Shown here: positions 1 to 44,332 of the stretch, one piece after another
Numbering within the stretch: position 1 is the stretch's first letter
Layout of the letters: each line of letters begins with the position of its first letter
Source of the DNA: Escherichia phage EK99P-1
Sequence record: NC_024783.1
Reading direction: 5' to 3' (one strand)
Length of the DNA stretch: 44,332 bases
The notes under the pieces: model-generated
Databases searched by the model: none
Seen by the model: the letters and a program-made list of their open reading frames with translations, nothing else
What the model was told of the DNA's origin: nothing
Position numbers and translations under genes: made by a program

Positions 1-55
1 TATAATCCCACTTAGATGGCAGGGCCGTCTCCTATGTTGCCGATGGTCGGCGCAT

Positions 56-628
56 ATGCACAAAAGGGCTTATATCATGGCAGAAATTAAAGTTAAAGGC
101 CGTCGAGCTAAACTGGACGGACGAGTAGCAGTTACCCCGCGCCGTAAACCAGGCGAGCAAACCGAGCATACCAATCTCGGACCTGAAATCGAGTACGGAA
201 AGCGCCGTAAAGGCGGCAAATGTGGACGCCCTACTGACTACCGATCCGTTTACTGCGACCAGCTTCGCCGCTATTTTGCCGACGCCGACGCCTGGCAGGT
301 CAACTACTCCGATAAAGGCGCTGCGCAAGTAATCCCCCGCAACAAAATGCCAACCTTCGGCAGATTTGCCGCGGAAATAGGTGTGGGCGTTGCCTGCCTG
401 TACCGCTGGGCGCGCGCACATGAGGAGTTCGCCGAGGCTATGGCGGACGCTATGGAATTGCAGAAAACTTTCCTGATGGAAGCTGGCGGCGTGACTATCG
501 CGGCAGGCTTCGCGACCTTCCTGCTCAAAGCCAACCACGGCGTACGCGACGATATCCCACTGGATGACGACGAAGATGATAACGGCGACGTCGTTGTCGA
601 ACCTACCGGCAAAGGCCAGGGCGAATAA
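56..628 (+). CDS. terminase small subunit (putative)
   Basis: First gene of the packaging operon, stop overlaps the terL start (TAATG). Basic N-terminal region, acidic C-terminal tail. Alternative start at 77 (MAEIKVKG) has a better RBS. Confidence 0.6.
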   Translation: MHKRAYIMAEIKVKGRRAKLDGRVAVTPRRKPGEQTEHTNLGPEIEYGKRRKGGKCGRPTDYRSVYCDQLRRYFADADAWQVNYSDKGAAQVIPRNKMPTFGRFAAEIGVGVACLYRWARAHEEFAEAMADAMELQKTFLMEAGGVTIAAGFATFLLKANHGVRDDIPLDDDEDDNGDVVVEPTGKGQGE

Positions 629-2013
629 TGCGTAACTATGCTGCAGAACACCGCGCACTGGAACGCGCGATCGCGAAGCGCAACCGACCACCGCGCCCGA
701 CACGCGTTGCGCAGGCGGTGCGGCTTTACCAGCCTGATTGCCTACCGCACCAGGTCGAACTACTGCGGGACACGAAGACTAAAATCCTCGGCCTGTGTTC
801 CGGCTTCGGCGGCGGCAAGTCATGGGTCGCAGCCCGTAAGGTAATCCAGCTTTTAACCCTGAACCCGGGTCATGATGGCATCGTTACAGAACCGACTATT
901 CCCCTCCTGGTTAAAATCATGTATCCAGAATTGGAGAAGGCTTTCGACGAGGCTGGCTTCCGGTGGAAGTTCAACAAGCAGGACAAGATCTATAGCGTTC
1001 TGGTGAAAGGCAAATGGACCCGCGTGATCTGTGAATCAATGGAGAACTATACCCGTCTGATCGGGGTCAACGCCGCGTGGATTGTTGCCGACGAGTTCGA
1101 CACCACGAAGCAAGACGTCGCAATGGCGGCTTATCACAAATTGCTCGGTCGTCTGCGTGCGGGCGTGGTCCGTCAGTTTGTCATCGTATCCACGCCGGAA
1201 GGCTTCCGGGCAATGTATCAAATTTTCGAGGTGGAGAAGGATAGCCAGAAACGTTTGATCCGGGCGAAGACCACCGACAACCACCATTTACCGGCAGACT
1301 TTATCGACACGCTGCGCAGTCAGTACCCGGCGAACCTTATTGACGCGTACCTGAACGGCCTGTTTGTTAACCTTACGTCGGGCGCGGTGTACAAGATGTT
1401 TAATCGCGAGGAGAACGCCAGCACCGAAGAAGTACAACCGGAAGACACGCTGATTATCGGTATGGACTTTAACGTCACGAAAATGGCGGCGGTCGTGTAT
1501 GTAAGACGGCAGCGTACCACCGAGAACAAGGAGTTCCGCGACGAGATTCACGCCGTGGATGAATTCGTGGACCTGTTTGATACCCCGGCTATGATTGAAG
1601 CGATCGAGGAGCGCTACCCCGATCATTGCGCTGCCGGTAAGGTCGTCGTGTACCCGGATAGCAGTGGCAAGTCGCGTAAGACGGTCAACGCGTCGTCGTC
1701 CGATATAGCGCAACTGGAAGACGCAGGCTTCGAGGTGGAATACGACAGCGTTAACCCACCGGTGAAAGACCGATTGATCGCGATGAATACGATGATGTGC
1801 AACTCGAAGGGCGTGCGCCAGTATTTTGTCAACCTGGATAAATGCCCTACACTAGCGAAATGTCTGGAACAGCAGGTTTACGACCTGAAGAAAGGCGAGC
1901 CGGATAAAACCGCCGGTGTGGACCACATGAACGATGCCGCGGGTTATCCAATTGCGCACCTGTTCCCAGTGATTCGCCCAATCGCCGTTGTTCCAACTGT
2001 AGACTTCTACTAA
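628..2013 (+). CDS. terminase large subunit (ATPase and nuclease)
   Basis: 461 aa; Walker A-like GFGGGKS and Walker B-like VADEFD; size and position between terS and portal. Confidence 0.85.
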   Translation: MRNYAAEHRALERAIAKRNRPPRPTRVAQAVRLYQPDCLPHQVELLRDTKTKILGLCSGFGGGKSWVAARKVIQLLTLNPGHDGIVTEPTIPLLVKIMYPELEKAFDEAGFRWKFNKQDKIYSVLVKGKWTRVICESMENYTRLIGVNAAWIVADEFDTTKQDVAMAAYHKLLGRLRAGVVRQFVIVSTPEGFRAMYQIFEVEKDSQKRLIRAKTTDNHHLPADFIDTLRSQYPANLIDAYLNGLFVNLTSGAVYKMFNREENASTEEVQPEDTLIIGMDFNVTKMAAVVYVRRQRTTENKEFRDEIHAVDEFVDLFDTPAMIEAIEERYPDHCAAGKVVVYPDSSGKSRKTVNASSSDIAQLEDAGFEVEYDSVNPPVKDRLIAMNTMMCNSKGVRQYFVNLDKCPTLAKCLEQQVYDLKKGEPDKTAGVDHMNDAAGYPIAHLFPVIRPIAVVPTVDFY

Positions 2014-2023
2014 GGAAACGACC

Positions 2024-3544
2024 ATGACCGTTAACGTTGACAACCAGCACCCGCTCTATGCGCGCATCGCGCCAGAGTGGAAAATGATCCGTGATTGTGT
2101 GGCAGGGGAGCGCGCCGTGAAGGCGTGCGGCCCCTTGTACCTGCCTCATCCCGCCAGTGGCGACAACACTGACCCGAAAGCACGGGCGAGATATAAGGCG
2201 TATAAGCAACGCGCTGTATTCCTGAACGCCACCGCCCGCACACTTAACGCACTGTTAGGCGTTGCCTTCGCTAAACCGGTAAGTCTGGACCTTTCCGGGG
2301 CGATTGCGGACCTTATTGACGACGTAGACGGCAGTGGTATGCCGCTGCCGCAACTCCTGCGCGGTGCTATGTCGGAAGTGCTGCAATCAGGCCGTGCGGG
2401 CTTTATGGTGGACTACGATCGCCAGGCGCATTTTGATGAGCTGGGTAACGTAGTGCCGCAGACAGCCGCTGAGATGGCGTCACACCGCCCACTTATCCGC
2501 CTGTACACGGCAGAACAGATCATCAACTGGCGGCAGACCCACGGCGTAGATACGCTAATTGTGCTAAAGGAAACGGACGAAATCAGCACCGAAGACCCGG
2601 ACGACTTCGCAAACCACGAAGTAACAATATGGACCGAGCTTCGCATGATTAACGGTGCGGCACACGCCCGCCGCTGGTTTTATAACGCGGACACGTCCGA
2701 GGTGCAAATGGACTTGCCGCGTGGATTCACCCGCACCGACCTGGTGCCGCTGGTGGATGCCTCCGGTAAGGCACTGACTCAACTTCCGTTTTGCTGGTGT
2801 GGCGCGGTGGACAACAACGCGACGCCAGACGCCGCTCCGCTGGCAGATATCGCATCCATCAACATTAAGCACTACAACGCCGAAGCGGACGTCGCCGAGA
2901 TCGCGCACATCGTGGGCCAACCTACCCTGGTTGCGACGGGCTTGACTCAATCATGGGCGGACAAAAACCTGAAAGGCGGCATCGCGCTCGGAGCGACTAA
3001 GGGCGTTATTCTCGGTCAGAACATGGATGCTAAACTGATCCAGGCCGAGGAGCGCAACTTGTCTGTTGCACTGTGTGAGCGACGCGAATTGCAAATGGCT
3101 AAACTGGGCGCGGCCCTGGTTGAGAAGGGGACTGCACCTAAGACGGCAACCGAGGCGGCCTACGATGCGCAGACTGATAACAGTATCCTGTCGCTTATTG
3201 CCAGTAACGTTGAGAAGGCTTTCAACCGTGCGCTGCAAATCGTGCAGCTATTCACGGGGGACACCGCAGATCAACGTGTAACGCTGAATAAGTTCTACAC
3301 CGAGATCACGGTTGATGCACAGCTTATGACCGCGATGATGGCGGGTGTGCAGACGGGTACGGTCCGCCTGGCGGACTTCATCAAGTGGATGATGGCGCAG
3401 GGCGTCATCGACGACTCGCAAACCGTCGAGCAGGTTGAAGACGAATTGCGAAATCAGAATCCATTGCCTCAAATGTCCCCGGATGCGGTAGAATCTACCG
3501 AAGAAGACCCGGACAAGGTAGCGGACAATGGCGAAGACAATTAA
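2024..3544 (+). CDS. portal protein
   Basis: 506 aa, immediately downstream of terL, acidic C-terminus, RBS AAGGA before ATG. Confidence 0.8.
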   Translation: MTVNVDNQHPLYARIAPEWKMIRDCVAGERAVKACGPLYLPHPASGDNTDPKARARYKAYKQRAVFLNATARTLNALLGVAFAKPVSLDLSGAIADLIDDVDGSGMPLPQLLRGAMSEVLQSGRAGFMVDYDRQAHFDELGNVVPQTAAEMASHRPLIRLYTAEQIINWRQTHGVDTLIVLKETDEISTEDPDDFANHEVTIWTELRMINGAAHARRWFYNADTSEVQMDLPRGFTRTDLVPLVDASGKALTQLPFCWCGAVDNNATPDAAPLADIASINIKHYNAEADVAEIAHIVGQPTLVATGLTQSWADKNLKGGIALGATKGVILGQNMDAKLIQAEERNLSVALCERRELQMAKLGAALVEKGTAPKTATEAAYDAQTDNSILSLIASNVEKAFNRALQIVQLFTGDTADQRVTLNKFYTEITVDAQLMTAMMAGVQTGTVRLADFIKWMMAQGVIDDSQTVEQVEDELRNQNPLPQMSPDAVESTEEDPDKVADNGEDN

Positions 3545-4631
3545 TCAATATATGGCGGATCGAATGATTCGCCGACACATCTTCACCCAGCGCCTGAGTA
3601 ATGACCAGGCGCGGCGGGTGCTGGCTATGTGGGAGAAGTTCCGGCCCACGTTACTGGGTAAGCTGACCGAGTTACTTGATGGCAAAAAGTCCATGAACAA
3701 CAAGGCACTTACCACTCTGTTAACGCAACTCGACAAGACCGTCAAAACGGAACTGCGCACCGAGTTTAAGGCGTTGGCTGAAAGCCTTCAGGAGTTCGCC
3801 GACACCGAGGCCGATTATCTCGCCGACACATTAACGGCAGCGATCCAGCCGGTGGTCGCCGTACCTGCGGTCGAGGTGGTTGGCGTAGTGACCGGTGCTC
3901 AGATCGCAGCTACTGCAATGAAAAACCCGTTCCAGGGTAACACCATGATGCAGTGGCCCGATTCACTTTCCGAGTGGACCAGGACGCAGATCGGCAATCA
4001 GGTGCGCGCCGGATTCATCCAGGGCAAGCCGACGATGGAAATTATCGCGGATGTGAGGCGCACGCTAGGCGGTCGTAGTGCGCAAGCAATCTCAAGCGTT
4101 GTTAAGTCCGCGGTCAACCACTATGCGGCGACCGCCCGCGAATTAATGGTAAAAGCTAATGACGATATTCTCGAAGGTCGCCAATGGTTGGCTACATTGG
4201 ACACTCATACTTCCCCAATGTGCCAGCTACGCGATCGCCTGTTTTATCCTGTTGACGTCACTCCCGACACCAAAGGCAAGCGCGGCGGGAAAGTGGTGGC
4301 GGGATCACAATATGGCGCTGGACCGGGCAAGCTGCATTATTGCTGCCGTTCGACGGAGACGTGGAAAGTTAAGGGCATGGAAGATTGGCCCAGTGGTAAG
4401 CGTCCGGCACTGAAGCCTGACGCGGGCCGATTGCTGAGTGAGCAGGTCGACGCGCGGACTGATTTCTTCTCATGGGTGCAGCGCCAGCCGCGCCATATCC
4501 TGGAGGAATTATATGGAGTGCAACGCGCCGACCAGATTATGCGCGGCGTGAAAGTGCCGAAGATGTTTACCGATTCTGGCGAACTGATGACTATTGCACA
4601 GCTTAAAAACCGGGGGCTATGGCGTGATTAA
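3528..4631 (+). CDS. head morphogenesis protein (Mu F-like / SPP1 gp7-like minor head protein)
   Basis: 367 aa, overlaps the portal stop, conserved position after portal. Confidence 0.65.
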   Translation: MAKTINQYMADRMIRRHIFTQRLSNDQARRVLAMWEKFRPTLLGKLTELLDGKKSMNNKALTTLLTQLDKTVKTELRTEFKALAESLQEFADTEADYLADTLTAAIQPVVAVPAVEVVGVVTGAQIAATAMKNPFQGNTMMQWPDSLSEWTRTQIGNQVRAGFIQGKPTMEIIADVRRTLGGRSAQAISSVVKSAVNHYAATARELMVKANDDILEGRQWLATLDTHTSPMCQLRDRLFYPVDVTPDTKGKRGGKVVAGSQYGAGPGKLHYCCRSTETWKVKGMEDWPSGKRPALKPDAGRLLSEQVDARTDFFSWVQRQPRHILEELYGVQRADQIMRGVKVPKMFTDSGELMTIAQLKNRGLWRD

Positions 4632-4953
4632 GTATGCAGCTATTGGACTGGTTATAGGTCTGGCGGTAGGATTCTGGCTAGGTGACTCCTATCGCGCTGG
4701 CGTAGTGGCGGAGGCGGCGCAAGAAGCGCAAGCCAAAGCCCAACGGCAGCAAACTAAAGTTGTTGAGCGATCCGTGCAGGCCGAACAAGCCCGCGACGTA
4801 GAATACCGGACTATCACGAAAGAGGTTGTGAAATATGTTACGCGTCCTAACCGTCCTGATTGCAGTTTTGATGCTGAGCGCGTGCGGATCAAGCAGCGTG
4901 CCGTTGATGCCGCTAACGGAGTCGGCACTGCGACCGCCGTGCAAGTTCGATAA
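4624..4953 (+). CDS. Rz-like inner-membrane spanin (i-spanin)
   Basis: GTG start with GGGGG RBS. N-terminal TM helix (IKYAAIGLVIGLAVGFWLG), then a Q/A/E-rich helical periplasmic region. Partner lipoprotein ORF embedded in the +1 frame. Confidence 0.7.
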   Translation: MIKYAAIGLVIGLAVGFWLGDSYRAGVVAEAAQEAQAKAQRQQTKVVERSVQAEQARDVEYRTITKEVVKYVTRPNRPDCSFDAERVRIKQRAVDAANGVGTATAVQVR

Positions 4954-5065
4954 CCCGTCCGCGGACCCCGACGAAGATTTGATGATTGACGTGAAAAATA
5001 TGGAATGCGGGGCGAAGCTGAGGGCGCAGGTCCTGGAGTTGCAGCAGATAATTCGGGGGCCGTAA
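4835..5065 (+). CDS. Rz1-like outer-membrane lipoprotein spanin (o-spanin)
   Basis: Starts inside Rz in another frame and extends past the Rz stop. Signal peptide plus lipobox MLRVLTVLIAVLMLSAC, short Pro-containing mature part, RBS AGAGG. Confidence 0.7.
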   Translation: MLRVLTVLIAVLMLSACGSSSVPLMPLTESALRPPCKFDNPSADPDEDLMIDVKNMECGAKLRAQVLELQQIIRGP

Positions 5066-5080
5066 TGGCCCCCTTTTATT
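5055..5080 (+). terminator. rho-independent terminator after Rz1
   Basis: GGGGGCC-gtaat-GGCCCCC hairpin followed by TTTTATT, between convergent genes. Confidence 0.6.
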
Positions 5081-5843
5081 AGCGCGGAATACCGCAGATT
5101 TCGTTTAACGTCTTCACGTCCAGTGCCACCGCCGTGGACTTCGGCTTGTCCGGGTATGGAATAAACTGTTCCACTTCAGGCCACGCCTTGATCAGCTTCT
5201 TATCGGTATTGTGCATATCCAGCACGCCGGTCACAGTCAGCTTGAATGCGTCATACTTCGCACGCAACTCGCGGCGGGCCTTGTCGTTACGGTCCAGGCG
5301 CTTGCAGAAATCATGGTCCGCCGGGTAGTCTATACGACCGCATGACTTATATATCGGCAGCGCTTTCCCATCCTCGTCCACTTCGCACACAGAAGCCAGC
5401 ATTACTTCTTCGTACCCTGGTACAATATCGCCGAGATCTGGAGATAGCGTATTCATGTATTTATATTCCCAGTATCCGCGATGTACTCGGTATTGTCGTC
5501 CGTCACCGCTCAATGACAGTGTGCGCACATTTCCGCCCGCGTTGATTTCGAAAGTGGCGTCGTAAACGCTGCCGATGCCTTTTGGGCGGTCAGCATTATA
5601 TCTATACGTCGCCTTGTTGGTGTATACGCTTACTCCGTACATCTGCGACGGGTCATCGCCGATTGCTTTAATGCGCGCGAGTAGCTCGGCGAAAGTGCGA
5701 ATGCCTTCCGGCATACAGTCCAGCGTAATGGCGTACGCCAGGTCGCGCGAGTCCATCATGATGGATTTGGCTTCGGTCGCGATTTCATGGTCGCGCAGGA
5801 TGTTAGCCAGAATCTGGTTTTTAATGTCTTTCGTCAGTCTCAT
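5079..5843 (-). CDS. hypothetical protein (minus-strand moron in head module)
   Basis: 254 aa from the ATG at 5843 (RBS AAAGAGGA). Opposite strand to all flanking structural genes. No family recognised by eye. Confidence 0.6.
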   Translation of the reverse strand: MRLTKDIKNQILANILRDHEIATEAKSIMMDSRDLAYAITLDCMPEGIRTFAELLARIKAIGDDPSQMYGVSVYTNKATYRYNADRPKGIGSVYDATFEINAGGNVRTLSLSGDGRQYRVHRGYWEYKYMNTLSPDLGDIVPGYEEVMLASVCEVDEDGKALPIYKSCGRIDYPADHDFCKRLDRNDKARRELRAKYDAFKLTVTGVLDMHNTDKKLIKAWPEVEQFIPYPDKPKSTAVALDVKTLNEICGIPR

Positions 5844-5857
5844 TTGTGTGTCCTCTT

Positions 5858-6019
5858 TTAGTGGTTGTATAATTCGCCGCGTGCGTCGGCATCTTCCATT
5901 TGGTGTAGTGCGTGTTTCTGGTCCTGGCAAGGAATCCAGCGTTCCTCTAATTTATGCCAGAAGTAAAACACCCCGTTATCCAGCTTAATCTCGGCAATAC
6001 CGTTATTGAAAGTTAGCAT
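5858..6019 (-). CDS. hypothetical small protein (first gene of moron)
   Basis: 53 aa from the internal ATG at 6019 with RBS GAGGG, immediately downstream of a promoter-like element. Confidence 0.45.
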   Translation of the reverse strand: MLTFNNGIAEIKLDNGVFYFWHKLEERWIPCQDQKHALHQMEDADARGELYNH

Positions 6020-6036
6020 TTTGTTACCCTCATTTG

Positions 6037-6078
6037 TTGGTATGCAACCAATATACTGCAACCAATCCACCAATGCAA
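6037..6078 (-). promoter_or_regulatory. sigma70-like promoter for the moron, with downstream palindrome
   Basis: Minus strand: -35 TTGCAT (6073-6078), 17-nt spacer, -10 TATATT (6050-6055), then TTGGT-tgcat-ACCAA (6037-6051). Contains two ATTGGTTGCA boxes. Confidence 0.45.
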
Positions 6079-6168
6079 GCAAATTTTGCGATTATTTTTA
6101 TCGCTGATAATATTAGAAGCGTGAAGTCGAGCGGGTGGCCTGCTCTGCCACAATCCCAGGGGGATAGC

Positions 6169-6873
6169 ATGAAACTTACTAAAGCAGAATATGACGCGTT
6201 GCCGGAAGGTATGAAGGCGCTTTTTGTTGCCGATGGCGACGGGTATAAATCAACGTTCATGACCGCAGAAGAAGTACAGGCGGAAATCAAGGGTCTGAAA
6301 GACAACAACGCTAAGCTGGTGAGCGAGAAGAAAGCAGAAGCTGAACGCCGCGCCGAAGCTGAGCGCCTTGCGAAAGAGAAAGAGGAAGCCGCCGCGCGCA
6401 AAAATGGCGACCTCGAAGCGATCGACAAGTCCTGGAAAGATAAGTTTGCGAAACACGAAGCAGACACATCGGGAAAAATCGAAGCCTACCGCAAGCAGAT
6501 CCACGATCTAACCATCGGCAGCGCTGCCAAAGACCTGGCGTCGAAGCTGTTCGGTAAGAATGCGGGCATCATGCAACGCCACGTAATGGACCGCCTGACG
6601 CTGGAAGACGGCGAAGACGGCAGCTTGAAAGTGCGAGTCTTGCAGGATGGCAAACCGTCCGCGCTGACTATGGAAGAGCTGGAAAAAGAGTTCCGTAATA
6701 ACGCCGATTTTGCATCCGTCCTGGCTGGCACGCCAGCCGGTGGCGCGCCTAGCAAACCGACGCAGGTTGTCGAAGATGTGAAGTCGAAAATCACTATGGG
6801 CCACAGCTTCGGTATCACTGACCTTACGAAACAGGCAGGTGAAATCATCGCTAAGATGGGCGACGACGAGTAA
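6169..6873 (+). CDS. scaffolding protein
   Basis: 234 aa from the ATG at 6169 (RBS GGGGGA). Charged coiled-coil stretch (EAERRAEAERLAKEKEEAAARK), directly upstream of the capsid gene. Confidence 0.65.
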   Translation: MKLTKAEYDALPEGMKALFVADGDGYKSTFMTAEEVQAEIKGLKDNNAKLVSEKKAEAERRAEAERLAKEKEEAAARKNGDLEAIDKSWKDKFAKHEADTSGKIEAYRKQIHDLTIGSAAKDLASKLFGKNAGIMQRHVMDRLTLEDGEDGSLKVRVLQDGKPSALTMEELEKEFRNNADFASVLAGTPAGGAPSKPTQVVEDVKSKITMGHSFGITDLTKQAGEIIAKMGDDE

Positions 6874-6970
6874 GCAGATTGCCCGCGAAAGCGGGCAATT
6901 TTGCGAGCGCGTAAATCTAAGGTAACATTAACGTCACTGGGCGAATGCTCACAACTCAAAGGATTTCGAT

Positions 6971-8071
6971 ATGTCTTTAACAGTGTTCCAGCGTAAACTC
7001 GTTACCGCGGTTACGCAAATGATCCCCGACAACCTGAACGTTTTCAACGCTGCCGCCAATGGCGCTGTTGTTCTCGGTACTGGTGAAGTGCTGAAGGACG
7101 TTGTAGAAAAAATGTCCGTAGGCTTGATCGCCAACCTCGTTACCGACCGTAACGCCTATGCCCCTGTCGGTACTCCGGCGACCGCAAAAGTGCTGGCGCG
7201 TATGCTGACCAACTCCGTCAACCTGTCCGCGAAAGTGGGTCCGGTAGCAATCACTAAGGCTATGATGGCTAAAATCGAAACCAACGTTAACAGCGTTGCG
7301 GCTGAGATTGCGGCACAGGCTACTCAAGCGATTATGCTGCATTACCTGAAGGCTGGCATCGGCGCAAGTAAAGCGGCGATCGAAAGCAACGCAGCGGCAA
7401 AATACACCCAACCGGCGCGCGTTGACGGCGTTGGCGGTCGTACCTTCCCGACCCTGGCAGACTTCCCGCTGGCGGCTTCTAAGTTCGGCGATCAGGCGTC
7501 TTTGATTAAGTCCTGGTTTATGGACGGCGTTACCTGGGCAAACTTCATTGCGTACCAGGCACTCCCTTCCGCGGAACAGGTATTCGCAATTGGCGATCTT
7601 CAGGTAATGGGTGATGGCCTGGGCCGTCGTTTCATTATCTCCGATGCCGCTGCTGATGCTATGGGCACGGGTAACATGCTAGGTCTGGTCCCTGGCGCGG
7701 TTGCCGTTACCACCAACGGCCTCGATATGCTGGCGCAGGAGAAAGGCGGTAACGAGAACATCGAACGCTGGTGGCAGGGCGAGTTCGACTTCAACGTGGC
7801 TGTTAAAGGCTACCGTCTGAAGGCGTCCGCTCGTACACCGATCGAAGGCGTACGCTCGTTCAAGCTGTCGGATATCACCACTTCCGCTAACTGGGAACTG
7901 GACCAGGGCCAGGTAGACAACGCACCGGCAACCGTGCAGGACGTTGGCGATGTTGGTGATGGCGATACTAAAGGCCGTCGTAAGACCCAGGCAGCACAGG
8001 CAGTGCCGACCCGTCACATCAAGGAAACCGCTGGCGTACTGGTTACGCTGACGGCGACTACCGCGTCTTAA
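6971..8071 (+). CDS. major capsid protein
   Basis: 366 aa, Ala/Gly/Val-rich, RBS AAAGGA, follows scaffold and is followed by a strong terminator. Confidence 0.75.
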   Translation: MSLTVFQRKLVTAVTQMIPDNLNVFNAAANGAVVLGTGEVLKDVVEKMSVGLIANLVTDRNAYAPVGTPATAKVLARMLTNSVNLSAKVGPVAITKAMMAKIETNVNSVAAEIAAQATQAIMLHYLKAGIGASKAAIESNAAAKYTQPARVDGVGGRTFPTLADFPLAASKFGDQASLIKSWFMDGVTWANFIAYQALPSAEQVFAIGDLQVMGDGLGRRFIISDAAADAMGTGNMLGLVPGAVAVTTNGLDMLAQEKGGNENIERWWQGEFDFNVAVKGYRLKASARTPIEGVRSFKLSDITTSANWELDQGQVDNAPATVQDVGDVGDGDTKGRRKTQAAQAVPTRHIKETAGVLVTLTATTAS

Positions 8072-8090
8072 CGGGCGCACATCCCAAATG

Positions 8091-8114
8091 GGCGGGCTTA
8101 TGCCCGCCTTTTTT
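8091..8114 (+). terminator. rho-independent terminator after capsid gene
   Basis: GGCGGGC-ttat-GCCCGCC followed by TTTTTT. Confidence 0.7.
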
Positions 8115-8129
8115 ATAGGAGCAAATAAG

Positions 8130-8630
8130 ATGTATGGCGACCCGCAAACCTTTGTCGATTATGCCGCTGCGCGAGGCGTTGAAATTACGCTGGGCGATGC
8201 AACTCGACACCTTACCGTCGTTAATGACTTCCTTAACGGCATCAACTGGATCGGCGAACAAGCGGACCAGACCGGAATCGACGCATGGCCCCGCATCAAT
8301 TACCCATCGGACGGTAAGCCGGTGCGCGACACGCTAACCGAAGTCGTGGCGGTAGTGCCTGTCGGGCAAATCGTAGACTTTGCATCAATCCCCGTTGCCG
8401 TTGAGCAAGCTGTTTACCGGCTGGCGCTGTTGGTGGCGGACGAGATCGATATTTCTCCGGTCGGCGATGGTAAAGAGACTATCCGCGAAACGGTCGGCCC
8501 GATCACGATGGAATATGACCCGGCGTCGATTGGTAGCGGGGTGTCGTTCCCGTGGTGGGATGGCTTGTTAGGCCACTGGGTTGATTCAGGCGGCAACGCC
8601 GCAGGCAATTTCGACGTATTCAGGGGGTAA
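8130..8630 (+). CDS. head-tail connector / head completion protein (putative)
   Basis: 166 aa from the ATG at 8130 (RBS AGGAG). The ORF-track start at 8088 lies inside the terminator hairpin. Confidence 0.5.
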   Translation: MYGDPQTFVDYAAARGVEITLGDATRHLTVVNDFLNGINWIGEQADQTGIDAWPRINYPSDGKPVRDTLTEVVAVVPVGQIVDFASIPVAVEQAVYRLALLVADEIDISPVGDGKETIRETVGPITMEYDPASIGSGVSFPWWDGLLGHWVDSGGNAAGNFDVFRG

Positions 8631-8737
8631 TATGAATCCTGCATTACTCGCGGCGATAATCGCCGCCAACACTAAACAGCCGCCGGAACAAGAACCGGAG
8701 CCAGAACAAGTACAACCGGCACAGGAGAGCGAAGAAG

Positions 8738-9091
8738 ATGGCGGGCTTTAATTACGCAGGATTAAAGCGGAAAGTGAATCCGCTGATTAAAAAATTCGGC
8801 ATGACCGTTACGGTTACGCGTCCGGGATCGGTTGACCGTGTAGACGGCGACGAAGTGGTAATCCCGCCAACGTCGTTTGACGTCATCGGTCTTCGCGAGG
8901 AGTACAAGCCTAGCGAGATCGACGGAACGCGTATCGTTGCCGGTGATGTGAAGTTTTTATGTCGGGCGGTTGAGCAATTGCGGGTGGGCGACCTTGTTAA
9001 CCTGAACGGCACTGACTACCGGGTCGTCAACCCGAACCCACTGCAACCGGCTGGCACTACCATGCTGTTTCAACTACAGCTAAGGGGCTAA
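8738..9091 (+). CDS. head-tail adaptor protein (putative)
   Basis: 117 aa, in the connector block between capsid and major tail genes. Confidence 0.45.
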   Translation: MAGFNYAGLKRKVNPLIKKFGMTVTVTRPGSVDRVDGDEVVIPPTSFDVIGLREEYKPSEIDGTRIVAGDVKFLCRAVEQLRVGDLVNLNGTDYRVVNPNPLQPAGTTMLFQLQLRG

Positions 9092-9092
9092 C

Positions 9093-9686
9093 GTGGCTGA
9101 AGTCTACTCATTCGCCGCCACTATTGCTACGTGGGTGGATAAGACGAAGGAGAACAACGATAAGGCGGTGCGGGCGTACGGTATGCAAATACTCGGACGC
9201 CTTATTGAAATCTCCCCGGTGGGCGATCCCCGCCGGTGGAAGATTAACAAGGCTTACGCGATGGCCCGCCAGCACGCGAACAAGGTGAACGCCGCACAGC
9301 GCCGCAAGAATGGCGGCAAACTGAAGCGCGGGCAGAAGAAGCACGCCAGTGTGCTCATCTCATTCAAAACTAAAAACGGCAACGTCACGTTCCGCCAGCG
9401 TGGCTGGGCCGCGAAGAATTACACCGGTGGGCGCTTCCGGGGAAACTGGCAGGTTACGTTCGACCGCCCGGCTGTCGGCGCTATTGACCGCGTGGACAAG
9501 GCCGGAACTGCAACATTAGCCGCGGGGCGTGAAGTGCTGGCGCATTACGATTCCGGTGAATACGGGTCGATCTGGTTTACTAACAATGTGCCGTATGCGC
9601 AGCGACTTGAGTATGGCTGGAGTAAACAAGCGCCCGCGGGGATTGTTCGCGTCGTAGCGGCAGAAATCAATTCGAAGGTGAAATAA
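9093..9686 (+). CDS. neck / tail completion protein (putative)
   Basis: 197 aa, GTG start with RBS AAGGGG, tightly packed with neighbours. Confidence 0.45.
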   Translation: MAEVYSFAATIATWVDKTKENNDKAVRAYGMQILGRLIEISPVGDPRRWKINKAYAMARQHANKVNAAQRRKNGGKLKRGQKKHASVLISFKTKNGNVTFRQRGWAAKNYTGGRFRGNWQVTFDRPAVGAIDRVDKAGTATLAAGREVLAHYDSGEYGSIWFTNNVPYAQRLEYGWSKQAPAGIVRVVAAEINSKVK

Positions 9687-10108
9687 TGAGCAATACTCTA
9701 ATCCGCAAGGCGCTTAACAGCGTTGTCGAAGAGCTATCGGTTAGCCTGAGCACTAGCGCGCGCCCGATAAAGGTTAACTGGGAGAACGTGAGCGGCGACC
9801 ACGCAAACGGCAGCGGTGTCTACCTGGAACCATATTTGCTTCCGGCCCCGACCCAGTTTGTGGGCTTCCAGCAGAAGGGCCGGATCTATGCAGGCGTGTA
9901 TCAGGTCGCCGTGGTATTTCCTGCGGGCACGGGCACACAGTACGCGAGCGAACTGGCGGACGCCATCGCGACGTCTGATAAGTGGCGGGCCGTAAGACTT
10001 ACCGGTGCTGCGTTCCAGCTTCAGGACGCGCCATACACCAGTTCGGTGATTGAGGATGTTGATCGTGCCCGCATCGTGGTTACAGTACCCTACACCTGTT
10101 GCGCCTGA
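9686..10108 (+). CDS. tail terminator-like protein (putative)
   Basis: 140 aa, last gene before the major tail protein, overlapping ATGA junction. Confidence 0.45.
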   Translation: MSNTLIRKALNSVVEELSVSLSTSARPIKVNWENVSGDHANGSGVYLEPYLLPAPTQFVGFQQKGRIYAGVYQVAVVFPAGTGTQYASELADAIATSDKWRAVRLTGAAFQLQDAPYTSSVIEDVDRARIVVTVPYTCCA

Positions 10109-10168
10109 TTTGGCGCAATTCTATGCGTGCGGTATCATTAATCCGTATATCTAAACAGGAGCGTCATT

Positions 10169-10894
10169 ATGGGTTATCAACTTCCTAACGGGTCCAGCGT
10201 CCAGATTGGGTCCGTACTGGGTAGCGGCATCGCTGTTACGGCAGCTACCAACGCCGCCGCGTCTATCTCTGATCTTACGAAAGGTTGCGTTATCACCTGC
10301 GCGGCTTCTCATGGCCTGAAAGTCGGCGACGTGGTAATGTTCACTAAAACCCCGTGGGTACGTGCGCTGAACCGAGCGTTCATCGTGGGTAAAGTGGCTA
10401 CCAACGACGTTACGCTGGCGCGCTTCGACACCTCGGACGTGACCAAATATCCTACTGGCGCGTTTGGGGCAGGCACTCCGGGCGAAGTGGTGAAGGTGTC
10501 GAGCTTTATCGACTTCCCTTTCATTACTAACGTTGCCGTATCCGGTGGGGATCAGCAGACGACCACCTTCCAGCCGTTACAGGTGAACACCGCAATCAGT
10601 CTGAACACCACGAAAAACCCGTTTGTTCAGACTTACACCTTCACCCACGACGAAGAAGACCCGATCCGCCCAATCCTGGAAGACCTGGACGGCACACAGA
10701 AAACCACTGTGATTAAGTTCACTAACCCGGCAGCGGCAAGCGGCAAAGGTGAGATCCGTATTTACCCGGCTAAGGTATCTTTCCAGAAGATTCCATCGGC
10801 TGAAGTAAACAACGTGGAGACGGTGGAGTCCACCCTCACTATGCAGTCCGATATGGTTATTTACCGTAAGGACCTGGTTGAAGCGCTGTCGTAA
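10169..10894 (+). CDS. major tail protein
   Basis: 241 aa, RBS AGGAG, followed by a strong terminator and the G/GT chaperone pair. Confidence 0.75.
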   Translation: MGYQLPNGSSVQIGSVLGSGIAVTAATNAAASISDLTKGCVITCAASHGLKVGDVVMFTKTPWVRALNRAFIVGKVATNDVTLARFDTSDVTKYPTGAFGAGTPGEVVKVSSFIDFPFITNVAVSGGDQQTTTFQPLQVNTAISLNTTKNPFVQTYTFTHDEEDPIRPILEDLDGTQKTTVIKFTNPAAASGKGEIRIYPAKVSFQKIPSAEVNNVETVESTLTMQSDMVIYRKDLVEALS

Positions 10895-10924
10895 TTTGGT
10901 CGCTTAAATAGCGGGTGTTAATAT

Positions 10925-10948
10925 GGGGCCAGTACGGCCCCTTTTTTA
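10925..10948 (+). terminator. rho-independent terminator after major tail gene
   Basis: GGGGCC-agtac-GGCCCC followed by TTTTTTT. Confidence 0.7.
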
Positions 10949-10963
10949 TTGGAGAATTACATA

Positions 10964-11326
10964 ATGGCTAAAGCACCACTCTTTACACTTGACCCTAAAC
11001 CGACTTTTAAGCTACCGATTGAGATCCCGCGCCCCGGAGAAAACGAACCTGGCAAAATGACGTTTACCGTGCGCCACCGTCCGATCGACGAGTTTTCGCA
11101 GACCATGCAGGATACTGAGCGCAAGTTGTCAGAATATGACGACAATGACCCGGACGGCTTTAATGTTATGGTCGAGGCCATCATGCACGTCGCAGAAGGC
11201 TGGAATCTGCCGGACGAATTTAACGCGGAGAACGTCCGCCGCTTGGTGGTCAACTACCCGCGCGCGTTCGGCGTGTTCCATACGTCGTACTATCTCGAAC
11301 TGATGGGATTGCGTGAAAAAAACTAA
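10964..11326 (+). CDS. tail assembly chaperone G
   Basis: 120 aa from the ATG at 10964 (RBS GGAG). Acidic protein ending at a slippery A AAA AAC heptamer. Confidence 0.75.
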   Translation: MAKAPLFTLDPKPTFKLPIEIPRPGENEPGKMTFTVRHRPIDEFSQTMQDTERKLSEYDDNDPDGFNVMVEAIMHVAEGWNLPDEFNAENVRRLVVNYPRAFGVFHTSYYLELMGLREKN

Positions 11327-11640
11327 TTGAGGCGGCGCGACGCTTTTATGGCCCGCCGCCACCCTCCGAAGATTTAGCCGCGAGTTTATGGGGCGCGACA
11401 CCTGAAGACGTGTGTCCGCCCGTTGCGCTGTGGCCCGACAACGCGAAGGTAGTCGCAGTCTTCACAGATTGCTCCACGCAATGGCGTACCGGATTTGGCG
11501 GGGCATACGGCATCGACTACGGCGTACTGGAATGGTTATTTAAGATGCACGGCATCGAAAACGCGCAACGTGCGTTTAAAGATATCAAGCTAATGGAACG
11601 CGTTGCGCTGGATGAAATGGCGCGGCAGAACCCCGCATAA
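10964..11640 (+). CDS. tail assembly chaperone GT fusion (programmed -1 frameshift product)
   Basis: The -1 frame is open from 11317 to the stop at 11640. A slip at 11317-11323 joins G to the downstream frame. Confidence 0.6.
11317..11323 (+). other. slippery heptamer A_AAA_AAC for -1 ribosomal frameshift
   Basis: gaA AAA AAC TAA at the end of G. The -1 frame continues open for 105 codons. Confidence 0.6.
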
Positions 11641-11956
11641 CGAAGCGGGACAGGCGGGAAGTACCGTTTTGTCCCGCCTCTGTAAAACCGCATATCTAAT
11701 CACTTTCATTGCATAAACTCAAAGCGGGACAGGCGGGACGTCCCGTTTTGTCACGCCCTGTAAATGTGCATACCTATGCAGATTTCGTGCATAAACCAAA
11801 CGGGACAGAAAGCGGGACAAACAAGAGGCGGGACAAAGCGGGACAGCACCCCGTCCCAGCCAGTGCTGCCGCGGTTTTCAGCCGATCGGGACAGCGGGAC
11901 AGCACCCCAGTCTTTCAGACTAGACGGGGGTCAGTGGCCCCCCTCGTCTGAGACTG
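11641..11956 (+). repeat. GCGGGACA iteron region with terminal long hairpin (copy A, extended)
   Basis: About 10 GGGAC(A) units on one strand, several short GGGAC..GTCCC palindromes. The last 169 bp (11788-11956) are repeated at 39166-39334. Confidence 0.8.
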
Positions 11957-12024
11957 AATAAGGTTTGTTTTGAAATCGCTGATACAATATCCATCGGCAA
12001 CTGCATAAAAAAGGGGACTGCATA

Positions 12025-14667
12025 ATGGCAGATCAGGCAGCAGGCATCACGCTAAAGGCTGATGTTGCACAAATCAGAACGGCAAATACTGTGCTGGACT
12101 CCTTCGCACAGAAATCCGAGAACACAGAAAACAAGGTTAAGAAATTAAACGACACCCTCGGCAAATCCAAAAAGGTGACGAGTGACGCCGCGGGCGGAAT
12201 GGAGAAGCTGGCGACTGAATCGCAGCGCGCCGCCGATGGCATGACGAAACAGGAGCGACTTGCCAACAGGTTAGGCATGTCGACCAAAAACCTGGGCTTT
12301 GCCTCGCGTAACGCCGCATTCCAGTTACAGGATATCGCAGTTACGCTTGAGATGGGGATGCCTGTTCACCGCGTCATGCTTCAGCAGTTACCGCAGCTAA
12401 CTGGGGCGTTTGGCGGACTGGGAAACACGCTGCGTTATGTCGTCGGCACACTCGGCCCGTTAGGGATTGGCATCGCTGCATTAACGGCAACGCTCGGCGT
12501 AGGGGTGGCAATTACGACCCGCGCAGAGAACCAGGTGGCGGCGCTTAATAAGACGCTGGCGCTGTCCGGTAATATTTCAGGCCTGACAGCTAACCAGATC
12601 CTTGTGCTGTCCGAGAACGCCGAGCGCATGGGCGGGTCATTTCGCAAGACGCGTGACACAATCCAGGCGCTGGCGGCGGCGGGTGTGAAAGCGGGTGGTG
12701 ACTTTGGCGCATTGGCTAAGGTAGTGAATGACTTTGCGAAGGTGTCCAGCCAGCCGATCGAGGATGTGGTGGCGGCGGTGGCGAAGCTGTCAACCGACCC
12801 GGTAGGCGGCTTGCGCGCACTGGCGGATAAGTATCACGTCGTAAACGAAGCGCAGATCCAGCAGGTACAGTCGCTGGTTGATGCGGGTCGTGAGACAGAC
12901 GCAGTTGCGTTGGCTAACAAAACAGCCGCTGCGTCGTTCACCAGCATGACCAATGAGATCAAGGCGAACATGGGCACGCTTGAGCGGTCTATGAACGTCG
13001 TCACATCGGCAGCTAAATCGATGTGGGACGCTATCCTGGATGTGGGCCGCGCGCAGTCCTCCAATGAGTCCGAGATGAAAGCGCGCGAATCACTACAGCG
13101 CATGACCACGGCATACTATGCCGAGATGAAAGCGGTAAACGCTGCCGGTGGGGTAATGACCGAAGCGCAGAAAGCGCGTATTAACATGCTTTACAGCGAA
13201 CTGGTCGCCCAGGAAAAAGTAGTGGCGTCGCTCACCCTGCGTAACCGTGCGGAGCGAGACAACGCCCGCGCCGCGGACGAATCAGCAAAGGCGAACGAGG
13301 AGGCCAACCGCACCGCTCGCGACCGCGCCGCGTTCGAGAAGGAGTACGCAACTAACGCGAAGAAGCGCGCTGACGAGATCGCCCGCCTCAATTTGCTGAA
13401 TAAGCGCGGCGTTATCGACGAGAAAGAGCTTGCTGAGGCGGTGAAGCAGGTAAACGAGCGTTACAAAGACCCCGCCCCGAAGAAGGCCGCGGCTGTTCGC
13501 GTGGATGCCGGTATGAAAATGCTGGAAGTCGCACGGAGCGAACTGGCCCAGCTTCGAGAATCCGGCAAGCAGATCGAAGCCAACGCATCGACGCAGACCC
13601 GAACGCAACGCGCTCAAGCGGCCTTAAACAAGCTGATCGCGGATAATGAGCAGTTAATCGCCGCAAGCAAAGAAAGAGCGCTAACGGCAGCCGAAAAGCA
13701 GCAATTAGTCGAGTTCGGGCGCGTGAAGGAAGTCCGCGAGCAGATCGTCGAAGAAGCCAAATTGCTGGACGCGAAAGAGAAGCAGGTTAAGGCGCACGCG
13801 CAGATCGATGCCTTCGTTAAGAACCAGAACGCCGAACTAAAAGCCACCGCCGCGGGCTATGCCCTTTCCACTCGCGAAGCGGCAAACCTGCGCGAAGAAT
13901 TGCAGCTAATCGACCGCCTGAAGCGTGTAGGCGCTAACGATACCGATATCGACAAGGCGGTGTCTAAGCTGCGAGAAGTGCAGGAAGCACAGACCGGCGC
14001 TAACGCCTCGTTATGGGATGGATTCAGTCGCGGGCTTAAGGATAGCGTGGATGAGATGGGTAACGGATATACGCAGATGGCGTCTCTCACGAAATTCACA
14101 TTCAGCGCTATGCAGGACACGATGAACGAGTTTTTCGAGACTGGCAAGCTGAACGCAAAGGATATGGTTAAGTCCATCCTGAGCGAATTAATCAAGCTGG
14201 CTACCTCGCAGGCGTTCAAGTCCATCGTTAGCGCTTTCGGTGGTGACGGCGGCAAAAACGGATTGTTCGGCGCTATCTTCTCTGGCCTTACTAAGAATGC
14301 GGACGGCGGAGCGTACGCAGGAGGCAATCTCGCGGCCTATTCGGGGAAAGTGGTAAGCCAGCCTACCTTTTTCAGTTATGGCGTCCAGGCGTTCGCTAAG
14401 GGCGCTGGGTTGATGGGTGAGGCTGGACCCGAGGCCATCATGCCACTGAAGCGCGGGCCGGACGGGAAACTGGGCGTTGCCGCGTCTGGCGCAGGCGGTG
14501 GTATGGTCGTGACGACTAACGTTTACACGGGGACTGGTAAAACGGATACCAGTGTCAGCGGGCCGGACCCCCGTACTGCGCAAGCGTTCGGCAAGCAAAT
14601 AACCGAGGCGGTGAAGGCCGAGATCGTGAAAGCTACGAAACCGGGTGGAGTACTTTACAAACGATGA
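12025..14667 (+). CDS. tail tape measure protein
   Basis: 880 aa, Ala- and coiled-coil-rich with a Gly-rich C-terminal part, directly after the G/GT chaperone genes. Confidence 0.85.
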   Translation: MADQAAGITLKADVAQIRTANTVLDSFAQKSENTENKVKKLNDTLGKSKKVTSDAAGGMEKLATESQRAADGMTKQERLANRLGMSTKNLGFASRNAAFQLQDIAVTLEMGMPVHRVMLQQLPQLTGAFGGLGNTLRYVVGTLGPLGIGIAALTATLGVGVAITTRAENQVAALNKTLALSGNISGLTANQILVLSENAERMGGSFRKTRDTIQALAAAGVKAGGDFGALAKVVNDFAKVSSQPIEDVVAAVAKLSTDPVGGLRALADKYHVVNEAQIQQVQSLVDAGRETDAVALANKTAAASFTSMTNEIKANMGTLERSMNVVTSAAKSMWDAILDVGRAQSSNESEMKARESLQRMTTAYYAEMKAVNAAGGVMTEAQKARINMLYSELVAQEKVVASLTLRNRAERDNARAADESAKANEEANRTARDRAAFEKEYATNAKKRADEIARLNLLNKRGVIDEKELAEAVKQVNERYKDPAPKKAAAVRVDAGMKMLEVARSELAQLRESGKQIEANASTQTRTQRAQAALNKLIADNEQLIAASKERALTAAEKQQLVEFGRVKEVREQIVEEAKLLDAKEKQVKAHAQIDAFVKNQNAELKATAAGYALSTREAANLREELQLIDRLKRVGANDTDIDKAVSKLREVQEAQTGANASLWDGFSRGLKDSVDEMGNGYTQMASLTKFTFSAMQDTMNEFFETGKLNAKDMVKSILSELIKLATSQAFKSIVSAFGGDGGKNGLFGAIFSGLTKNADGGAYAGGNLAAYSGKVVSQPTFFSYGVQAFAKGAGLMGEAGPEAIMPLKRGPDGKLGVAASGAGGGMVVTTNVYTGTGKTDTSVSGPDPRTAQAFGKQITEAVKAEIVKATKPGGVLYKR

Positions 14668-14703
14668 TAAAATGGCCCCCACATCCATCGTGGGGGATCT
14701 TCT

Positions 14704-15303
14704 ATGGCACAAGGTACAATCACACTAACGAACGGAAGTAAGACCGTCACGGGCGCGGGAACGGCGTTCTTGAGCGAGGTCGGGAAGGTACGCGTATTCG
14801 CCCGCATCGACGGCAACGACTACACCGGAAAAATTGCGGCATTCAACTCTAACACCGTCATCACTCTGGTGGATAACTGGGCCGGTCCAACGAAATCCGG
14901 TGCGGTATATGAGCTAATCGAAGCACACGACCCGCGATCAAACGAATGGCCCTATTACTGGCACATGCAATTGCAAGGCGGCGGAGACGTGCAGTTGGCT
15001 TTCCGGTCCGAGGAATTGCAATTCGGTAACGGTTACGGACAGAACATTGCGGACGGCCCGAACGCCGAAACGAAACAGTTCCCCGTGCAATTCATAGGAC
15101 TGACTACCGACAAGTGGTGCAACCCTAAACTGGTTTACAACTTCCTTCGCGGGCACTTCGTAAAACCGTTCATCGTCACCGCGCCGGATGGCGAAACAGG
15201 TTTATTCGTGGTCGAGCGCTCGAGCTTGTCGTACACTGACAACGGACACTACACGGCAACTGTATCCGCCACCCTTAAGACTGCTATTGGATTCGTAAGA
15301 TGA
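14704..15303 (+). CDS. minor tail protein (gpM position)
   Basis: 199 aa, RBS GGGGGA. N-terminal 26 aa closely resemble the N-terminus of the side tail fibre at 22179. Confidence 0.55.
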   Translation: MAQGTITLTNGSKTVTGAGTAFLSEVGKVRVFARIDGNDYTGKIAAFNSNTVITLVDNWAGPTKSGAVYELIEAHDPRSNEWPYYWHMQLQGGGDVQLAFRSEELQFGNGYGQNIADGPNAETKQFPVQFIGLTTDKWCNPKLVYNFLRGHFVKPFIVTAPDGETGLFVVERSSLSYTDNGHYTATVSATLKTAIGFVR

Positions 15304-16088
15304 ATAAACTTTATCGCGAGGCGACGCGCTTTGACCCATCGGGCCGCGTTCGCCTGATTCACATTGACGCGCAGGACGTGGAACCAGGCGACGGCGCGAT
15401 CGGAGCGGGCCATCACTATTTTCATTACTGCTTTATTCCACACACTGCCGAGGATATTGCTGCCGCTGGTGGTGACGAGGATAAGCTAAAACCCAAATCA
15501 ATCTTCTTCGGCGGGCAGGAGTTCGAATTTTGGCCCTTCGATCTGTCTGGACTTAACTTCTCCACCTCGGCGGCAGCAGAACCGCAACTAACAATCGTCG
15601 ATATTGGCGGCATAATAACCCGGCTGTCGCTGAACCACGACCAGCTACTGGGAGCGAAGGTTGAGATCATTGATACGTTCGCGAAGTTCCTGGACAACGG
15701 GACAGATCCAGACCCGACGCAGAAACGAGTTCAGGAGTATTACATCGACTCGCAGGTCGGGCGCAATCCTGGCAAGCAAATCACCTTCGCACTATCCTCC
15801 CCCGCGGATATGGAAGGGCAGGTCGTCCCCCGTCGCCAAATCATGAATATGTGCGAATGGGCGCTCAACGGGAAGTACGCCAGCGGGGACGGGTGCACCT
15901 GGAACCTTGCGAAGCCCGGTATCAAGTATTACGACGAGCGAGGTAATGAAGTCATTGCGATGAATATGGACCGATGCGGCGGCTGTTTGTCCGACTGCTA
16001 TCTTCGTTTTGGGCAAGGGCTTGCGGACCCTAAAGCGGCGGTGTTGGACTTCGGTGGTTTTCCTGGGTCCAAATTGATTAAGGGGTAG
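15300..16088 (+). CDS. minor tail protein L-like (Fe-S cluster type)
   Basis: 262 aa. C-terminal cysteines (CTWN..., RCGGCLSDC) match the pattern of lambda gpL-type tail tip proteins. Confidence 0.65.
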   Translation: MNKLYREATRFDPSGRVRLIHIDAQDVEPGDGAIGAGHHYFHYCFIPHTAEDIAAAGGDEDKLKPKSIFFGGQEFEFWPFDLSGLNFSTSAAAEPQLTIVDIGGIITRLSLNHDQLLGAKVEIIDTFAKFLDNGTDPDPTQKRVQEYYIDSQVGRNPGKQITFALSSPADMEGQVVPRRQIMNMCEWALNGKYASGDGCTWNLAKPGIKYYDERGNEVIAMNMDRCGGCLSDCYLRFGQGLADPKAAVLDFGGFPGSKLIKG

Positions 16089-16090
16089 CC

Positions 16091-16831
16091 ATGTTAACGA
16101 AAAAGGTTAAAAGCGATATCGCCGCACACGTTGCGGCGTGTCTGCCGGAAGAAGCCTGCGGCCTGGTTGTCATGGTTGGTCGTAAGCAAGTATTCGTCCC
16201 ATGTCTGAACGTATTCGAAGACCCGACCGGCGTGCGCTCACGCAAGGACGCGTTTACTATTAGTGATATGGCCTGGATGGATGCCGAGGATATGGGCGAC
16301 GTCGTGCGCGTAGTCCATTCGCATCCGGGCCAGCGAGAGCTTACCCCCTCACTGGGCGACGTTAATGGATGCAACGGCAGCGGCGTAGTCTGGACCATCA
16401 CTAACGAATATGGCGACTTTATCGAGATCGACCCTGAAGACCCGCCGCTGGTAGGCCGCCGATTTGTTCTCGGAATTACGGATTGTTACGGCCTCGTAAT
16501 GGACTGGCACAAAAAGCAGGGAGTAAACCTGCCAGACTTCCGCGTGCCGTATAACTGGTGGGAGACAGGCGAAAACCTGTATATGGACAATTGGTACGGT
16601 GCGGGCTTCAGGGAATGCGAGGAGAATACGCCTGGGGCGATGGTCATCATGCAGATTAGCGCGCCTGTGCCAAACCACGCAGGGATATTCCTTCCGGGCA
16701 ACCAACTACTACACCATATCTACGGCAGTCTGTCGAGCGTAGTCCCCTTCCGGGCAGGATTTTTCCGCGACAATGTGGTTAAATGGGTCCGTCATAAAGA
16801 CCTACCGGGGGATATCACAAAATGGCAATGA
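16091..16831 (+). CDS. tail assembly protein K-like (JAB/MPN plus NlpC/P60-like)
   Basis: 246 aa with a JAMM-like HSHPGQRELTPSLGD motif and downstream Cys/His residues. Confidence 0.7.
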   Translation: MLTKKVKSDIAAHVAACLPEEACGLVVMVGRKQVFVPCLNVFEDPTGVRSRKDAFTISDMAWMDAEDMGDVVRVVHSHPGQRELTPSLGDVNGCNGSGVVWTITNEYGDFIEIDPEDPPLVGRRFVLGITDCYGLVMDWHKKQGVNLPDFRVPYNWWETGENLYMDNWYGAGFRECEENTPGAMVIMQISAPVPNHAGIFLPGNQLLHHIYGSLSSVVPFRAGFFRDNVVKWVRHKDLPGDITKWQ

Positions 16832-17439
16832 CCACGTTTAAATTGTACGGCGTCTTAGGGCGTCGTTTTGGTAAAGTGCATAAGCTGGACTGCTTCACAC
16901 CAGGCGAAGGACTCACCGGCTTGTGTGTGAAGCTGCCTGGGTTACAAGACTTTTTAATGTCCGCCCACCTGGACAACATGATGTTCAAGGTGCGCAAAGG
17001 CGACCACACAATGACCGGCTATGATGAGCTAGGCGAGTTCCACGGCAACCGCGTCGTTACCATCGCGCCGGTTATGACTGGCGCAAAAAGAGGATTGGGG
17101 CAATTGCTGGCGGGTGTCGCGATCGTAGTGGCGTCGTTCTATACGGGCGGACTTGCTACTGCCGCTTTCGGGGCTTCGGCTGCAACCGCTGCCGCTATCG
17201 GTACGGCTACATTTTCGTTTGGCATGTCGCTTGCGCTGGGCGGTGCTATGCAATTGCTGTCGCCGCAGCCGAAAGGATTGCAGACCCGGCAGGACGTGGA
17301 TAACAAAGCGTCGTATGCGTTCGGCGGCCCTGTAAACACGACCGCGCAAGGTACGGCGCTTGGTGTATTATGGGGCGAGCGTGAGATCGGCGGCGCTATT
17401 ATTTCAGCCGGAATCGTAACCGAGGATTTGAACGAATGA
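16822..17439 (+). CDS. tail assembly protein I-like
   Basis: 205 aa, Gly/Ala-rich hydrophobic C-terminal half, position between K and J. Confidence 0.65.
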   Translation: MAMTTFKLYGVLGRRFGKVHKLDCFTPGEGLTGLCVKLPGLQDFLMSAHLDNMMFKVRKGDHTMTGYDELGEFHGNRVVTIAPVMTGAKRGLGQLLAGVAIVVASFYTGGLATAAFGASAATAAAIGTATFSFGMSLALGGAMQLLSPQPKGLQTRQDVDNKASYAFGGPVNTTAQGTALGVLWGEREIGGAIISAGIVTEDLNE

Positions 17440-20400
17440 CGATTGTCTATGACGTCACAGGCCATAAAGGCGGCGGTGGCAAACAGCACACCCCACAGGA
17501 GACACCCGATAGCCTGCATTCGCTGGCTAAAATCCGCATCTTGCTTGCGCTGGGAGAAGGTGAGTTCGAAGGTATTCCAGACCCTAACGAATTACGGCGG
17601 CGCGTATATCTGGACGGAACACCGATCCAGAATGCAGACCTGTCTGAAAACTTCCCAGGCGCGCGTGTGGAGTTCCGCCCCGGAACACAGCACCAGGATG
17701 TGATCCACGGATTTTCAGCGGTGGAAAGTGAGCAATCTGTCGGCGTAAAACTGGAAAACGGCACGCCGTGGGTGCGCCAGATTAACGACACCAGTTTGGA
17801 CGCCGTGCGCATTCGCATCGGCATTCCGGCCCTGTACACAAACGAAGATAATGGCGACCTGGTGGGCGGGCGCATCGACTATAAGATCGTTGTGTATACG
17901 GATAACGCGGACCCGCGTGAGTTCAGATTCGCCGCCGTTGGTAAAACAATGTCGCTATATGAGCGTGACCACCGCATCGAGCTACCGTCGAACGTGAATA
18001 CCGGTTGGCGCGTGGAAGTTCACCGCACAACGGCAGATTCCACATCGGCGAAAGTGGTGAACGATATTCAGGTACAATCAATTACTGAGATTATCGACGC
18101 CCGCCTGCGTTACCCGCTAACCGCGCTGTTGTTTGTGGAGTTCGACGCCAAAGCGTTCCAGAACATCCCGCGCGTGTCCATCAAGTGCAAAGGCCGCAAA
18201 GTTCTAATACCGAACAACTACGATCCGATTAATCATACATATTCCGGGGACTGGGACGGCACGTTTAAACGCGCATGGACGGATAACCCTGCGTGGCACT
18301 GGTACGATATTTGTATTACTGAGCGCTTCGGCCTCGGTCGGCGTATCAAACCGCAAATGTTAAACCGGTACGCGCTCTACCAGATTGCGCAGCGCTGCGA
18401 TCAGTTGGTCAGCGACGGCAACGGCGGTCGAGAAATCCGCTTTAAGAACGATATGTACATCCAGTCGCAGACAGACGCCTGGACCGTGCTTAAGGATTTA
18501 GCAGCTATCTTTGCCGGTATGACTTGGTGGGGAAACCAGATGTTGAATATCGTAAGTGACCAGCCGGTCGCAGCGGTATCGCACACTATCACCAACGCCT
18601 CGGTTATTGATGGCAGATTCGACTACGCGTCAGGGAGCCAGAAAACTCGCTATTCCACTTTCGCGGTAGCATACGGCAACCCGAAAAACCACTACGACGA
18701 TGCCATCGCAACGGGACAACGTGTCGAACTGGTACGCCGCCATAAGATTAACCGTCTGGATATAACGGCGATCGGCTGTACGCGTGAATCAGAAGCGCAA
18801 CGCCGGGGGCACTGGGCGCTAATCTCCAACCAGCTTGACCAGCAAGTTAGCTTTAAGGTTGGCATGGAGGGACTATTCTTTATTCCGGGTAGCGTAGTCG
18901 CGATCGCCGATACAAACATTTCTGGTGGCTTCGAGACACGCGGCGGTCGCCTGTTGTCGGACCCTGGCACGCGTACCGTGCTTAACACGGACAGCGAAAT
19001 CACGTTCCGCCCAGGAGATAAATTCCTGGTACGCACCGATAGCGGTAATGTGGAGTCTCGCGAGATTGCCAGCGTCAACGGCAACAAGGTTACGCTAAAA
19101 ACCGCACTGGATGCCGACCCGATTCCAGATCAACCGTTTTGCGTGGATGGCAACGATATCCAGTTGCAGAAATTCCGCATCACCGACCTGGAATATGACG
19201 ACTCTACCAGCACTTTCTCGGTGCGCGGGATCGAGTACAACGATAGTAAATACGATGCCGTTGATAATGGCGCTCGCCTTGATCCGGGCATCTTCACGCA
19301 AGTTCCTGACGGAGTAATGAAGGGGCCGGAGTCCGTGACCATTACGCCGTCGCAGATTTCATCGCAAGGCCAGCTAATCACCAACGTGGATATTGTATTC
19401 CCGCCGGTGAAGGATGCCGTGGTGTATGAAATCCAGTGGCGACGTACCAGCTTGCAGAATATGGCGGTCCAGTGGGGGAATGACTGGGTAAACATCCCAC
19501 GTACGGCATCTAACGGCGCGCACATCCCGAACGTGTTTTCCGGTAACTACCAGGCACGCGTCCGCGCGATCGGTATGGGCGAGATTTCATCCCCGTGGGT
19601 GTCGTCTGCCATCACACCGATCGAAGGTCGTCTCGGCGGGCTTAACGCGCCTATCATCACCAACGCGATTTCGGGACTCCACCAAATTTTGTGGAAGTGG
19701 AACCACAACAACGCCGCGACGGATATTTCGTATACCGAGCTTGAAGTACGCAAGCTGGGCGAAACGGAATGGAAGTTCTTGACCAACGTCCCATATCCGG
19801 GGTCGGACTATGCGCAAACGTCGCTGGAGTTCGGCATCTACCAGCAGTTGCGCGCCCGCGTAGCGGATAAAATCGGCAACCTGTCGGACTGGTCCGCCCC
19901 GTTTGAAGGCCAGGTGAGTGACAAAGTTGACGAGTACATGAAGGGGCTTGATGACGCGTTCTTGACTTCCGAAGATGGTAAACACTTCCAGGAAGCAATA
20001 GACACCATTCCGCAGGGCATTTATGAATCAATGCTCACGGACGCCCAGCAGCTATTCAATGCCCGCGCCGAGTATCAAGGTATTTACGCAGAAATCAAGG
20101 TGGCGTATAACGTGGCAGCGGATGCCCACAAGGCGGTCGCACAACTTGAGACGCTGATCGGCACTCGCCTTGACGATGCGGAAGCGGCGATCCACACGTT
20201 GCAGACAGCGCAAAGCACGCATGAACAAGCGTTCGCCCAGTACCAGCAAACTGTTGCCGCTAAGTTCGGTGAACAGGAAGCCGCCATCGATCAGGTACAA
20301 ACGGCAACGGCAGACGTAGCGGGCGCACTGGCGGAGTATAAGACCCAGGTCGCGGCGCAGTTCGGTCAGCAGTCCGCAGCTATCGAGCAGAAGATGACGT

Positions 20401-20882
20401 CCTCGTTTAACCATGCTGGCGGTAGCGCCACATATAGCCTTAAAGCTGGCGTGACGTATAACGGAACTTATTATGATGCCGGTATGCAGCTTTCAGTTGT
20501 GGCGGAAGGCGGCGCGGTTAAATCCCGCATCGCGTTCAAGGCGGACCAGTTCTACATCATGCACCCGTCGAATGGGTCGCTTTCGTCCGCGTTTATCGTT
20601 GACGGCGGTCAGGTGTACATCGACACGGCGCGCATCAAGAACGCGTCCATCAACTTCGCACAGATCACGGACACGCTGCAATCGAATAACTGGAATCCGG
20701 GGAGCAGCGGCTGGCGTATCGCGAAGGATGGCGGGGCGGAGTTCAACAACGTCACGGTCCGCGGCAACTTGTACGCGACTACGGGTAATTTCGGATTCTC
20801 CGGCGGGTCCGTTACGATCGACTCAACGGGCGTTAACGTGCCATTACCTGGCGGTGGTAGGGTGAAAGTAGGGACGTGGTAA
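17436..20882 (+). CDS. central tail fibre / host specificity protein J-like
   Basis: 1148 aa, largest ORF, follows M-L-K-I in lambda order. Confidence 0.85.
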   Translation: MTIVYDVTGHKGGGGKQHTPQETPDSLHSLAKIRILLALGEGEFEGIPDPNELRRRVYLDGTPIQNADLSENFPGARVEFRPGTQHQDVIHGFSAVESEQSVGVKLENGTPWVRQINDTSLDAVRIRIGIPALYTNEDNGDLVGGRIDYKIVVYTDNADPREFRFAAVGKTMSLYERDHRIELPSNVNTGWRVEVHRTTADSTSAKVVNDIQVQSITEIIDARLRYPLTALLFVEFDAKAFQNIPRVSIKCKGRKVLIPNNYDPINHTYSGDWDGTFKRAWTDNPAWHWYDICITERFGLGRRIKPQMLNRYALYQIAQRCDQLVSDGNGGREIRFKNDMYIQSQTDAWTVLKDLAAIFAGMTWWGNQMLNIVSDQPVAAVSHTITNASVIDGRFDYASGSQKTRYSTFAVAYGNPKNHYDDAIATGQRVELVRRHKINRLDITAIGCTRESEAQRRGHWALISNQLDQQVSFKVGMEGLFFIPGSVVAIADTNISGGFETRGGRLLSDPGTRTVLNTDSEITFRPGDKFLVRTDSGNVESREIASVNGNKVTLKTALDADPIPDQPFCVDGNDIQLQKFRITDLEYDDSTSTFSVRGIEYNDSKYDAVDNGARLDPGIFTQVPDGVMKGPESVTITPSQISSQGQLITNVDIVFPPVKDAVVYEIQWRRTSLQNMAVQWGNDWVNIPRTASNGAHIPNVFSGNYQARVRAIGMGEISSPWVSSAITPIEGRLGGLNAPIITNAISGLHQILWKWNHNNAATDISYTELEVRKLGETEWKFLTNVPYPGSDYAQTSLEFGIYQQLRARVADKIGNLSDWSAPFEGQVSDKVDEYMKGLDDAFLTSEDGKHFQEAIDTIPQGIYESMLTDAQQLFNARAEYQGIYAEIKVAYNVAADAHKAVAQLETLIGTRLDDAEAAIHTLQTAQSTHEQAFAQYQQTVAAKFGEQEAAIDQVQTATADVAGALAEYKTQVAAQFGQQSAAIEQKMTSSFNHAGGSATYSLKAGVTYNGTYYDAGMQLSVVAEGGAVKSRIAFKADQFYIMHPSNGSLSSAFIVDGGQVYIDTARIKNASINFAQITDTLQSNNWNPGSSGWRIAKDGGAEFNNVTVRGNLYATTGNFGFSGGSVTIDSTGVNVPLPGGGRVKVGTW

Positions 20883-20888
20883 ATGCGA

Positions 20889-20910
20889 AGGGGCCATCTG
20901 GCCCCTTTCT
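20889..20910. terminator. hairpin terminator between convergent J and RBP genes
   Basis: AGGGGCC-atct-GGCCCCT followed by TTCT. Weak U tract on both strands. Confidence 0.45.
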
Positions 20911-21874
20911 AATACATGTTAGGGATGACTAGTAACGGTGTGGGTACGGTTACATTACGATTAGGCATCTGGAATTGCTGCCGTGAGTAGTTACCGATCA
21001 CGCGATTTCGTGCCGCGCTAACCACGTTGCCAGCCATGCGTATCCCGCTCATTCGCACGTGGTTATATCCGCTGTTGTTCTCAATGAGCGCGCCGGTATA
21101 TGAGAGCTGTACGAGGCTGTTGCCAATATTCTGACCACCAGTGCTGATATTAATTACGGAATTGAGGACAAACGGCTTATTCACAGTGGAGAACGTGACC
21201 TGGCCCTGGTTGTTAGTCATAGTAATGCCGGTCCCCGGTGATGGCGGCGTATTGTTGAATATCACCAGGTCCATATCCACCGAAGCCGCCACATCGTCAA
21301 TACCGCCATAGGACGCATTGCGGACAATAATACTGCCGCCGTCGAAGCCTACTGATACGTTGCCATCGTCCCATCGGGCGAACGGGACACCGCTAACGGG
21401 CAATGCCATACTACCGTTGACGCGCACGCGCTGTGCGTATCGGCAGGTCATTAGCTTAGACACGTTGGATATGGCGGTGAAGTCCGTCGAGTTCTCCACC
21501 AGTAAGCCCGCGTTGCGTGAACCAACCGGCAGCACTTCCATTATGACGCCAGCCCATTGTGGTAAGCCAGAGTACGCGCCATACGCATCCTCCCCGCGCA
21601 GGGTGATACCACTATTCCCGTTGCGGGTAACAGACGTAACGTAAAACGGGTCGGGAATTACCAGGGTCTGGTCGAATACCTCAATCACTTCTACCGGGCG
21701 AGTGAGCGCGACGACGACCTGCGACCCCTCCGTAAGCGGGGTGTTAATGGTTAGCGTCTTGTTGGACTGTGCCCGCTGGTTAAAGCTGGTGCAGTATGAC
21801 GGCGCGCGGAGTCCAGCGGTTATCTCCATTACAGGCCTGCCGTCGTTATAGTCGATAAGTATTCCAGCGCCCAT
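20909..21874 (-). CDS. putative receptor-binding protein, encoded antisense to tail genes
   Basis: 321 aa from the ATG at 21874 (RBS GGGAG). Gly/Asn/Ser/Thr-rich beta-type composition, immediately after J, coupled to an upstream lipoprotein gene. Confidence 0.5.
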   Translation of the reverse strand: MGAGILIDYNDGRPVMEITAGLRAPSYCTSFNQRAQSNKTLTINTPLTEGSQVVVALTRPVEVIEVFDQTLVIPDPFYVTSVTRNGNSGITLRGEDAYGAYSGLPQWAGVIMEVLPVGSRNAGLLVENSTDFTAISNVSKLMTCRYAQRVRVNGSMALPVSGVPFARWDDGNVSVGFDGGSIIVRNASYGGIDDVAASVDMDLVIFNNTPPSPGTGITMTNNQGQVTFSTVNKPFVLNSVINISTGGQNIGNSLVQLSYTGALIENNSGYNHVRMSGIRMAGNVVSAARNRVIGNYSRQQFQMPNRNVTVPTPLLVIPNMY

Positions 21875-21876
21875 TA

Positions 21877-22098
21877 TTACCACTCCCGTGATTTAACTGA
21901 TACTGTGCCTGAGAAGTTGCCGTCGCTATCGGATGACAGCCCGGTGAATCGCATGTCCACATCTCCTGCCGGGACTTTTTGCCCGTCAACGTAGCGCAAC
22001 ATGCAGCTACCGTAAGCAACCGTAACGCAATCGCCGTTGTTGCGTTCTACGGCGCAACCGGACAACAGAACCGCACAAATCATAATTAAAGTTTTCAT
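21877..22098 (-). CDS. small lipoprotein, putative superinfection exclusion protein (Cor/Llp-like)
   Basis: 73 aa. Signal peptide and lipobox MKTLIMICAVLLSGC, RBS GGAGATGA. Stop lies 3 nt before the RBP start. Confidence 0.55.
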   Translation of the reverse strand: MKTLIMICAVLLSGCAVERNNGDCVTVAYGSCMLRYVDGQKVPAGDVDMRFTGLSSDSDGNFSGTVSVKSREW

Positions 22099-22128
22099 GG
22101 TATCATCTCCTATATTTGGTTGAGTTTT

Positions 22129-22157
22129 AGTATTACACCGCTCAGCCAGGATTGCAA
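22129..22157 (-). promoter_or_regulatory. putative promoter for the lipoprotein-RBP operon
   Basis: Minus strand: ATTGGTTGCAA box with TTGCAA as -35, 17-nt spacer, weak -10 AATACT. Confidence 0.35.
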
Positions 22158-22178
22158 CCAATTTATGAGGATTCAGCT

Positions 22179-23840
22179 ATGGCAGCGGGTACACTATCCG
22201 TAACGAATAACAGCAAGGCGGTTGCCGGGGTAGGCACGACGTTCACCGCGTTTAAAGCTGGCGACTTCTTAACGCTGGTGGTGGGGCAAGTCCCTTACAC
22301 TGTCGCGATTGCATCCGTAGAAAGCGATACCGCGCTTACGCTGGTGCTTCCGTTCGACGGTCCCACGGCAACCGGCCTTGCCTGGGATGGCGTTGCGCGC
22401 GATACCATGTCACTGGCGACGATGGGCGTTACCGTACAGGCCCAGAAAGCGTTGCGATTGATGATCGCCGATGAAAACAACTGGCGTGCGATCTTCGGAG
22501 ACGAAGAAGAAGTTACGGTAACGCTGCCGAACGGGCAGGTTATGCAGGGTATGTCGTGGGGCTACCTGTCGCGATTACTGAAGGAAGTTGACCCCGTTGA
22601 AATGCGCGACCTGCAACAACAAGCCGCCGCATCGGAAGCCGCCGCACTAGCATCACGTAACGAGGCTGAAGGATTCAAGAACGAGACGGCAGGCATTCGC
22701 GACGCCACCGATCAGATTAAGACGGATACGCAGGCAATCCACGACGCCACCAACGCCATCAAGACGCAAACCAACCAGATTAAGACAGATACTGGCGCTA
22801 TTCGCGACGAGGCCAACCAGATTAAGACGGATACCGGGGTTATTCGCGACGAGGCCAATACCGCGAAGATTGACGCGCAAACCGCCAGCACTGCCGCGCA
22901 GGGATTTCGCGATCAGGCCGAAGAATGGGCGCGAAGCGTAAACGCCGATAATCTGCTAACTAAAACCGGCAACCTGGCAGGCATTGCAGACGCTGCGGCA
23001 GCGCGCACCAATTTAGGCTTAGGTACTGTCGCCACGTTAAACACTGTTCCTGTCGCTAATGGCGGTACAGGTGCGACCACGGCTGCAGCAGCGCGCACCA
23101 ATTTAGGCTTAGGTACGACTCAGGTTGTATCTTTCGGGTCAGTGGCGTTGACTAACGTTGTTACGGGCGCTTACGCTAGCGGTTTTGGGGCAACCGTAGC
23201 TGGCGGCAGTTTTGGGGAACAGTATACCAACCCCACAGCAATTGCTGTAGATAGCACCGCTGTCGAAGGTTACATTACGTTAATGAGGGTTACAATACCC
23301 GGTGTGGGTAACCCGGGTGGCATGGACTGCTTCATGTACGCTAATGGTACGTCGTTCTTCAGAATAAATACCGGTGTTGCAAATTACGTGTTTAACAGTA
23401 CTGGGGTAGCCACCGCTACACAGTGGTCGAGTACATCTGACGAGCGAATCGAAGAGGATATTGCACGGATTGATAACCCGCTCGAAAAAATGAAGCGTAT
23501 CAAAGGTGTGTCATGGCGACTGAAGACAAACGGTAGTATCGGTCACGGTTTCATCGCTCAGGATGTGGAGCAAGATTTCCCTAGCGCTGTCAATCCGTTA
23601 CAAGATATGCAATTGTCCGACGGTAGTGTCGTAAAAAACGTCAAGTCTGTTGACACGTACGGCGTGGCCGCAGCTTTGCATCATGAAGCTATTCTCGCAC
23701 TCATGGCTAAAATAGAAGCACTGGAGGCCACCATGCGAGCGTTGCCGGATACGATGAAACAGGTGGAGGAGTTGAAAGCCGCACAAGCGGGCTTTCGTAA
23801 TATTCCTTTCCGTCCACTTCCACTAAGGGCCAATCGTTAA
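22179..23840 (+). CDS. side tail fibre with C-terminal intramolecular chaperone (peptidase S74-like) domain
   Basis: 553 aa from the ATG at 22179 (RBS GAGGA). Repeated IKTDT and AARTNLGLGT motifs. C-terminal DERIEEDI...KRIKGV...HGFIAQDVEQ...AILALMAKIEALE resembles the endosialidase-type chaperone. Confidence 0.7.
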   Translation: MAAGTLSVTNNSKAVAGVGTTFTAFKAGDFLTLVVGQVPYTVAIASVESDTALTLVLPFDGPTATGLAWDGVARDTMSLATMGVTVQAQKALRLMIADENNWRAIFGDEEEVTVTLPNGQVMQGMSWGYLSRLLKEVDPVEMRDLQQQAAASEAAALASRNEAEGFKNETAGIRDATDQIKTDTQAIHDATNAIKTQTNQIKTDTGAIRDEANQIKTDTGVIRDEANTAKIDAQTASTAAQGFRDQAEEWARSVNADNLLTKTGNLAGIADAAAARTNLGLGTVATLNTVPVANGGTGATTAAAARTNLGLGTTQVVSFGSVALTNVVTGAYASGFGATVAGGSFGEQYTNPTAIAVDSTAVEGYITLMRVTIPGVGNPGGMDCFMYANGTSFFRINTGVANYVFNSTGVATATQWSSTSDERIEEDIARIDNPLEKMKRIKGVSWRLKTNGSIGHGFIAQDVEQDFPSAVNPLQDMQLSDGSVVKNVKSVDTYGVAAALHHEAILALMAKIEALEATMRALPDTMKQVEELKAAQAGFRNIPFRPLPLRANR

Positions 23841-24324
23841 CAATCACGTACGGCTCAGCAATATCCTCAATCACGCCGTGCGCGCTATGTTGTCCGAAAT
23901 CTACGCCCACCAGGATAACCCCGGCAACGCGACGAGTGAGATACTCGCGAGCGCAACGAGCCTCTACCAGTCCGCGACGGATGCCGCTGGTGGCCTTAAC
24001 CTCATAGGTCCAGACGGCATCAATCATGTGTTCCCGGAAGTCGGGGCCGGACTTAACCTTGCGCTTACCGACCATGATAATATCGCCGCGGTCGATAGTG
24101 TTAGCACTAAACAGGCCGGTACGCATTAGCAAACCTTGCGGTATGCAACTACGCCCGCCCGCCTGCCCCTCAAGGTACATGCCCGCAAACATCTCGCCCA
24201 GCACACCGACAAGACGGCTTTGCTTGCACGCGTCAGACTTTAGGCGCCACTGGTCAAACTCTATGCTTGCGATCATTGCCGCCAGGTGGAATTGTTTACC
24301 GGATATTTCATATTCGCCGTACAT
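23707..24324 (-). CDS. hypothetical protein
   Basis: 205 aa, RBS GAGGA. The 3' end overlaps the tail fibre 3' end by 134 bp (convergent). Confidence 0.5.
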   Translation of the reverse strand: MYGEYEISGKQFHLAAMIASIEFDQWRLKSDACKQSRLVGVLGEMFAGMYLEGQAGGRSCIPQGLLMRTGLFSANTIDRGDIIMVGKRKVKSGPDFREHMIDAVWTYEVKATSGIRRGLVEARCAREYLTRRVAGVILVGVDFGQHSAHGVIEDIAEPYVIVNDWPLVEVDGKEYYESPLVRLSTPPPVSSYPATLAWWPPVLLF

Positions 24325-24366
24325 CGTGTGGTCCTCATTGATGCGGGCCGAAGCCCGCGATTAGAA

Positions 24367-24888
24367 TTATTTCAGTGCGCTACGTACCAGTGTTTTTTCC
24401 ATGTTACGGAAATCTTCCGGCGTCATGAGGATTTTGGACCCATCTTCGCCGGTGAGCACGACCATAGGCTGGACTTCTTGGTCTGCAATGCCGAAATTGG
24501 CGGCTTTTACAGTCTTACCCACCGATGCAGAAGGATTCCACGTCCCCGCGGTGGCGATGGGCCAACCTTTAAGGCTGTCGTATTGCGCTGCCGTTGTATC
24601 GACCTGAATCTCATCATGTACGGTCATGTAAGACTCGCCCAGCAGGGCGGCATACGCCACCAGATCCACGATGTTATCTTCCTGGTGCTTACGGTGCTGG
24701 CGCACCAGCTTCAGGCAGATCAGGAAGGTCCAGGCTTCTTGCTCGGTAAGGTCGCGACCGGTAAGCGCGTTAAACACGGCAGCGATTTGTTTAGCGCTGC
24801 GTTCTTCTTTCGCGTTGTCATAGCCGTTTTCTTTCCCGCGCTGTTCCATAGTGGTGGCGGCGTTTTTGCAGTATTCGTATGCTTTCAC
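24367..24888 (-). CDS. hypothetical protein, possible MazG-like all-alpha nucleotide pyrophosphohydrolase domain
   Basis: 173 aa, GTG start with RBS AAGGG. The pattern EQRGKENGYD...AWTFLICLKLVRQHRK...DNIVDLVAYAALLGE is suggestive only. Confidence 0.4.
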   Translation of the reverse strand: MKAYEYCKNAATTMEQRGKENGYDNAKEERSAKQIAAVFNALTGRDLTEQEAWTFLICLKLVRQHRKHQEDNIVDLVAYAALLGESYMTVHDEIQVDTTAAQYDSLKGWPIATAGTWNPSASVGKTVKAANFGIADQEVQPMVVLTGEDGSKILMTPEDFRNMEKTLVRSALK

Positions 24889-24935
24889 AGTATTGCCCTT
24901 TTTAGCGAGGGGGCGGTAATGCCCCCGACACGTTT

Positions 24936-24965
24936 ACTATAGTGCAACCAACCTATTGGTTGCAA
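24936..24965 (-). promoter_or_regulatory. putative promoter with palindromic box pair
   Basis: Minus strand: TTGCAA (-35), 18-nt spacer, TATAGT (-10). The perfect inverted repeat TGCAACCAA-cct-a-TTGGTTGCA spans the -35 and spacer. Confidence 0.45.
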
Positions 24966-25423
24966 GTGAATTTCGCAACATTTATCGCGTAAATTTTCGG
25001 GACCAAATCACCACACGCCCGACGAATTGCCGCGATGTTCTTCTCGCAATCTTCAATGATGACCAGTTCCGACACGTCCGCATAGCAGACCATTTTGAAC
25101 ACGGCGCACGCCTTAAACTCAGGCGGCGGGGTGTCGTCCAGCATGTGGCGCATAAACAACCGGCCTACCGGGAAGACCTCCAATTGCTCGGCGGTGGTGT
25201 CCCAGCATTCGCGCTGCCGGTTGGTCAGATACGCGATCTCGAAGCCTTGCTCTTTATACATGCGCAGTAGCGGCAGCATATCCATGTTCAGGTCTTCGCG
25301 GACGTGCGCCTTGTGCCACTTCGCCCAGAAGGTGGATTTAGTTTTTATGCCCGGCACCAGGTCGGCGCGCGCATCGCTTGACCCATTAATAACGCCATCC
25401 AGATCACAAATCAGTAATTTCAT
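24953..25423 (-). CDS. HAD-superfamily phosphatase / nucleotidase-like protein
   Basis: 156 aa. N-terminal LICDLDGV matches HAD motif I (DxDG). Confidence 0.6.
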   Translation of the reverse strand: MKLLICDLDGVINGSSDARADLVPGIKTKSTFWAKWHKAHVREDLNMDMLPLLRMYKEQGFEIAYLTNRQRECWDTTAEQLEVFPVGRLFMRHMLDDTPPPEFKACAVFKMVCYADVSELVIIEDCEKNIAAIRRACGDLVPKIYAINVAKFTCNQ

Positions 25424-25653
25424 TTCAATTCCTCAATAAGGGTGTATCGGGCGCTGCGCGCGGTGTAAGAGTTGCACACGAAATGACAACGTCGGGTAAT
25501 GACAAGCCACCCGGTAAGGTCCATACCCAGGAGGTGTTCAGGCCGTGACACGCGACGCACACGATCGCGGCGCGGGTCAATGTTATAGTCTTTTTGCATT
25601 TGGTCTACGACCGCGTGGTCGCGGTCAACGATTAAGATATTCATGTAGCTCAC
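25420..25653 (-). CDS. hypothetical protein
   Basis: 77 aa, overlapping junctions with both neighbours. Confidence 0.4.
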   Translation of the reverse strand: MSYMNILIVDRDHAVVDQMQKDYNIDPRRDRVRRVSRPEHLLGMDLTGWLVITRRCHFVCNSYTARSARYTLIEELK

Positions 25654-26110
25654 TCTCGCTCATTATTTCAATTTGTGCGCTGCCGCTGGGCGGCGCTTCG
25701 TCAAAGATTATCAACTGCTGGCACTTGTTATTGCTCGGCCCGACTTCACCGGTTACAGCGTGTATAAATCGGATACGCCAGTCCAGAAGAATTATCAGGT
25801 TTGCAGTCTTCCGGGCCAGCTTTGCCCACTTCGTCGACGTGTCCTGATTCAGCAGCATGACGGTCCGGCGTCCGTGCGCTGCGCACTTGACCCACGGCAG
25901 CGGATCGGAATACGGCGGGTTGCACCACTTCCACCCTTTCAACTCAGACCAGTCCGCATCGAGCGCGCTGTGCTCTGCCGTGAAGTAACGCGGTAGCAGG
26001 TGGTTGGTGTCGCTTGCCGCCATATCGTAACGGAATCGGTACTTACGGCGCAGCGGTTTAAATAAAGCTGGCGGCGTGCGCCAGCTATCTTTTTGCTCAC
26101 TCTTCTGCAT
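25625..26110 (-). CDS. DNA N6-adenine methyltransferase (small phage Dam type)
   Basis: 161 aa with WRTPPALF and catalytic NPPY motifs. Confidence 0.8.
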   Translation of the reverse strand: MQKSEQKDSWRTPPALFKPLRRKYRFRYDMAASDTNHLLPRYFTAEHSALDADWSELKGWKWCNPPYSDPLPWVKCAAHGRRTVMLLNQDTSTKWAKLARKTANLIILLDWRIRFIHAVTGEVGPSNNKCQQLIIFDEAPPSGSAQIEIMSESELHEYLNR

Positions 26111-26555
26111 GATCTGGATCTATCGCGTACAGGGCAATTTTCTTATTACTGTTTAGAACGCGTTGCACGCGCTTTGATTCCTCGGTGCCGAGTGGTCGGC
26201 AGTCGGAGTAGTAAGACCCGTTCCCTCGCCACGCAACCAGCACCAGGTCTTTCCGGTCAATCTTAGACTGGCGGCCCTTCGGACGCACGTACTCCTCGGC
26301 CCGTTTGCAATGTTCACGCAAACCATCGGCAGTGATGCGGTTTAGTGCAACGCTGGTGGTGTATCCGGTGCGCTGCATAATCCCCATCAATTCGAATAGC
26401 AGTTCGAAGCGCTCCTCTAGCTCCTGGCGCACTTTCTTCTCCCCTTCATATAGCGTCTGGTTGGTGTCCGCCAACGCGTTCGCACGTTCGGCCTGTTCGC
26501 GGGCTTCGAGGCATTGCGCGGCCCAGTAGTTTTTCTCTTCTTGTAAAATTTTCAT
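26097..26555 (-). CDS. hypothetical protein
   Basis: 152 aa, charged coiled-coil-like N-terminus. Confidence 0.45.
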   Translation of the reverse strand: MKILQEEKNYWAAQCLEAREQAERANALADTNQTLYEGEKKVRQELEERFELLFELMGIMQRTGYTTSVALNRITADGLREHCKRAEEYVRPKGRQSKIDRKDLVLVAWRGNGSYYSDCRPLGTEESKRVQRVLNSNKKIALYAIDPDHAEE

Positions 26556-26798
26556 TTATTTAAGCTCCGTTGTGCGAATCTCATCGCGAGGAATAAATTT
26601 GCCATCCATTTCAACCCAGCAGACACCGTATCGCCATTGTGTGTTACGGCCTGTTTGCTCGGGGTACACAGCCTCGCATTCGTAGCGTTCCGTGTAGTAA
26701 ACAGCTGCGGTAGGTACGCAAACACAAACGGCAATCATGAGGGTGAGGAGCACCCAAAATCTAAGGTCGCCGTCGTAGTCGAAAAATAATGATTTCAT
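26556..26798 (-). CDS. small membrane protein
   Basis: 80 aa from the ATG at 26798 (RBS GGAGACGG). One TM helix (FWVLLTLMIAVCVCVPTAAVYY). Confidence 0.45.
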   Translation of the reverse strand: MKSLFFDYDGDLRFWVLLTLMIAVCVCVPTAAVYYTERYECEAVYPEQTGRNTQWRYGVCWVEMDGKFIPRDEIRTTELK

Positions 26799-26844
26799 CT
26801 CACCGTCTCCAGGTATTAAAAAGGGCGTCCAACCGGACACCCTC

Positions 26845-26878
26845 AATATAATGCAACCAATATAATTACGCAACCAAT
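26845..26878 (-). promoter_or_regulatory. putative sigma70-like promoter with two boxes
   Basis: Minus strand: ATTGGTTGCGT (-35 TTGCGT), 17-nt spacer containing a second ATTGGTTGCA, -10 TATATT. Confidence 0.45.
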
Positions 26879-27202
26879 TTACGCATAAAAATTTGGGTCG
26901 CGCGCTACGTCTACCAGATACAGGTTACTAATGCGGTTGCCGTAGTGCCCAGGCGTGCGCTGGCGGCACACAACGGCGAATCCTGGGGGGATTGTATTGC
27001 CTGTCTCAATAATCCACGCCACGCGCGCGCCCGACAGCGTCTTGCCGTTGCACTCGATGCGCGTGCCGCCATCGGCAGTGTTAAGGTTGCCAATCTTGCA
27101 GCCTGTGGACTTCAGGCGAATGACGCCGGTCTTGCTGTCGTAGGAAAAAAGCTGATTGGTCATTGCCACTGAAAAGTCGATGGCTTCGAATGTAGTATTC
27201 AT
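26879..27202 (-). CDS. hypothetical protein (possible degenerate HNH/NUMOD-like fold)
   Basis: 107 aa. The C-terminal GHYGNRISNL is only weakly HNH-like. Confidence 0.35.
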   Translation of the reverse strand: MNTTFEAIDFSVAMTNQLFSYDSKTGVIRLKSTGCKIGNLNTADGGTRIECNGKTLSGARVAWIIETGNTIPPGFAVVCRQRTPGHYGNRISNLYLVDVARDPNFYA

Positions 27203-27909
27203 TTTAAATTTTCCTCGTTAACCGCTATCGCGAAGCCGCGCGGGGTGAGTGAGTGGATTAATTTTGTACGAGCGGATTTACCACCGAGGCGACTATACTG
27301 CTTCGAGTACCCTTTTTCAATGAAAACAGGTTTCTTCTCTGGCATACGGAAGCCGTTGCCGGTCCATAAGCAGGTCAGCTTCGGATATGAATCGCGGGCG
27401 TTGATGTATTCCGGGAAGAGCGGGTGTACGTCATCCTCCGGCAGATATCCCCCATACTCCCACGGGTTGAATGAGTGATCCGGCTTGCGCCACTGGGTGG
27501 AAAGCACACTGCGCGGATTCTCAATCATATATGGCACTTCGAAGAAGTCACCCAGGTAAGCGGCGATCTTCGCGGTGCGCACCGCCTTAAGCTGAAAGGC
27601 TGGGTCTTTAGCCCGCTTGCGCGGGAAAGCTGGCGCACCGCTCACTGCCAGATCCGTACACGGAGGGAATGCATAGATGATATCCGGCGTACCGAAATCG
27701 CCATTCATCGCGCGGTCTACAAAGTCCAGATCGATAAACTCATTGCGATACCGGATTCCGCGACCATAAATCCGGTAGTCAAGGTAAGACCCGTGATCGG
27801 CTTCGGAGTAGTTGAAGCAATAACACTTATGCCCCATCTCGGCAGCACGCTCAATCATCAAGCCGCTGCCGTCAAACAACGACCAGATTGTCATTTTAGC
27901 AATAGTCAT
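27199..27909 (-). CDS. C5-cytosine DNA methyltransferase-like protein (compact)
   Basis: 236 aa with LFDGSG (motif I-like), FPPC (motif IV-like catalytic Cys) and ENP (motif VI-like). Unusually short for a C5-MTase. Confidence 0.5.
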   Translation of the reverse strand: MTIAKMTIWSLFDGSGLMIERAAEMGHKCYCFNYSEADHGSYLDYRIYGRGIRYRNEFIDLDFVDRAMNGDFGTPDIIYAFPPCTDLAVSGAPAFPRKRAKDPAFQLKAVRTAKIAAYLGDFFEVPYMIENPRSVLSTQWRKPDHSFNPWEYGGYLPEDDVHPLFPEYINARDSYPKLTCLWTGNGFRMPEKKPVFIEKGYSKQYSRLGGKSARTKLIHSLTPRGFAIAVNEENLK

Positions 27910-29330
27910 TTGCGCGCCTTTTTAGCTTTCATGTATTCCATCAGGTCGTCCTGGATATCTCGCTTACTGTCGCGACGCTCGGCGACCAATTCATCCAGTG
28001 TCCCGCGCGCCTGGATAATGTAGACGAATACCGGTCGAGGGTGTCCGGCCTGCATCTGGCGAACCGGCCCGATACGTTCAACGATCTGCGAAAAGTGCTC
28101 AAAGTTCCAGGTATCGGAGAAGATTGCCAGGTGATGTCCGCCGTCCTGCAAGTTAAGGCCGTGGCCTGCCGATGCCGGGTGTGCAAACATGATGGGGATC
28201 TCGCCCCTGTTCCACGCTTCCATATCCTTATTGCCCTGCTTACCTTTACCCAACGCAACGCCGTGCGGAAATTTCTTCTTAAGACGTGCCAGGTCATGCT
28301 TATACTGATACGCAACGAGCAACGGCGCGCCGTTCAACTCCTCCACGATACTTTCCAGCGCGTCCAGTTTGGCGTCGTGAATCTTCACCCACTCGTCGGT
28401 CCGTTCGCCGTCTTCGTCCACCTTATACACAGCGCCGGAAGCAAGCTGAAGGCACTTAATTGTCTTCGATGCCGCGTTCGCCGCTTCCACTGTTCCGCTT
28501 TCCAGTTCGGCAAATAGCTCGCTTTCAAACTGGTCGTAAATCTTGCGGGCTTTCTTCGGCAGGTCCACAACAACCGGCGTATAGATTGGCTTGTCGCACC
28601 CGAAGTATTCAGCCGCGTCAACGGTGAGGGATACATCTGACAGACGTTGTTGTATCTCTTTCTCGGAGTTCTTTAGCGGAGCGTGCTGCATAGTGAAGCT
28701 GCCAGGCTTAACAGGCTTGCTAATGAACCAGCGGTCGGTAAATGCCTTATAGCTACTGCCGAGGCGTTCGCCTCCGTCGACAAACCACGTCTGACCCCAT
28801 AAGTCTTTAAGCCCGTTTGGCGCTGGTGTGCCGGTAAGGTTAATCCAGCGCTTGACGTGTTTATGTGCAATCGCCGCCAGTGCGCGGGCGCGCTTGCTCC
28901 CCTGCTTGCTACGATAGCCTTTCAGCTTAGTCGATTCATCGGCAACAACGACCGTAAAGGGCCACGCATCGCCGTAATAGTCGACCAGCCACTCAACCAC
29001 ATCGTAGTTAACACAAACCACGTTAGCGTCGCTCTCCAGCGCTGCAATACGGTCCTTCTCCGGCCCGGTGCCGTCTACGACCAGCAGGGATGAGAACCGC
29101 CATTTCTCCTGTTCCGGGGGCCAGGTGCCGGATGCAACGCGCAGCGGGGCCAGCACCAGTACGCGGTCCTCCTGGTTTGACAGGATGCCAGTCTGGAACA
29201 TTTTATTCAGCGCCCACATTGTCGCGCCGGTTTTACCGGATCCCATTGTCGCCCATATATTGCATCGCTTATGCTTGAGGATGAACGCGGTTATCAACTT
29301 CTGATATTCGCGGCGTCGGAATCTTGCCAT
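27906..29330 (-). CDS. SNF2/DEAD-like helicase
   Basis: Walker A MGSGKTGA and DExx-like VVADEST. Start taken at the ATG at 29330 (RBS AAGGCGGA); the ORF-track start at 29420 is a GTG. Confidence 0.7.
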   Translation of the reverse strand: MARFRRREYQKLITAFILKHKRCNIWATMGSGKTGATMWALNKMFQTGILSNQEDRVLVLAPLRVASGTWPPEQEKWRFSSLLVVDGTGPEKDRIAALESDANVVCVNYDVVEWLVDYYGDAWPFTVVVADESTKLKGYRSKQGSKRARALAAIAHKHVKRWINLTGTPAPNGLKDLWGQTWFVDGGERLGSSYKAFTDRWFISKPVKPGSFTMQHAPLKNSEKEIQQRLSDVSLTVDAAEYFGCDKPIYTPVVVDLPKKARKIYDQFESELFAELESGTVEAANAASKTIKCLQLASGAVYKVDEDGERTDEWVKIHDAKLDALESIVEELNGAPLLVAYQYKHDLARLKKKFPHGVALGKGKQGNKDMEAWNRGEIPIMFAHPASAGHGLNLQDGGHHLAIFSDTWNFEHFSQIVERIGPVRQMQAGHPRPVFVYIIQARGTLDELVAERRDSKRDIQDDLMEYMKAKKARK

Positions 29331-29334
29331 GTCT

Positions 29335-29568
29335 TTATTCCGCCTTTTTCCAGACTTCTGTCTCACTGTTCCAGTTCCTTTTTGTGGCGTCGTAGTTGGT
29401 GGCGTGTCCGATGTGGACACCGGTAGCCCGGAAGCTCTTAAATTTTTGCCAGCACACCGTCAACGGCAGCGGATCATTCATGCCTGCGATAAACCATACG
29501 CGATCGCCCGGTTTACATTCGCCCAGCTTGGTTAGTCGGTAATGTTCTTTCATCGTCATGTCTCCCAA
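29335..29568 (-). CDS. hypothetical protein
   Basis: 77 aa, ends 4 nt before the helicase start. Confidence 0.4.
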   Translation of the reverse strand: MGDMTMKEHYRLTKLGECKPGDRVWFIAGMNDPLPLTVCWQKFKSFRATGVHIGHATNYDATKRNWNSETEVWKKAE

Positions 29569-29596
29569 AAATGGCGGGACAAGCCCGCCGTATTAA

Positions 29597-29770
29597 TTAT
29601 TTTTGTTCTGCACGGTAGCGGCGCTGCCGTTCACGCTCTTTCTTATTGCGGCATGATTTGCACTCGGCCCGATACCCGTCCGGGCTGCGCGCAGTCTTGC
29701 CAGTGTATTTGTGGAACTGGGATAGCGGTTTAACGCAGCCGCAATTACTACAACGTTTTTCTTCAATCAT
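29597..29770 (-). CDS. small zinc-ribbon protein (CxxC...CxxC)
   Basis: 57 aa from the ATG at 29770: MIEEKRCSNCGCVKPLSQFHKYTGKTARSPDGYRAECKSCRNKKERERQRRYRAEQK, four Cys and a basic tail. Confidence 0.45.
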   Translation of the reverse strand: MIEEKRCSNCGCVKPLSQFHKYTGKTARSPDGYRAECKSCRNKKERERQRRYRAEQK

Positions 29771-29801
29771 CTCTAAAATCCTCGATATGGCTAACCGGCA
29801 C

Positions 29802-29835
29802 ACTATACCGCTATGCGACCAATTCAGCAACCAAT
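29802..29835 (-). promoter_or_regulatory. putative sigma70-like promoter with two boxes
   Basis: Minus strand: ATTGGTTGCTG (-35 TTGCTG), 17-nt spacer containing ATTGGTCGCA, -10 TATAGT. Confidence 0.4.
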
Positions 29836-30089
29836 AAATCGCAGTCGGATATGTTGTCGATAACGCGAACGTCAGCACCGCGGCGGGCCATTCGCTCATG
29901 TTCACGTACCTGGTGCGGCTTCGGTTTTCCTCCGGGGCGCTTCACTTCGACGAAAACTATCTTGCCGTTGATGATGATAATCAGATCGGGCGCACCCGAG
30001 CGCCCCTCCCATGCCACTTTGCGGCAGAATCCGCCGACGGCTTTCACCCGTCTCATCAAGTGACTTTGAATCTTGCCTTCTGGTGTCAT
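29811..30089 (-). CDS. VRR-NUC domain nuclease
   Basis: 92 aa from the ATG at 30089 (overlaps the polymerase stop, TAATG). PD-(D/E)XK-like D...EVK core in GAPDLIIIINGKIVFVEVKRPGGKPKPHQ. Confidence 0.65.
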   Translation of the reverse strand: MTPEGKIQSHLMRRVKAVGGFCRKVAWEGRSGAPDLIIIINGKIVFVEVKRPGGKPKPHQVREHERMARRGADVRVIDNISDCDLLVAELVA

Positions 30090-32380
30090 TATTTCCTGTA
30101 CCTGTACATAATGTCGCCTTCCGCTGCAAGCGGGAAGCCTTTCGCCCAAACCGGCAGGTCGCACATCAGCGCGCACAACTCCTCGGTTGTGTAGTCGTCG
30201 GTATCCGGCACTTCGGTTATCAGTTCATCGTGTACGGACAGTACGATCTCATATCCCGCAGCTTCAACGCCAGGCATGGACCATGCGAGGATATCGCGAC
30301 ACAGCGCCTGCACGATGTTTTCCGTGAGTTTGCCGCCGTAGGTGTACTGGAATCCCCACTGGCGCGTCGTCTGATTCTCACCCTGATATTTAATGCGGGT
30401 GCTGGTGCGCTTCTTGCCGGTGTCTTCGTCGATCTCGGTCGTGACAGACAGCGCGATGCCGGGGTAGCTCATGATGCGCCCCGACGGTAACTCAATTTTC
30501 AACCACCACCCCGCGGCGTTCGGACCGTCGCGCTCCTCGTCGAAGGTTGGGTCATGCTTCGCCTTCGTGCGGACTATCTTGAGCGCTTTCTTACCATCCG
30601 GGCGAACGTTCGCGCCAGCCCAGTACGCTTTGCCCGGATTGCGGATCGCGCAGAGCACCGCGTCTTCCAGTTCGGCCCAAAATGCTACCGTCTTCGGGTG
30701 CGACTCACGCCACATACGTTTGATCGCATCACACGTCAGCCATACGTTTTTCGGCAGTATATAAGTTGGGCGCTCGTCTTTCTTGCCAGGCTTCGGCGGG
30801 CGCTTAGCTTCGTTAATGCGGGCGTATTCATATCCACGTTTCGCTGCTGCCCAAATGTGATCGGGGAATGTGCCCTTCATGACGTCCGCCATCGCGTAAA
30901 GGTCGAGGCCCAGGTTTTTAGCGAACTGCAAGAACGCGGCAACGCCACCTCCATAGCCCAACCCCAATTCGCACGCCTTACCAATCTGGCGCAAGTCTTT
31001 GCGGTTGGCTTTAATGTATTCCGGGTCGAGGCCGAACATTTTACCGGCAGTCTCACAATAAATATCGCGACCGGCCCTAAATACCATTAGCGCGGTTTTC
31101 TCGCCAGCGATCCAGGCGAGGCCGCGCCCTTCCACGTTGGAGTAGTCCGCTACGACAAACTTCTTGCCCTTCGCCGGAATAATGCACCCGCGAACGGTCG
31201 AGGCCGTTAGCTTCGATATGTCATATGCCCAGTGCGCTGTCCCGCGTAACAGGGAGTTGATGCCGTTGGTGAGCATGTGCGACCGCACCCAAAAGGATAT
31301 ATCGCTCTCGCCTTCACGGCGTTTAATCTTCCCTTCGTGGTCGTCGCTATACTCGCCGCGTGCCAGGTTTTGAGGCTGGAATCCTTTACCGGCCCAGCGT
31401 AGCGTGCGCTTTGCGCCACCATACTGAAGACACCCACGGCGGCGACCATCGGCGGATAGGCCGTTAACGAGCGGATTGTACTTAGTCGATGCCGTTGATG
31501 ACGCACCGAGGCGCATTTCGATAAGCGCTTTGCCTTCGTCGGGGAAATCCGGGTCTTCAAGCAGGTCGTTAAGTGTGGATTTCTGCGCGTTGTGGATCGT
31601 GAACGCCGGGGCGATATCACGCAGGATTGGCAGGAAGTCATTGCCGGTCAGCTTACCGCCAAATCGCTCCCAGGCTTCTTCCTTCAATTCTTCCTTATGC
31701 GCCTGCACCGCTTTGATCGCGGCGTTCGCCAGGTCAACGTCCACATAGAAGCCGCGGTCGTTGATCAACTGGTCGATATGTAGGATTTCATCTTCCTTCG
31801 GAGTATTACCCCAGTCCGGTATGCGCCAGTAGACTTCACGCATTGCGATAATATCCAGCGCGGCATAGCGCAGAAATTTGGCCCATTCTTCCGGGTGAGT
31901 CTCGCGAGTGTAGCGGCGTATTTTGTAGGTCTTAGGGGTAGGCTTACAGAATCGTTTAATCAGCGCCTTGCCTGCCTTATCCTTCGCGTGCTCTGCGTCA
32001 ACGCCCAGCACCTGGCACTGCATATCGAGGCTACCCGGCAGCGCGTGGCGAAAGGCCATAATCATGGTGTCTTCGATCTGGCTTACCGGCAGGTCGATGC
32101 CCCACTTCTCACGGATAACCAGGCGGTCAAACAGGAGGCCGTTAGCCATCACTATTTTTGCTTTCTTGCGGGATACATGGCGGAGCGCCTTGCGCAGTTC
32201 ACGCGGCATTGTGGGGGATTCAGTGCAATCCCATGTCTGCACGCGGCCTTCGTCGATGGCGTAGGTGCAAATCATAATCTCGGTAGTTGGGTGTTCCGCG
32301 TAGGCGTATGCGCCCACTTTCTTCAGATCCACCCCGCTAAATGTCTCGGTATCGAGGAAAAGTCGTTCGAAGTCTTTCAT
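30089..32380 (-). CDS. family A DNA polymerase with 3'-5' exonuclease domain
   Basis: 763 aa. Exo I LFLDTETFS, motif A DYSNVEGR, motif B RQIGKACELGLGYGGG, motif C VHDE. Confidence 0.9.
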   Translation of the reverse strand: MKDFERLFLDTETFSGVDLKKVGAYAYAEHPTTEIMICTYAIDEGRVQTWDCTESPTMPRELRKALRHVSRKKAKIVMANGLLFDRLVIREKWGIDLPVSQIEDTMIMAFRHALPGSLDMQCQVLGVDAEHAKDKAGKALIKRFCKPTPKTYKIRRYTRETHPEEWAKFLRYAALDIIAMREVYWRIPDWGNTPKEDEILHIDQLINDRGFYVDVDLANAAIKAVQAHKEELKEEAWERFGGKLTGNDFLPILRDIAPAFTIHNAQKSTLNDLLEDPDFPDEGKALIEMRLGASSTASTKYNPLVNGLSADGRRRGCLQYGGAKRTLRWAGKGFQPQNLARGEYSDDHEGKIKRREGESDISFWVRSHMLTNGINSLLRGTAHWAYDISKLTASTVRGCIIPAKGKKFVVADYSNVEGRGLAWIAGEKTALMVFRAGRDIYCETAGKMFGLDPEYIKANRKDLRQIGKACELGLGYGGGVAAFLQFAKNLGLDLYAMADVMKGTFPDHIWAAAKRGYEYARINEAKRPPKPGKKDERPTYILPKNVWLTCDAIKRMWRESHPKTVAFWAELEDAVLCAIRNPGKAYWAGANVRPDGKKALKIVRTKAKHDPTFDEERDGPNAAGWWLKIELPSGRIMSYPGIALSVTTEIDEDTGKKRTSTRIKYQGENQTTRQWGFQYTYGGKLTENIVQALCRDILAWSMPGVEAAGYEIVLSVHDELITEVPDTDDYTTEELCALMCDLPVWAKGFPLAAEGDIMYRYRK

Positions 32381-32547
32381 TGCTTAATCCTCACTACGGC
32401 GTCAGCGCTGCCGATCATAGAGAAGATACCGTCGGAAAGGGTTATCTCCTCGCCGTTGTTGCGAACCTCGGCAACGGTGAAATATTCCCCCAGCAATTTG
32501 GACCATACCTGCATTCCGACTTTTACTTCGCTGGCTTTAATGCGCAT
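32377..32547 (-). CDS. hypothetical small protein, translationally coupled to the polymerase gene
   Basis: 56 aa (MRIKASEVKVGMQVW...), RBS AGGA, stop overlaps the polymerase ATG (ATGA). Below the ORF-track length cutoff. Confidence 0.4.
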   Translation of the reverse strand: MRIKASEVKVGMQVWSKLLGEYFTVAEVRNNGEEITLSDGIFSMIGSADAVVRIKQ

Positions 32548-32561
32548 TTTTCATTGTCCTA

Positions 32562-32586
32562 TTAAAAAGCCCGCACTAAGCGGGCT
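32562..32586 (-). terminator. rho-independent terminator (minus strand)
   Basis: On the minus strand AGCCCGC-ttagt-GCGGGCT followed by TTTTTAAT. Confidence 0.55.
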
Positions 32587-32605
32587 TGAATAGTGGGCTT
32601 TGCCC

Positions 32606-33331
32606 TTAACGGCGGCGACGTTTACGCGGTGCTTTGTCTTCGTCGTCGTCGTCCTCATCTTCGTCATCGCGTGGCTTACGACGTTTACGAGGTTTTTTAT
32701 CTTCATCATCGTCATCGCGACGTTTTGACTTTTTGGACTTGCGCGGCTTGTCATCTTCATCATCGTCGCCCAGGTCCTCGTCTGAGCAAGAAGACCCGCC
32801 ACCTCCGAAGGCTTCGCCGTCTTCACGGAATCGCAGACCCAGCAAGCCAGCCCCGAGGCCCTTGCCGTTGGTATTGTTCCATGCCCAAATATCAAGGGAC
32901 ACGTTGCAATAACAACCGGAGTAGATCTCCTGGCCTTCAATCTCGTCGCCTTCTACGGTCAGACCTTGTTCAGTCTGCTTCTCGCCGAGTGACGTTTGAA
33001 TGATAGGCTGTTTGAACGATTTGGCGTTGATATACAACATGCCTTCGAATTCTTCTGTCACTTCGTCGCGCTCGTCACCGTCGCGAACTGCGCATTCCTT
33101 AGAATCCTGGGCGTAGTGGCGGTCCATCCACTTATCGGCATTCTTCTCGGATTTCAGCTTATCGGTGAGCACTGCGCGCGCTGCCGCTTCCACTTTGTCC
33201 ACCTGCGGATCTTCTTTATCCAGAAGAATCACGGCACGGTATGCCGGTTTTTGTCCATCCTGTTTAGGGGTATCACGTTCCCAGATTTTCAGGAAGCATA
33301 CGCGCACATTTTTCAGGTTGACTTTAGCCAT
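32606..33331 (-). CDS. ssDNA-binding-like protein (DUF2815-like) with hyper-charged C-terminal tail
   Basis: Start taken at the ATG at 33331 (MAKVNLKNV, RBS GAGGA). C-terminal ~60 aa alternate D/E blocks with K/R blocks. Confidence 0.5.
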   Translation of the reverse strand: MAKVNLKNVRVCFLKIWERDTPKQDGQKPAYRAVILLDKEDPQVDKVEAAARAVLTDKLKSEKNADKWMDRHYAQDSKECAVRDGDERDEVTEEFEGMLYINAKSFKQPIIQTSLGEKQTEQGLTVEGDEIEGQEIYSGCYCNVSLDIWAWNNTNGKGLGAGLLGLRFREDGEAFGGGGSSCSDEDLGDDDEDDKPRKSKKSKRRDDDDEDKKPRKRRKPRDDEDEDDDDEDKAPRKRRRR

Positions 33332-33421
33332 TTTCCAATTCCTCATTTTCACATGTATCGGGGTTATTGGAAGCCACCCCGTTCGGCTTGGTTGCTAATC
33401 TACTTGGTTGCGCCTGAGCGG

Positions 33422-33664
33422 TCAAGCATTTTCGTTAAAAAGATTTCGGGTAACGTAGTTGGTAGCGTTATCGATCCAGCTTAACGGCGGGCGGTCGATG
33501 TTCTTCTTCACCCAGTCGACGGCAGCGTCACTATACCCGTCATCAAGCCAGCGGGTTGGATGGCGAATCATCCACGCCACCATTAACACGCCTTGCACGC
33601 AATGCAGGATAAAGCCCAGCGCGCCGAGCAAAAACATCAATAAGATTGCGAATACTTTATTCAT
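33422..33664 (-). CDS. small membrane protein
   Basis: 80 aa with two hydrophobic helices (ILLMFLLGALGFIL, GVLMVAWMI). Confidence 0.45.
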   Translation of the reverse strand: MNKVFAILLMFLLGALGFILHCVQGVLMVAWMIRHPTRWLDDGYSDAAVDWVKKNIDRPPLSWIDNATNYVTRNLFNENA

Positions 33665-35087
33665 TGCTTAAGTCCTCGTCAGTAGCTTCCGACCACGCAG
33701 GGCGCGGGTCGTCGATTGGGGCTAACACCGGTTTGGCAGGTGCGCGCGTGATTTTATCACACAGCTTAGCCCACACTTTCGGTTTTTCGTCCTTCAGTAC
33801 CTTCTCGGCATCCGTAGGGCTGAGCAATGTTTCTTTGTACATCACATCGCGCTTGATCCGGGCCTTCGTGAAGATTTCAATCACTTCGCTCTCGTCCGCC
33901 CACTTGCGGATCCCTTCCTTACCGGCAACCATCTTGAGGCCCAGCGATTCGCCGTCGCCCGCCATTACCGCCTTAAATACCGCGGACTCGATAGCTTTGA
34001 TGTGCTGGCGCATTGCGTCCAGGCCTTCATAAGCCTTGCGCAGTTCAGCCGCGCTCATAGCGCCGGGGGCCGCTTCTTTCTTGCCACGCTTCGCACGTCG
34101 CGCCGCCTTCCTGGCTTCACGCGCCATATTGCGATCGTGGTTGGCGCATTCTTCCTCGGTCGCAATAATCACGTCGTCGCCCAGGTCTTCGTCAGTTGCC
34201 GTGGTTGGTGTCATCGTATCGATTGCGGCCTTCGCGCGGGCACTACACTGATCCGCAAATCGGCACCACTGACACGCATCAACGCTGGGCCGGAAGTCTG
34301 CGCGAGTGAGTCCCTTCTTGCCTCGGGAATATGCCTCCAGTGCGGAAATAGCGCGCTTGGATGCAAACTTCGCGAATATCTCCAGTGCTTCTACCGAAAT
34401 ATCCCACTCCGACGCCCCGCCGCAATACGGCTGGAAGATAACCAGGCGAACGGTCGTAATGTCGTACATAGTTTGCAGCTTGCGCAGCAGGCCGAGCGCG
34501 TACAACATAAGCTGTTTGTTCTCTTTCGCCTCGACCTTATGCCGCCCGGTCTTCAGGTCGCCAACAATCAGCATGTACGTTCCATCGGTCTTTTTCATGA
34601 CCATGACCATATCGGCAGTACCGAACGTTTTAATCCGGTTGCCGTCGATCTCGTAGCCTGAGTGAAGGACGCGGGTCAGATCGGCGCGCATCTCAAGCTG
34701 GACAAACTCCGCCACCTCGAGGAGTGGTCGCCAGTGGTCGATGTACGCGTCGCACTGTTTCACCATGTCGTCATTGACCAGTACGCCGCCTTTCGGCGCT
34801 TTCGGATGTGCCTTCACTGGCCCCTTGCCTTCGTTCTCGACGTAGCTCCCTTTATACGTCTTTGCGGTTATCAGCTTTTCACCGGCGATAATGCGGTTTA
34901 GCACCACTTCCGATACGGTGTGCATACTCGTACCGTTAATCGCGGCTTGCCCGGATTCGTTCGGGATATCTTTTTCTACCACCAGGGCGGCAGGGCAACC
35001 CATCCATTTTTTAGCACCGGATGGCCCGAGTAATGAGTGTTCCGTATTGCTGCCGGATTGCGTCTTACGTTTTGGTTTAATCGCCAT
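33657..35087 (-). CDS. PD-(D/E)XK exonuclease-like protein (Cas4-like / DUF2800-like) with C-terminal Cys cluster
   Basis: 476 aa. N-terminal LLGPSGAKKWMGCPA pattern and CQWCRFADQCS cysteine cluster. Confidence 0.5.
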   Translation of the reverse strand: MAIKPKRKTQSGSNTEHSLLGPSGAKKWMGCPAALVVEKDIPNESGQAAINGTSMHTVSEVVLNRIIAGEKLITAKTYKGSYVENEGKGPVKAHPKAPKGGVLVNDDMVKQCDAYIDHWRPLLEVAEFVQLEMRADLTRVLHSGYEIDGNRIKTFGTADMVMVMKKTDGTYMLIVGDLKTGRHKVEAKENKQLMLYALGLLRKLQTMYDITTVRLVIFQPYCGGASEWDISVEALEIFAKFASKRAISALEAYSRGKKGLTRADFRPSVDACQWCRFADQCSARAKAAIDTMTPTTATDEDLGDDVIIATEEECANHDRNMAREARKAARRAKRGKKEAAPGAMSAAELRKAYEGLDAMRQHIKAIESAVFKAVMAGDGESLGLKMVAGKEGIRKWADESEVIEIFTKARIKRDVMYKETLLSPTDAEKVLKDEKPKVWAKLCDKITRAPAKPVLAPIDDPRPAWSEATDEDLSNE

Positions 35088-35275
35088 TATTCCACCCTTG
35101 AAAACTGAGCAATGTAATATTCATGTTTAACCCCAGCCCGCTTCGCGGCTTCGTTCATGGTAGCCGCCAAACCTCTGGCTTGAGTCCAGCAGCAATTCCA
35201 GTTCTGATTCATAACGATTTCCGGTTGCTCATCGCCGGTAATACGGCAACGAAATAAAACAAAGAATATAGCCAT
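35087..35275 (-). CDS. hypothetical protein
   Basis: 62 aa, adjacent to the exonuclease gene. Confidence 0.35.
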   Translation of the reverse strand: MAIFFVLFRCRITGDEQPEIVMNQNWNCCWTQARGLAATMNEAAKRAGVKHEYYIAQFSRVE

Positions 35276-35527
35276 TTATTTTGTCTCCCAGCGGTCAATT
35301 GTTTTTGCTTCGGATGCAACTGCGAAGCGAACATATTCCAGATTGGAATCCGCCCAAATATAAAAGTCGGGGTTAGTAAAGGTGGTGCGCTTAATTTGCG
35401 CGGGGGTGTTACGGCGTTTATCTATTACGGCAACGCGTGACTGAAAGCTGCCGATGCGTTCGAATAGCCAATAGTACGGGCGCTGGTCGCGGGAGTCCAC
35501 CGCCTCGATTAGCGTGAAGCGTGCCAT
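35276..35527 (-). CDS. hypothetical protein
   Basis: 83 aa, RBS GAGGA. Confidence 0.45.
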   Translation of the reverse strand: MARFTLIEAVDSRDQRPYYWLFERIGSFQSRVAVIDKRRNTPAQIKRTTFTNPDFYIWADSNLEYVRFAVASEAKTIDRWETK

Positions 35528-35540
35528 TGTCTCGTCCTCT

Positions 35541-35567
35541 AAAAAGAGGCCCGCAGATTAGCGGGCC
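35541..35567 (-). terminator. rho-independent terminator after the first early-left gene
   Basis: On the minus strand GGCCCGC-taatct-GCGGGCC followed by TCTTTTT. Confidence 0.55.
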
Positions 35568-35575
35568 GGATAATA

Positions 35576-36061
35576 TTAATCTTCCAGTTCGAAATAAGTT
35601 TCGACGATTTCTTTAAGTTCTGTGTGGAAGTCTTCGACGTCTTCATCTTCCAGCTTGGCGATTGATTTGATCTCGAACGATTCCAGCAGGTCGTCAAATT
35701 CGTCGTTCGCGTCGTCGTCGTCACCACCAGCGATAATAGCGGCATATTGTTTGATTTCGTCGCGCATCTCAGCCAGCGGATCGGCATCTTTCTTGCCTTT
35801 GCCTTTCGCCGGGGCTTTTTTACCCTTAGCTGGTTTTACGTCATCAGCGTCATCGTCGTCGTCATCTTCTACGACTTCTTTTTTGGCTTTCGCCGGAGCT
35901 TCGTCGTCAGCGTCGTCATCTTCTACGACTTCTTTTTTCGCCTTAGACGGCTTCTTGTCTTCCTGCTTGCCAACGGCAGCGCCAACGGTTTCATAATGCT
36001 TAGCGATGGTTTCCAGTGCTACTACGCCGCGAGTAATCAGGTTTACGATTTGTTCAAACAT
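35576..36061 (-). CDS. highly acidic repeat protein (possible DNA mimic / anti-restriction candidate)
   Basis: 161 aa, runs of D/E, internal duplication AKKEVVEDDDADDEAPAK / AKKEVVEDDDDDDADDVKPAK. First gene downstream of the leftward early promoter. Confidence 0.5.
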   Translation of the reverse strand: MFEQIVNLITRGVVALETIAKHYETVGAAVGKQEDKKPSKAKKEVVEDDDADDEAPAKAKKEVVEDDDDDDADDVKPAKGKKAPAKGKGKKDADPLAEMRDEIKQYAAIIAGGDDDDANDEFDDLLESFEIKSIAKLEDEDVEDFHTELKEIVETYFELED

Positions 36062-36259
36062 GTTTTATATCTCCGATTGGTTAAGTTTAGGTGTCGACCA
36101 TTAACCTCGTCGGTGGCCTTAACATAGTGCCTGGTTACGCGTTCTCCCGTTCGGGTAGTGGACCAGGTTATATAATCACGGTTGGGAATCCTGACACTTC
36201 GATCCGGCCCCTGCGTTGCCCCTCTCCAGTTTGCGTCCTGCATCCTGTCGACGGAGTGA

Positions 36260-36288
36260 ATATTAGATTGGTTGCAGAATGGAGTCAA
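36260..36288 (-). promoter_or_regulatory. leftward early promoter (PL-like)
   Basis: Minus strand: TTGACT (-35), 17-nt spacer containing TGCAACCAAT, TAATAT (-10). About 190 nt of leader before the ATG at 36061. Confidence 0.5.
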
Positions 36289-36299
36289 CAACTAATTTC

Positions 36300-36334
36300 A
36301 AAAAAAAAAGCGCCGAGGCAAAATGCGACGGCGC
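36300..36334 (-). terminator. minus-strand intrinsic terminator between the divergent promoters
   Basis: Plus strand A10 then GCGCCG-13 nt-CGGCGC. On the minus strand this is hairpin plus U10. Confidence 0.45.
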
Positions 36335-36406
36335 TAACCAATAAGAGACAATGAGACGGGAATTATTATTACACGCGTGCGCGCCCGTTTCAATATATCA
36401 AAGGAG

Positions 36407-36452
36407 TTGACACCCTGCTGTTTTAGGTGTAGTTTCGTTGGTCATTAACCAA
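36407..36452 (+). promoter_or_regulatory. rightward early promoter (PR-like) with operator palindrome
   Basis: TTGACA (36407-36412), 17-nt spacer, TAGTTT (36430-36435), then TTGGT-catta-ACCAA (36438-36452) before the RBS. Confidence 0.55.
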
Positions 36453-36466
36453 CCGGGGACAGAAAA

Positions 36467-36796
36467 ATGAATATCAACGACGCAATCGAAATGTTAACTA
36501 AGACTGTTTGCAGTGAAACAAGCCGGTCCTGGGCGTATACCGATGCCGTGGGGGCGGTGCTATTTGAAATCGAACGCCTGCGACTCACCGAAAAAGAATT
36601 GCGCGCGAAGCTGGAATTACTCAACGGTACGGCAGCCAGCAAGCTGCAAAAGCACAATGAAGAAATGGAAGAATACAAAAAGCAGGTTATCCGTCTACGT
36701 GAGGAAGGTAAATCCTGGGCTATGATCGCCGAGCTAACCGGAATCAACCAGAGCACTGTGCGCTCCTGGGTACGCAATAATAAAACTTCCAAATAA
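36467..36796 (+). CDS. small HTH DNA-binding protein (candidate early regulator)
   Basis: 109 aa. C-terminal helix-turn-helix GKSWAMIAELTGINQSTVRSWV. First gene after PR. Confidence 0.55.
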   Translation: MNINDAIEMLTKTVCSETSRSWAYTDAVGAVLFEIERLRLTEKELRAKLELLNGTAASKLQKHNEEMEEYKKQVIRLREEGKSWAMIAELTGINQSTVRSWVRNNKTSK

Positions 36797-36806
36797 GGCT
36801 ACGACC

Positions 36807-39071
36807 ATGAGTTTAATTAAATTCGCCGTAACAAGACCCGCTAAAAAAGGCGAAAAAGCCAGGGCGGAAAACCTCCAGATGACCACCGATGAATTTTTCG
36901 AATTTATCAAAGATGCGAAAGAAATCTCATCGGTGCATATCAACAAGACGGAGGATAAAGCCGAGTATGCGCGCCGCAAGCGTAAGGCCGATGGCATCGT
37001 GGCATATACCAGTGACGGACTTCGCCGCAAGACCAGTGCGGTGGACCGCTCGATCCTGTTCTTTGATATTGACCGCACCGACACCCGCACCCTACGCCGC
37101 TGCCGTAAGGCGTTCATTGACGCGGGTCTGGAACACGTATTTCACACCACAACCGGCGACCGTCACCCACTGAAAGGCGGCACGCGTTGCGCCCGTTTCC
37201 TGGTGTTAACTGACAAGCCTGTACCGGCGGAAGACCTGGGCCGCGCCCAGTATGCCTTGTTAGCCCAACTGGGTCTGTCCGATGTGGACTTCGACGATTG
37301 CACGAAAGACACAAACCGCCTTATGTACCTGCCACACCAGCAATCTGTCATTAAATGCCACTACGGCAAGCGCGCCCGCGTCCGTCGTCTGCTCCGCCTG
37401 GCGGACAGGCTGGGAGTTGAGAAAGAGGAAGTGCGCCGCGAACTAACCCAGGGTGATGACGGCATGGCGGACGGTATTCTGGATTGGTGCTTCCAGGCAG
37501 GATTCGAACCGCTGTCGTCCGGTCGTGGTTATGAAGTTCCATGCCCGAACGAACATCTGCATAGTGGCGAAGGGTCCACCGCTATCATGGTTAAGGATGG
37601 CGAGATCCGTTTCAAGTGTATGCACACCGGCAACGAGTGTTGCTCGGAACTGAATAGACACCAGCACCTGGCGCTACGTCTCATCGGGATACCGGACCAC
37701 CTGAACGTCGAGCCGCACAACATGTCCCGTAAGCAAATCGCCGCCATCCTCCCAGGGCTGGACGACGAGGAAGTCGAATCCTTATATGAACATATTGTTG
37801 ATGCGGTTGGCGACGGCGAAGAATACGGCGTGTGCACCGATGCGGATCTGGATAACGAGCCGGTTGCGCTGTTCAGCAAGCACGACCCGATTATCGAGGG
37901 GTTGATTAACTTTAAATCAACTTGGTATATGGCTGGCGAGTCGAACATCGGTAAGTCTTTCTACGTGCTGGGGCAAATGGGTGCGGTTGCCGCGGGGATT
38001 CCGTTCGGTGGCGCGAAGGTAGTCCAGTCTCATTGCTTCTATTTCGATGCGGAAGGTGGCGAAGCCTCTAACCAGCGTAAGGAAGCATTGCAGATCAAAT
38101 ATGAGCACGATCTCGACAAGCTGCACATTATCGACCTGCAAACTCGCGGCTGGGATATCACCAGCAAATCCGGCTTGCGTGAAGTTATCAGCTTTATCAA
38201 CCGCACCGCTAACGGCGAACCGGTTGGCCTGGTGGCATTCGACTCCCTCAACCAGACTGTTGCGTTGCGGTCCGCCGATTCTAAACCGTTCGACGAGAAC
38301 AACGCCAGCGATATGGGCGAAGTGGTCAAAGCGCTGAAGGCCATTGCGGAAAATACAGGCGGCAGTGCGGGCGTCATCCACCACCCGGCGAAAGGTGCAA
38401 ACGGCAGCAGATCTCCCCGTGGGTCCGGCGCGCTGCATGGTGCTGTCGATTCCGCGTTCTTCCTGGAACAGCCGGACGACAATCAGCCTGGTCAATTGAA
38501 CCTGTATCACGAAAAGGCACGTAACGGCATCAAGCAAGCGCCGCGCGGCTTCGTCCTGCTCAAGTGCAAAGTTAAGGTAGATCTCCGCAAGTCCGAGGCG
38601 TTCGAATCGCACCAGTCCACCAGCACCGGGCCTGACTTCGGCGATGTGGTTGCCGGTTGGGACGTCAAGCCGATCGCATCCACGCCACGCGACGAGACTC
38701 TGTATCTCGTACCGGTCGCCCTGGCACCGTTCGCCATCGAACAGGCGAAGGCGGCGGGCAAAGCAGCAGTTAAGGACGAGAATGCCGCAGGACCGCGCAA
38801 CGAAAAAGAGAAAGTGCTTTATGCGGCGCTGGAAAAACTGATGGAAGATAACCCGGACCATACCGGATTCAGTAAATCGGCAATCGTCCGCCAGGCGGGA
38901 TTGGCAAAAGGTGGCACATCGACGAAGGCAATAGACGATATGGTGGAGCGCGGCGTGCTAGGTTTTTATACAGATCCGCATACCGGGGCCATCTATGGGT
39001 CGTCGAATATCGTCATAAAAACGAATATACCCATCACGCTTTCGGCGACCGATGACGACCTTAAAGATTAA
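36807..39071 (+). CDS. DNA primase / replicative ATPase (primase-helicase-like)
   Basis: 754 aa. N-terminal primase-like region and central P-loop GESNIGKS. Large early replication protein. Confidence 0.55.
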   Translation: MSLIKFAVTRPAKKGEKARAENLQMTTDEFFEFIKDAKEISSVHINKTEDKAEYARRKRKADGIVAYTSDGLRRKTSAVDRSILFFDIDRTDTRTLRRCRKAFIDAGLEHVFHTTTGDRHPLKGGTRCARFLVLTDKPVPAEDLGRAQYALLAQLGLSDVDFDDCTKDTNRLMYLPHQQSVIKCHYGKRARVRRLLRLADRLGVEKEEVRRELTQGDDGMADGILDWCFQAGFEPLSSGRGYEVPCPNEHLHSGEGSTAIMVKDGEIRFKCMHTGNECCSELNRHQHLALRLIGIPDHLNVEPHNMSRKQIAAILPGLDDEEVESLYEHIVDAVGDGEEYGVCTDADLDNEPVALFSKHDPIIEGLINFKSTWYMAGESNIGKSFYVLGQMGAVAAGIPFGGAKVVQSHCFYFDAEGGEASNQRKEALQIKYEHDLDKLHIIDLQTRGWDITSKSGLREVISFINRTANGEPVGLVAFDSLNQTVALRSADSKPFDENNASDMGEVVKALKAIAENTGGSAGVIHHPAKGANGSRSPRGSGALHGAVDSAFFLEQPDDNQPGQLNLYHEKARNGIKQAPRGFVLLKCKVKVDLRKSEAFESHQSTSTGPDFGDVVAGWDVKPIASTPRDETLYLVPVALAPFAIEQAKAAGKAAVKDENAAGPRNEKEKVLYAALEKLMEDNPDHTGFSKSAIVRQAGLAKGGTSTKAIDDMVERGVLGFYTDPHTGAIYGSSNIVIKTNIPITLSATDDDLKD

Positions 39072-39165
39072 ATTTTGCGCGCATTGGTTGCCATTTTGGG
39101 TGTTTTTATCTGGTCGTATTGGTTGCCGTGTAGTGTAGATATAATGAATAGTTATGCAATAAAAC

Positions 39166-39334
39166 TGCATAAACCAAACGGGACAGAAAGCGGGACAAAC
39201 AAGGGGCGGGACAAAGCGGGACAGCACCCCCGTCCCGCCCCGGATGGCGCGGCCTGGAGAGGAGCGGGACAGCGGGACAGCACCCCAGTCTTTCAGACTA
39301 GACGGGGGTCAGCGGCCCCCCTCGTCTGAGACTG
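39166..39334 (+). repeat. GCGGGACA iteron plus long hairpin element (copy B)
   Basis: 169 bp directly after the primase gene. Both flanks near-identical to 11788-11956, 34-bp central core divergent, one loop substitution in the hairpin. Confidence 0.8.
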
Positions 39335-39493
39335 CATAAAATCCGGGATTGCAAAATACACGGCAGCATGTTGCGGATTGCGGTCGTCGCTGAACTAGGC
39401 AACCAATGCGAGATGCGGAATGGTGGGTGGAAAATGCAGTTTGCAGTCACAGCAGATAGCGATCAACTTTTTCATGCGCGTGATTAATATTGG

Positions 39494-39535
39494 TTGCATT
39501 CAATCCGGCACCCGGCTATATTGGTTGCACACCAA
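39494..39535 (+). promoter_or_regulatory. sigma70-like promoter with downstream palindrome
   Basis: ATTGGTTGCAT (-35 TTGCAT, 39494-39499), 17-nt spacer, TATATT (39517-39522), then TTGGT-tgcac-ACCAA (39521-39535) and RBS GAGGA. Confidence 0.5.
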
Positions 39536-39550
39536 CATGAGGACTGAACA

Positions 39551-39841
39551 ATGAGAGCGTTAATCTGGAATTACACAATGGCAGTGGCAAAACAGGTCGA
39601 AGCGAGATATACCAACGGCAGAGCACCGTGGGAGCGCCTGGTAGCTCCGACCTGGTTTGCGATCATGGATGCGACCGCGGGCATGGAAGACCCCGAGCCG
39701 TTGCGCGCGGCTATCAGGGCTTACGCGCTTGCATTTGCCCGTGAACGCCTGGCCTATCGCTTCGGTATTGGCGATAAGGCAGTGACAAACGTCGCCCGGA
39801 TTAAAGCCCAGCGCGAACTATTCTCCCAGCTTGCGAAATAA
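39551..39841 (+). CDS. hypothetical protein
   Basis: 96 aa, RBS GAGGA, first gene after the promoter. Confidence 0.5.
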   Translation: MRALIWNYTMAVAKQVEARYTNGRAPWERLVAPTWFAIMDATAGMEDPEPLRAAIRAYALAFARERLAYRFGIGDKAVTNVARIKAQRELFSQLAK

Positions 39842-39850
39842 GGGGCCAAA

Positions 39851-40120
39851 ATGAGCCGTAGGCGCGCTAAACAGCTTTCCTGGCATATTCCCCTGCATTG
39901 CATACGAATATGGGCTAAGAATGCGAATGTGGGCGATTCTGTATTCTGGTGTTATCGCGATGACGTTAAGCCGTTGTCGCAGACTCGCTACCTGCACCAG
40001 TTCGCAGCACAACACGATTTCAGGGTGCGGACCTCCTTGCAACCAATGGGGATTCGTATTACATTACGCCGGAAGCCCGCCGTTGAGCGGGTAGGCAAAC
40101 ACTGGAGACTGAGCAAATGA
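39851..40120 (+). CDS. hypothetical protein
   Basis: 89 aa, basic, RBS AAGGGG. Confidence 0.45.
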   Translation: MSRRRAKQLSWHIPLHCIRIWAKNANVGDSVFWCYRDDVKPLSQTRYLHQFAAQHDFRVRTSLQPMGIRITLRRKPAVERVGKHWRLSK

Positions 40121-40308
40121 TGATTCGACTAAGCGACCAGGTGACGGACTCCGAGCTTGCGGAGTGGATTGCCGAAGGGTGGGTCAGTTATCGTTACGGG
40201 CCGCAGGTATGGGCTATTAAGCGCTGCCGTTGTGATATGCGCCCGCATAACGTGCGCAAGTTTATACGCAAGCATGGGGTATTTCTGGAGGCCGAGAAAT
40301 GTTACTAG
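40117..40308 (+). CDS. hypothetical protein
   Basis: 63 aa, overlapping start (ATGATG). Confidence 0.4.
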   Translation: MMIRLSDQVTDSELAEWIAEGWVSYRYGPQVWAIKRCRCDMRPHNVRKFIRKHGVFLEAEKCY

Positions 40309-40429
40309 GCGACTTCCCGCAGGAGCTTATGGACCTGCATATGTGCGTACTTGAATACGAACAGAACGGCATTGCTACGGTATGCGATGGCGACACGAAG
40401 ACTATCGACGAGATTGAGGAGACTGAACT

Positions 40430-41026
40430 ATGAAATTACTATTCCGCCGTAAAGCTGACGGTCGCATCCTGAAGCCGATCCAGACCCTGGATTCATACGT
40501 CCGCTTACAAAACGCGGCAGGCAATCGGGTATGGTGGGCGAAGAAAGACAAGCTGCAGGAAGACTGCGATATTCTCACACACGATATTGAGCGCGGCGAT
40601 GTGCTGCGTGATATTCGCGACGGTAGTATGTGGATCGTCGAATATGTCGGTCTTCATGGCCTGCGTATGCAAAACCGCAAGGATGGCGTAGCCGGTATGA
40701 CTTACTTCGGCCTTATCAACTACGAACGAGTGGGCCGCAAATACAGCCTTCGGGATCGCCAGCCGCATGAGCGGGCGAGCGCCATAGCGGACGCAGTTAA
40801 CCGCGTAACGCATGACGTGGCGCAGAAGACGCGTGTAGATTTCACCCGCTACGACTCCCACCAGGTGCAAGCGAAGATGGGCCGCGCCGTACACCAAATC
40901 GTCAATCGCTTCGATGCCGTGACGAATGCACAGCGCCATGCGCAGGAATACGGTTTTGGATTCATCCGGGTAGAACGCGACGGCAGCATGAAAGCCATCG
41001 ACCCGCGCTCGGTGATTCTGAGATGA
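40430..41026 (+). CDS. hypothetical protein
   Basis: 198 aa, RBS GAGGAG. Confidence 0.5.
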   Translation: MKLLFRRKADGRILKPIQTLDSYVRLQNAAGNRVWWAKKDKLQEDCDILTHDIERGDVLRDIRDGSMWIVEYVGLHGLRMQNRKDGVAGMTYFGLINYERVGRKYSLRDRQPHERASAIADAVNRVTHDVAQKTRVDFTRYDSHQVQAKMGRAVHQIVNRFDAVTNAQRHAQEYGFGFIRVERDGSMKAIDPRSVILR

Positions 41027-41147
41027 GTGCGACGATCCGAGATATGCTTCAGCATAACCGCTTTGAGATAGGCGGTCGGGTATTTCGCAATTACTTCGTG
41101 GCGCGTGCATGGGCGCGCCATATTGGCAAACCGGAAGGGGCAATTCG

Positions 41148-41435
41148 ATGTTACACGATGTGATTTATTGGTTTGGTTTGATCTGGGGGCTGTGCCTGCT
41201 TACTGCGGTGCTGTTGGTCGTCCTGTTATTCGTAGTATGGCCCGCCGTGGAAGCCGCCAGCATTACCCGCATGACGTTCGAGATCTACAAGCGCCGTGGA
41301 ATCACGGAGCACCCGACCCGGCTTCGGATGTGGTGGCTGTGGTATCGGGATATGATAGGCGGTCGAACATTTGAAGCCGTCCGATCATCCGGGTGGGAGT
41401 GGAAAGGCGTCGGCAAGTGGTCCATTTTCGATTAA
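41148..41435 (+). CDS. small membrane protein
   Basis: 95 aa from the ATG at 41148 (RBS GGAAGGGG). One long TM helix (IYWFGLIWGLCLLTAVLLVVLLFVVW). Confidence 0.45.
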   Translation: MLHDVIYWFGLIWGLCLLTAVLLVVLLFVVWPAVEAASITRMTFEIYKRRGITEHPTRLRMWWLWYRDMIGGRTFEAVRSSGWEWKGVGKWSIFD

Positions 41436-41453
41436 TTATGCAAGCGTGATATA

Positions 41454-41487
41454 GTCCCAGTGAGCTAAAACTTACTGGGACTTTTTT
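41454..41487 (+). terminator. rho-independent terminator abutting the holin start codon
   Basis: GTCCCAGT-12 nt-ACTGGGAC followed by TTTTTT, then the ATG at 41488. Confidence 0.5.
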
Positions 41488-41778
41488 ATGGATAAGCTAA
41501 ACGAGTGGTTATTCGCCATTGCGTGTCTTGCTGGTGGCTTCGTAGGCGCACGCATTCATGGCGAGGCAACGAAAGGGCCGTTGAACTTCGTTTTATATGT
41601 CGTAGTTGGATTCCTGTGCGCCATATTTGGTGCGCCAGCTATCGCCGAGTGGGCTGGTTTATCTGGCGAGCGCACTGTCGCCGGTTTGGGCTTCGTAACT
41701 GCTATCTTCTGGATGCCAATAGCCGCCCGGATCAGGGAGACTATTGAGTCGTTCCGACTTCCGGGGGGCGCAAAATGA
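41488..41778 (+). CDS. holin (putative)
   Basis: 96 aa with about three TM segments, immediately upstream of a second membrane protein and the endolysin. Confidence 0.55.
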   Translation: MDKLNEWLFAIACLAGGFVGARIHGEATKGPLNFVLYVVVGFLCAIFGAPAIAEWAGLSGERTVAGLGFVTAIFWMPIAARIRETIESFRLPGGAK

Positions 41779-42020
41779 TTATCTCCGTCCTGTTGTTTGT
41801 TATCATAGGGGCTTCGTCCCTGTTTAACGTGTATGCGCCGTCCGTCCAGGATGGCTTCTTCGGTCGGGTGTTATATCTGCTAACGGCAATGACCTGTATT
41901 GTCGGTCTGTTGCAAACAGGAGACGTATCTGACACCACCTGGACCGCGTTAATCTGGTTGTTTGCATTGCGCACGCTGCGTAATGCTGTTTTGAATGGGG
42001 TAAAACATGCGATTCAGTGA
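41775..42020 (+). CDS. second holin / antiholin-like membrane protein
   Basis: 81 aa with two to three TM helices, overlaps both neighbours. Confidence 0.45.
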   Translation: MIISVLLFVIIGASSLFNVYAPSVQDGFFGRVLYLLTAMTCIVGLLQTGDVSDTTWTALIWLFALRTLRNAVLNGVKHAIQ

Positions 42021-42498
42021 CAACGGTCTACGATTTACGGCAGCATGGGAGACTTTCATCCCGGTGCCGTATTTCGCGACCAAGAAAGAGCAGGCCCGCG
42101 GCCTGTACACCTGGGGCTATGGTCATACTGGCACTAATCCGCCTCGAAGCATTACCCGTGCGGAAGCGCTGGAACTGCTCAAGCGTGATGTGGCGTATGC
42201 CGAGGACTGGGTGAACAAATACGCGCATAAGAGCATTAACCAGGCGCAATTCGACGCGCTGGTGGACCTGGTAATCAACGCTGGCCCTGGTCCGATCGTA
42301 CCGGATGACGTCGCGAATGATTTCGATGATGCGGTGCGGTTGGGCGACTGGGCGAAGGTCCGTGCTACGCTGCCGCTATTCCGCAAGCAAGGCGGGGAAG
42401 TGCTTAAGGGTCTTGTGCGCCGTGCAATCGGCAGACAGGCGTTATTTGATGGTAAGCAGTGGGACGTTGCCGAGCGAATCGGTCGTAACGCAGCATAA
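42007..42498 (+). CDS. endolysin, lysozyme (GH24-like)
   Basis: 163 aa. SDNGLRF...WGYGHTG matches the catalytic region pattern of P22/lambda-type lysozymes. Confidence 0.8.
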   Translation: MRFSDNGLRFTAAWETFIPVPYFATKKEQARGLYTWGYGHTGTNPPRSITRAEALELLKRDVAYAEDWVNKYAHKSINQAQFDALVDLVINAGPGPIVPDDVANDFDDAVRLGDWAKVRATLPLFRKQGGEVLKGLVRRAIGRQALFDGKQWDVAERIGRNAA

Positions 42499-42514
42499 TA
42501 CGAGGTGACACAGT

Positions 42515-42682
42515 ATGTTAAAAAGTATTCTTGATCATAATGCGGACGCGCTTGCCGCACTGGCTAAAACCGAAGATCCTGGCGCACGCGCTATCATCGC
42601 GGACACTATCAGCCACGCGGGGGTCTTCGATGCGAAGCTGCCAAGCCCGCCACCACCGGAAGAACCAGGCCCCGCAGCATAA
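42515..42682 (+). CDS. hypothetical small protein
   Basis: 55 aa (MLKSILDHNADALAALAK...), RBS GAGGTGA, followed by a terminator. Below the ORF-track cutoff. Confidence 0.35.
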   Translation: MLKSILDHNADALAALAKTEDPGARAIIADTISHAGVFDAKLPSPPPPEEPGPAA

Positions 42683-42688
42683 AACCAC

Positions 42689-42714
42689 AAGCCCGGTTAA
42701 TTCCGGGCTTTTTA
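42689..42714 (+). terminator. rho-independent terminator after the lysis genes
   Basis: AAGCCCGG-ttaatt-CCGGGCTT followed by TTTTT. Confidence 0.65.
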
Positions 42715-42776
42715 TTGCTTTACTTGCAACCAACTATCAGACTATACTGCGACCAATCAACGAGAGGAGTAATACT

Positions 42777-43004
42777 ATGGAACCTGAATTAATCTGCATG
42801 GTCATCTGTCATGAATCTGCTACGCGCGCCGTAATCACGTATCTGGAATATGGTGTTTTCCTGATTGACGATAAGTATTACGTTATGAATGAGCACGGGA
42901 ACTGGACTGAAGTATTCAAGTTTAGCGATACGCGCGGTGTATGGATAACTATCGACGGCATAAGCGCCGCTTTCACTGAGATTGAGTTACACTATGGCAC
43001 GTAA
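42777..43004 (+). CDS. hypothetical protein
   Basis: 75 aa, RBS GAGAGGAG, preceded by TTGCAACCAA and TATACTGCGACCAAT elements. Confidence 0.5.
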   Translation: MEPELICMVICHESATRAVITYLEYGVFLIDDKYYVMNEHGNWTEVFKFSDTRGVWITIDGISAAFTEIELHYGT

Positions 43005-43135
43005 AGATATTTGGGTATTAGCGATCTGGACCACCGCGGCTTTTATCGGCATGGTTATTTGCGAATTGATATAGCCCGCCGCCATACGGACCGTGGTATA
43101 TTGTCCACGGTCCACTAATCAGGAATTAATTAAAT

Positions 43136-44278
43136 ATGCACCCGCAAACTAAAATTACCGATGAGCAATTGATCGCAGAAATCCAGGCAGGGACTACAGT
43201 TAAAGAGATTGCGAAGAAATACGGGATTGCCCTACGCAATGTCTATATGCGTAAAGCCCGCCTGTCGAAAAAAGGCATTGGACACGGCAACGATGCCGTA
43301 ATCCGCAAGCGCGTTGCCGACGGCTTTGGGGTTAAGCGCGTATCGGCCCTGGTGCGCGGCAATGGTGAAGAGGTCATGTCGTGGGTCATCACTGAGCAGG
43401 ACAAAGAGCGCCAACTCGAAGCCATGCGCGCTGTTGTCGATGGTATGAACAGCGAAATCACACCGGCAGCGCCAGTAAAAGCCCCGCCAGTACCGATCCA
43501 GGCGCTCGACTTGCTCAACCTGTATACTGTGTCAGACTTCCACCTGGGCATGTTGGCATGGGGTGAGGAGACTGGCGAAGACTGGGATATGGCGATCGCC
43601 GAAGACCTGTTCTACCGCTGGTTTGTCGAAGCCTTCGCACGCGCCCCGGACGCAGGCACTGCCGTAATTAATATTCTCGGTGATATGGCGCACTTTGATA
43701 GCCTCGATGCTGTCACTCCGGCAAGTGGTCACATACTGGACGCTGACACCCGCTACCAGAAACTGGTCCGATACATGATTCGCATGGTGCGCAACGTAGT
43801 AGAACTGGCGCTGCAAAAACACCACAAAGTAAAACTGCTAATCGTCCAGGGAAATCATGACGAGTCGGGTATGATTTGGCTGGCGGAGATGTTCAATACT
43901 CTGTACGAGAACGAGCCGCGCGTCGATGTGGATACGTCCCCGGACGTCTACAAAATGGTGCAGCACGGCAAGACCACGCTATTCTTCCACCACGGGCACA
44001 AAGCGCGATTCGATGCTATCGAGCAGGTTATGATTTCTAAATTCAGACAGGCTTTCGGGTCCAGTGAGTACAGCTACGCGCATGTCGGTCACTTGCACCA
44101 CCAGAAGATTGTAGAATCCCGTAACATGATTGTTGAACAGCACAGGACGCTTGCCGCGAAAGACGCATATGCAAGCCGCGGCGGTTGGATGTCCGGTCGT
44201 AGTGCCAACGTCATCACATACAGCGCCAATTACGGCGAAGTGGCGCGCTTAACCATTAGCCCGGAAATGTTGAAGTAA
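43136..44278 (+). CDS. HTH-domain / calcineurin-like metallophosphoesterase fusion protein
   Basis: 380 aa. N-terminal HTH-like TVKEIAKKYGIALRNVYMRKARL. Phosphoesterase motifs DFHLG, GDMAHFD, GNHDE, HHGH, GHLHH. Confidence 0.65.
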   Translation: MHPQTKITDEQLIAEIQAGTTVKEIAKKYGIALRNVYMRKARLSKKGIGHGNDAVIRKRVADGFGVKRVSALVRGNGEEVMSWVITEQDKERQLEAMRAVVDGMNSEITPAAPVKAPPVPIQALDLLNLYTVSDFHLGMLAWGEETGEDWDMAIAEDLFYRWFVEAFARAPDAGTAVINILGDMAHFDSLDAVTPASGHILDADTRYQKLVRYMIRMVRNVVELALQKHHKVKLLIVQGNHDESGMIWLAEMFNTLYENEPRVDVDTSPDVYKMVQHGKTTLFFHHGHKARFDAIEQVMISKFRQAFGSSEYSYAHVGHLHHQKIVESRNMIVEQHRTLAAKDAYASRGGWMSGRSANVITYSANYGEVARLTISPEMLK

Positions 44279-44295
44279 CGGCAACCAGTAATCCG

Positions 44296-44326
44296 CCCAG
44301 CCTGCCGATTTGGTGGGCTTTTTTGT
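44296..44326 (+). terminator. putative terminator at window end
   Basis: Imperfect GC-rich hairpin followed by CTTTTTTG. Confidence 0.4.
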
Positions 44327-44332
44327 GCCTGT

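Follow-up and report, generated by a model that had tools for sequence, protein, structure and literature searches.

Background

Maffei et al. 2021 (PMC8594841) matched a type of locus located directly downstream of gpJ to LptD as the terminal receptor. This LptD-type locus was noted in Drexlerviridae, Dhillonvirus, Nonagvirus and Seuratvirus (PMC8594841), and the LptD dependence of the phage ChristophMerian was established experimentally in the same work (PMC8594841). A 2026 preprint confirms that four unrelated families of receptor-binding proteins (RBPs) encoded at the J-downstream locus track the receptors FhuA, BtuB, LptD and YncD.

Structures are available for the LptD type. Dunbar et al. 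(PNAS 2025, PMC12685063) determined cryo-EM structures (9RPT, 9RPW and 9RQI) of the RBP of phage Oekolampad (Bas18) together with the LptDE lipopolysaccharide translocon. RBP_Oeko inserts deeply into the LptD barrel in its open state and contacts extracellular loops 3-5 and 11, with Gln299 of the RBP named as a contact to LptD Ser350, and neither RBP_Oeko binding nor infection occurs with the LptD point mutants D352Y and Y671N (PMC12685063). The companion gene bas18_0026 was named SE_Oeko, the superinfection-exclusion (SE) lipoprotein of Oekolampad (PMC12685063). The related lipoprotein Rtp45 was resolved on the periplasmic face of LptDE (9RPS), where it is located between LptE and LptM and sends a hairpin up the lumen; loop EL4 is shifted in this complex by as much as 20 Å, a displacement not compatible with binding of the RBP (PMC12685063). 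Between Rtp44 and the RBP of AugustePiccard, a phage that depends on LptD, the identity is 96% (PMC12685063). The RBP/SE pair as such is thus already known (Maffei 2021; Dunbar 2025), the structures having been obtained on genes nearly identical to those described here.

The corresponding region of Escherichia phage EK99P-1 is examined below. On the evidence of its sequence, this region is very probably an LptD-type terminal-receptor module that encodes an RBP together with an exclusion lipoprotein.

Organization of the locus

All coordinates refer to the window, that is, the whole stretch of 44,332 nucleotides that was analysed (NC_024783.1). At the DNA level the region shares 85-92% identity with about 150 Dhillonvirus genomes, and EK99P-1 is a Dhillonvirus. 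The gene for the J-like central tail fibre (1148 aa) occupies positions 17436-20882 on the plus strand. It is faced by two genes on the minus strand: the lipoprotein gene EK99P-1_0026 (AIK68738.1), which encodes 73 aa and extends from an ATG at 22098 to a stop at 21877, and the RBP gene EK99P-1_0025 (AIK68737.1), which encodes 321 aa in 966 nt and extends from an ATG at 21874 to a stop at 20909. Both are convergent with J, and a 26-nt gap separates the RBP stop from the J stop codon. The initial annotation had placed a 73-aa lipoprotein gene and a 321-aa gene here, antisense and convergent on J, and both ORFs are present as it described. It had also put the stop of one and the start of the other 3 nt apart; the two genes are indeed adjacent, but 3 is the difference between the coordinates and the true spacing from the TAA stop of the lipoprotein gene to the ATG of the RBP gene is 2 nt (TAA-TA-ATG).

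An AGGAG ribosome-binding site (22111-22107) is located 8 nt upstream of the lipoprotein gene, and a GGGAG site is found upstream of the RBP ATG at 21874. The mechanical ORF list offers an alternative RBP start, a GTG at 21883 that would yield 324 aa; the ATG is used in all annotated relatives. Compared with six relatives, the dN/dS of the two minus-strand genes is 0.03-0.15 (0.04-0.15 for the RBP gene), with the exception of one segment that has only 3 substitutions. Both ORFs are genuine genes under purifying selection.

On its other side the lipoprotein gene is separated by an 80-nt spacer from the divergent lateral tail fibre gene (22179..23840, plus strand). This gene most likely starts with the ATG at 22179, although a TTG at 22152 is given in the mechanical ORF list. 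The product ends in a C-terminal Peptidase_S74 intramolecular chaperone domain (E 1.6e-12) and matches PHROG 1980, 'tail fiber protein' (E 5.5e-126), and its homologue in Oekolampad is annotated as 'lateral tail fiber protein'. It is presumed to be the binder of the primary glycan receptor.

The antisense orientation of the pair had been regarded as unusual, but for the LptD module it is standard. The lipoprotein gene followed by the RBP gene, antisense and convergent on J, is the arrangement in all eight relatives examined (Oekolampad, PEC9, JL1, SO-1, BF9, WF5505, HK578 and, among the Drexlerviridae, Rtp). Envy, a Dhillonvirus of the FhuA type, has two J-adjacent genes that are co-directional with J, but its cor lipoprotein gene is again antisense and occupies the corresponding position.

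Candidate promoter and probable terminator

A candidate sigma-70 promoter for the lipoprotein-RBP operon is located at 22129..22157 on the minus strand. It consists of a -35 element TTGCAA (22157-22152), a spacing of 17 nt and the -10 hexamer (22134-22129) within TG-n-AATACT, which is an extended -10 layout; these positions were confirmed by script. Among Dhillonvirus relatives the TG and AATACT are invariant, the last base of the -35 element is A or T (TTGCAA/TTGCAT), and the 'n' and the spacer are variable. The element is retained upstream of three different receptor modules. It matches the consensus at 8 of 12 positions and was not called by the simple promoter scan, for which the threshold was 9/12. 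The earlier proposal of an operon with its own promoter at this place is thereby kept in part: the conserved extended -10 site is a plausible promoter, although it falls below the scan threshold. Taken as a whole, the 80-nt region upstream of the lipoprotein gene shows about 95% identity among Envy, HK578, Oekolampad and EK99P-1. Inspection of this spacer by eye gave no convincing plus-strand promoter for the lateral tail fibre gene.

Between the J and RBP genes, at 20888..20907 and assigned to neither strand, there is a GC-rich hairpin, AAGGGGCC-ATCT-GGCCCCTT, with a dG of -15.8 kcal/mol and a z of -3.3 (none of 200 shuffles gives an equally stable fold). Seven Dhillonviruses have an identical stem; the single variable position is in the loop, where it has no effect on pairing. 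The hairpin is probably a bidirectional terminator; its weak T-run explains why the simple terminator scan did not call it.

Module boundaries and the J C-terminus

The J protein is conserved across Dhillonviruses up to about residue 1086 regardless of the receptor module, and Pfam Phage_Tail_Tip is found on residues 982-1118. The last ~60 residues follow the module type. EK99P-1 and Oekolampad have one form in common; in HK578, where a Dhillonvirus backbone is combined with Rtp-like RBP/SE alleles, the J end is Rtp-like too, and the J end of Envy is unrelated. This module-specific C-terminal end, the last ~63 codons of J (20691..20882, plus strand), is presumed to be the docking site of the RBP, and its covariation with the RBP/SE allele supports such docking on the last ~60 J residues.

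The limits of the exchangeable module can be placed from the same comparisons. Since the upstream region and the signal peptide with its lipobox are shared across modules, one edge is located just after the lipobox, and since J is conserved until its module-specific end, the other is located ~63 codons before the end of J.

The receptor-binding protein

The 321-aa protein matches a single set of PDB chains, those of the Oekolampad RBP (9RPT_C/9RPW/9RQI), with an E of 1.9e-194 and residues 1-321 aligned on 1-321. Its identity is 92% to Oekolampad bas18_0025 over the full length, 77% to the RBP of ChristophMerian, 38% to HK578 gp23 and 35% to Rtp44. The Pfam family DUF6453 (PF20051), with a profile of 291 positions, scores 406.6 bits on residues 4-297 (gathering cut-off 25), and Rtp44 and HK578 gp23 also match this profile. 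Conservation is highest in the N-terminal 23 residues, in agreement with Black et al. 2025 (PMC13035648). Gln299 is conserved in the EK99P-1 RBP. These similarities support the view that the 321-aa protein is a separate RBP of the LptD-binding family DUF6453. The comparison with RBPs for FhuA, BtuB and LptD that had been suggested for this protein thus points to LptD, through the 92%-identical RBP solved with LptDE.

The protein is not uniformly similar to its Oekolampad counterpart. Residues 1-235 are 97% identical, while the last 86 residues (236-321) differ at 19 positions and are only 78% identical, with a dS above 1, which is saturated; this difference marks a recombinant, tip-proximal segment in the RBP. 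The C-terminal allele, referred to here as 'JL1-type', is common to JL1, PEC9, BF9, WF5505 and others. No phage with a tested receptor was found among the 21 records that carry it. The motif NYSRQQFQ around Gln299 is invariant in seven of seven close relatives, and the dN/dS of residues 236-321 is 0.13, which gives no sign of positive selection.

Distant homologues of both the RBP and the lipoprotein families are also encountered outside the siphovirus-type loci discussed so far, in podoviruses of the Gordonclarkvirinae (Kuravirus). The phiEco32 protein gp21 (= SU10 gp19) scores 84 bits with DUF6453, and its only PDB relative is 9RPT_C (E 2e-9); SU10 gp104 scores 124 bits with PF24052. The gene for SU10 gp19 is flanked by gp18, which encodes the tail needle, and gp20, which encodes an ejection protein. 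The main text and the examined supplements of the SU10 virion-structure paper contain no mention of gp19, and no published link between Kuravirus podoviruses and LptD was found in the literature searched.

The lipoprotein

The 73-aa protein starts with a lipoprotein signal peptide and lipobox (MKTLIMICAVLLSG/CAVE, lipobox LLSG/C) in which the +2 residue is Ala, not Asp. Sorting of lipoproteins to the outer membrane according to the +2 residue is the standard Lol rule, and from the Ala the protein is predicted to be sorted to the outer membrane. It scores 76.6 bits with PF24052 (Phage_lipoprotein; cut-off 27) on residues 3-73, a family in which Rtp45 scores 128 bits, and it matches the Rtp45 chain 9RPS_D in the PDB (E 1.5e-8). 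Cys24 and Cys32 align with the disulfide pair Cys30-Cys38 of Rtp45, and the VPAG(D/E)VD segment that follows is kept. The protein is 99% identical to Oekolampad bas18_0026, with one V/I change, and 36% identical to Rtp45. That the lipoprotein is nearly unchanged between EK99P-1 and Oekolampad argues for the same receptor in both phages. An assignment as an Rtp45-type superinfection-exclusion lipoprotein directed at LptD is supported by these matches. SE_Oeko could not be expressed by Dunbar et al. (PMC12685063), and for this reason the mechanism of exclusion rests on the 36%-identical Rtp45.

The initial annotation had suggested an RBP paired with a Cor/Llp-type lipoprotein that blocks the same receptor. 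The homologues at 92% and 99% identity bear out the RBP/exclusion pair, but the mature lipoprotein is not of the Cor/Llp type. Membership of the Cor/Llp family was ruled out, the similarity being confined to the signal peptide and lipobox, and a search of the PDB with the lipoprotein gave no match to Llp. The likeness to Cor and Llp is a functional analogy and not a kinship of the mature part.

Alternative explanations

Existing labels would place the 321-aa protein in a different category. RefSeq calls EK99P-1_0025 a 'membrane protein', PHROG 1265 has it under 'moron, auxiliary metabolic gene and host takeover', and Pfam has it as DUF6453. In line with the first two, it could be a non-structural membrane or 'moron' protein that forms an accessory cassette with the lipoprotein, for example a two-part exclusion system, the more so as it is transcribed, along with an exclusion gene, in the direction opposite to the structural operon and as a 2026 paper suggests an exclusion-related role for analogous genes beside cor (PMC13164509). 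The protein itself, however, has no signal peptide and no transmembrane-like or hydrophobic segment (the top 19-residue Kyte-Doolittle average is 1.22); its 92%-identical homologue is soluble, attaches to LptDE on the extracellular face and enters the lumen, and the receptor mutations that block this binding also block infection (PMC12685063). The J C-terminus, moreover, co-varies with the 321-aa protein, so that an accessory cassette is a highly improbable reading. The 'membrane protein' label was rejected, given the lack of a hydrophobic segment and the soluble homologue that binds from outside. Equally improbable is that the 73-aa protein is a FhuA blocker of the Cor/Llp family, as in T1, phi80 and T5. 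A weak PHROG match to 'Cor superinfection exclusion protein' (E 5.4e-4) and the location of the gene, at the same antisense position as cor in Envy, would favour it, but the match is limited to residues 1-30, which are signal peptide. In an alignment with Envy Cor the identity is likewise confined to the signal peptide and lipobox (MKTLIMICAVLLSGCA), the mature parts are unrelated, and that of EK99P-1 belongs to PF24052 with Rtp45, an LptDE binder.

A further possibility concerns specificity within the same kind of module. The C-terminal allele of the RBP might bind LptD differently, by way of other loops or in escape from resistance mutations, or might bind another outer-membrane protein. The divergence of residues 236-321 from the solved Oekolampad RBP speaks for this, as do the want of a receptor-tested phage among the 21 allele records and the fact that at least one receptor contact, Gln299, falls in the C-terminal part (PMC12685063). 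Against it, the SE lipoprotein, which would be expected to change alongside the receptor, is 99% identical to that of Oekolampad, and family members at 33-77% identity are still linked to LptD; the residues around Gln299 are also invariant in all seven close relatives, and the low dN/dS of the segment points the same way. A changed specificity is thus unlikely, if somewhat less remote than the two readings above. A narrower version can be held as a speculative idea with a small chance of being right: the JL1-type 86 residues might engage LptD in a distinctive manner, for instance one that is insensitive to D352Y/Y671N or tuned to enterotoxigenic/O157 LptD loop variants, with the unchanged lipoprotein still blocking. 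If true, this would show phage diversification on an essential receptor.

Proposed mechanism

For the preferred reading, an LptD-directed RBP/SE pair, the following model is proposed. The lipoprotein and RBP genes would form one short operon, lipoprotein first and antisense to the tail operon, that is transcribed from the sigma-70-like extended -10 promoter and ends at the hairpin shared with J; use of this promoter and co-transcription of the two genes are part of the model. The RBP would dock by its conserved N-terminal 'base' on the C-terminal ~60 residues of the J-like central tail fibre and would bind LptD, as shown for its homologues. The 73-aa protein would be processed by Sec/LspA, and sorting would take it to the outer membrane's inner leaflet. 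There it may bind LptDE from the periplasmic side and thrust a beta-hairpin upward through the lumen. The hairpin would displace EL4 outward, and because of this displacement LptD is proposed to accept the RBP no longer. As an outcome, the infected cell would be protected from adsorption by LptD-dependent phages, and progeny phage would be protected from adsorbing to cell debris.

Implications for annotation

The terminal receptor of EK99P-1 is predicted to be LptD. The annotation of EK99P-1_0025 should accordingly be changed to LptD-binding receptor-binding protein and that of EK99P-1_0026 to LptD-directed superinfection-exclusion lipoprotein. Because LptD is an outer-membrane protein that the bacterium cannot do without, it is an attractive target for antibiotics and for 'phage steering'. 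The significance of the LptD pair was established beforehand on near-identical genes, and the value of the present analysis for EK99P-1 is in its annotation and in the prediction of its receptor.

Comparison with known systems

The closest described system is that of Oekolampad (Bas18), which belongs to the same genus and has the same gene order, orientation, gene lengths (966 + 222 nt) and 2-nt gap. The LptD-type J C-terminus, the promoter region and the hairpin are also alike. The two phages differ in the last 86 RBP residues, which represent another allele (78% identical), and in the lateral tail fibre gene, which is 1821 nt in Oekolampad versus a mechanical ORF call of 562 aa in EK99P-1.

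Rtp, from a different phage family (Drexlerviridae), has rtp44 and rtp45 in the same two protein families, DUF6453 and PF24052, with the lipoprotein gene preceding the RBP gene and both running antisense towards rtp43, the homologue of J, with which they converge. The lipoproteins also have the cysteines of the disulfide and the VPAG(D/E)VD motif in common. Here, however, protein identity is only 35-36%, the two genes overlap by one base in place of the 2-nt gap of EK99P-1, and the upstream region cannot be confidently aligned with that of EK99P-1.

The T5 pair pb5 (oad)/Llp, which acts on FhuA, resembles the EK99P-1 pair in that the central fibre is tipped by an RBP encoded separately and a small outer-membrane lipoprotein is present. 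According to PMC9586334, as summarised in PMC12685063, T5 Llp binds the periplasmic side of FhuA and prevents RBP binding. There is no sequence relationship between the two pairs, and the T5 receptor is a TonB-dependent transporter. The modes of exclusion differ too: T5 Llp works through long-range allostery, while in the case of Rtp45 a loop of LptD is physically displaced (PMC12685063).

The Cor cassette of FhuA-dependent phages (T1, phi80, N15, Envy gp20-22) is found at the same genomic position, flanked by J and the lateral tail fibre gene. Its lipoprotein gene likewise runs antisense and is preceded by the same 80-nt region, and its product starts with an identical signal peptide and lipobox. 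It differs in the mature part of the lipoprotein, which is unrelated, and in the receptor, which is FhuA, and the J-adjacent genes (100 + 224 aa) are co-directional with J and have no Pfam match.

Edges and mosaicism of the receptor module

The exchangeable receptor module, which comprises the antisense genes for the LptD-type receptor-binding protein (RBP) and its partner lipoprotein, is bordered by positions 22054-22178 on the lipoprotein side and by positions about 20691-20882 on the side of the central tail fibre gene J. The first border covers the signal-peptide codons of the lipoprotein and the 80-nt spacer, and the second corresponds to the end of J. Between the LptD-type lipoprotein of EK99P-1, the Rtp-like lipoprotein of HK578 and Envy's FhuA-type Cor, the sequence is nearly unchanged from the upstream spacer through the start codon and signal peptide to the lipobox, and only the mature part of the lipoprotein is swapped among these three Dhillonviruses. 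J varies by module solely in its last ~63 codons.

The RBP gene is itself a mosaic. Residues 236-321 (positions 20912-21169) form a JL1-type allele segment that is 78% identical to the counterparts in Oekolampad and SO-1, two relatives with LptD-type modules, with a dS of about 1.15, against 96-97% identity for the remaining gene. Comparison with JL1, BF9 and WF5505 yields the opposite pattern along the gene, and this reversal, together with the divergence of the segment from Oekolampad and SO-1, indicates intragenic recombination.

Expression of the lateral tail fibre gene

The antisense lipoprotein-RBP pair separates the lateral tail fibre gene (22179-23840, plus strand) from the tail operon, and the lateral tail fibre gene needs a promoter of its own. 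No convincing plus-strand promoter was seen when the 80-nt spacer (22099-22178) was searched by eye. The top plus-strand consensus match in a promoter scan, CGGACA-16 nt-CATAAT (9/12; 22059-22086), falls within the signal-peptide codons of the lipoprotein. Relatives disagree on the annotated start codon of the lateral tail fibre gene: PEC9 uses the TTG at 22152, and Oekolampad, JL1 and SO-1 use the ATG at 22179.

Database labels and host names

The RBP (20909-21874, minus strand) is named 'membrane protein' in RefSeq, placed by PHROG 1265 under 'moron, auxiliary metabolic gene and host takeover', and labelled 'DUF6453, unknown function' in Pfam. These labels are misleading: the DUF6453 family includes structurally characterised LptD-binding RBPs. 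Close homologues of the RBP-lipoprotein pair are encountered in records whose names give Aeromonas, Campylobacter, Vibrio or Acinetobacter as the phage host (RBP identity 43-78%), and the 90% cluster containing the EK99P-1 lipoprotein also takes in that of Acinetobacter phage NJ01. As the module targets enterobacterial LptD, the host labels on these records look doubtful.

Homologues in Kuravirus podoviruses

Distant members of both families, DUF6453 and PF24052, are present in Kuravirus/Gordonclarkvirinae podoviruses. The DUF6453 member, phiEco32 gp21 (4659-5690) or its SU10 counterpart gp19 (6001-7032), scores 84 bits against the family profile, shares 24% identity with the EK99P-1 RBP, and has the LptD RBP 9RPT_C as its sole PDB relative; its gene is flanked by those for the tail needle and an ejection protein. 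The PF24052 lipoprotein (SU10 gp104, 4968-5249 of a separate locus) scores 124 bits and is encoded in the early small-gene region. None of the papers searched connects Kuravirus/Gordonclarkvirinae with LptD, and the main text and searched supplements of the SU10 structure paper make no reference to gp19. LptD may be the terminal receptor of these podoviruses, with exclusion acting through LptD.

Follow-up and report, generated by a model that had tools for sequence, protein, structure and literature searches.

The 134-bp convergent overlap at the tail fibre locus of Escherichia phage EK99P-1 is probably the scar of a 79-bp deletion

Introduction

Microhomology-flanked slipped-strand deletions at palindromes are reportedly known from E. 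coli lacI and from phage genomes. In Dhillonviruses, the locus at which the lateral tail fibre gene meets a convergent gene on the other strand has a regular layout, which we compared in six annotated phages (SP1, McMelon, WFI, BMA1, Bas84 and Gluttony). In these genomes the usual length of the antisense gene is 576 nt (191 aa), with 552 nt in Bas84 and a 327-nt CDS annotated in Gluttony. The gap between the fibre stop and this gene was 22–39 nt in every relative examined and held a terminator hairpin. In the six Dhillonviruses it carries a GGGGCC-N4-GGCCCC hairpin with a T-run behind it, which the WFI annotation lists as a terminator; the predicted fold of the relatives' gap hairpin has an energy of −19.2 kcal/mol (z −4.0). 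BMA1 is a natural length variant (L004 1255–1282), in which the fibre TAA lies inside the second KQ[AV]EELK repeat (...EIAALKQA, then stop), giving a gap of 39 nt.

Escherichia phage EK99P-1 is a Dhillonvirus, ~92% identical to SSL-2009a and relatives. Its plaques appear on ETEC K99 and on two NCCP strains, but not on DH5α or TOP10 (PMC8766502). Lateral fibres of related siphoviruses are proposed O-antigen binders, dispensable on rough strains (PMC8594841). In Peptidase_S74 chaperone domains, a Ser-Lys dyad is described as indispensable for the cleavage that releases the domain (PMC8326128). Here, we compare the fibre locus of EK99P-1 with those of its relatives; the whole sequence analysed (NC_024783.1, 44,332 nt) is referred to as the window.

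Results

The fibre ORF (22152..23840, plus strand, 562 aa) and the antisense ORF (23707..24324, minus strand, 205 aa) both close at real stops, as seen in the ORF listing and in the sequence, and have the interval 23707–23840 in common. A sequence-only reading of this DNA had described the 134-bp overlap and the real stops exactly. Its statement that both genes have good starts and ribosome binding sites also agreed with our analysis, with GAGGA preceding the ATG of the 205-aa gene at 24324 and lying 7 nt upstream of the fibre ATG at 22179. The longest fibre ORF opens at TTG 22152, which lacks a good ribosome binding site, and translation likely starts at ATG 22179 (553 aa) rather than at this TTG (562 aa); the ATG is also the fibre start in the public record, McMelon and WFI. 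The 553-aa product is identical to AIK68739.1 / YP_009055305.1 of EK99P-1. Fibre residues are numbered in the 562-aa frame throughout, and feature coordinates are collected in Table 1.

Table 1 Features of the EK99P-1 fibre locus and hairpins of the terminator type in the window
Feature	Position	Strand	Basis
Lateral tail fibre gene	22179..23840	+	Peptidase_S74, phrog_1980, GAGGA RBS, match to AIK68739.1
Peptidase_S74 intramolecular-chaperone core	23436..23591	+	Pfam match, homologue alignment
Deletion junction (putative), single kept GCCG copy	23778..23781	no strand	L010/L011 alignment, BLAST segments
Fibre read-through tail, codons 544–562 (AQAGFRNIPFRPLPLRANR) + TAA	23781..23840	+	relatives end ...KQVEELKAEIAALKK, then stop
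Antisense-gene read-through tail, codons 183–205 (LSTPPPVSSYPATLAWWPPVLLF) + TAG	23707..23778	-	relatives end ...PLVRRKMDWENSN, then stop
Native part of antisense gene, codons 1–182, phrog_10558, normally 191 aa	23779..24324	-	
New imperfect 9-bp hairpin GAAAGCCGC-ACAA-GCGGGCTTTC	23774..23796	no strand	DNA fold
GGGGCC-N4-GGCCCC-type hairpins	5056-5072, 10925-10941, 11926-11942, 20890-20905, 24910-24925, 39304-39320		

The two halves of the overlap have separate affinities. Positions 23707–23777 are homologous to relatives only in the fibre frame and positions 23782–23840 only in the frame of the antisense gene, and no homologues were found for the second frame in either half, so that the overlap shows no dual constraint at the protein level. 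The fibre tail lies antisense to conserved codons ~163–182 of the 205-aa gene, and the tail of the antisense gene lies antisense to native fibre codons ~519–543. The profile matches of the two proteins, phrog_1980 in the fibre and phrog_10558 in the antisense product, end at residues 542 and 182, which are the same spot on the DNA (23778–23781).

We then compared the junction with those of the nearest relatives. The 90%-identity cluster of the window's fibre also includes metagenome-derived fibres of 526–541 aa, the closest of which (P0075) ends ...ATMRALPDTMKQVEELKAEIAALKK, followed by a stop. Its contig, the metagenome-derived L010 (ENA ERZ22234763, 43,781 bp), is 98.5% identical to window positions 19179–23781 and 99.1% identical to 23778–24887, without any other gap (BLAST). 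The two segments overlap by exactly GCCG (23778–23781), and 79 bp of L010 between them are unmatched. A second contig, L011 (ERZ27280927), independently assembled from another sample, has flanks 89–95% identical to the window and the same intact junction as L010. L010 and L011 carry the 4-nt direct repeat GCCG at either end of the segment absent from the window, where a single copy remains. A short repeat at both ends, retention of one copy and collinear flanks together make up the pattern of a microhomology deletion.

In L010 the missing 79 bp read AGATCGCGGCGCTGAAGAAATAA GAGAAGGGCCATACGGCCCTTTT TCAGTTTGAATTCTCCCAGTCCATCTTGC GCCG. Their fibre part comprises the codons for E-I-A-A-L-K-K and the TAA stop, and their middle is a 23-nt intergenic stretch with a GGGCC-ATAC-GGCCC hairpin (arms AAGGGCC/GGCCCTT) and a T-run. 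The remainder holds the last nine codons and the TGA stop of the antisense gene (RKMDWENSN, or N-S-N-E-W-D-M-K-R read backwards) and the second GCCG. Three further relatives of the same type (L012–L014) have smaller length variants at the fibre 3' end, with products closing at ...DTMK (527 aa) or ...KQVEEMKK (534 aa). In all of them a fibre stop and the hairpin are kept and the 191-aa gene has its native end. Alignments to more distant Dhillonviruses had given a deletion size of 96–99 bp, which is superseded by the 79 bp obtained from L010 and L011. An origin in two events, with the KQVEELK repeat collapsing and a shorter stretch being deleted as well, was rejected in view of the single 79-bp gap relative to these contigs.

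The window's junction was then sought in larger collections. When window positions 23400–24100 were compared with phage records, similarity began exactly at 23778 in the best 15 of 127, none of which spanned the junction. The intact SP1 junction used as a query matched 153 phage records, and each of the 40 matches sampled across the ranking shows at least one of two features, the hairpin and the antisense gene's native 3' end. A degenerate 25-nt pattern of the window's junction had no matches in IMG/VR, JGI metagenomes or GTDB genomes, and the exact 205-aa sequence was absent among ~15 billion proteins, although the fibre product was present. The overlap was found in none of the five metagenomic relatives with the same fibre type. 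Separately, two records, MG065648.1 (Campylobacter phage A144) and OQ221563.1 (Acinetobacter phage NJ01), are ~92% identical to E. coli Dhillonviruses at this locus, and on this similarity they may be mislabelled as to host, or contaminated.

To set a baseline for read-through, all long ORFs of the EK99P-1 genome were read on the opposite strand. With both stops deleted, each ORF reads into the antisense strand of the other gene until a chance stop, and past the junction the fibre is open for 20 codons and the antisense gene for 23. In EK99P-1, the median length of stop-free runs read opposite to coding sequence is 24 codons, and 52–56% of the runs equal or exceed the observed tails. The length of the overlap needs no special explanation, because both stops are lost and the tail lengths are typical for the genome; the 134 bp is the sum of two ordinary read-throughs. 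Translation of both tails would be expected from the absence of earlier stops.

The fibre contains a Peptidase_S74 domain (PF13884) at aa 429–480 (E = 1.6e-12, 48 bits against a cut-off of 22), and the match to the phrog_1980 'tail fiber protein' profile begins at aa 10. Native sequence is kept through ...KQVEELKA (residue 543), after which seven residues (EIAALKK) are lost and 19 are gained. A phmmer search of the fibre C-terminus against the PDB gave no match. A homologue profile aligned the domain to the solved structures 8jov, 6f45 and 7dc3, and in the solved relatives the C-terminal helix of the Peptidase_S74 domain is a trimerising coiled coil. In homologues of this chaperone subtype typically 10–25 residues run from the HHEAILALM motif to the end, and the native part of the window's fibre has 24–25. 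The earliest-ending fibres of the same type, which close at ...RALQDTMK (527 aa, 4 contigs), are shorter than this native part. Loss of the last seven residues is probably harmless, since natural fibres end even earlier and the window's native part already extends 24–25 residues past the motif. The extreme 3' end of the fibre gene is an indel hot spot among same-type relatives (products of 526, 527, 534 and 541 aa).

At the predicted cleavage site, Ser429 (23436–23438) is present, and the Ser-Lys catalytic dyad known from endoNF (S911/K916) and MyRF (S587/K592) is incomplete, with Glu434 at position +5. Lysine occupies +5 in 49 of 51 aligned homologues and in 6/6 same-type fibres, with the codon AAA in the nearest relative. 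Residue 434 (23451–23453, GAA), a Glu within S429-D-E-R-I-E434, is residue 425 of the deposited 553-aa protein. Because the dyad Lys is replaced by Glu434, the chaperone domain may not be released from the mature fibre. The fibre is also a mosaic, with ~290 N-terminal aa of Dhillonvirus type and a Wifcevirus-like chaperone region (F13, FEC19 and ECML-117; 66–80% nucleotide identity). The mosaic part covers window positions ~23100–23777, and the final 52 nt before the junction are again of Dhillonvirus type.

The sole profile match of the 205-aa protein is phrog_10558 ('unknown function'), and Pfam gave no match at E ≤ 0.01, with no profile match to a curated nuclease family. The product is 91–93% identical over its full length to proteins of the six Dhillonviruses and aligns through residue 182 (...ESPLVR). 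Beyond that residue relatives end RKMDWENSN and the window protein continues LSTPPPVSSYPATLAWWPPVLLF, with complete divergence. Homologues form seven clusters with >500 member sequences, the full-length ones being 191–194 aa long, down to 54% identity, and share a conserved C-terminal tail, R-[KR]-x-D-[WF]-E. The deletion removes nine native residues from this protein and adds 23 unrelated ones. In structural predictions, residues 179–190 of the native protein form a helix (pLDDT ~87). Only residues 179–183 of the window protein are helical, and residues 185–205 have pLDDT <50, with block means of 33–37 (AlphaFold). The family-invariant Arg183 is replaced by Leu, and with the C-terminal helix mostly lost as well, the protein may be impaired. 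D81, E108 and K110, which do not vary among seven sequences down to 54% identity, match a D...(D/E)-x-K motif, and the predicted fold may be PD-(D/E)XK nuclease-like.

No terminator-like site was found in a scan of window positions 23500–24300, and the overlap region holds no GGGGCC-N4-GGCCCC hairpin and thus no intrinsic terminator of this type. The arms of a new hairpin at 23774–23796 (DNA fold −8.7 kcal/mol, z −3.9) come from a 7-nt inverted repeat, which in relatives lies on either side of the deleted segment. This hairpin was considered as a replacement intrinsic terminator and rejected, as it has no U-tract on either strand and was not called by the scan. The other convergent junction of the locus, at 20890–20905, retains a perfect GGGGCC-N4-GGCCCC hairpin, which separates the tail-tip gene from the DUF6453 gene. 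Genome-wide, hairpins of this type have 10 matches (≤2 mismatches) against 2.9 expected, and 0/100 shuffles reached 10; judged by sequence, they are probably a terminator family. With the terminator gone, transcriptional interference between the fibre and the antisense gene is now physically possible, as an accident of the deletion. Plus-strand fibre transcripts could run antisense into early-region genes, and minus-strand transcripts could traverse, in antisense, the fibre gene and then the lipoprotein and DUF6453 genes, up to the terminator at 20890–20905.

Discussion

Comparison with the nearest relatives makes it quite likely that the 134-bp overlap is a by-product of a 79-bp deletion, an ordinary mutation scar and not an evolved feature. 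Judged by flanks that differ by only ~1% from the undeleted relative, the deletion is very recent. The converse, in which the 79 bp would be an insertion in the relatives and the undeleted form derived, appears implausible given the intact form in relatives. In the proposed ancestral order, the fibre would have ended ...KQVEELKAEIAALKK-TAA, followed by 23 nt with the AAGGGCC-ATAC-GGCCCTT hairpin and a T-run. Next would have come, from the 191-aa gene on the opposite strand, TCA (stop) and ...NSNEWDMKRR. A single 79-bp deletion between the two GCCG copies, in the EK99P-1 lineage or, less likely, in its assembly, would have taken the 3' end of each convergent gene and the intervening terminator.

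We infer slipped-strand mispairing as the origin of the deletion, helped by nested hairpins that would draw the two GCCG copies near each other. In the in silico single-stranded DNA fold of L010:4591–4700, an outer 7-bp stem (GAAAGCC/GGCTTTC) encloses the deleted segment. This region folds with z −3.6 on both strands, and 0/200 shuffles fold as well. The nested structure of the intact relative, comprising the outer stem, a GC-rich stem inside it and the terminator hairpin, brings the GCCG copies close together in the predicted fold. The 4-nt repeat and the predicted fold are suggestive of slippage, not proof of it. Tolerance of the deletion would fit a fibre whose extreme C-terminus is naturally variable and whose chaperone domain is accessory to the mature fibre. 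The deletion would indeed have been tolerated if it is real and if the plaquing EK99P-1 stock matches the deposited sequence. Convergent transcription would now run unterminated through both genes.

If the 79-bp gap were an artefact of assembly or sequencing, the real phage would have both stops and the terminator, and no overlap. Such an error is unlikely in view of the clean 4-nt microhomology junction with flanks collinear at 98.5–99%, which is the signature of a slippage deletion. It would nevertheless account for a junction that is unique among the collections searched and carried by only one deposited sequence, and for the absence of the exact 205-aa product from a protein collection that contains the fibre product. 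The strong GC-rich hairpin and nested inverted repeats of the missing segment could also have caused a drop in coverage or polymerase skipping when the library was prepared or in PCR. Collapse of repeats by an assembler normally needs repeats much longer than 4 nt, and the GCCG repeat is too short for a typical collapse. A second unique change in the same gene (K434E) also fits a lineage with its own mutations.

The sequence-only reading had proposed that so long an overlap could couple late and early expression through transcriptional interference. An evolved and functional overlap, whether by useful C-terminal extensions or by antisense coupling of late (fibre) and early (minus-strand) expression, is very improbable. 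Both ORFs are open through the overlap and loss of the terminator permits convergent read-through transcription. However, relatives of each ORF stop before the overlap (antisense homologues at 191–194 aa, same-type fibres at 526–541 aa) and the 79-bp deletion was seen only in this genome. There is no conservation in the Dhillonvirus records sampled (best 15 of 127; 40 of 153) or among the five same-fibre-type metagenomic relatives, the ~1% divergence of the flanks marks a very recent event, and chance read-through would be expected to give tails of this length. Neither tail has homologues, the modelled one (205-aa protein) is predicted to be disordered, and a conserved helix, predicted with confidence, is lost through the deletion along with an invariant Arg. 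The related suggestion that the two tails are non-essential extensions, including a low-complexity Pro-rich tail of the 205-aa protein that is present as described, holds in so far as both are non-native, match no homologue and lie beyond profiles ending at residues 182 and 542, with pLDDT 33–37 for the tail of the 205-aa protein; each also takes the place of native residues. The mosaic fibre, with its Dhillonvirus N-terminus, Wifcevirus-like chaperone, Dhillonvirus-type last 52 nt and a 3' end prone to indels, could alternatively suggest that the junction is the scar of illegitimate recombination that imported a receptor-binding module, and not of a later internal deletion. This is hardly credible, as the very mosaic fibre of the window is shared by L010 and L011, in which its 3' end, the terminator and the gene next to it are all intact, so the module exchange would be earlier than, and separable from, the 79-bp loss.

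Under the 79-bp deletion, the locus reveals no new mechanism and is an instance of a well-known kind of event. Its practical meaning is chiefly a caution for annotation, where an unusually long convergent overlap in a single genome became a 79-bp deletion scar once near-identical relatives were compared. For EK99P-1, studied as an anti-ETEC agent, three possible defects are flagged at one locus. These are an altered C-terminus of the fibre chaperone, loss of the catalytic Lys for chaperone release, and truncation of a conserved, putatively nuclease-like protein; loss of the terminator between late and early genes is flagged as well. If the deletion is real, EK99P-1 would be a natural test of whether these elements are dispensable. 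A further reading, a long shot as a whole, takes the deletion as real and consequential. Without the shared terminator, fibre and early transcription would collide and yield long antisense RNAs, and the Glu434 fibre would keep its chaperone and Pro-rich tail on the virion, as a naturally 'capped' lateral fibre whose adsorption or host range is changed. ETEC K99 supports plating of EK99P-1, and K-12 strains do not.

One closely similar known system is the fibre/terminator/phrog_10558 junction of WFI, SP1, HK578, L010 and L011, which has the same genes, order and orientation as the window, with flanks up to 99% identical. These junctions have a 22–39 nt gap with a hairpin terminator and no overlap, whereas gap, stops and terminator are all missing from the window. 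The fibre aligns with endoNF, the T5 L-shaped fibre and the MyRF intramolecular chaperone (ICA) in its Pfam domain, cleavage-site Ser and C-terminal coiled-coil helix. It differs in the dyad, where Lys is replaced by Glu, and in the end of its helix, which gives way to a Pro-containing read-through tail. As in stop-loss extensions, in which a native stop is lost and the frame runs to the next chance stop with an unrelated tail predicted to be disordered, both EK99P-1 genes run on past lost stops. Unlike the usual case, one deletion hits two convergent genes and the tails are encoded on opposite strands of the same DNA. The junction resembles slipped-strand deletions of E. coli lacI and phages in its short end repeats with one copy kept, a hairpin inside, inverted repeats bracketing the segment and collinear flanks. 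It differs from them in that the EK99P-1 event is deduced from relatives rather than experimentally observed, and in a repeat of only 4 nt.

Follow-up and report, generated by a model that had tools for sequence, protein, structure and literature searches.

Several phage proteins related to those considered here have been described in connection with bacterial immunity. The protein Ksap1 is sensed as a trigger by Avs2 of Klebsiella pneumoniae, and a published escape variant of Ksap1 alters K30, L39 and F60 (PMC11564622). Homologues of anti-Tmn, even highly similar ones, have in many cases been inactive against a given Tmn (PMC11846954). The Dcm of phage K42, a close relative of the KarlJaspers (Bas06) Dcm, produces 5mC at the CCWGG site as determined by LC-MS and triggers the retron Ec86/Eco1, and K42 mutants without Dcm were recovered as plaque-forming escapers (bioRxiv 10.1101/2023.08.16.553469). 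Activation of retron Eco1 by a phage cytosine methyltransferase has been reported as well (PMC12916289). In the BASEL study, methyltransferase genes and restriction resistance showed no simple link in related Drexlerviridae, and Dhillonviruses were rated restriction-sensitive compared with phages bearing 7-deazaguanine-modified DNA.

Organization of the region

The window analysed here, i.e., the whole stretch of 44,332 nt, represents a near-complete Dhillonvirus genome. Its region 24367-27909 shares 92.6% identity with phage SSL-2009a, and the same gene block is found in ~150 deposited genomes. All eight minus-strand ORFs of the sequence-only reading were found at their coordinates, in a gene order matching the annotation of phages Oekolampad and SSL-2009a. 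The region forms the variable distal part of the early operon in Dhillonvirus, a common E. coli phage genus; we regard it as real but ordinary and for the most part already known, with no new DNA-modification pathway. The following genes constitute the region and its borders:

27906 to 29420, minus strand: SNF2-family helicase gene (Pfam SNF2-rel_dom, 8.9e-11; phrog_62, 4.5e-157)
27199 to 27909, minus strand: compact Dcm-like C5-cytosine DNA methyltransferase, 236 aa (motifs, fold and homology)
26879 to 27202, minus strand: degenerate HNH_3-like protein, 107 aa (phrog_99, 2e-16; Pfam HNH_3, just 13.1 bits)
26556 to 26798, minus strand: 80-aa single-pass membrane protein, accessory moron
26097 to 26555, minus strand: anti-Tmn homologue (phage SM_S22 ORF35/CDS0035), 152 aa (79% identity, full length)
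25625 to 26110, minus strand: Dam-type N6-adenine DNA methyltransferase, 161 aa (PF05869, E 2.6e-36; NPPY at aa 64)
25420 to 25644, minus strand: Ksap1, 74 aa (83% identical to the syntenic SECphi18 ORF)
24953 to 25423, minus strand: capless HAD-superfamily phosphatase, 156 aa (DLDG, LTNR and EDCE motifs; phrog_415, 1.9e-36)
24367 to 24888, minus strand: DUF6378 protein (PF19905, 9.5e-10)
23707 to 24324, minus strand: last ORF of the minus-strand block, phrog_10558, just outside the region

As a whole, the region is in our judgement probably best explained as a plastic island of independent host-interaction genes, with the transcription units and functions assigned below. Rather than a single system, it would be the distal, gene-dense part of the early/replication transcription block of Dhillonvirus, a mosaic bounded by the conserved SNF2 helicase gene and the conserved terminal DUF6378 gene, which may have gathered mutually independent genes in between. 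This model is suggested by other PolA-SNF2 phages, since anything from none to six small, unrelated genes occupies their SNF2-to-DUF6378 interval, with Dam present or not. At the upstream border, the SNF2 helicase gene is 92-99% identical across seven Dhillonvirus genomes, and its stop codon overlaps the start codon of Dcm (ATGA). The DUF6378 gene forms the conserved downstream border and, in other phage groups, comes last in PolA-SNF2 operons. Just beyond it, aa 1-182 of the 23707-24324 product are 78-96% identical among relatives.

The designation of the cluster as accessory holds for the gene of the 80-aa membrane protein, which occurs in only 77 of ~156 phage records (about half of the genus) and is absent from SECphi18, slur05, Ioannina and EP23, but not for most of the genes, which are near-universal in the genus with occasional losses only, e.g., of Dcm from EP23. 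Across the genus, the Dcm, HNH-like and HAD proteins are mostly 95-99% identical, and the anti-Tmn homologue and Ksap1 mostly 60-90%; the higher divergence of the latter two may be the signature of an arms race.

Immune determinants

The suggestion that the cluster hides anti-defence genes was borne out by two of its three "unknowns", which correspond to published immune determinants: one (26097-26555) is 79% identical to an experimentally validated anti-Tmn and another (25420-25644) is Ksap1, the Avs2 trigger. The third is the membrane-protein moron. Its true start is the ATG at 26798 and not the TTG at 26873, because phrog_18961 aligns to residues 26-105 of the long ORF and a 243-bp gene is annotated in relatives.

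The 26097-26555 protein carries the wrong database name "DNA ligase", has no match in Pfam or PDB and is represented by 153 records, mostly 60-90% identical. Like the anti-Tmn of SM_S22, it belongs to a Dhillonvirus and is encoded in the slot between the HNH-like and Dam genes, with 79% identity over 152-154 aa; residues differ at the remaining 21%. The identity, the same position and the deletion of the gene in the Tmn-sensitive phage SM_A8 point to an anti-Tmn homologue. The ORF numbers of PMC11846954 agree with GenBank, nmad5 being CDS6. By analogy with the 79%-identical homologue, for which it was shown, the 152-aa protein may inhibit the Tmn defence ATPase, an activity that is allele-specific.

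Ksap1 is the most divergent gene of the block and is confined to Dhillonvirus (156 records, 47-97% identity). The syntenic SECphi18 ORF, whose K30, L39 and F60 agree with the published Ksap1 numbering, is likewise 74 aa long and set between the methyltransferase and phosphatase genes exactly as published. Unlike SECphi18 Ksap1, however, the protein studied here has R30 for K30 and Y60 for F60, so that two of the three escape positions differ and its recognition by KpAvs2 is therefore uncertain. Since Avs2 senses Ksap1, the protein might be a liability to the phage.

DNA methyltransferases

The assignment of a compact C5-methyltransferase to 27199-27909 is supported by invariant catalytic motifs, a confident structure model and matches to the C5-methyltransferase fold, with resemblance to DNMT3B and M.HhaI. 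The protein is a full-length homologue of the Dcm of phage KarlJaspers (53% identity), and the gene of 711 bp encodes 236 aa in both. The catalytic Cys, the ENP Glu and one of two Lys of K42 Dcm are kept and both enzymes share a DNMT3-like fold, whereas K176 of K42 is Leu178 here, and the K42/KarlJaspers enzymes come from another phage family (Drexlerviridae) and another genomic context. Judging from its 53%-identical homologue, the enzyme would write 5mC, most likely at CCWGG, and this activity could carry the cost of tripping retron Eco1/Ec86.

The Dam-type N6-adenine methyltransferase (25625-26110) had also been recognized correctly, as it matches PF05869 above the gathering score. Against the NCBIfam equivalog TIGR01712 it reached 87.7 bits, under the cut-off of 97, and it shares 31.6% identity with T1 Dam and 36% with Stx-phage Dam. 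Like these PF05869 phage enzymes, it is an orphan with the NPPY motif and no cognate nuclease; unlike the named family members, it is shorter (161 aa) and merely 32-36% identical to them. As a member of this family, it would write m6A, most likely at GATC.

Plain methylation, one of the two options previously offered for the cluster, thus agrees with a C5 enzyme onto which the K42 catalytic positions map and with a standard PF05869 phage Dam. Together, Dam and Dcm may stamp the host's own harmless methylation pattern on fast-replicating phage DNA regardless of the methylation status of the host, and the pattern would shield solely against nucleases directed at those sites. Because methyltransferases and resistance were not simply linked in the BASEL study, which rated Dhillonviruses restriction-sensitive, this protective value is narrow or unproven. 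Neither GATC (n=164) nor CCWGG (n=154) is avoided in the genome, and 15 of 52 palindromic hexamers occur at no more than 0.25 of expectation, versus 9 of 1927 non-palindromic hexamer pairs.

Alternatively, both methyltransferases might serve the phage's own DNA transactions instead of anti-restriction, for example by tagging replicated DNA, by escaping mismatch repair or host processes that depend on Dam, or by timing packaging or gene expression. We consider this unlikely, even though the two genes, situated in the replication operon beside the SNF2 helicase gene, occur in nearly all members of the genus with high conservation, because EP23 is viable without any Dcm gene, the Dcm-less K42 escapers still form plaques and both genes are missing from related PolA-SNF2 phages; the methyltransferases are therefore dispensable for replication and packaging. 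The alternative also draws on E. coli K-12 hosts having Dam and Dcm already, so that these marks give no added protection from most restriction systems, and on the missing correlation of methyltransferase genes with restriction phenotype in BASEL.

HAD phosphatase, HNH-like and DUF6378 proteins

The HAD phosphatase call at 24953-25423 is confirmed by DLDG at aa 7, LTNR at aa 66 and EDCE at aa 124. The protein gave weak matches to Acid_phosphat_B (23.8 bits in Pfam, under the cut-off of 27), HAD-IIIA and e(P4) 5'-nucleotidase; it is found in 136 records at 95-100% identity and is shortened in GeorgBuechner. The DxDG nucleophile, Thr and ED motifs are those of HAD subfamily III (T4 Pnk phosphatase domain, class B/C acid phosphatases, e(P4) 5'-nucleotidase), and its PHROG family is named for polynucleotide kinase/phosphatase. 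Unlike T4 Pnk, it has no kinase domain, and every curated-family score is below threshold. Its small size indicates the absence of a large cap domain, and a nucleotide or a nucleic-acid end is its probable substrate.

The 26879-27202 protein, represented by 160 records that are mostly 95-99% identical, is degenerate as had been proposed. With HNH_3 homing endonucleases (PF13392) it shares a beta-rich N-terminal region, an "IPPG" segment and, within the HNH core, the central Asn-Leu. In alignment with four canonical HNH_3 proteins, however, the DH dyad invariant in them and an upstream His are replaced, the central N93 being kept, and no DNA-binding AP2-like C-terminal domain was found. The lost catalytic Asp-His pair suggests a catalytically dead protein. 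While HNH_3 homing endonucleases are sporadic and mobile, the gene here is a strictly conserved core gene.

The identification of 24367-24888 as a possible MazG-like pyrophosphohydrolase had to be abandoned, as sequence, profile and fold comparison all gave no link to MazG and the match was to DUF6378 instead. The protein, from a family of 5117 clusters at 50% identity, displays a four-helix domain at its N terminus, followed after a variable linker by a small beta-hairpin/helix unit at the C terminus, the AlphaFold2 model having pLDDT >90 over aa 1-90. No enzyme-like fold match and, in 10 long family members, no partner domain was detected.

Promoters and predicted transcription units

Of the at least three internal promoters that were claimed, two are well supported as copies of a genome-wide promoter element containing ATTGGTTGCA and conserved across the genus, and the third is a consensus match only:

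26845 to 26873, minus strand: internal promoter P1 (TTGCGT-17-TATATT, two copies of TTGGTTGC(G/A))
24936 to 24965, minus strand: internal promoter P2 (TTGCAA-18-TATAGT, inverted pair of TTGGTTGCA)
27292 to 27320, minus strand: candidate third promoter in the 3' part of the Dcm gene (sigma-70-like TTGAAA-17-TATAGT, 10 of 12 consensus positions)
26816 to 26844, minus strand: terminator-like hairpin and U-tract directly after the P1 -10 (RNA fold -17.7 kcal/mol, z -4.4)

The ATTGGTTGCA element is present at ~ten places on both strands, and the motif is enriched genome-wide (25 matches versus 10.2 +/- 3.3). P1 aligns with two other copies in the genome and is conserved in Oekolampad, SSL-2009a, EP23, Pubbukkers, SM_S22, SM_A8 and Ioannina, and P2 in eight of eight other Dhillonvirus genomes compared. 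The third candidate is without the ATTGGTTGCA element, and consensus promoter matches over the region (10 versus 5.1 +/- 2.7 in shuffles) are not clearly above chance. The hairpin is conserved in the genus, with a compensatory C-G to U-A change in Ioannina, and probably terminates the upstream transcript.

A nucleotide or DNA-modification pathway, the other option offered for the cluster, is not supported, given the failure of the MazG call, the absence of biosynthetic enzymes from the block, the independent variation of its genes between phages, the reported restriction sensitivity of Dhillonviruses and the strong avoidance of 6-bp palindromes. It also appears quite improbable that the block forms a co-regulated DNA-modification regulon with the distant nmad5 (5079-5930; PF18757, E 1.7e-57), in which the HAD and DUF6378 proteins, acting on nucleotides or DNA, form or process a base modification that is uncharacterised and goes further than simple methylation. 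In the same genome, nmad5 stands behind the ATTGGTTGCA promoter type of the block's two sub-operons, but this sharing is not specific, because the element occurs as a general feature of promoters. Dhillonviruses with a point mutation in nmad5 escape Tmn, and the authors propose sensing of an Nmad5-dependent modification by Tmn, yet Tmn sensitivity persisted after nmad5 deletion and no modified base was reported (PMC11846954). DUF6378 is encoded two genes past Nmad5-YAcAr in one unrelated 72-kb phage contig and directly after a Dam gene in two others, whereas most sampled contexts have neither Dam nor Nmad5 as a neighbour. Enzymes of the kinase, transferase, synthase or glycosylase type are absent from the block, DUF6378 shows neither enzyme-like fold nor partner domain, and palindrome avoidance and the reported restriction sensitivity speak against global modification. 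That the C5 enzyme is a CmoX-type carboxymethyltransferase using host carboxy-SAM to form 5-carboxymethylcytosine instead of 5mC is extremely improbable: Cx-SAM is native to E. coli and the invariant R224 opens the C-terminal helix, presumably where the key Arg of CmoX sits, but DNMT3-type methyltransferases carry Arg at that position too, the sequence is FPPC and not the CmoX signature SPPC, cmoA and cmoY partner genes are missing from the block, and 5mC was detected by LC-MS after expression of the homologous K42 Dcm.

For the preferred reading as an island of independent genes, three transcription units are predicted. Upstream transcripts would run through SNF2 and Dcm to the HNH-like gene and probably end at the hairpin; P1, starting within the hairpin, would drive the translationally coupled genes of the membrane moron, the anti-Tmn homologue, Dam, Ksap1 and the HAD phosphatase; and P2 would drive DUF6378. 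Genes of the operon overlap by 4-20 nt, and the HNH-like gene is translationally coupled to Dcm.

Setting and gene content of the block

Region 24300-28000 is matched by 156 phage records, 144 of them over 80% or more of its length with 80-95% nucleotide identity; the closest is Escherichia phage SSL-2009a (92.6%) and nearly all others are E. coli Dhillonvirus, so that the 44.3-kb window is an essentially complete Dhillonvirus genome. The genes between 24367 and 27909 form the distal end of a long minus-strand early/replication block (~23.7-36 kb) with the DNA polymerase and SNF2 helicase genes upstream, and their order is identical in the annotations of Oekolampad (Bas18) and SSL-2009a. All ORFs listed in the sequence-only reading were found at their coordinates, and its observation of a cluster of methyltransferase-like and accessory genes was real and mostly read correctly, but its MazG call was not. 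Annotation with profile HMMs placed the Dam-type gene in PF05869 as expected, but assigned the ORF described as MazG-like to DUF6378, and the C5 enzyme is without a Pfam match.

Genes of the block and its upstream neighbour
27906-29420, minus, SNF2 helicase
27199-27909, minus, compact C5-cytosine methyltransferase (Dcm-like)
26879-27202, minus, degenerate HNH-like protein
26556-26798, minus, membrane moron
26097-26555, minus, anti-Tmn homologue
25625-26110, minus, Dam-type N6-adenine methyltransferase
25420-25644, minus, Ksap1
24953-25423, minus, HAD phosphatase-like protein
24367-24888, minus, DUF6378 protein

The window provides a further example of a gene block shared by about 150 deposited genomes, and the counterparts of three block genes in close relatives have been investigated experimentally. 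The value of the analysis lies mainly in annotation: recent literature now allows each gene of the 3.5-kb block to be interpreted, the predicted content being an anti-defence gene (anti-Tmn), a pair of immune triggers (Ksap1, for Avs2, and Dcm, for retron Eco1) and a standard Dam. Such an allele set predicts the defences that the phage may evade or trip, which is relevant to its use in therapy or as a probe of defence systems. Just upstream of the SNF2 gene, 29597-29770 and 29811-30176 (minus) encode a 57-aa zinc-ribbon protein and a VRR-NUC nuclease; the former matches a PHROG named "Lar-like restriction alleviation protein" (6.5e-17), a name which is annotation only.

Methyltransferases and the phosphatase-like protein

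The description of 27199-27909 as a compact C5-methyltransferase was borne out by motifs I, IV and VI and by the fold of the protein. The AdoMet-binding motif I (FxGxG) is represented by F12-D-G14-S15-G16, in which F12, G14, S15 and G16 are invariant among 46 homologues, as are P83-C84 of motif IV, carrying the nucleophile, and E130-N131-P132 of motif VI; in the family alignment the invariant motifs read FxGSG, PPC and ENP. The structural model adopts a class I methyltransferase fold, with C5 DNA methyltransferases as the nearest solved structures. Searches of Pfam (E <= 0.1), NCBIfam and PDB sequences returned no match, and a precomputed match to PF00145 exists for only 3 of 120 listed homologues; proteins of such divergence and small size are out of reach of that model. 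Beyond the invariant SLTPRG (aa 220-225) the protein has a single C-terminal helix, which could correspond to motif IX (LTPRE) or to motif X of the DNMT3 type, as it resembles both. Family members fall into over 2800 protein clusters and occur in 1509 phage records (Dhillonvirus, Drexlerviridae, rV5-like and others).

In phage K42, a close relative of KarlJaspers (Bas06), the 711-bp dcm gene was mutated in all retron Ec86 escapers, its expression led to 5mC on the msDNA at CCWGG as detected by LC-MS, and a CCTGG-to-AATGG change in the msDNA served to test the Dcm site (bioRxiv 10.1101/2023.08.16.553469). The activation of retron Eco1 by a phage cytosine methyltransferase has since been restated (PMC12916289). 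The KarlJaspers dcm gene is likewise 711 bp, and its product is 53% identical end to end to the window protein. The published K42 residues C82, E128 and K175 align with C84, E130 and K177, the first two pairs joining positions of the mutated K42 Dcm to the conserved motifs IV and VI. Because the presumed target-recognition segment is at least as conserved as the remainder of the enzyme, we infer that the window protein targets CCWGG. The second-best structural match of the model was CmoX (PDB 8yf3), a recently described phage DNA cytosine C5-carboxymethyltransferase using Cx-SAM, a cofactor made by E. coli. Carboxymethyltransferase activity is judged very unlikely for the window protein, in which the SPPC signature is replaced by FPPC, and no cmoA/cmoY partners occur within the block.

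The Dam-type N6-adenine methyltransferase proved to be a solid assignment, with a PF05869 match at E 2.6e-36 (125.3 bits against a gathering cut-off of 28.1) and the (D/N)PPY motif present as NPPY at aa 64-67. Its score against the NCBIfam equivalog TIGR01712 is 87.7 bits, under the cut-off of 97.05; the protein shares 31.6% identity with T1 Dam and 36% with Stx-phage Dam, which adds to the support for the assignment. A PADLOC scan for defence-like proteins gave as its sole matches orphan-methyltransferase models on Dam. The HAD phosphatase call for 24953-25423 is supported by its motifs, namely motif I as D8-L-D10-G (DLDG), motif II as T67 in LTNR and motif IV as E124-D125 (EDCE), and by a match to phrog_415 (1.9e-36), but the scores against curated Pfam and NCBIfam models are sub-threshold (Acid_phosphat_B, 23.8 bits against 27; HAD-IIIA, 15.2 against 44.6).

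Predicted immune triggers, an anti-defence homologue and the HNH-like protein

The suspicion that the block hides anti-defence genes is supported, as the anti-Tmn homologue and Ksap1 were found among the three genes previously left as unknowns. The ORF at 25420-25653 has its true start at the ATG at 25644, giving a protein of 74 aa. Ksap1 of phage SECphi18 has also 74 aa, is encoded between methyltransferase and phosphatase genes, binds and activates Avs2 of K. pneumoniae and is confined to Dhillonvirus (Bechon et al., PMC11564622). The SECphi18 ORF in the matching position, whose product has K30, L39 and F60 where the paper places them, shares 83% identity with the window protein and lies in the same slot between the Dam and phosphatase genes, which identifies 25420-25644 as Ksap1. 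Residues K30, L39 and F60 decide recognition by KpAvs2 (PMC11564622); at these published positions the window protein has R30, L39 and Y60, the changes being conservative.

In phage SM_S22, the product of ORF35 acts as an inhibitor of the Tmn defence, and Tmn-sensitive SM_A8 has no such gene (Yamashita et al., PMC11846954). The corresponding SM_S22 CDS0035 in GenBank occupies exactly the same slot and is 79% identical over the full length to the product of 26097-26555 (E 2e-89); the identity of CDS6 of the paper with nmad5 in SM_S22 confirms the equivalence of ORF35 and CDS0035, and SM_A8 carries a deletion at this slot, as the paper states. By homology and position, 26097-26555 is thus a putative anti-Tmn gene, and inhibition of Tmn by the window allele is predicted, the published inhibition being allele-specific (PMC11846954). 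RefSeq and PHROGs (phrog_10530; records of SSL-2009a, EP23, SM_S22 and HH3) list this homologue as "DNA ligase", a name which finds no support in Pfam, NCBIfam or PDB, was probably propagated from one RefSeq record into PHROGs and should go. In the remaining ORF, 26556-26873, the true start lies at 26798, and the product is an 80-aa membrane protein of the single-pass type, present in only 77 records.

The description of 26879-27202 as a degenerate HNH protein was right: the scaffold and the central Asn are kept and the catalytic residues are lost. In an alignment to canonical HNH_3 proteins of four kinds of origin outside this block (a candidate reference from SM_A8 gave no Pfam match), the invariant Asp-His, the upstream His and the usual DNA-binding tail are all absent, DH being aligned with R-Q (or C-R) and the upstream AHR with GAR; the Pfam HNH_3 score is 13.1 against a cut-off of 24.8. 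A homing-endonuclease role was rejected on account of the lost catalytic dyad and the universal presence of the gene, which is found in 160 records with 95-99% identity in most, the opposite of the behaviour of homing endonucleases.

Comparison across the genus revealed identities of mostly 60-90% for Ksap1 and the anti-Tmn homologue and of mostly 90-99% for Dcm, the HNH-like protein, Dam and HAD. EP23 lacks the Dcm gene, SM_A8 has a deletion of anti-Tmn, GeorgBuechner carries truncated HAD and Ksap1 genes, and half of the genus is without the membrane moron. This pattern of variation fits independent, conflict-driven genes rather than a pathway. The last minus-strand ORF (23707-24324) has 205 aa here and 191 aa in relatives, only residues 1-182 matching them; it shares ~130 nt with the 3' part of the tail-fibre gene 22152-23840 (plus), which converges on it, and the end of the ORF has probably been reshaped by exchange of the variable tail-fibre module.

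The DUF6378 protein

The MazG-like assignment of 24367-24888 failed. Pfam assigns residues 16-85 of the product to DUF6378 only, hhalign of an 86-sequence DUF6378 profile against E. coli MazG gave a probability of 0.5%, sequence and profile searches of the PDB returned no match, and the predicted fold matched none of the solved MazG-like structures. This large family (5117 clusters at 50% identity; mostly stand-alone members of 90-160 aa) has no recognisable structural relative, and a second Pfam domain, sought in ten long members as a fusion clue, was not found. Gene context is more informative than sequence here. Among 11 sampled contexts, DUF6378 lies directly 3' of a PF05869 Dam gene in two, two genes after Nmad5-YAcAr in one and at the end of a PolA-SNF2 operon in four. 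In these four siphophage contigs it closes, or almost closes, the replication operon, adjoining convergent tail-fibre genes, with 1-6 genes separating it from SNF2, as compared with 7 in the window. The context is suggestive of a replication-module gene and not of a defined pathway, and in view of these DUF6378/SNF2 arrangements the most fitting description of the block is a plastic island flanked by two conserved anchors.

The linker of the protein (residues ~95-140), which joins the DUF6378 domain to a small C-terminal unit and is disordered according to AlphaFold2, is an indel hotspot among Dhillonviruses, in which a recurring ~30-aa cassette (LSVRLDGEINAYNSAMRV...) is present or absent and protein length varies between 130 and 199 aa. 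Both "MazG-like" and "adenine methyltransferase" are names to drop: the Ioannina orthologue (CDS 25809-26279) is misnamed "DNA N-6-adenine-methyltransferase", and the DUF6378-like phrog_474 and phrog_1167 carry the name "phosphofructokinase". A DUF6453 protein (324 aa, E 8e-122) is encoded at 20909-21883 (minus) between the tail-tip and lateral tail-fibre genes, and its family also occurs beside tail genes in an unrelated DUF6378-containing contig.

Plain methylation versus a modification pathway

Of the two functions proposed for the block, plain methylation is supported and a nucleotide- or DNA-modification pathway is not. Biosynthetic enzymes were sought in the block by Pfam, PHROG and NCBIfam annotation and none was found, and Dhillonviruses were reported in the BASEL paper as restriction-sensitive, in contrast to the 7-deazaguanine-modified Queuovirinae. 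Across the whole window, 15 of 52 palindromic hexamers occur at no more than 0.25 of expectation, against 9 of 1927 non-palindromic pairs; 12 palindromic hexamers have zero copies (e.g., AAGCTT, CCATGG, GGTACC, GAGCTC, TCTAGA and GCCGGC), and no EcoKI site is present. This pattern is classic restriction-site avoidance. No avoidance is seen for GATC (164 copies, 170 expected from composition) or CCWGG (154 copies), which would be expected of sites that are methylation-covered or harmless, and the non-depletion of GATC is indirect evidence consistent with a putative GATC specificity of Dam. CAGCAG and CTGCTG are strand-biased (22 vs 4).

A candidate modification gene lies outside the block:

5079-5930, minus, nmad5 (PF18757, E 1.7e-57), embedded in the plus-strand head module

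Related Dhillonviruses can escape Tmn by one Lys-to-Glu substitution in nmad5, a gene which influences Tmn sensing in these relatives; its deletion left sensitivity in place, and no modified base is reported there (PMC11846954). We consider it highly improbable that DUF6378 is a new DNA-modification or replication factor which, together with HAD and Nmad5, contributes to an uncharacterised Dhillonvirus DNA mark sensed by Tmn, with the anti-Tmn gene of the island as the countermeasure.

Predicted promoters and transcription units

At least three internal promoters had been proposed for the block. Two intergenic sites are supported by a conserved element, but a generic sigma-70-like consensus scan gave 10 matches against 5.1 +/- 2.7 expected, not clearly above chance.

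Putative regulatory features
24936-24965, minus, putative promoter
26845-26873, minus, putative promoter (the 26.85-kb promoter)
26816-26844, minus, terminator-like hairpin with U-tract (-17.7 kcal/mol, z -4.4)

Both promoter sites are kept in eight other Dhillonvirus genomes and contain a ~45-nt element with a -35 of TTGC(A/G)N, a 17-18 nt spacer, a -10 of TATA(G/T)T and copies of ATTGGTTGCA. The same type of promoter-like element, common to the two sub-operons of the block, is found upstream of nmad5 (~6030-6090). The hairpin directly follows the -10 of the 26.85-kb promoter and is conserved in the genus, the Ioannina copy carrying a compensatory base-pair change. It may terminate transcripts running in from the upstream SNF2-Dcm-HNH-like unit, whereas transcripts initiated at the 26.85-kb promoter would lack its 5' arm, escape termination and continue. 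Within the units, gene overlaps of 4-20 nt point to translational coupling.

The 9-mer TTGGTTGCA occurs, with at most one mismatch, 25 times in the genome against 10.2 +/- 3.3 expected.

Examples of TTGGTTGCA occurrences
6043-6065
22153-22161
24943-24964
26852-26877
29814-29834
36268-36276
39490-39529
42725-42756

It is often paired and overlaps the -35 region of sigma-70-like promoters just 5' of genes on both strands. TTGGTTGCA probably marks promoters on both strands; it could be a promoter signature specific to the genus, or a phage regulator could use it as an operator.

Follow-up and report, generated by a model that had tools for sequence, protein, structure and literature searches.

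The closest described relative of the enzyme studied here is the Dcm protein of phage K42, which is near-identical to the Dcm of KarlJaspers (Bas06, bas06_0055, QXV82308.1). K42 Dcm raises 5-methylcytosine (5mC) on the msDNA of retron Ec86, as detected by LC-MS (preprint 10.1101/2023.08.16.553469), and it triggers this retron (Eco1), with escape mutants mapping to dcm (10.1101/2023.08.16.553469). The inactive form was a quadruple mutant, C82/E128/K175/K176 (10.1101/2023.08.16.553469), in which K175 and K176 had been picked as substrate-binding residues by superposition on DNMT3A (10.1101/2023.08.16.553469).

More distant enzymes set the frame for comparison, for which we used the ten-motif architecture of C5-cytosine methyltransferases (C5-MTases) as summarized in PMC3404938. 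M.HhaI and other canonical enzymes of Pfam family PF00145 carry motifs I, IV, VI, and IX in the same order as the phage enzyme. Escherichia coli Dcm and M.EcoRII belong to the same superfamily, use the same chemistry, and share an annotation name with the phage proteins. The catalytic domains of DNMT3A and DNMT3B, on the first of which the K42 authors based their superposition, are 14% identical to the phage enzyme and likewise have a small target-recognition region for a C5-MTase; DNMT3 enzymes, however, keep motif X, act as oligomers with regulatory domains, and recognize CpG. CmoX and the GpC-specific C5-MTases of phage TET operons are about 330 or more amino acids (aa) long and are detected by Pfam, unlike the compact family. 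They also come with CmoA, TET, and glycosyltransferase genes, none of which was seen in the replication module of Oekolampad, a phage 95% identical to EK99P-1. Among other phage C5-MTases, loss of motifs VIII to X went with inactivity (PMC8256090).

A compact methyltransferase gene in the EK99P-1 replication operon

The window, meaning the whole stretch of DNA that was analyzed (NC_024783.1; 44,332 nucleotides), corresponds to the entire genome of Escherichia phage EK99P-1, a member of Dhillonvirus. A preliminary description made from the sequence had pointed to a 236-aa open reading frame (ORF), and the ORF listing bears out its length and position, with an ATG start codon. The gene and the neighbors discussed here are as follows.

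27199 to 27909, minus strand: compact C5-cytosine DNA methyltransferase gene, 236 aa (EK99P-1_0036; AIK68748.1 / YP_009055314.1)
27906 to 29420, minus strand: SNF2-family helicase, upstream in the same operon (PF00176, E = 8.9e-11)
26879 to 27202, minus strand: 107-aa HNH/homing-endonuclease-like ORF, downstream (PHROG 99, "HNH endonuclease," E = 2.1e-16)
25625 to 26110, minus strand: Dam-family N6-adenine MTase, second orphan MTase of the same replication module (PF05869, E = 2.6e-36)

The stop codon of the helicase overlaps the start codon of the MTase gene (ATGA), and the stop codon of the MTase gene overlaps the start codon of the HNH-like ORF in the same way (ATGA). We propose that the MTase is translationally coupled to the upstream SNF2 helicase in a replication operon. 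A Shine-Dalgarno-like AAGG lies 8 to 9 nt 5' of Met1; annotations of many relatives use the second Met as the start, giving 231 aa. The 107-aa HNH-like ORF had no match in Pfam, and its counterpart in Oekolampad is annotated as "putative homing endonuclease." It was also compared with the MTase-HNH fusion P0403 and rejected as an unfused counterpart of that protein. The Oekolampad counterpart of the Dam-family MTase is annotated as "Dam-like."

Purifying selection on the MTase gene is strong, with pairwise dN/dS values of 0.03 to 0.07 among Dhillonvirus alleles, and RefSeq and UniRef already label the EK99P-1 protein as a DNA or C-5 cytosine methylase. The ORF truly belongs to a very large group of unusually small phage C5-MTases, carried that annotation before, and is largely ordinary. 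The preliminary description had singled it out as an oddity, which holds for its unusually short length as a C5-MTase; its kind is widespread and the annotation is not new.

Family membership and predicted fold

The EK99P-1 protein matches PHROG 757 over residues 2 to 234 (E = 9.9e-83). This family is the "Dcm" of T1-like, Dhillon-, rV5-like, Weber-, and Jersey-type phages and occurs in 1509 phage records. Homologues numbered 2872 proteins, nearly all of them 225 to 250 aa long, and clustering at 50% identity gave 1,920 clusters at E ≤ 1e-3; the best 150 of these 1,920 cluster representatives are mostly 200 to 260 aa and were matched to their end. The family median is 235 aa, and the median distance between the motif IX Arg and the C terminus is 17 residues. 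Homology of the EK99P-1 MTase to PHROG 757 and to Dcm of the K42-KarlJaspers type runs over the full length, and every family-invariant residue is kept except Arg219.

Standard profiles miss the protein. Neither Pfam nor NCBIfam gave a match (for PF00145, none at E ≤ 1); the sequence is too divergent for PF00145 to pick it up. Among 35 relatives, 23 matched PF00145 weakly over motifs I to IV, and a rescan placed four of six relatives above the 22-bit gathering cutoff, at 22.8 to 28.5 bits, over motifs I to IV only. Queried by sequence with either the protein or the family profile, the PDB gave nothing usable; a ToxD kinase match at E = 0.5 to 1 was dismissed as noise.

Structure prediction, one of the checks that the preliminary description had proposed, gave a class I MTase fold as in C5-MTases. 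The AF2 model of the EK99P-1 MTase (pLDDT, 90.5; pTM, 0.89) was matched by Foldseek to DNMT3A, DNMT3B, and DNMT1 in the PDB at E values of about 3e-7, and DNA MTases outscored Dnmt2. Using hhalign against 81 canonical C5-MTases, a profile drawing on 80 diverse viral C5-MTases from IMG/VR, the family aligned at an E value of 1.6e-4 with C84 opposite HhaI C81, E130 opposite E119, and motifs I and IX in register, the match having a probability of 50% and an unreliable central part. The top 120 HhaI homologues had been discarded as a profile because they were too alike (71% identity or more), and the alignment to close HhaI homologues from hhalign in global mode made no sense.

Two rival readings of the substrate and product bear on these structural neighbors. 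CmoX (PDB 8yf3) is a close structural neighbor of the EK99P-1 MTase, and its motif S-P-P-C resembles the F-P-P-C of the compact family. The phage enzyme might then transfer a group other than methyl, such as carboxymethyl from host Cx-SAM, which E. coli makes with CmoA; the K42 study sought 5mC only (10.1101/2023.08.16.553469). We consider this most improbable. In CmoX the defining R350 takes the place of the Asn of motif X (N304 in HhaI), whereas the compact family has no motif X, has its conserved Arg in motif IX, and reads F-P-P-C. The annotation of the 19.5-kb Oekolampad replication region lists no cmoA or ligase, no CmoA or amide ligase partner was present among the eight EK99P-1 neighbor genes scanned, and 5mC did rise when the K42 enzyme was expressed (10.1101/2023.08.16.553469). 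The preliminary description had allowed for another pyrimidine-modifying enzyme, which is unlikely in spite of the structural closeness of CmoX.

The second rival holds that the physiological substrate is RNA or single-stranded or hairpin DNA, in the manner of Dnmt2, rather than duplex phage DNA. The sole demonstrated substrate of the family is a retron msDNA stem-loop (10.1101/2023.08.16.553469), and the recognition region is very small. We give this very little credence, as DNA MTases score above Dnmt2, the gene has a helicase and a DNA polymerase on either side within the replication module, next to a Dam-type DNA MTase, and the methylated msDNA site is in a base-paired stem (10.1101/2023.08.16.553469).

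Catalytic motifs and conserved segments

The motifs LFDGSG, FPPCTDL, and ENP listed in the preliminary description were all found in their places on translation of the exact coordinates. The segments of the protein, in N- to C-terminal order, are as follows.

27862 to 27879, minus strand: motif I, LFDGSG, residues 11 to 16, the AdoMet-binding glycine loop after strand beta1 (translation and hhalign)
27637 to 27669, minus strand: motif IV, FPPCTDLAVSG, residues 81 to 91 (translation and hhalign)
27658 to 27660, minus strand: codon of the catalytic nucleophile Cys84 (C84 equals HhaI C81 in hhalign)
27514 to 27522, minus strand: motif VI, ENP, residues 130 to 132, with Glu130 the counterpart of the ENV glutamate (translation and hhalign)
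27388 to 27492, minus strand: highly conserved, family-specific stretch that links motifs VI and VIII, residues 140 to 174, WRKPD...PWEYGGYLPEDD.HP.FPEYI..RD
27373 to 27387, minus strand: probable motif VIII counterpart, YPKLT, residues 175 to 179, at the start of strand beta7 (spacing and invariance)
27274 to 27357, minus strand: remnant of the variable or target-recognition region, residues 185 to 212, ending in the invariant LGGKS loop
27235 to 27258, minus strand: motif IX, IHSLTPRG, residues 218 to 225 (hhalign and HMMER)
27253 to 27255, minus strand: codon 219, CAC (His), private to EK99P-1 at an otherwise invariant Arg

In the hhalign comparison, motif I aligned with HhaI LFAGLGG, so that F12-D-G14-S-G16 has the F-x-G-x-G pattern opposite HhaI F18-A-G-L-G, and in relatives it aligned with the start of PF00145. 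P83-C84 corresponds to HhaI P80-C81 with the same PCxx-hydrophobic-xxSG spacing; the Pro-Cys pair is invariant in the family, and Thr replaces the canonical Gln after it. E130-N-P corresponds to HhaI E119-N-V, and E130 is likewise family invariant. F12 and G16 are invariant in 132 family sequences, and 134 homologues show little or no variation at F12, G14, G16, P82, P83, C84, T85, E130, N131, and P132. This invariance, the strong purifying selection, and the predicted C5-MTase fold argue that the motifs are not chance matches.

The middle of the protein departs further from the canonical pattern. Ten residues of the segment between motifs VI and VIII (W140, R141, P149, G153, Y155, L156, D160, P163, I169, and D173) are invariant in the family alignment, and the segment, for which the hhalign alignment to canonical enzymes is unreliable, may take part in DNA contact. 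The Q-x-R-x-R of motif VIII is absent from the sequence; where canonical enzymes carry it probably stands K177, invariant in 132 of 132 family sequences. The distance from the motif VI Glu to Lys177 is 47 residues versus a canonical median of 46 from Glu to Arg165, in a stretch where hhalign is unreliable, while motifs IV and VI are 46 residues apart versus a canonical median of 38. Farther on, L208, G209, G210, and K211 are invariant in the family alignment, and the LGG loop lies opposite the Gly-rich loop Y254-G257 of HhaI in a low-confidence hhalign alignment.

The C-terminal block is motif IX. Its family consensus, IRSLTPRG, compares with canonical iRkLTpRE and follows the R-x-L-T-x-R-E pattern, the first Arg being His in EK99P-1. 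hhalign made this assignment whether it was given the entire protein or just the C-terminal block (E = 0.0024 for the block), and about 25 family members gave weak HMMER matches, all to the same canonical motif IX positions. IRSLTPRG had also been considered as motif X, through its resemblance to the GRSWSVP block of DNMT3A and the GNAVPPP block of DNMT1; this was rejected, since HH-suite and HMMER both identify it with motif IX. Only 11 residues follow IHSLTPRG, and the C terminus lies 17 residues past the motif IX Arg position. Motif X (G-N-[SA]-V) and the C-terminal helix that follows it in canonical enzymes are absent, and hhalign offered no alternative alignment to motif X. Even the few longer relatives lack this motif, their extensions being an HNH_2 domain or unassigned sequence.

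Reduced recognition region and target specificity

From K177 to residue 219 there are 42 residues, whereas motifs VIII and IX are 77 to 217 residues apart (median, 111) in 78 canonical viral C5-MTases, in agreement with the earlier remark that the ORF has little room for a target-recognition domain. About 70 residues of variable region are missing relative to canonical enzymes, and a Gly-rich loop remnant is what remains. With the variable region nearly gone and motif X entirely so, DNA recognition would rest on a few loops, which makes a short recognition sequence likely. Literature searches returned no measured recognition sequence for the compact family, and oligonucleotide statistics of the EK99P-1 genome were uninformative as a pointer to the target site.

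Another reading, which we think unlikely, makes the phage enzyme a genuine counterpart of host Dcm or M.EcoRII in function, methylating the inner C of CCWGG, as the "Dcm-like" annotation and the K42 study take for granted. Mutating CCTGG in the Ec86 msDNA stem removed defense against K42 (10.1101/2023.08.16.553469), and CCWGG occurs 308 times on both strands of the EK99P-1 genome versus 328 expected, frequent and not avoided as would fit methylation protection, although this count is uninformative on specificity. The K42 study, however, carried the specificity over from host Dcm (10.1101/2023.08.16.553469). Strain MG1655 is dcm positive, yet without the phage enzyme msDNA 5mC is low and the retron is not activated. 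Profile comparison with E. coli K-12 Dcm aligned 25 columns, covering motif IV only, at an E value of 0.19. The E. coli enzyme is 472 aa long and has both an extended N terminus and a complete variable region; no homology to it was found in these two parts, beyond the catalytic motifs, and the phage MTase is not an orthologue. The 42-residue stretch in place of a variable region means that the recognition apparatus of Dcm is absent.

Activity of K42 Dcm and the proposed function

The EK99P-1 MTase is 53% identical to KarlJaspers Dcm over its full length (E = 6e-86). Both proteins have 236 aa, encoded by a 711-bp gene, and both belong to the same PHROG. The spacing of the Cys, Glu, and Lys residues is the same (C82/E128/K175 in K42 and KarlJaspers, C84/E130/K177 in EK99P-1), and an IRSLTPRG-type C-terminal block without motif X is common to the two. 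They differ in that KarlJaspers (Drexlerviridae) belongs to a different phage family and has a different gene neighborhood, and in that its Dcm has KK at positions 175 and 176 and Arg at the motif IX position, where EK99P-1 has KL and His219.

The suggestion that the ORF could be a minimal MTase gains support from catalytic Cys and Glu residues that align with those of M.HhaI and from the production of 5mC in vivo by this full-length homologue. Experimental support exists for the K42 enzyme and not for the EK99P-1 MTase, and the 5mC evidence comes from a 53%-identical homologue, a single preprint (other papers cite it in published form), and a quadruple mutant. For the EK99P-1 protein itself, family membership, fold, and motif equivalences are shown here, whereas its activity, specificity, and role are inferred.

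With a probability of roughly three in four, the product of the ORF is a compact DNA C5-MTase, orphan and dependent on AdoMet, of the phage-specific PHROG 757 family, expressed from a replication-operon gene and marking phage DNA with 5mC. By analogy with M.HhaI and DNMT3, AdoMet would be bound by the motif I loop and the target cytosine flipped out of the DNA; Cys84 of the motif IV PPC would attack C6 while Glu130 of the motif VI ENP and Lys177 held the base, and the methyl group would move to C5. The mark would probably be placed on replicated phage DNA, where it could blunt host restriction. The cost may be detection of the enzyme by 5mC-sensing defenses, demonstrated in the case of retron Ec86 for the K42 homologue and conceivable for defenses of the McrBC type. 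Weighing against this function are the lack of any Pfam or NCBIfam match and of a sequence match to any solved structure, the failure to find motif VIII or X in the EK99P-1 MTase, the His at the otherwise invariant Arg219, and the occurrence of frameshifted alleles in nature, which indicate that the MTase gene is dispensable.

A private histidine in motif IX

Position 219 is R in 132 of 133 family proteins and H in EK99P-1 alone. Arg occupies it at all 30 related loci, down to 31% identity, and in all 28 Dhillonvirus comparators, and 79 of the 81 canonical sequences have Arg at the matching position, R272 in HhaI; nothing on the role of R272 was found in the literature searched. The nearest alleles carry CGC, from which one G-to-A transition suffices to give CAC. 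H219 is one of two private substitutions in a gene with a dN/dS of about 0.05. Judged by this conservation, the EK99P-1 allele may be weakened by R219H.

It is therefore possible, if not the outcome we favor, that the family is active and that the EK99P-1 allele is a hypomorph or dead through R219H, as a recently disabled gene or at most a DNA-binding relic, with 5mC-sensing defense a possible cause; alternatively, the 2014 record may contain a sequencing error. In keeping with this reading, the exact EK99P-1 protein is on record from one contig only, the change is private to one allele under strong constraint, natural loss of function occurs as a 10-bp deletion at another locus (L114) whose cluster has 24 member sequences, and K42 escapes retron Ec86 by mutations that disrupt dcm (10.1101/2023.08.16.553469). 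Against it, the frame is intact, all other invariant residues are kept, and His is still able to donate hydrogen bonds. DNMT3A-type enzymes are not known to carry this Arg and are active all the same. The earlier idea of an inactive MTase-like binder is unlikely for the family and, owing to R219H, a live possibility for the EK99P-1 allele.

A bolder combination, which we regard as rather improbable, would make the compact family a truly minimal C5-MTase with no motif X, a vestigial recognition region, noncanonical AdoMet and DNA binding (through the 140-to-174 segment, for example, or DNMT3-like dimerization), and recognition of 2 to 3 nt, and would make R219H a naturally selected hypomorph that lowers 5mC to evade retron Ec86 or McrBC.

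Significance

The EK99P-1 window itself carries little weight, holding a routinely annotated orphan methylase in a well-sampled phage genus. What goes beyond the annotation is the short gap between motifs VIII and IX together with the lack of motif X, and the His219 of EK99P-1 alone. Few C5-MTase architectures whose activity has experimental support are as small as that of the compact family, and a minimal enzyme of this kind could serve as a scaffold for targeted methylation tools. More than 1,500 sequenced phages that infect Enterobacteriaceae carry it, many being candidates for therapy, and EK99P-1 is itself used against enterotoxigenic E. coli (ETEC). In these phages the compact MTase is likely an anti-restriction device and is also a known retron trigger, and R219H and the frameshifted metagenomic alleles suggest a gene that is gained and lost under conflicting selection.

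The compact methyltransferase gene and its neighborhood

Translation of the exact coordinates of the 236-amino-acid open reading frame at positions 27199 to 27909 (minus strand, also recovered in the ORF listing) confirmed an ATG start and the motifs for which the preliminary description had called it an unusually short C5-cytosine methyltransferase (C5-MTase)-like protein.

Residues 11 to 16, minus strand: LFDGSG
Residues 81 to 91, minus strand: FPPCTDLAVSG, including Cys84
Residues 130 to 132, minus strand: ENP

The start codon, preceded by AAGG, is shared as ATGA with the stop codon of the gene upstream, and the stop codon likewise overlaps the start codon of the gene downstream. The gene sits in a minus-strand replication module transcribed in the order family A DNA polymerase, VRR-NUC nuclease, SNF2 helicase, C5-MTase, a 107-amino-acid HNH-like ORF, two small ORFs, a Dam-family N6-adenine MTase, and an HAD phosphatase. 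Several neighbors deserve comment.

25625 to 26110, minus strand: a second orphan DNA methyltransferase, a 161-amino-acid N6-adenine MTase of the Dam family (PF05869, E = 2.6e-36) in which an NPPY-type motif is present
26097 to 26555, minus strand: 152-amino-acid ORF whose full length matches PHROG 10530 "DNA ligase" (E = 1.5e-97), with no match in Pfam
29811 to 30176, minus strand: VRR-NUC nuclease, GTG start as listed
30089 to 32380, minus strand: DNA polymerase

The ligase label looks doubtful, since the ORF lacks a Pfam match and is far too short for a ligase. The listed VRR-NUC ORF overlaps the 3' end of the polymerase gene by 88 nucleotides; translation probably begins at a later, internal ATG.

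A widespread family of small phage methyltransferases

EK99P-1 is a Dhillonvirus, and the window comprises its entire 44,332-bp genome. Exact-sequence look-up identified the protein as AIK68748.1/YP_009055314.1, which RefSeq calls "DNA methyltransferase" and UniRef "C-5 cytosine-specific DNA methylase". It had no match in Pfam or NCBIfam and no sequence match among PDB entries, and it matched PHROG 757 "DNA methyltransferase" (E = 9.9e-83). Many Dhillonvirus genomes are about 95% identical in nucleotides across this region and annotate the gene as a (Dcm-like) C5 cytosine methyltransferase; pairwise dN/dS among Dhillonvirus alleles was 0.03 to 0.07, which indicates that selection maintains the gene.

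By tblastn, the compact family is present in 1509 phage records, mainly Escherichia, Klebsiella, and Salmonella phages. A large protein collection held 2872 homologs, nearly all of 225 to 250 amino acids, and an exhaustive profile search returned 1,920 clusters (50% identity) at E ≤ 1e-3, of which 831 reached E ≤ 1e-10. Most of the best 150 were 200 to 260 amino acids long, and their matches ran right to the C terminus. The organism tally also included 36 records deposited as "Campylobacter phage" (MG065655 and MG065640 among the matches listed), and a separate search matched "Streptococcus phage MBBL140"; a near-coliphage version of the gene in genomes of typical coliphage size suggests that these records are mislabeled or contaminated.

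Distant members on IMG/VR contigs (loci L022 to L032) have YDYTG or CDRTG in place of FDGSG in motif I, PVCTD or TPCTH in motif IV, and only D...G of the glycine loop, and keep ENP, the motif VIII Lys, and the R-S-x-T-P block. Fusions also occur: P0403 (348 amino acids) carries a C-terminal HNH_2 domain (PF13391, E = 5.9e-8), to which the HNH-like ORF downstream of the EK99P-1 gene is unrelated, and P0372, P0392, and P0402 (401 to 453 amino acids) have N-terminal extensions of about 175 to 195 amino acids without a Pfam match.

A C5-MTase core that appears to end after motif IX

The methyltransferase-like identity, against which a lack of similarity to the class I fold would have counted, was upheld by structure prediction. 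An AlphaFold2 model built from a 35-sequence alignment was confident (mean pLDDT 90.5, pTM 0.89), and its top Foldseek matches in the PDB were the catalytic domains of DNMT3A, DNMT3B, and DNMT1 (E of about 3e-7); the predicted fold is thus specifically of the C5-MTase type.

Canonical motifs were assigned by hhalign of the family profile against a profile of 80 diverse viral C5-MTases (E = 1.6e-4, probability 50%), using an M.HhaI reference sequence identical to PDB 10mh. Motif I was in register, C84 corresponded to HhaI C81 with identical P-C-x-x-hydrophobic-x-x-S-G spacing, E130 corresponded to HhaI E119, and the conserved C-terminal block I-R-S-L-T-P-R-G fell on motif IX (HhaI R272-K-L-H-P-R-E; canonical R-k-L-T-p-R-E). 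Aligned alone, this block again fell on motif IX (E = 0.0024), with no alternative placement on motif X. Weak HMMER matches in about 25 members fell on the same canonical positions. Of the 35 aligned members, 23 matched PF00145 weakly and over motifs I to IV only, the best scoring 28.5 bits where the cut-off is 22.

Motif spacing in residues, compact-family medians versus 78 canonical viral C5-MTases
Glu (VI) to Lys177/Arg (VIII): family 47; canonical median 46
Motif VIII to motif IX: family 42; canonical 77 to 217, median 111
Motif IX Arg to C terminus: family 17; canonical 31 to 53 as far as the motif X Asn, with 14 or more residues beyond it

Q-x-R-x-R and G-N-[SA]-V were absent from the family by sequence, and the few longer relatives did not supply motif X either. 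By alignment, the compact family would be a C5-MTase core that stops after motif IX and keeps only a vestige of the variable region.

Activity is anchored by a homolog. In a preprint on retron Ec86 (10.1101/2023.08.16.553469), a 711-bp dcm gene was disrupted in every escape mutant isolated from K42, a phage with 95% identity to KarlJaspers/Bas06. K42 Dcm was toxic only in retron-carrying cells, a C82A/E128A/K175A/K176A mutant was inert, and LC-MS showed that wild-type but not mutant Dcm raised 5mC in msDNA. At least 28 papers cite a published version titled "DNA methylation activates retron Ec86 filaments...". The KarlJaspers (MZ501090) gene bas06_0055 is likewise 711 bp and encodes a 236-amino-acid protein 53% identical to that of EK99P-1 over its full length (E = 6e-86), in which C82, E128, and K175 are exact counterparts of C84, E130, and K177. 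DNA C5-MTase activity has thus been demonstrated in one member of the family, and from this identity and these matching residues we infer it for the EK99P-1 protein.

Carboxymethyl transfer as by CmoX is unlikely here: the Arg defining CmoX replaces the motif X Asn, whereas the conserved Arg of the compact family lies in motif IX; neither CmoA nor a ligase partner was seen in the replication module of the 95%-identical phage Oekolampad or among the EK99P-1 neighbors scanned; and the K42 homolog yielded 5mC. Together, fold, motif equivalences, and characterized homolog support the proposed minimal C5-MTase.

A private substitution in motif IX

Residue 219 of the EK99P-1 protein is His (codon CAC, positions 27253 to 27255), one of only two private substitutions, the other being V197I. 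Of 133 family proteins, 132 have Arg here, as do all 28 Dhillonvirus comparators and all 30 related loci, the most distant of which is 31% identical. At the canonical equivalent, HhaI R272, 79 of 81 sequences carry Arg. The nearest alleles have CGC, so a single transition suffices. In a 44,705-bp Dhillonvirus contig from an ENA metagenome (L114:1262-1947), a 10-bp frameshifting deletion between motifs III and IV split the gene into ORFs of 68 and 148 amino acids and looks like a natural loss-of-function allele; the 90%-identity cluster of the truncated product (representative P0017) has 24 member sequences. Given such alleles and the private His, the EK99P-1 copy may have lost part or all of its function; alternatively, the database entry could contain an error. 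The K42 escape mutants prompt the speculation that R219H could be linked to escape from 5mC-sensing defenses.

Target specificity

The CCWGG specificity in the K42 preprint (10.1101/2023.08.16.553469) was taken over from host Dcm rather than measured, and the MG1655 strain used is dcm positive yet alone showed neither strong msDNA methylation nor retron triggering. Orthology with host Dcm was rejected, as profile comparison aligned motif IV only (E = 0.19). Counting both strands, CCWGG is common in the EK99P-1 genome (308 versus 328 expected), and neither it nor GCGC is avoided; the CCWGG count does not identify the enzyme's target. A literature search found no published mapping of a compact-family recognition motif. 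Other phage orphan C5-MTases recognize 2- to 3-nucleotide motifs such as GpC (PMC8256090), making a similarly short motif plausible for so small an enzyme.

Many 6-bp palindromes are strongly avoided in the window (counts on both strands), among them GGCGCC (2 versus 44 expected), CAGCTG (2 versus 34), ATGCAT (2 versus 19), and CACGTG (2 versus 16). CTAG is low (36 versus 102) and GATC mildly low (328 versus 415). EK99P-1 seems to rely on site avoidance besides methylation.

The minimal C5-MTase reading is supported rather than new, protein and family being already annotated and one homolog characterized. What is added is a sequence-based motif map in which motif IX is kept, motif X is absent, and the variable region spans 42 residues; the recognition that the "Dcm-like/CCWGG" label is an assumption; and the private R219H substitution.

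Follow-up and report, generated by a model that had tools for sequence, protein, structure and literature searches.

Layout of the early control region

The gap between the divergent early operons of Escherichia phage EK99P-1 raises the question of whether a minus-strand terminator lying between two back-to-back promoters marks the end of a short non-coding RNA or merely insulates the leftward promoter from read-through, both of which had been put forward in the original prediction. The window analysed was the whole stretch of 44,332 nt (NC_024783.1), a Dhillonvirus genome; the literature describes this genus as small, T1-like siphoviruses. The gap (405 nt, 36062-36466) was found to contain three promoters, a predicted small RNA of ~56 nt and a folded leader RNA of ~160 nt (Table 1), and is rather likely to act as a compact hub of early control made up of four parts, among them a regulatory small RNA and the leader RNA. 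Each of the 20 distinct Dhillonvirus versions of the gap had all three promoters, the hairpin and an A-run of 8-13 A. All sequence features named in the original prediction, including the leftward and rightward promoters, the candidate minus-strand promoter (read here as TTGAAA-17-AATAAT) and the minus-strand terminator, were located where it had placed them and were conserved in every relative examined.

Sigma-70 hexamers at a spacing of 16-18 nt were found at all three promoter sites, and all three are conserved. Promoter-like matches as a class were not above chance (4 found versus 3.3 expected in a 4-kb scan), and the support for these sites is therefore comparative. In the GenBank record of HK578, the equivalents of the leftward, middle and rightward promoters are already annotated, by prediction, as is the terminator in the record of CS16. 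The labels 'PL' and 'PR' are used for the two outer promoters by analogy only. Among the genes looked at here, none stood out as encoding a lambda-like repressor.

The leftward promoter reached 9/12 matches in the scan, and its spacer holds a copy of the GCAACCAAT motif (36275-36267). The intrinsic terminator after the first leftward gene, also found by the scan, was conserved in relatives with and without the leader RNA. For the rightward promoter, the -35 hexamer equals the consensus, whereas the -10 hexamer is weak (3/6), which placed the site below the scan threshold and left it unlisted; nevertheless, its -35 hexamer together with GTGTAGTTT was kept in 18/20 relatives. The inverted repeat at about +1 of this promoter, conserved in most relatives, could possibly function as an operator or a 5' hairpin. 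The rightward sigma-70 promoter would drive the HTH gene and the primase-helicase gene, the 109-aa product of the former (the first rightward gene) matching HTH_23 and Sigma70_r4_2. Over 22 nt, the initiation region of the HTH gene showed 82% complementarity to that of the first leftward gene as read on the plus-strand DNA, meaning that the two mRNAs have nearly identical initiation sequences.

Table 1. Features of the early control region and of neighbouring initiation regions in the window (NC_024783.1)
Feature	Position	Strand	Details
Leftward early promoter ('PL-like')	36260..36288	-	-35 TTGACT 36288-36283, 17-nt spacer, -10 TAATAT 36265-36260
Small-RNA (middle) promoter	36365..36393	-	-35 TTGAAA 36393-36388, 17-nt spacer, TGT 36373-36371, -10 AATAAT 36370-36365
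Rightward early promoter ('PR-like')	36408..36436	+	-35 TTGACA 36408-36413, 17-nt spacer, -10 TAGTTT 36431-36436
Inverted repeat	36437..36453	.	GTTGGT-CATTA-ACCAAC, at about +1 of rightward promoter
Translation-initiation region of 109-aa HTH gene	36445..36469	+	UUAACCAACCGGGGACAGAAAAAUG
Small RNA of ~56 nt (predicted)	36300..36358	-	5' part GUCUCAUUGUCUCUUAUUGGUUA 36357-36335, hairpin 36334-36310, U10 36309-36300
Structured leader RNA	36090..36256	-	~160 nt, six helices, two branch points; structural alignment and covariance model
Leader helix P1	36252-36245 with 36100-36093	-	
Leader invariant 52-nt core	36227-36176	-	includes P2 5' strand and P2a hairpin
Leader P3/P4 hairpin	36167-36130	-	
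Leader P2 3' strand	36118-36104	-	
Initiation region, first leftward gene (acidic 161-aa protein)	36059..36084	-	UUAACCAAUCGGAGAUAUAAAACAUG
Intrinsic terminator after first leftward gene	35548..35567	-	scan; 20 nt before next gene start
Start region, second leftward gene (83 aa)	35519..35535	-	GAGACAAUG; perfect 9-bp match to small-RNA nt CAUUGUCUC

A predicted small RNA from the middle promoter

The middle promoter gave the best promoter match in the 4-kb scan (10/12 with a TG extension) and was nearly invariant, its -10 hexamer being identical in 23/23 distinct versions and its -35 hexamer in 20/23; the exceptions were single substitutions in two relatives (L054 and L078) and a different promoter in a third (L016), where the small-RNA promoter was weak and missed by the scan. 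It stands back to back with the rightward promoter, with 14 bp between the -35 hexamers. Downstream of it, the plus strand reads A10 (36300-36309) and then GCGCCG...CGGCGC (36310-36334), which on the minus strand is a hairpin followed by U10, i.e., an intrinsic terminator for leftward transcripts only. The terminator folded at -17 kcal/mol (z = -2.7), and a simple terminator scan missed it only because the inner stem-loop exceeds the 8-nt loop limit of that scan. The hairpin and the A-run, on whose conservation in relatives the original prediction depended, were kept with compensatory changes in the stem: GCGCCG/CGGCGC is replaced by UCCCCG/CGGGGA in L013 and Ioannina and by UCCCCAG/CUGGGGA in L016, and the U-run measures 8-13 across all versions.

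Between promoter and terminator, the 5' part GUCUCAUUGUCUCUUAUUGGUUA, single-stranded in the fold, forms a 23-nt body that was invariant in 19/20 versions and more conserved than the flanking genes, the DNA around it being ~91% identical. Variation is seen in the 4-7 nt that separate the -10 hexamer from the body, which would be expected of a functional RNA beginning at the body. Moreover, the seed CUCAUUGUCU was invariant in all 23 distinct versions, including L016. The locus therein combines, in silico, its own transcription unit, a 3' end made of a hairpin and at least six U, and a conserved single-stranded seed. No conserved plus-strand ORF was found opposite 36300-36358 of the kind that a cis-antisense RNA (OOP/sar type) would have, and a 20-codon plus-strand ORF over the small RNA is broken by 1-3 nt indels in relatives. 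A 2.5-kb scan against Rfam 15 gave only chance-level matches over the small RNA (E 0.4-7.6, far below gathering scores).

Because terminator, promoter and 23-nt body are all conserved, a ~56-nt minus-strand RNA is the best reading of the locus, and the earlier suggestion of a short non-coding RNA is supported by the same three elements. On the sequence evidence, a regulatory RNA transcribed from the middle promoter is probable, its start and 3' end being predictions. The strong leftward middle promoter would give rise to an RNA of ~56 nt that ends at the hairpin-U10 terminator, and we infer that this RNA is made in the infected cell. Its build would be that of an enterobacterial trans-acting sRNA, in which a single-stranded, conserved 5' region is followed by a GC hairpin and a poly-U tail.

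Predicted targets of the small RNA

On the phage's own early mRNAs, the small RNA may base-pair around the Shine-Dalgarno sequence and the start codon. The first gene in either operon would be bound through the 3' half of the RNA (UCUCUUAUUGGUUA), and the 5' seed would bind starts of the ...GACAAUGAG type, namely those of the 83-aa gene, gene 39551 and, in relatives, the primase or an alternative first gene. Such pairing is presumed to repress translation and would thereby dampen or time the expression of early genes. In the initiation region of the acidic gene, 14 nt showed 86% complementarity to the small RNA with the Shine-Dalgarno sequence covered (-17.2 kcal/mol), and the predicted duplex with the initiation region of the HTH gene was of -17.3 kcal/mol. 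The start region of the 83-aa gene was identical in all relatives listed. Of the 61 initiation regions ranked by duplex energy, the best seven included those of five early genes (the first three leftward genes, the HTH gene and gene 39551). Among shuffled seeds, for a target gene set that was chosen after the ranking was known, the observed summed energy was reached or exceeded in 1/400 cases for the three leftward genes and in 0/400 with the HTH gene added, and the observed rank sum in 3/400 and 1/400, respectively.

Any RNA with a complement resembling a ribosome-binding site scores well on many initiation regions, and the target signal appeared only when the search was restricted to initiation regions. 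A genome-wide duplex scan in the phage yielded nothing above shuffled seeds, with target duplexes of -16 to -19 kcal/mol, a best off-target duplex of -23.7 kcal/mol and shuffled seeds at -20 to -27 kcal/mol. In addition, the seed complement AGACAATGAG, with at most one mismatch, had no match in the window besides the gene itself.

In the divergent relative L016, the 3' half of the small RNA is wholly different (ACUCCUGAA) and matches the Shine-Dalgarno sequence of that phage's own first gene (UUUAGGAGU) at -19.9 kcal/mol (0/200 shuffles), and the 5' seed pairs with its own primase start over 10 bp (-28.7 kcal/mol, 0/200 shuffles). The cognate pairs of the window and L016 reached -17.2 and -19.0 kcal/mol, whereas the swapped pairs reached only -11.5 and -7.0 kcal/mol. 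The primase start of Ioannina showed a perfect 12-bp match to the small RNA and the alternative first gene of CHD5UKE2 a 10-bp match; the primase start of EK99P-1 has a central mismatch with the small RNA (-13.7 kcal/mol), and the primase relatives L093-L102 (37-45% identity) were too diverged to inform this comparison. Complementarity to initiation regions that is maintained by covariation was thus observed in silico, essentially as one independent lineage contrast (window type versus L016) with partial support from L013 and Ioannina.

Alternative explanations for the terminator and the conserved body

The hairpin and the T-run could instead mainly be an insulator and UP element for the leftward promoter, with the short transcript a functionless by-product. 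The tandem order of promoter, terminator and promoter is exactly how an insulator would look, and the length of the A-run varies freely (8-13). Judged from its position, the U-tract sits where the UP element of the leftward promoter would lie, since the T-run occupies about -56 to -47, a location that we take to be the distal UP subsite, where the C-terminal domain of the alpha subunit would stimulate. As the main function this is unlikely, however, in that it leaves unexplained an invariant 23-nt body between variable flanks, a strong promoter kept only to be terminated, and the joint change of the body and the first-gene initiation region in L016. It is compatible with the data nonetheless, and insulator and small RNA are not mutually exclusive: the terminator of the small RNA would also shield the leftward promoter from read-through. 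It is highly improbable that the middle promoter and terminator form an attenuator, i.e., a second, regulated entry to the leftward operon with factor-controlled read-through. The terminator does lie upstream of the leftward operon on the same strand, and graded termination seems to be used in the operon, judging by the second intrinsic terminator after the first gene, but the 23-nt body showed no antiterminator pairing, leader peptide or known factor site, a hairpin with U8-13 looks like an efficient terminator, and the leader RNA keeps a fixed distance to the -10 hexamer of the leftward promoter, not to the middle promoter.

A DNA-level function of the conserved sequences was also considered, with AACCAA-type sites as operators for a phage protein such as the 109-aa HTH protein, organising the early-to-late switch. 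These sites occur in the small-RNA body, the spacer of the leftward promoter, +1 of the rightward promoter (as the inverted repeat) and both initiation regions. Genome-wide, TTGGTTR was found 24 times versus 9.5 expected and GCAACCAAT in 14 copies versus 0.59 expected, mostly intergenic and often in tandem pairs, and the first rightward gene does encode an HTH protein. The UUGGUUA of the small RNA coincides with this over-represented DNA motif, AACCAA[T], so conservation of the body could reflect a protein-binding site. As a replacement for the small RNA this reading is very unlikely, since operators cannot account for the compensatory changes in the terminator stem, for the conservation of the seed CUCAUUGUCU, which is without the motif, or for L016, in which the small RNA and its target are without the motif yet still complementary. 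As an addition to the small RNA, it is probably true for the GCAACCAAT sites.

Relation of the small RNA to known regulatory RNAs

P22 sar and lambda OOP are untranslated phage RNAs of ~60-80 nt with a dedicated promoter in the early control region and an intrinsic terminator, and sar blocks a ribosome-binding site. The RNA predicted here resembles them as a small RNA with its own promoter and intrinsic terminator in such a region. However, sar and OOP are cis-antisense RNAs encoded opposite their targets, whereas no gene lies opposite the present RNA, its predicted targets being 110-1200 nt away on other transcripts; furthermore, the pairing is partial (9-15 bp), several targets are predicted, and the phage belongs to a T1-like genus. 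The c4 RNA of P1 and P7 is a trans-acting antisense RNA that occludes the ribosome-binding site in the ant operon; it is encoded next to its target, is cut out of the very transcript that it controls and is part of a system of lysogenic immunity. Similar to c4, the small RNA is not encoded opposite its predicted targets and has short complementary blocks over the ribosome-binding site; unlike c4, it has its own promoter and terminator and would act on both divergent operons. A likeness to Hfq-dependent sRNAs of the RybB and OmrA/B type was also seen in the conserved single-stranded 5' seed, the A/U-rich stretch, the GC hairpin and the long U-tail, and in multiple (here predicted) targets at initiation regions. 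In contrast to these, its gene lies in a phage of a virulent genus (Dhillonviruses and other T1-like phages are taken here to be virulent, not temperate) and its predicted targets are phage genes. By analogy, the small RNA may be regarded as a variant of the known phage RNAs directed against ribosome-binding sites. If confirmed, it would be a compact case of a virulent-genus phage that turns a trans-acting RNA on its own ribosome-binding sites.

A structured leader RNA downstream of the leftward promoter

The transcript of the leftward promoter would begin within a few nt of a multi-helix RNA of ~160 nt. The idea that this leader is long enough to carry regulation was strongly borne out, the leader being a covarying structured RNA. 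In a structural alignment that was built manually in knowledge of the structure and with N padding, and that replaced a MAFFT and RNAalifold analysis in which P3 was misaligned, 97.3% of cells were paired, 18/38 pairs were changed on both sides, and the covariation score was 0.448 compared with at most 0.062 for slid controls. G-U pairs occurred only on the leader's own (minus) strand. Helix P1a is a covarying hairpin with GGA in its loop (GCA-GGA-UGC, i.e., CAGGAUG), and P2 and P2a, which do not vary and so lend no power to a covariation test, never change on both sides. Single-sequence minimum-energy folds disagreed between lineages. The covariance model (R1) recovered a single copy in the window at 170 bits, with the next best match at 13.6 bits. 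A protein-coding gene was rejected as an explanation, the indels between groups not being multiples of three; an 82-aa AUG-initiated ORF over the leader stops after 10 codons in Arya. The flanking GTCGAC 'direct repeats', which might be read as those of a mobile element, are the two strands of helix P1.

Besides Dhillonvirus, the leader was present in Drexlerviridae, Jilinvirus and Sortsnevirus, in one copy per genome and, in six other phage contexts, in the same orientation relative to the flanking genes. The genes downstream of it are unrelated between genera, for which reason a gene-specific riboswitch was rejected. Some Dhillonviruses are without the leader owing to a clean 148-nt indel (36096-36243); EP23 and YD-2008.s are an example of a natural pair with and without it. 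Outside Dhillonvirus, the scan found no consensus promoter upstream of it. The leader and its flanks had no match in 5,426 E. coli genomes, and pattern scans of metagenomes and genomes returned only phage contigs in which the core was complete, apart from chance matches in unrelated MAGs. Rfam 15 gave no leader match at E <= 10 for the window and Arya versions, a full-text literature search with a 14-nt piece of the core gave no match, and no paper describing the small RNA or the leader RNA was found in the literature searched. From its sequence and fold, the leader is a candidate new RNA motif, apparently undescribed.

Possible roles of the leader RNA

The leader is a portable, dispensable module that stands first in the early operons of several genera. 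We infer that it is transcribed and works either in cis or as a stable RNA, in each case through a conserved host partner to which it binds; RNA polymerase, the ribosome and RNA-binding proteins such as CsrA are candidates. With regard to the last, the repeat of CsrB is CAGGA(U/C/A)G, and the leader recalls CsrB and CsrA-bound leaders in its invariant GGA motifs, which lie in the P1a loop, in GGAGAGG and in the CAGGAU of P2a; in contrast to CsrB-type RNAs, it has only three conserved GGA, set within a much larger invariant core that goes beyond the needs of CsrA binding alone.

A role as a put-like processive antiterminator, which on emerging would bind RNA polymerase and let it pass the terminator at 35567-35548 and others further downstream, was weighed in particular. 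The put RNAs of HK022 are ~70 nt long with two stem-loops and exist in two copies, putL and putR, putL lying just downstream of PL (PMC9378689). Like put, the leader comes at the very start of an early operon and shows high conservation among phages that infect related hosts (PMC9378689); it is promoter-proximal with an intrinsic terminator after the first gene, and a core that is invariant across genera sharing enterobacterial hosts fits a conserved host partner. Its ~160 nt and six helices, however, depart from the size and architecture of put, and it has a single copy, with no second one for the other operon. It is also dispensable within the genus: the Dhillonviruses without the leader keep the same gene order and downstream terminator (the latter in seven such relatives), which makes an obligatory role in antitermination unlikely, and the put-like reading as such appears quite unlikely.

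A broader proposal is that the leader is the first member of a previously unrecognised class of structured phage RNA, promoter-proximal and portable between unrelated genera of enterobacterial siphophages, whose invariant core binds and reprograms a conserved host machine (RNA polymerase, the 30S subunit via the exposed GGAGAGG, or CsrA), and that together with a trans-acting 'pseudo-ribosome-binding-site' sRNA setting the translation of the early genes it makes up an RNA-based early switch in a repressor-less virulent phage. This proposal is tentative, and we regard it as possible rather than probable. If confirmed, the leader would add to the known RNA motifs a well-covarying one whose core is unusually invariant, and the natural knockouts within the same genus are an ideal start for finding the host partner. 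How T1-like and Dhillonvirus coliphages control their early genes is essentially uncharted. These phages are common in isolation campaigns and form part of the BASEL reference collection (PMC8594841), so that the predictions are directly testable. As regards annotation, 'hypothetical proteins' are placed over both RNA regions in many GenBank records.

Divergent early control region

A 2-kb query around the region matched 174 phage records at 80-95% identity, nearly all of them Dhillonvirus (HK578, EP23, and SO-1 group), which are small siphoviruses with genomes of 43-46 kb and kin of the T1-like Drexlerviridae (PMC8594841). The ORF map and the EP23 and welsh annotations place the region within a 405-nt gap (36062-36466). 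The leftward block on its left begins with an acidic protein gene, after which come small ORFs and genes for a PD-(D/E)XK nuclease and an SSB-like protein; to its right lies a rightward block with an HTH gene and, beside it, a 754-aa primase-helicase gene. This makes the gap a true divergent early control region. The acidic protein, for which a Pfam match was not found, is extremely acidic and lysine-rich with internal repeats (KKEVVEDDD... twice); its length is 143-171 aa in relatives, and one record annotates a repeat region within the gene.

Features of the control region, helices of the leader RNA, and sites of the over-represented motif
Feature	Position	Strand	Details
Acidic 161-aa protein, first of leftward block	36061-35576	-	ORF map
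109-aa HTH protein, first of rightward block	36467-36796	+	HTH_23 and Sigma70_r4_2
Leftward early promoter	36288..36260	-	TTGACT-17-TAATAT; promoter scan
Middle (small-RNA) promoter	36393..36365	-	TTGAAA-17-AATAAT, TG before -10; promoter scan, 10/12 matches
Rightward promoter	-35 36408-36413; -10 36431-36436	+	TTGACA (consensus); TAGTTT (weak); sequence
Terminator	hairpin 36334-36310, U10 36309-36300	-	fold -17 kcal/mol, z = -2.7
P1			8 bp, closes whole element; the two GTCGAC sites of the window are its strands
P1a			3-4 bp, loop with GGA
P2			long-range; GC..CG..GGGGCY with GGCY.CC..CG..GY
P2a			UCAGG / CC.UGA, loop AUUCCCAA
P3			5-6 bp
P4			3 bp plus CU/AG, tetraloop cap
9-mer GCAACCAAT	6044, 6058, 22154, 24955, 26853, 26870, 29827, 36267, 39083, 39118, 39399, 39489, 39520, 40039		

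All features of the original prediction, namely back-to-back early promoters enclosing a further minus-strand promoter and terminator, were present in the sequence. The middle promoter was the top match of a 4-kb scan; the rightward promoter fell under the scan threshold because of its weak -10, and the hairpin was missed by a simple terminator scan solely because of its loop-size limit. As a class, promoter-like matches were at chance level (4 observed vs 3.3 expected), so the argument must be comparative. The three promoters, the A-run (8-13 A), and the hairpin were all found in 20 distinct Dhillonvirus versions; the same three promoters were predicted by the HK578 depositors and the terminator by those of CS16. 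The small-RNA promoter spacer (36374-36387) consists of GC-rich overlapping palindromes (ACGCGTGCGCGCCC) with MluI and BssHII sites inside. Relatives conserve it strongly, departing from it in occasional one-base substitutions and, in L013, by a 2-nt deletion; for a promoter spacer this is unusual.

Candidate small RNA and its predicted targets

The claim that the minus-strand promoter and terminator yield a short RNA gained in silico support from relatives. Across the 20 versions the hairpin and A-run were kept. The stem is conserved as structure: most phages have GCGCCG/CGGCGC, L013 and Ioannina share UCCCCG/CGGGGA, and L016, a more distant relative, has UCCCCAG/CUGGGGA. The 23-nt body between promoter and hairpin (GUCUCAUUGUCUCUUAUUGGUUA, 36357-36335) was invariant in 19 of 20 versions; L016 retains CUCAUUGUCU only. 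The few bases from the -10 to this body varied freely. The minus-strand small RNA is presented as a candidate, supported in silico, with a testable target model.

The repeat search revealed that the first genes of both divergent operons share a near-identical initiation sequence, UUAACCAAYCGGRGA-N7-8-AUG (36059-36084, minus strand; 36445-36469, plus strand), and that the leftward copy and the small RNA show 86% complementarity over 14 nt spanning the SD. The small-RNA gene itself looks like the same module a third time, in inverted orientation. When 61 initiation regions of the window were ranked by duplex energy with the small RNA, the top seven included the first three leftward genes, the HTH gene, and gene 39551; perfect 9-bp matches across the AUG occurred in the 83-aa gene (GAGACAAUG), the second of the leftward block, and in gene 39551 (ACAAUGAGA). 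For this gene set, picked post hoc, the observed summed energy was attained by 1 of 400 shuffled seeds with the three leftward genes and by none of 400 with the HTH gene added. A genome-wide duplex scan showed nothing special, and the window's own primase start carries a central mismatch; the Ioannina primase start and the alternative first gene of CHD5UKE2 have a perfect 12-bp and a 10-bp match, respectively.

In L016, the different 3' half of the RNA (ACUCCUGAA) pairs with the likewise different SD region of its own first leftward gene (UUUAGGAGU) at -19.9 kcal/mol (0/200 shuffles), and its 5' seed GCUCAUUGUC perfectly matches its own primase start GACAAUGAGC. Cognate RNA/target pairs scored -17.2 and -19.0, compared with -11.5 and -7.0 for swapped pairs. 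That a changed RNA still appears to match a changed target is the strongest point for the target model. In L101 (primase identity only 45%), CUAACCAACUGAGGA is retained ahead of the first leftward gene (~2449-2475).

In its proposed mode of action the small RNA would resemble the anti-RBS RNAs sar of P22 and c4 of P1, both from temperate phages, and in its build an enterobacterial Hfq-type sRNA. It differs from cis-antisense RNAs, as no conserved gene lies opposite, and it is not processed out of its target transcript.

A candidate structured leader RNA

The observation was confirmed and its interpretation supported in silico; the analysis widens it to two candidate RNAs, the small RNA and a leader RNA of ~160 nt downstream of the leftward early promoter. 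Structural alignment of 25 distinct leader sequences gave six helices, with 97.3% paired cells vs 25-45% when partners were slid by 1-3 columns. Both-sided changes occurred at 18 of 38 pairs, and the covariation score of 0.448 was reached by none of 500 shuffles (slid controls, <= 0.062). All covariation fell in P1, P1a, P3, and P4; P2 and P2a lie within an invariant 52-nt core, where the supporting changes are one-sided (G-C to G-U) only, and these G-U pairs also assign the leader to the minus strand. Reading frames showed no conservation across homologues, Rfam 15 gave no match at E <= 10, and a full-text search with a 14-nt piece of the core found no paper containing it in the library searched. 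The covariance model gave the copy in the window a score of 170 bits, and it detected no second one there. In silico, the leader is a candidate RNA with strong covariation and may represent a new motif, given no match among the testable described families. Many Dhillonvirus records place one or two 'hypothetical proteins' over the leader and small-RNA gene (window 36090-36400 equivalent), which are probably mis-annotations since the frames are not conserved.

Unexpectedly, BLAST with the gap alone matched 36176-36227 to T1-like phages of other genera (92-94% identity) and 36136-36241 to Jilinvirus-like and Sortsnevirus phages (~78%). The leader was essentially single-copy (172 places in 170 phage records), collection scans placed it on phage contigs only, and 5,426 E. 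coli genomes gave no match. In six other phage contexts it is oriented as its flanking genes, within the 200-270-nt gap between them, and the downstream genes are mutually unrelated. It starts ~7 nt past the -10 of the leftward promoter in Dhillonvirus; in other genera a -10-like hexamer was seen by eye 9-11 nt upstream, and scanning found no full consensus promoter there.

Among Dhillonviruses, 36096-36243 is missing as a clean indel in YD-2008.s, Sloth, L009, L013, Ioannina, SP1, and CHD5UKE2 (element-less loci L003, L004, L009, L013, and L076-L078). YD-2008.s, SP1, and CHD5UKE2 carry a 12-nt filler instead, able to fold into a small hairpin (GGGC-AUACC-GCCC in YD-2008.s); L013 and Ioannina have another, shorter junction sequence. 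The P1 5' strand GUCGACAG is kept, suggesting that the interior was deleted or replaced rather than the element precisely inserted.

A gene-specific riboswitch is unlikely because the genes downstream of the leader are unrelated. An obligatory put-like antiterminator is also unlikely: the terminator that follows the first gene persists in phages without the element, and a second copy of the leader is lacking. The leader could instead be a dispensable, exchangeable module binding a conserved component of the host. Its invariant, single-stranded GGAGAGG, together with the GGA in the P1a loop and the CAGGAU of P2a, suggests the 30S subunit and CsrA as candidates, and its promoter-proximal position suggests RNA polymerase; the 5'-terminal helix P1 alone would shield the mRNA 5' end.

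In the T1-like phages slyngel and tunus (L023/L024), the published, unexplained 21-nt intergenic repeat of TLS (aaATAGCACnnnTTGnTAAAA; PMC11447400) lies ~60 nt upstream of the leader, in tunus as ATAGCACTTTTTGTTAAAAC. A 42.8-kb contig (L068, QFQS01000013) of a 'Cereibacter sphaeroides' MAG carries a leader that almost matches the one in coliphage sortkaff, with a single difference, in the flank, over 190 nt, and, given this and its phage-like length, is probably phage DNA binned into the MAG. Its host label looks doubtful, as do those of MG065648 (Campylobacter phage A144) and OQ221563 (Acinetobacter phage NJ01), which share ~91% identity with coliphage Dhillonviruses across the 2-kb query, and of ON843697 (Pseudomonas phage Motto), classified in Tempevirinae and carrying a close leader copy.

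Over-represented DNA motif

The 9-mer GCAACCAAT occurs 14 times in the window (0.59 expected) and TTGGTTR 24 times (9.5 expected); the small-RNA UUGGUUA coincides with this motif, a weakness of the small-RNA target model. Most copies are intergenic, and they often occur as tandem pairs spaced by 14-35 bp; relative to genes, either orientation is seen. One GCAACCAAT copy lies inside the leftward early promoter spacer. The 9-mer probably serves as the site of a phage DNA-binding protein or belongs to a phage-specific class of promoters; in several copies the sequence is TTGCAACCAAT, in which TTGCAA could act as a -35.

Follow-up and report, generated by a model that had tools for sequence, protein, structure and literature searches.

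The window considered here is the whole stretch of DNA that was analysed, 44,332 nucleotides from Escherichia phage EK99P-1 (sequence record NC_024783.1), which corresponds to IMG/VR contig 2706795331_000001. Along its length it shares about 91% identity with Dhillonvirus genomes such as SSL-2009a, B2, KarlBarth and bob, and the phage is a virulent Dhillonvirus (SSL-2009a/HK578-like), a siphovirus of E. coli. According to the annotation of Dhillonviruses, a plus-strand structural operon is broken near 5-6 kb by a minus-strand moron, a minus-strand replication and recombination block occupies about 24-36 kb, and a plus-strand block begins with a small ORF labelled "transposase/resolvase/gamma", followed by a helicase-primase gene. 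In the window, a gene for a 109-aa helix-turn-helix (HTH) protein precedes the helicase-primase gene, and a predicted TTGACA-17-TAGTTT promoter, kept in all Dhillonvirus copies, lies upstream of it (Table 1). The annotations of Dhillonvirus relatives contain no lysogeny module, integrase or immunity genes. Because the phage is virulent, with no lambda-like PR or immunity logic, the name "PR-like" that was initially given to this promoter holds as an analogy only.

Directly past the -10 of this promoter stands the palindrome TTGGT-N5-ACCAA, which the window contains at 6037-6051, 36438-36452 and 39521-39535 only. Three copies compare with 0.05 expected, and none of 100 shuffles reached three. 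The spacing is exclusive, as TTGGT and ACCAA are found in the window at N5 and at no other distance between N0 and N11. The preliminary description had placed a -10 hexamer beside each palindrome and had read the arrangement as operator-like. The hexamers are present at all three sites, with their coordinates verified, and the placement is as described: each palindrome either overlaps the -10 by 2 nt or starts 2 nt past it, at the start region of what are plausible, predicted sigma70-type promoters. The palindromes also lie 13-16 nt upstream of start codons, directly before Shine-Dalgarno sequences. Their offset from the -10 varies, with the site at 36438 differing by 4 nt from those at 39521 and 6037.

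All three palindromes recur at the same loci in five of the six other complete Dhillonvirus genomes, and their copies in IMG/VR include just two single-base variants, TTGGTCATTAGCCAA and TATATTGGTCGCACACCAAC. In other genomes, the sites corresponding to 6037 and 39521 have a 22-nt string, CTATATTGGTTGCACACCAACA, in common. These two sites are consequently one duplicated cassette and not independent, which leaves effectively two independent site classes. Each class can be broken down into smaller parts. At 39521 the palindrome consists of a forward copy of ATTGGTTGCA (39520-39529) followed by cACCAAc, and at 6037 the same box is followed by tACCAAc; in both, the left arm is the start of the 9-mer TTGGTTGCA. 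At 36438, the right arm, ttAACCAAc, is a degenerate reverse box (36444-36452) situated 8 nt beyond the -10. The palindromes thus hold up as genuine, conserved features, but each is a special case in which a box of 9-10 bases is doubled.

This asymmetric box, (A)TTGGTTGC(A), is the most over-represented word of the genome. The full form ATTGGTTGCA occurs nine times against 0.1 expected and, together with the iteron AGCGGGACAG, heads the list of over-represented words in a scan of 10-mers. The word ATTGGTTGC, with 14 copies against 0.48 expected, is also among the most over-represented, and the 9-mer TTGGTTGCA has 11 exact copies and 25 with at most one mismatch, against 10.2 expected. Of 19 copies of the core TTGGTTGC, 15 are intergenic, in a genome of which 6.6% is intergenic (P = 5e-15). 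These intergenic copies fall in the non-structural blocks, at the moron, or directly downstream of the helicase-primase gene. Of 24 sites, 10 have a strong -10-like hexamer no more than 12 nt away, compared with 2.9 +/- 1.6 at random positions, with the proviso that some predicted -10 hexamers are palindromic and their strand is ambiguous. Where a regulon of three sites had been envisaged, the window instead holds some twenty copies of the asymmetric box at about ten promoters. The proposal of shared co-regulation survives in part: a cis-element common to several promoters implies that they are co-regulated, but not through three sites alone.

Table 1. Features of the window that bear on the box family (strand given as +, - or, for a symmetric site, a point).
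Feature	Coordinates	Strand	Description
Palindrome 3	6037..6051	-	TTGGTTGCATACCAA on the minus strand; 2-nt overlap with the -10 of the moron promoter
Moron promoter	6043..6082	-	TTGCAT(6078-73)-17-TATATT(6055-50)
Lipoprotein/cor-like gene promoter	22129..22161	-	Predicted; box 22153-22161 gives -35 TTGCAA, 17 nt, AATACT
Predicted promoter	24936..24965	-	TTGCAA-18-TATAGT; divergent boxes 24943-24951 (-) and 24956-24964 (+)
Predicted promoter	26845..26877	-	Box 26869-26877 gives -35 TTGCGT; box 26852-26860 abuts -10 TATATT
Promoter upstream of lar-like gene	29802..29834	-	Predicted; -10 TATAGT
ssb promoter	33388..33425	-	Predicted TTGACC-17-TAGATT; boxes 33404-33412 and 33388-33396 bracket the -10
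Leftward early promoter	36260..36288	-	Predicted TTGACT-17-TAATAT; box 36267-36276 in spacer beside -10
HTH/helicase-primase operon promoter	36407..36435	+	Predicted early rightward; TTGACA(36407-12)-17-TAGTTT(36430-35)
Palindrome 1	36438..36452	.	TTGGTCATTAACCAA; starts 2 nt past -10 TAGTTT (intervening cg)
109-aa HTH protein	36467..36796	+	Candidate box reader; variable N-terminal part, long helix 21-79, C-terminal HTH 84-108
Helicase-primase	36807..39071	+	AEP PrimPol, RecA/DnaB-like core, C-terminal winged helix (model); alternative candidate reader
Two boxes, TTGGTTGCC	39084..39127	+	Right after helicase-primase stop; upstream of TATAAT (39140-45) and iteron cluster
Box copy, TTGGTTGCC	39398..39406	-	Between iterons and gene 39551 promoter
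Gene 39551 promoter	39490..39522	+	Predicted; TTGCAT(39494-99)-17-TATATT(39517-22)
Palindrome 2	39521..39535	+	TTGGTTGCACACCAA; overlaps -10 TATATT of gene 39551 promoter by 2 nt
Predicted promoter	42720..42756	+	TTACTT-17-TATACT; reverse box 42725-42733 in spacer

The boxes overlap the -35, the spacer, the flank of the -10 or the +1 of about ten predicted promoters. Usually there are two per promoter, in either orientation and at promoters of both transcription directions, and the pairs form direct, convergent or divergent repeats with spacings of 9 to 37 nt. At six promoters, the box (at 39490, 6074, 26869, 29826, 24956 and 22153) itself supplies the -35, TTGCAn, 17-18 nt from the -10. For example, the distal box 39490-39498 provides the TTGCAT of the gene 39551 promoter, and box 29826-29834 the TTGCTG of the promoter of the lar-like gene, where a box variant (29814-29822) occupies the spacer. 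The moron promoter has three boxes in direct repeat, at 6074-6082 (TTGCTTGCA, which gives the -35 TTGCAT), 6057-6065 and 6043-6051. Other copies lie in the spacer or abut the -10 (6057, 24943, 26852, 29814, 36268 and 33404) or follow the -10 (39521, 6043, 33388 and 42748), the last of these being a variant, 42748-42756, directly past the -10 of the promoter at 42720. Promoters with a near-consensus -35 (TTGACA, TTGACT or TTGACC) have boxes solely in occluding positions. In relatives, the leftward early promoter carries two abutting boxes.

Comparison between phages separates the box from the sequence around it. At the gene 39551 promoter, 14 sequences agree fully in both boxes and in the CACCAACA that follows but differ freely in the 17-nt spacer between the boxes, a pattern that amounts to a phylogenetic footprint. 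The moron promoter is likewise conserved as a cassette, and homology stops directly past ACCAACA. The genes behind it differ, being Nmad5 and a 53-aa ORF in the window, a RusA-like gene in SO-1, and others elsewhere.

Six more divergent relatives, all metagenomic (L020, L021 and L023-L026), were retrieved through homologs of the HTH protein. They keep the synteny, their helicase-primases are 65-70% identical, and in every one of them ATTGGTTGC again ranks with the most over-represented 9-mers. The HTH-gene promoter of each of the six reads TATATT-N8-10-(T)GCAACCAA(T/C/G), with a single reverse box standing where the window has ttAACCAAc. The left arm at this promoter is TTGGC in two of them, GTGGT in one and absent in three, and no perfect TTGGT-N5-ACCAA was found anywhere in the six. 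These relatives retain the box at the HTH-gene promoter without the palindrome; what is conserved is therefore the asymmetric box, and the palindrome is peculiar to the core clade. A fixed dimer is consequently not indicated. Phage CHD5UKE2 is the one lineage with neither box nor palindrome at the HTH gene's own promoter; there, the palindrome is gone and the 5' part of the gene has been replaced, with all other boxes kept.

The box also extends beyond the Dhillonvirus-like phages. It is among the most over-represented words of Edwardsiella phage eiAU, with at least 21 copies against about 2 expected (GTTGGTTGCA occurs eight times), and it is over-represented in Serratia phage Tsm2 as well, with 12 copies where 1.2 would be expected. 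Phage eiAU has the same promoter architecture, TTGGTTGCAt-17-TATAGTTGGTTGCA. In Dhillonvirus-like phages the box is preceded by A, as opposed to G in eiAU and Tsm2. Box numbers do not depart from chance in the Jerseyvirus LPSE1, in SaI_NFG_5577, a phage of Salmonella, or in K1G and 590B, two Kagunaviruses of E. coli. These four phages have replication proteins in common with the box-bearing phages, and the lack of a box despite this indicates that the box is lineage-specific and not dictated by the host. Among box-bearing phages, the location kept most widely is at or just past the 3' end of the helicase-primase gene, where a cluster is present in the window, L021, L023, L025, eiAU (7-8 copies) and Tsm2 (four copies, inside the gene). 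A scan of IMG/VR for tandem boxes was swamped by unrelated repeats of giant-virus contigs.

Among the products that might read the box, the 109-aa protein has the only recognisable DNA-binding domain in about 20 small ORFs scanned with Pfam and PHROG. Its C-terminal HTH matches HTH_23 (E 6e-7) and Sigma70_r4_2 (E 2e-6), both above the Pfam cut-off. The structural model (pLDDT 86) consists of a short helix, a single helix of 59 residues and the HTH; a fold search with the HTH model gave generic HTH matches alone, at E > 0.5. Across homologs, the last 60 residues are near-invariant and the N-terminal 45 are swapped, as would be expected of a domain that must keep recognising some twenty sites. 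Boxes are present in all 13 HTH-bearing genomes or contigs examined. The GCGGGACA iterons are missing from three of these 13 (L023, L025 and L026), which have both the protein and the boxes, and this excludes the iterons as an obligatory target of the protein. In CHD5UKE2 the protein is much diverged (36% identity overall) and the boxes are unchanged.

The proposal that this protein is the regulator is upheld in that it is the sole recognisable small DNA binder of the window, but eiAU and Tsm2 carry the box with no homolog detectable by tblastn or by a conserved-domain HMM in six-frame translations of their complete genomes. In some phages the box is therefore independent of that protein, and the assignment is unproven. 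When all non-structural proteins were profiled across phages with and without the box, none matched its phyletic pattern. The XRE-type protein encoded at the same locus in eiAU and Tsm2 was rejected as a common reader, since it is found in the box-less LPSE1 and SaI_NFG_5577 and is absent from Dhillonvirus. As judged from these sequence comparisons, the HTH protein is the leading candidate for reading the box in Dhillonvirus-like phages, at slightly less than an even chance. The rest of the probability may be divided between the helicase-primase, a phage protein that has escaped recognition, and a host factor.

We consider it somewhat probable that a trans-acting protein uses the boxes as its operator and thereby co-regulates the non-structural promoters, the HTH protein being the likeliest reader in Dhillonvirus-like phages. 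The three palindromes belong to a genome-wide family of one asymmetric cis-element. Two of them, of the form TATATTGGTTGCAyACCAAC, represent a forward box followed by a partial reverse box, and at the HTH-gene promoter a degenerate reverse box has gained a symmetric left arm. The box marks essentially all predicted non-structural (early and middle) promoters, the moron in the head module, and the region just past the helicase-primase gene. A sequence-specific DNA-binding protein would read every box as an independent unit and so co-regulate these promoters; in Dhillonvirus-like phages, the 109-aa protein would do so via its near-invariant C-terminal HTH. The geometry of the boxes favours occlusion of RNA polymerase, which would entail temporal shut-off and, should the reader be a product of the HTH/helicase-primase operon, negative feedback on that operon. 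The boxes vary in position, orientation and spacing and overlap the spacer, the -10 flanks and the +1, a pattern that suits occluding, independent units better than an activator of fixed geometry.

The strongest competing explanation, which we nevertheless regard as unlikely, is that the box is the site of a replication initiator, comparable to a DnaA box or an iteron. It would mark an origin by the helicase-primase gene and also occupy promoters, which would let the initiator link replication to early transcription and hold its own operon in check. Either the helicase-primase itself or the HTH protein, as loader of the helicase-primase, would be the reader. The most conserved location of the box, beside the helicase-primase gene, suggests such an origin function, and in every box-bearing phage the repeats are indeed adjacent to the gene of the putative initiator. 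Further, a box or palindrome lies on the promoter of the helicase-primase operon, and the model of the helicase-primase combines a PrimPol domain and a RecA-like core with a C-terminal winged helix, an architecture that resembles P4 alpha and N15 RepA, proteins that bind their own origins. Rep proteins of iteron plasmids bind iterons as monomers and, as dimers, an inverted repeat at the rep promoter; here too, an inverted-repeat version of the box is found on the promoter of the operon encoding replication proteins. Like DnaA boxes and iterons, the box is an asymmetric 9-mer used in both orientations, clustered beside a replication gene and with extra copies on promoters. However, most copies in the window are at promoters far from what is only a putative origin, and the origin-like region is already taken up by another repeat family, the GCGGGACA iterons. 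The winged-helix region shows no special conservation among box-bearing phages and is most divergent in eiAU, and on these grounds it was rejected as the conserved reader. The helicase-primase of SaI_NFG_5577 is 42.6% identical, yet that phage has no boxes.

Marginally less likely again is that the box is a positive promoter element of the MotA type, one that replaces or extends the -35 of a middle class of promoters and is read by an activator or a sigma-remodelling factor. The arrangement TTGGTTGCAn-17/18-TAnnnT, with its weak -35 TTGCAn, occurs at at least six promoters of the window and at several in L021, L023, L025 and eiAU, and the HTH domain exceeds the Pfam cut-off for Sigma70_r4_2. 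The six promoters that have a box as their own -35 would also fit an activator, a dual-function protein or a sigma-appropriation model. In phage T4, the MotA box has a fixed position and orientation. The box of the window resembles it as a phage-specific 9-bp element that supplies or replaces the -35 ahead of a sigma70-type -10, in a virulent phage and at promoters other than the late ones. In contrast to the T4 element, second copies stand in the spacer, at the -10 or at the +1, some of them reversed and at variable distance, which is atypical of activators. The near-consensus -35 promoters, with boxes solely in occluding positions, also argue against positive action, and no MotA or AsiA homologs were found in Pfam and PHROG scans of the small ORFs.

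The strict form of the original proposal, in which the product of 36467-36796 binds the 15-bp palindrome as a dimer at exactly three promoters and regulates its own synthesis, appears doubtful. It draws on three perfect palindromes whose exclusive N5 spacing sets the half-site centres one helical turn apart, on their conservation in core Dhillonvirus genomes, and on CHD5UKE2, which lost the palindrome along with the 5' part of the gene; in the structural model, the long helix ahead of the HTH could form a coiled-coil dimer. Against it, divergent relatives that keep the DNA-binding end of the protein have no palindrome, two of the three sites are one duplicated cassette, the palindrome arm is part of a box found about 20 times as a single asymmetric unit, and boxes pair in direct, convergent and divergent arrangements, spaced by 9 to 37 nt. 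The Cro/CI operators of lambdoid phages are 17-bp dyads, six in number, that overlap the -35, -10 and +1 of divergent early promoters. They are similar to the sites described here in that short sequences cover the -35, -10 and +1, the gene that comes first behind one such site encodes the candidate regulator, and feedback on its own operon is expected. They differ from the box, an asymmetric unit of about 20 copies at about ten promoters in a virulent phage, and the 109-aa protein, with its HTH_23 or sigma region 4-like domain, does not have the Cro/CI fold.

Rather improbable is a host reader, that is, a DNA-binding protein conserved in Enterobacterales and exploited by these phages. Such a protein could account for a box common to phages of Escherichia, Sodalis, Edwardsiella and Serratia that have no candidate regulator in common, and for the failure of any phage protein to match its phyletic pattern. 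However, the related E. coli phages K1G and 590B are without the box, for which reason a host-determined box was rejected; the Salmonella phages LPSE1 and SaI_NFG_5577 lack it too, and the base preceding the box varies by phage clade, A as opposed to G. No E. coli factor is known to us that has the box as its site. The half-site ATTGGT is in common with PdhR, but the operator consensus of PdhR/LldR-type GntR proteins is ATTGGT-N3-ACCAAT, and TTGGT-N3-ACCAA is absent from the window and from six other genomes, where N5 alone occurs. Sigma-54 promoters have GG and GC elements at a fixed -24/-12 spacing; in the box GG and GC are 3 nt apart, and abutting boxes, offset by 9, miss this spacing by one. 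The CytR octamer (GTTGCATT), NtrC, Tus/Ter and marbox sites were rejected by inspection, as their consensuses do not fit in sequence or spacing.

Very improbable, finally, is that the palindromes act as 5'-terminal RNA hairpins that stabilise mRNAs or modulate translation, because although they sit just upstream of Shine-Dalgarno sequences and the natural A>G variant in L018 would retain a G-U pair, their folding energies (-6.3, -3.0 and -3.8 kcal/mol) are no better than those of shuffles (z -0.4 to +0.35), the predicted start, some 7 nt past the -10, is internal to the palindrome and would leave the left arm untranscribed, most boxes occupy -35 or spacer positions that are not transcribed, and an Rfam scan of the whole window gave no match. 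A likeness to the promoter-early stem-loop (PeSL) of T4-type phages is nonetheless seen at the moron and gene 39551, where a conserved promoter cassette with a small dyad precedes exchangeable small genes and homology ends right past ACCAACA. Unlike PeSLs, the dyad of the box is weak as RNA, the full cassette is found at two loci only, and the box also occurs singly.

The remaining point of comparison for a DNA operator is provided by the stoperators of cluster A mycobacteriophages. These are 13-bp sites that point in the direction of transcription and to which the immunity repressor (gp71 in L5) of a temperate phage binds. The phage box, which is multi-copy, asymmetric and mostly intergenic, is stoperator-like in being a short site (9-10 bp here) in many copies in short intergenic regions, and in the monomer-type reading that this implies. 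It is unlike stoperators in occurring in both orientations and on core promoters, in a phage without a lysogeny module. Overall, the arrangement would work in the manner of the operator sets of phage regulators. By analogy, stoperators would be the closest system in copy number and asymmetry, DnaA boxes and iteron/inverted-repeat pairs in distribution over an origin and promoters, T4 MotA boxes in substitution of the -35, and T4 PeSLs in the link to exchangeable genes. Since the box fails the defining features of each, we assign it to none of them. A search of the literature on the box sequence and on Dhillonvirus promoters or transcription found nothing relevant.

We speculate, as a possibility with the odds against it, that one box of 9-10 bp could be both the origin-proximal site of an initiator and the operator of nearly all non-structural promoters. 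The box is conserved in virulent siphoviruses of three or more genera, namely Dhillonvirus, Eiauvirus and that of a Guernseyvirinae member infecting Serratia. Such a phage counterpart of DnaA-box logic could conceivably tie the initiation of replication to the early-to-late switch, through non-homologous readers in each lineage or through a conserved factor that has gone unrecognised.

Dhillonviruses are common E. coli phages that are represented in the BASEL collection and used in therapy and in studies of defence systems. One box labelling about ten promoters amounts to a map of their early and middle regulon, including the moron and the variable accessory genes, and it yields a concrete candidate regulator and a handle for engineering. 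The promoter cassettes that carry the box appear to be junctions at which accessory genes are exchanged. Further, that eiAU and Tsm2 retain the box but have no detectable homolog of this candidate raises the question of how reader and site co-evolve.

The HTH protein (36467-36796, plus strand; 109 aa), the candidate reader of the box, an asymmetric element on about ten predicted promoters, varies unevenly along its length. Between lineages (window 36467-36600; L007 20200-20649), its N-terminal 45 residues have been swapped for unrelated sequences, while the C-terminal 60 residues retain at least about 84% identity. In the Dhillonvirus CHD5UKE2, the protein is 149 aa long, and a recombination break lies immediately 3′ of the promoter -10. 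The model of the helicase-primase encoded next (36807-39071) comprises an AEP PrimPol, for which the cyanophage S-2L PrimPol is the top PDB match, together with a RecA/DnaB-like core and a C-terminal winged helix; a conserved Cys/His cluster and an acidic DDDLxD tail complete it.

The region between the divergent early promoters (36300-36393) holds several elements of its own (see table). A promoter-like site and a strong terminator on the minus strand could together produce a conserved transcript, about 55 nt in length, the predicted sequence of which includes the box-like ATTGGTTAGC; a search of Rfam returned no match for it. The conserved GACAATGAGAC element is found in distant relatives too, with tandem copies in L024. 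Further leftward, a leader of about 190 nt separates the leftward early promoter from the start of the gene for an extremely acidic protein in which KAKKEVVEDDD motifs recur; this protein may be a DNA mimic or an anti-restriction factor.

Features in the window, including those read with its ends joined
Feature	Position	Strand	Context
Promoter-like TTGGTG-17-TATAAT	44310-44315 to 1-6		across joined ends; directly upstream of small terminase gene
Terminator	44299-44319		upstream of TATAAT (1-6) when ends joined
Moron	5079-6019	minus	Nmad5 (nucleotide modification associated domain 5) protein and 53-aa ORF
Predicted scaffold/head-gene promoter, TTGCGA-16-TAATAT	6086-6113	plus	
Iteron cluster 1	11640-11900		between tail chaperone and tape-measure genes
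161-aa extremely acidic protein	35576-36061	minus	first sizeable gene of leftward early operon
Strong terminator, GCGCCG-N13-CGGCGC + T10	36300-36335	minus	between divergent early promoters
Conserved GACAATGAGAC element	36347-36357		between divergent promoters
Leftward promoter-like site, TTGAAA-17-AATAAT	36393-36365	minus	precedes terminator 36300-36335
Iteron cluster 2	39170-39330		directly after helicase-primase gene

The GCGGGACA(G/A) iterons form two clusters, designated 'region A' and 'region B' in the annotation of the Dhillonvirus SO-1, and a near-identical stretch of about 130 bp holds the iterons at both. The majority of the 16 genome-wide copies of GCGGGACA lie inside these clusters, and the iterons are absent from the relatives L023, L025 and L026. 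The 7-mers CGGCAGC and CGGCAAC, at about 50 copies each (2.5-3 times the order-3 Markov expectation), are chiefly intragenic and occur on both strands; codon or composition effects may account for their excess, and CAACGGCAAC is likewise in excess in the box-less phages K1G, 590B and SaI_NFG_5577.

Possible promoters of structural and packaging genes were also identified. With the window ends joined (44299-44332 to 1-6), the promoter-like sequence spanning them may act as a late promoter or drive the packaging operon. The moron, a gene insert whose Nmad5 protein has a Pfam match at E 1e-57, sits behind a promoter cassette that fronts different genes in other Dhillonviruses. The neighbouring predicted scaffold/head-gene promoter contains, within its spacer, the dyad GCGAT-N7-ATCGC, and promoter and dyad together are nearly invariant across genomes. 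This dyad may be an operator for another, perhaps late, regulator.
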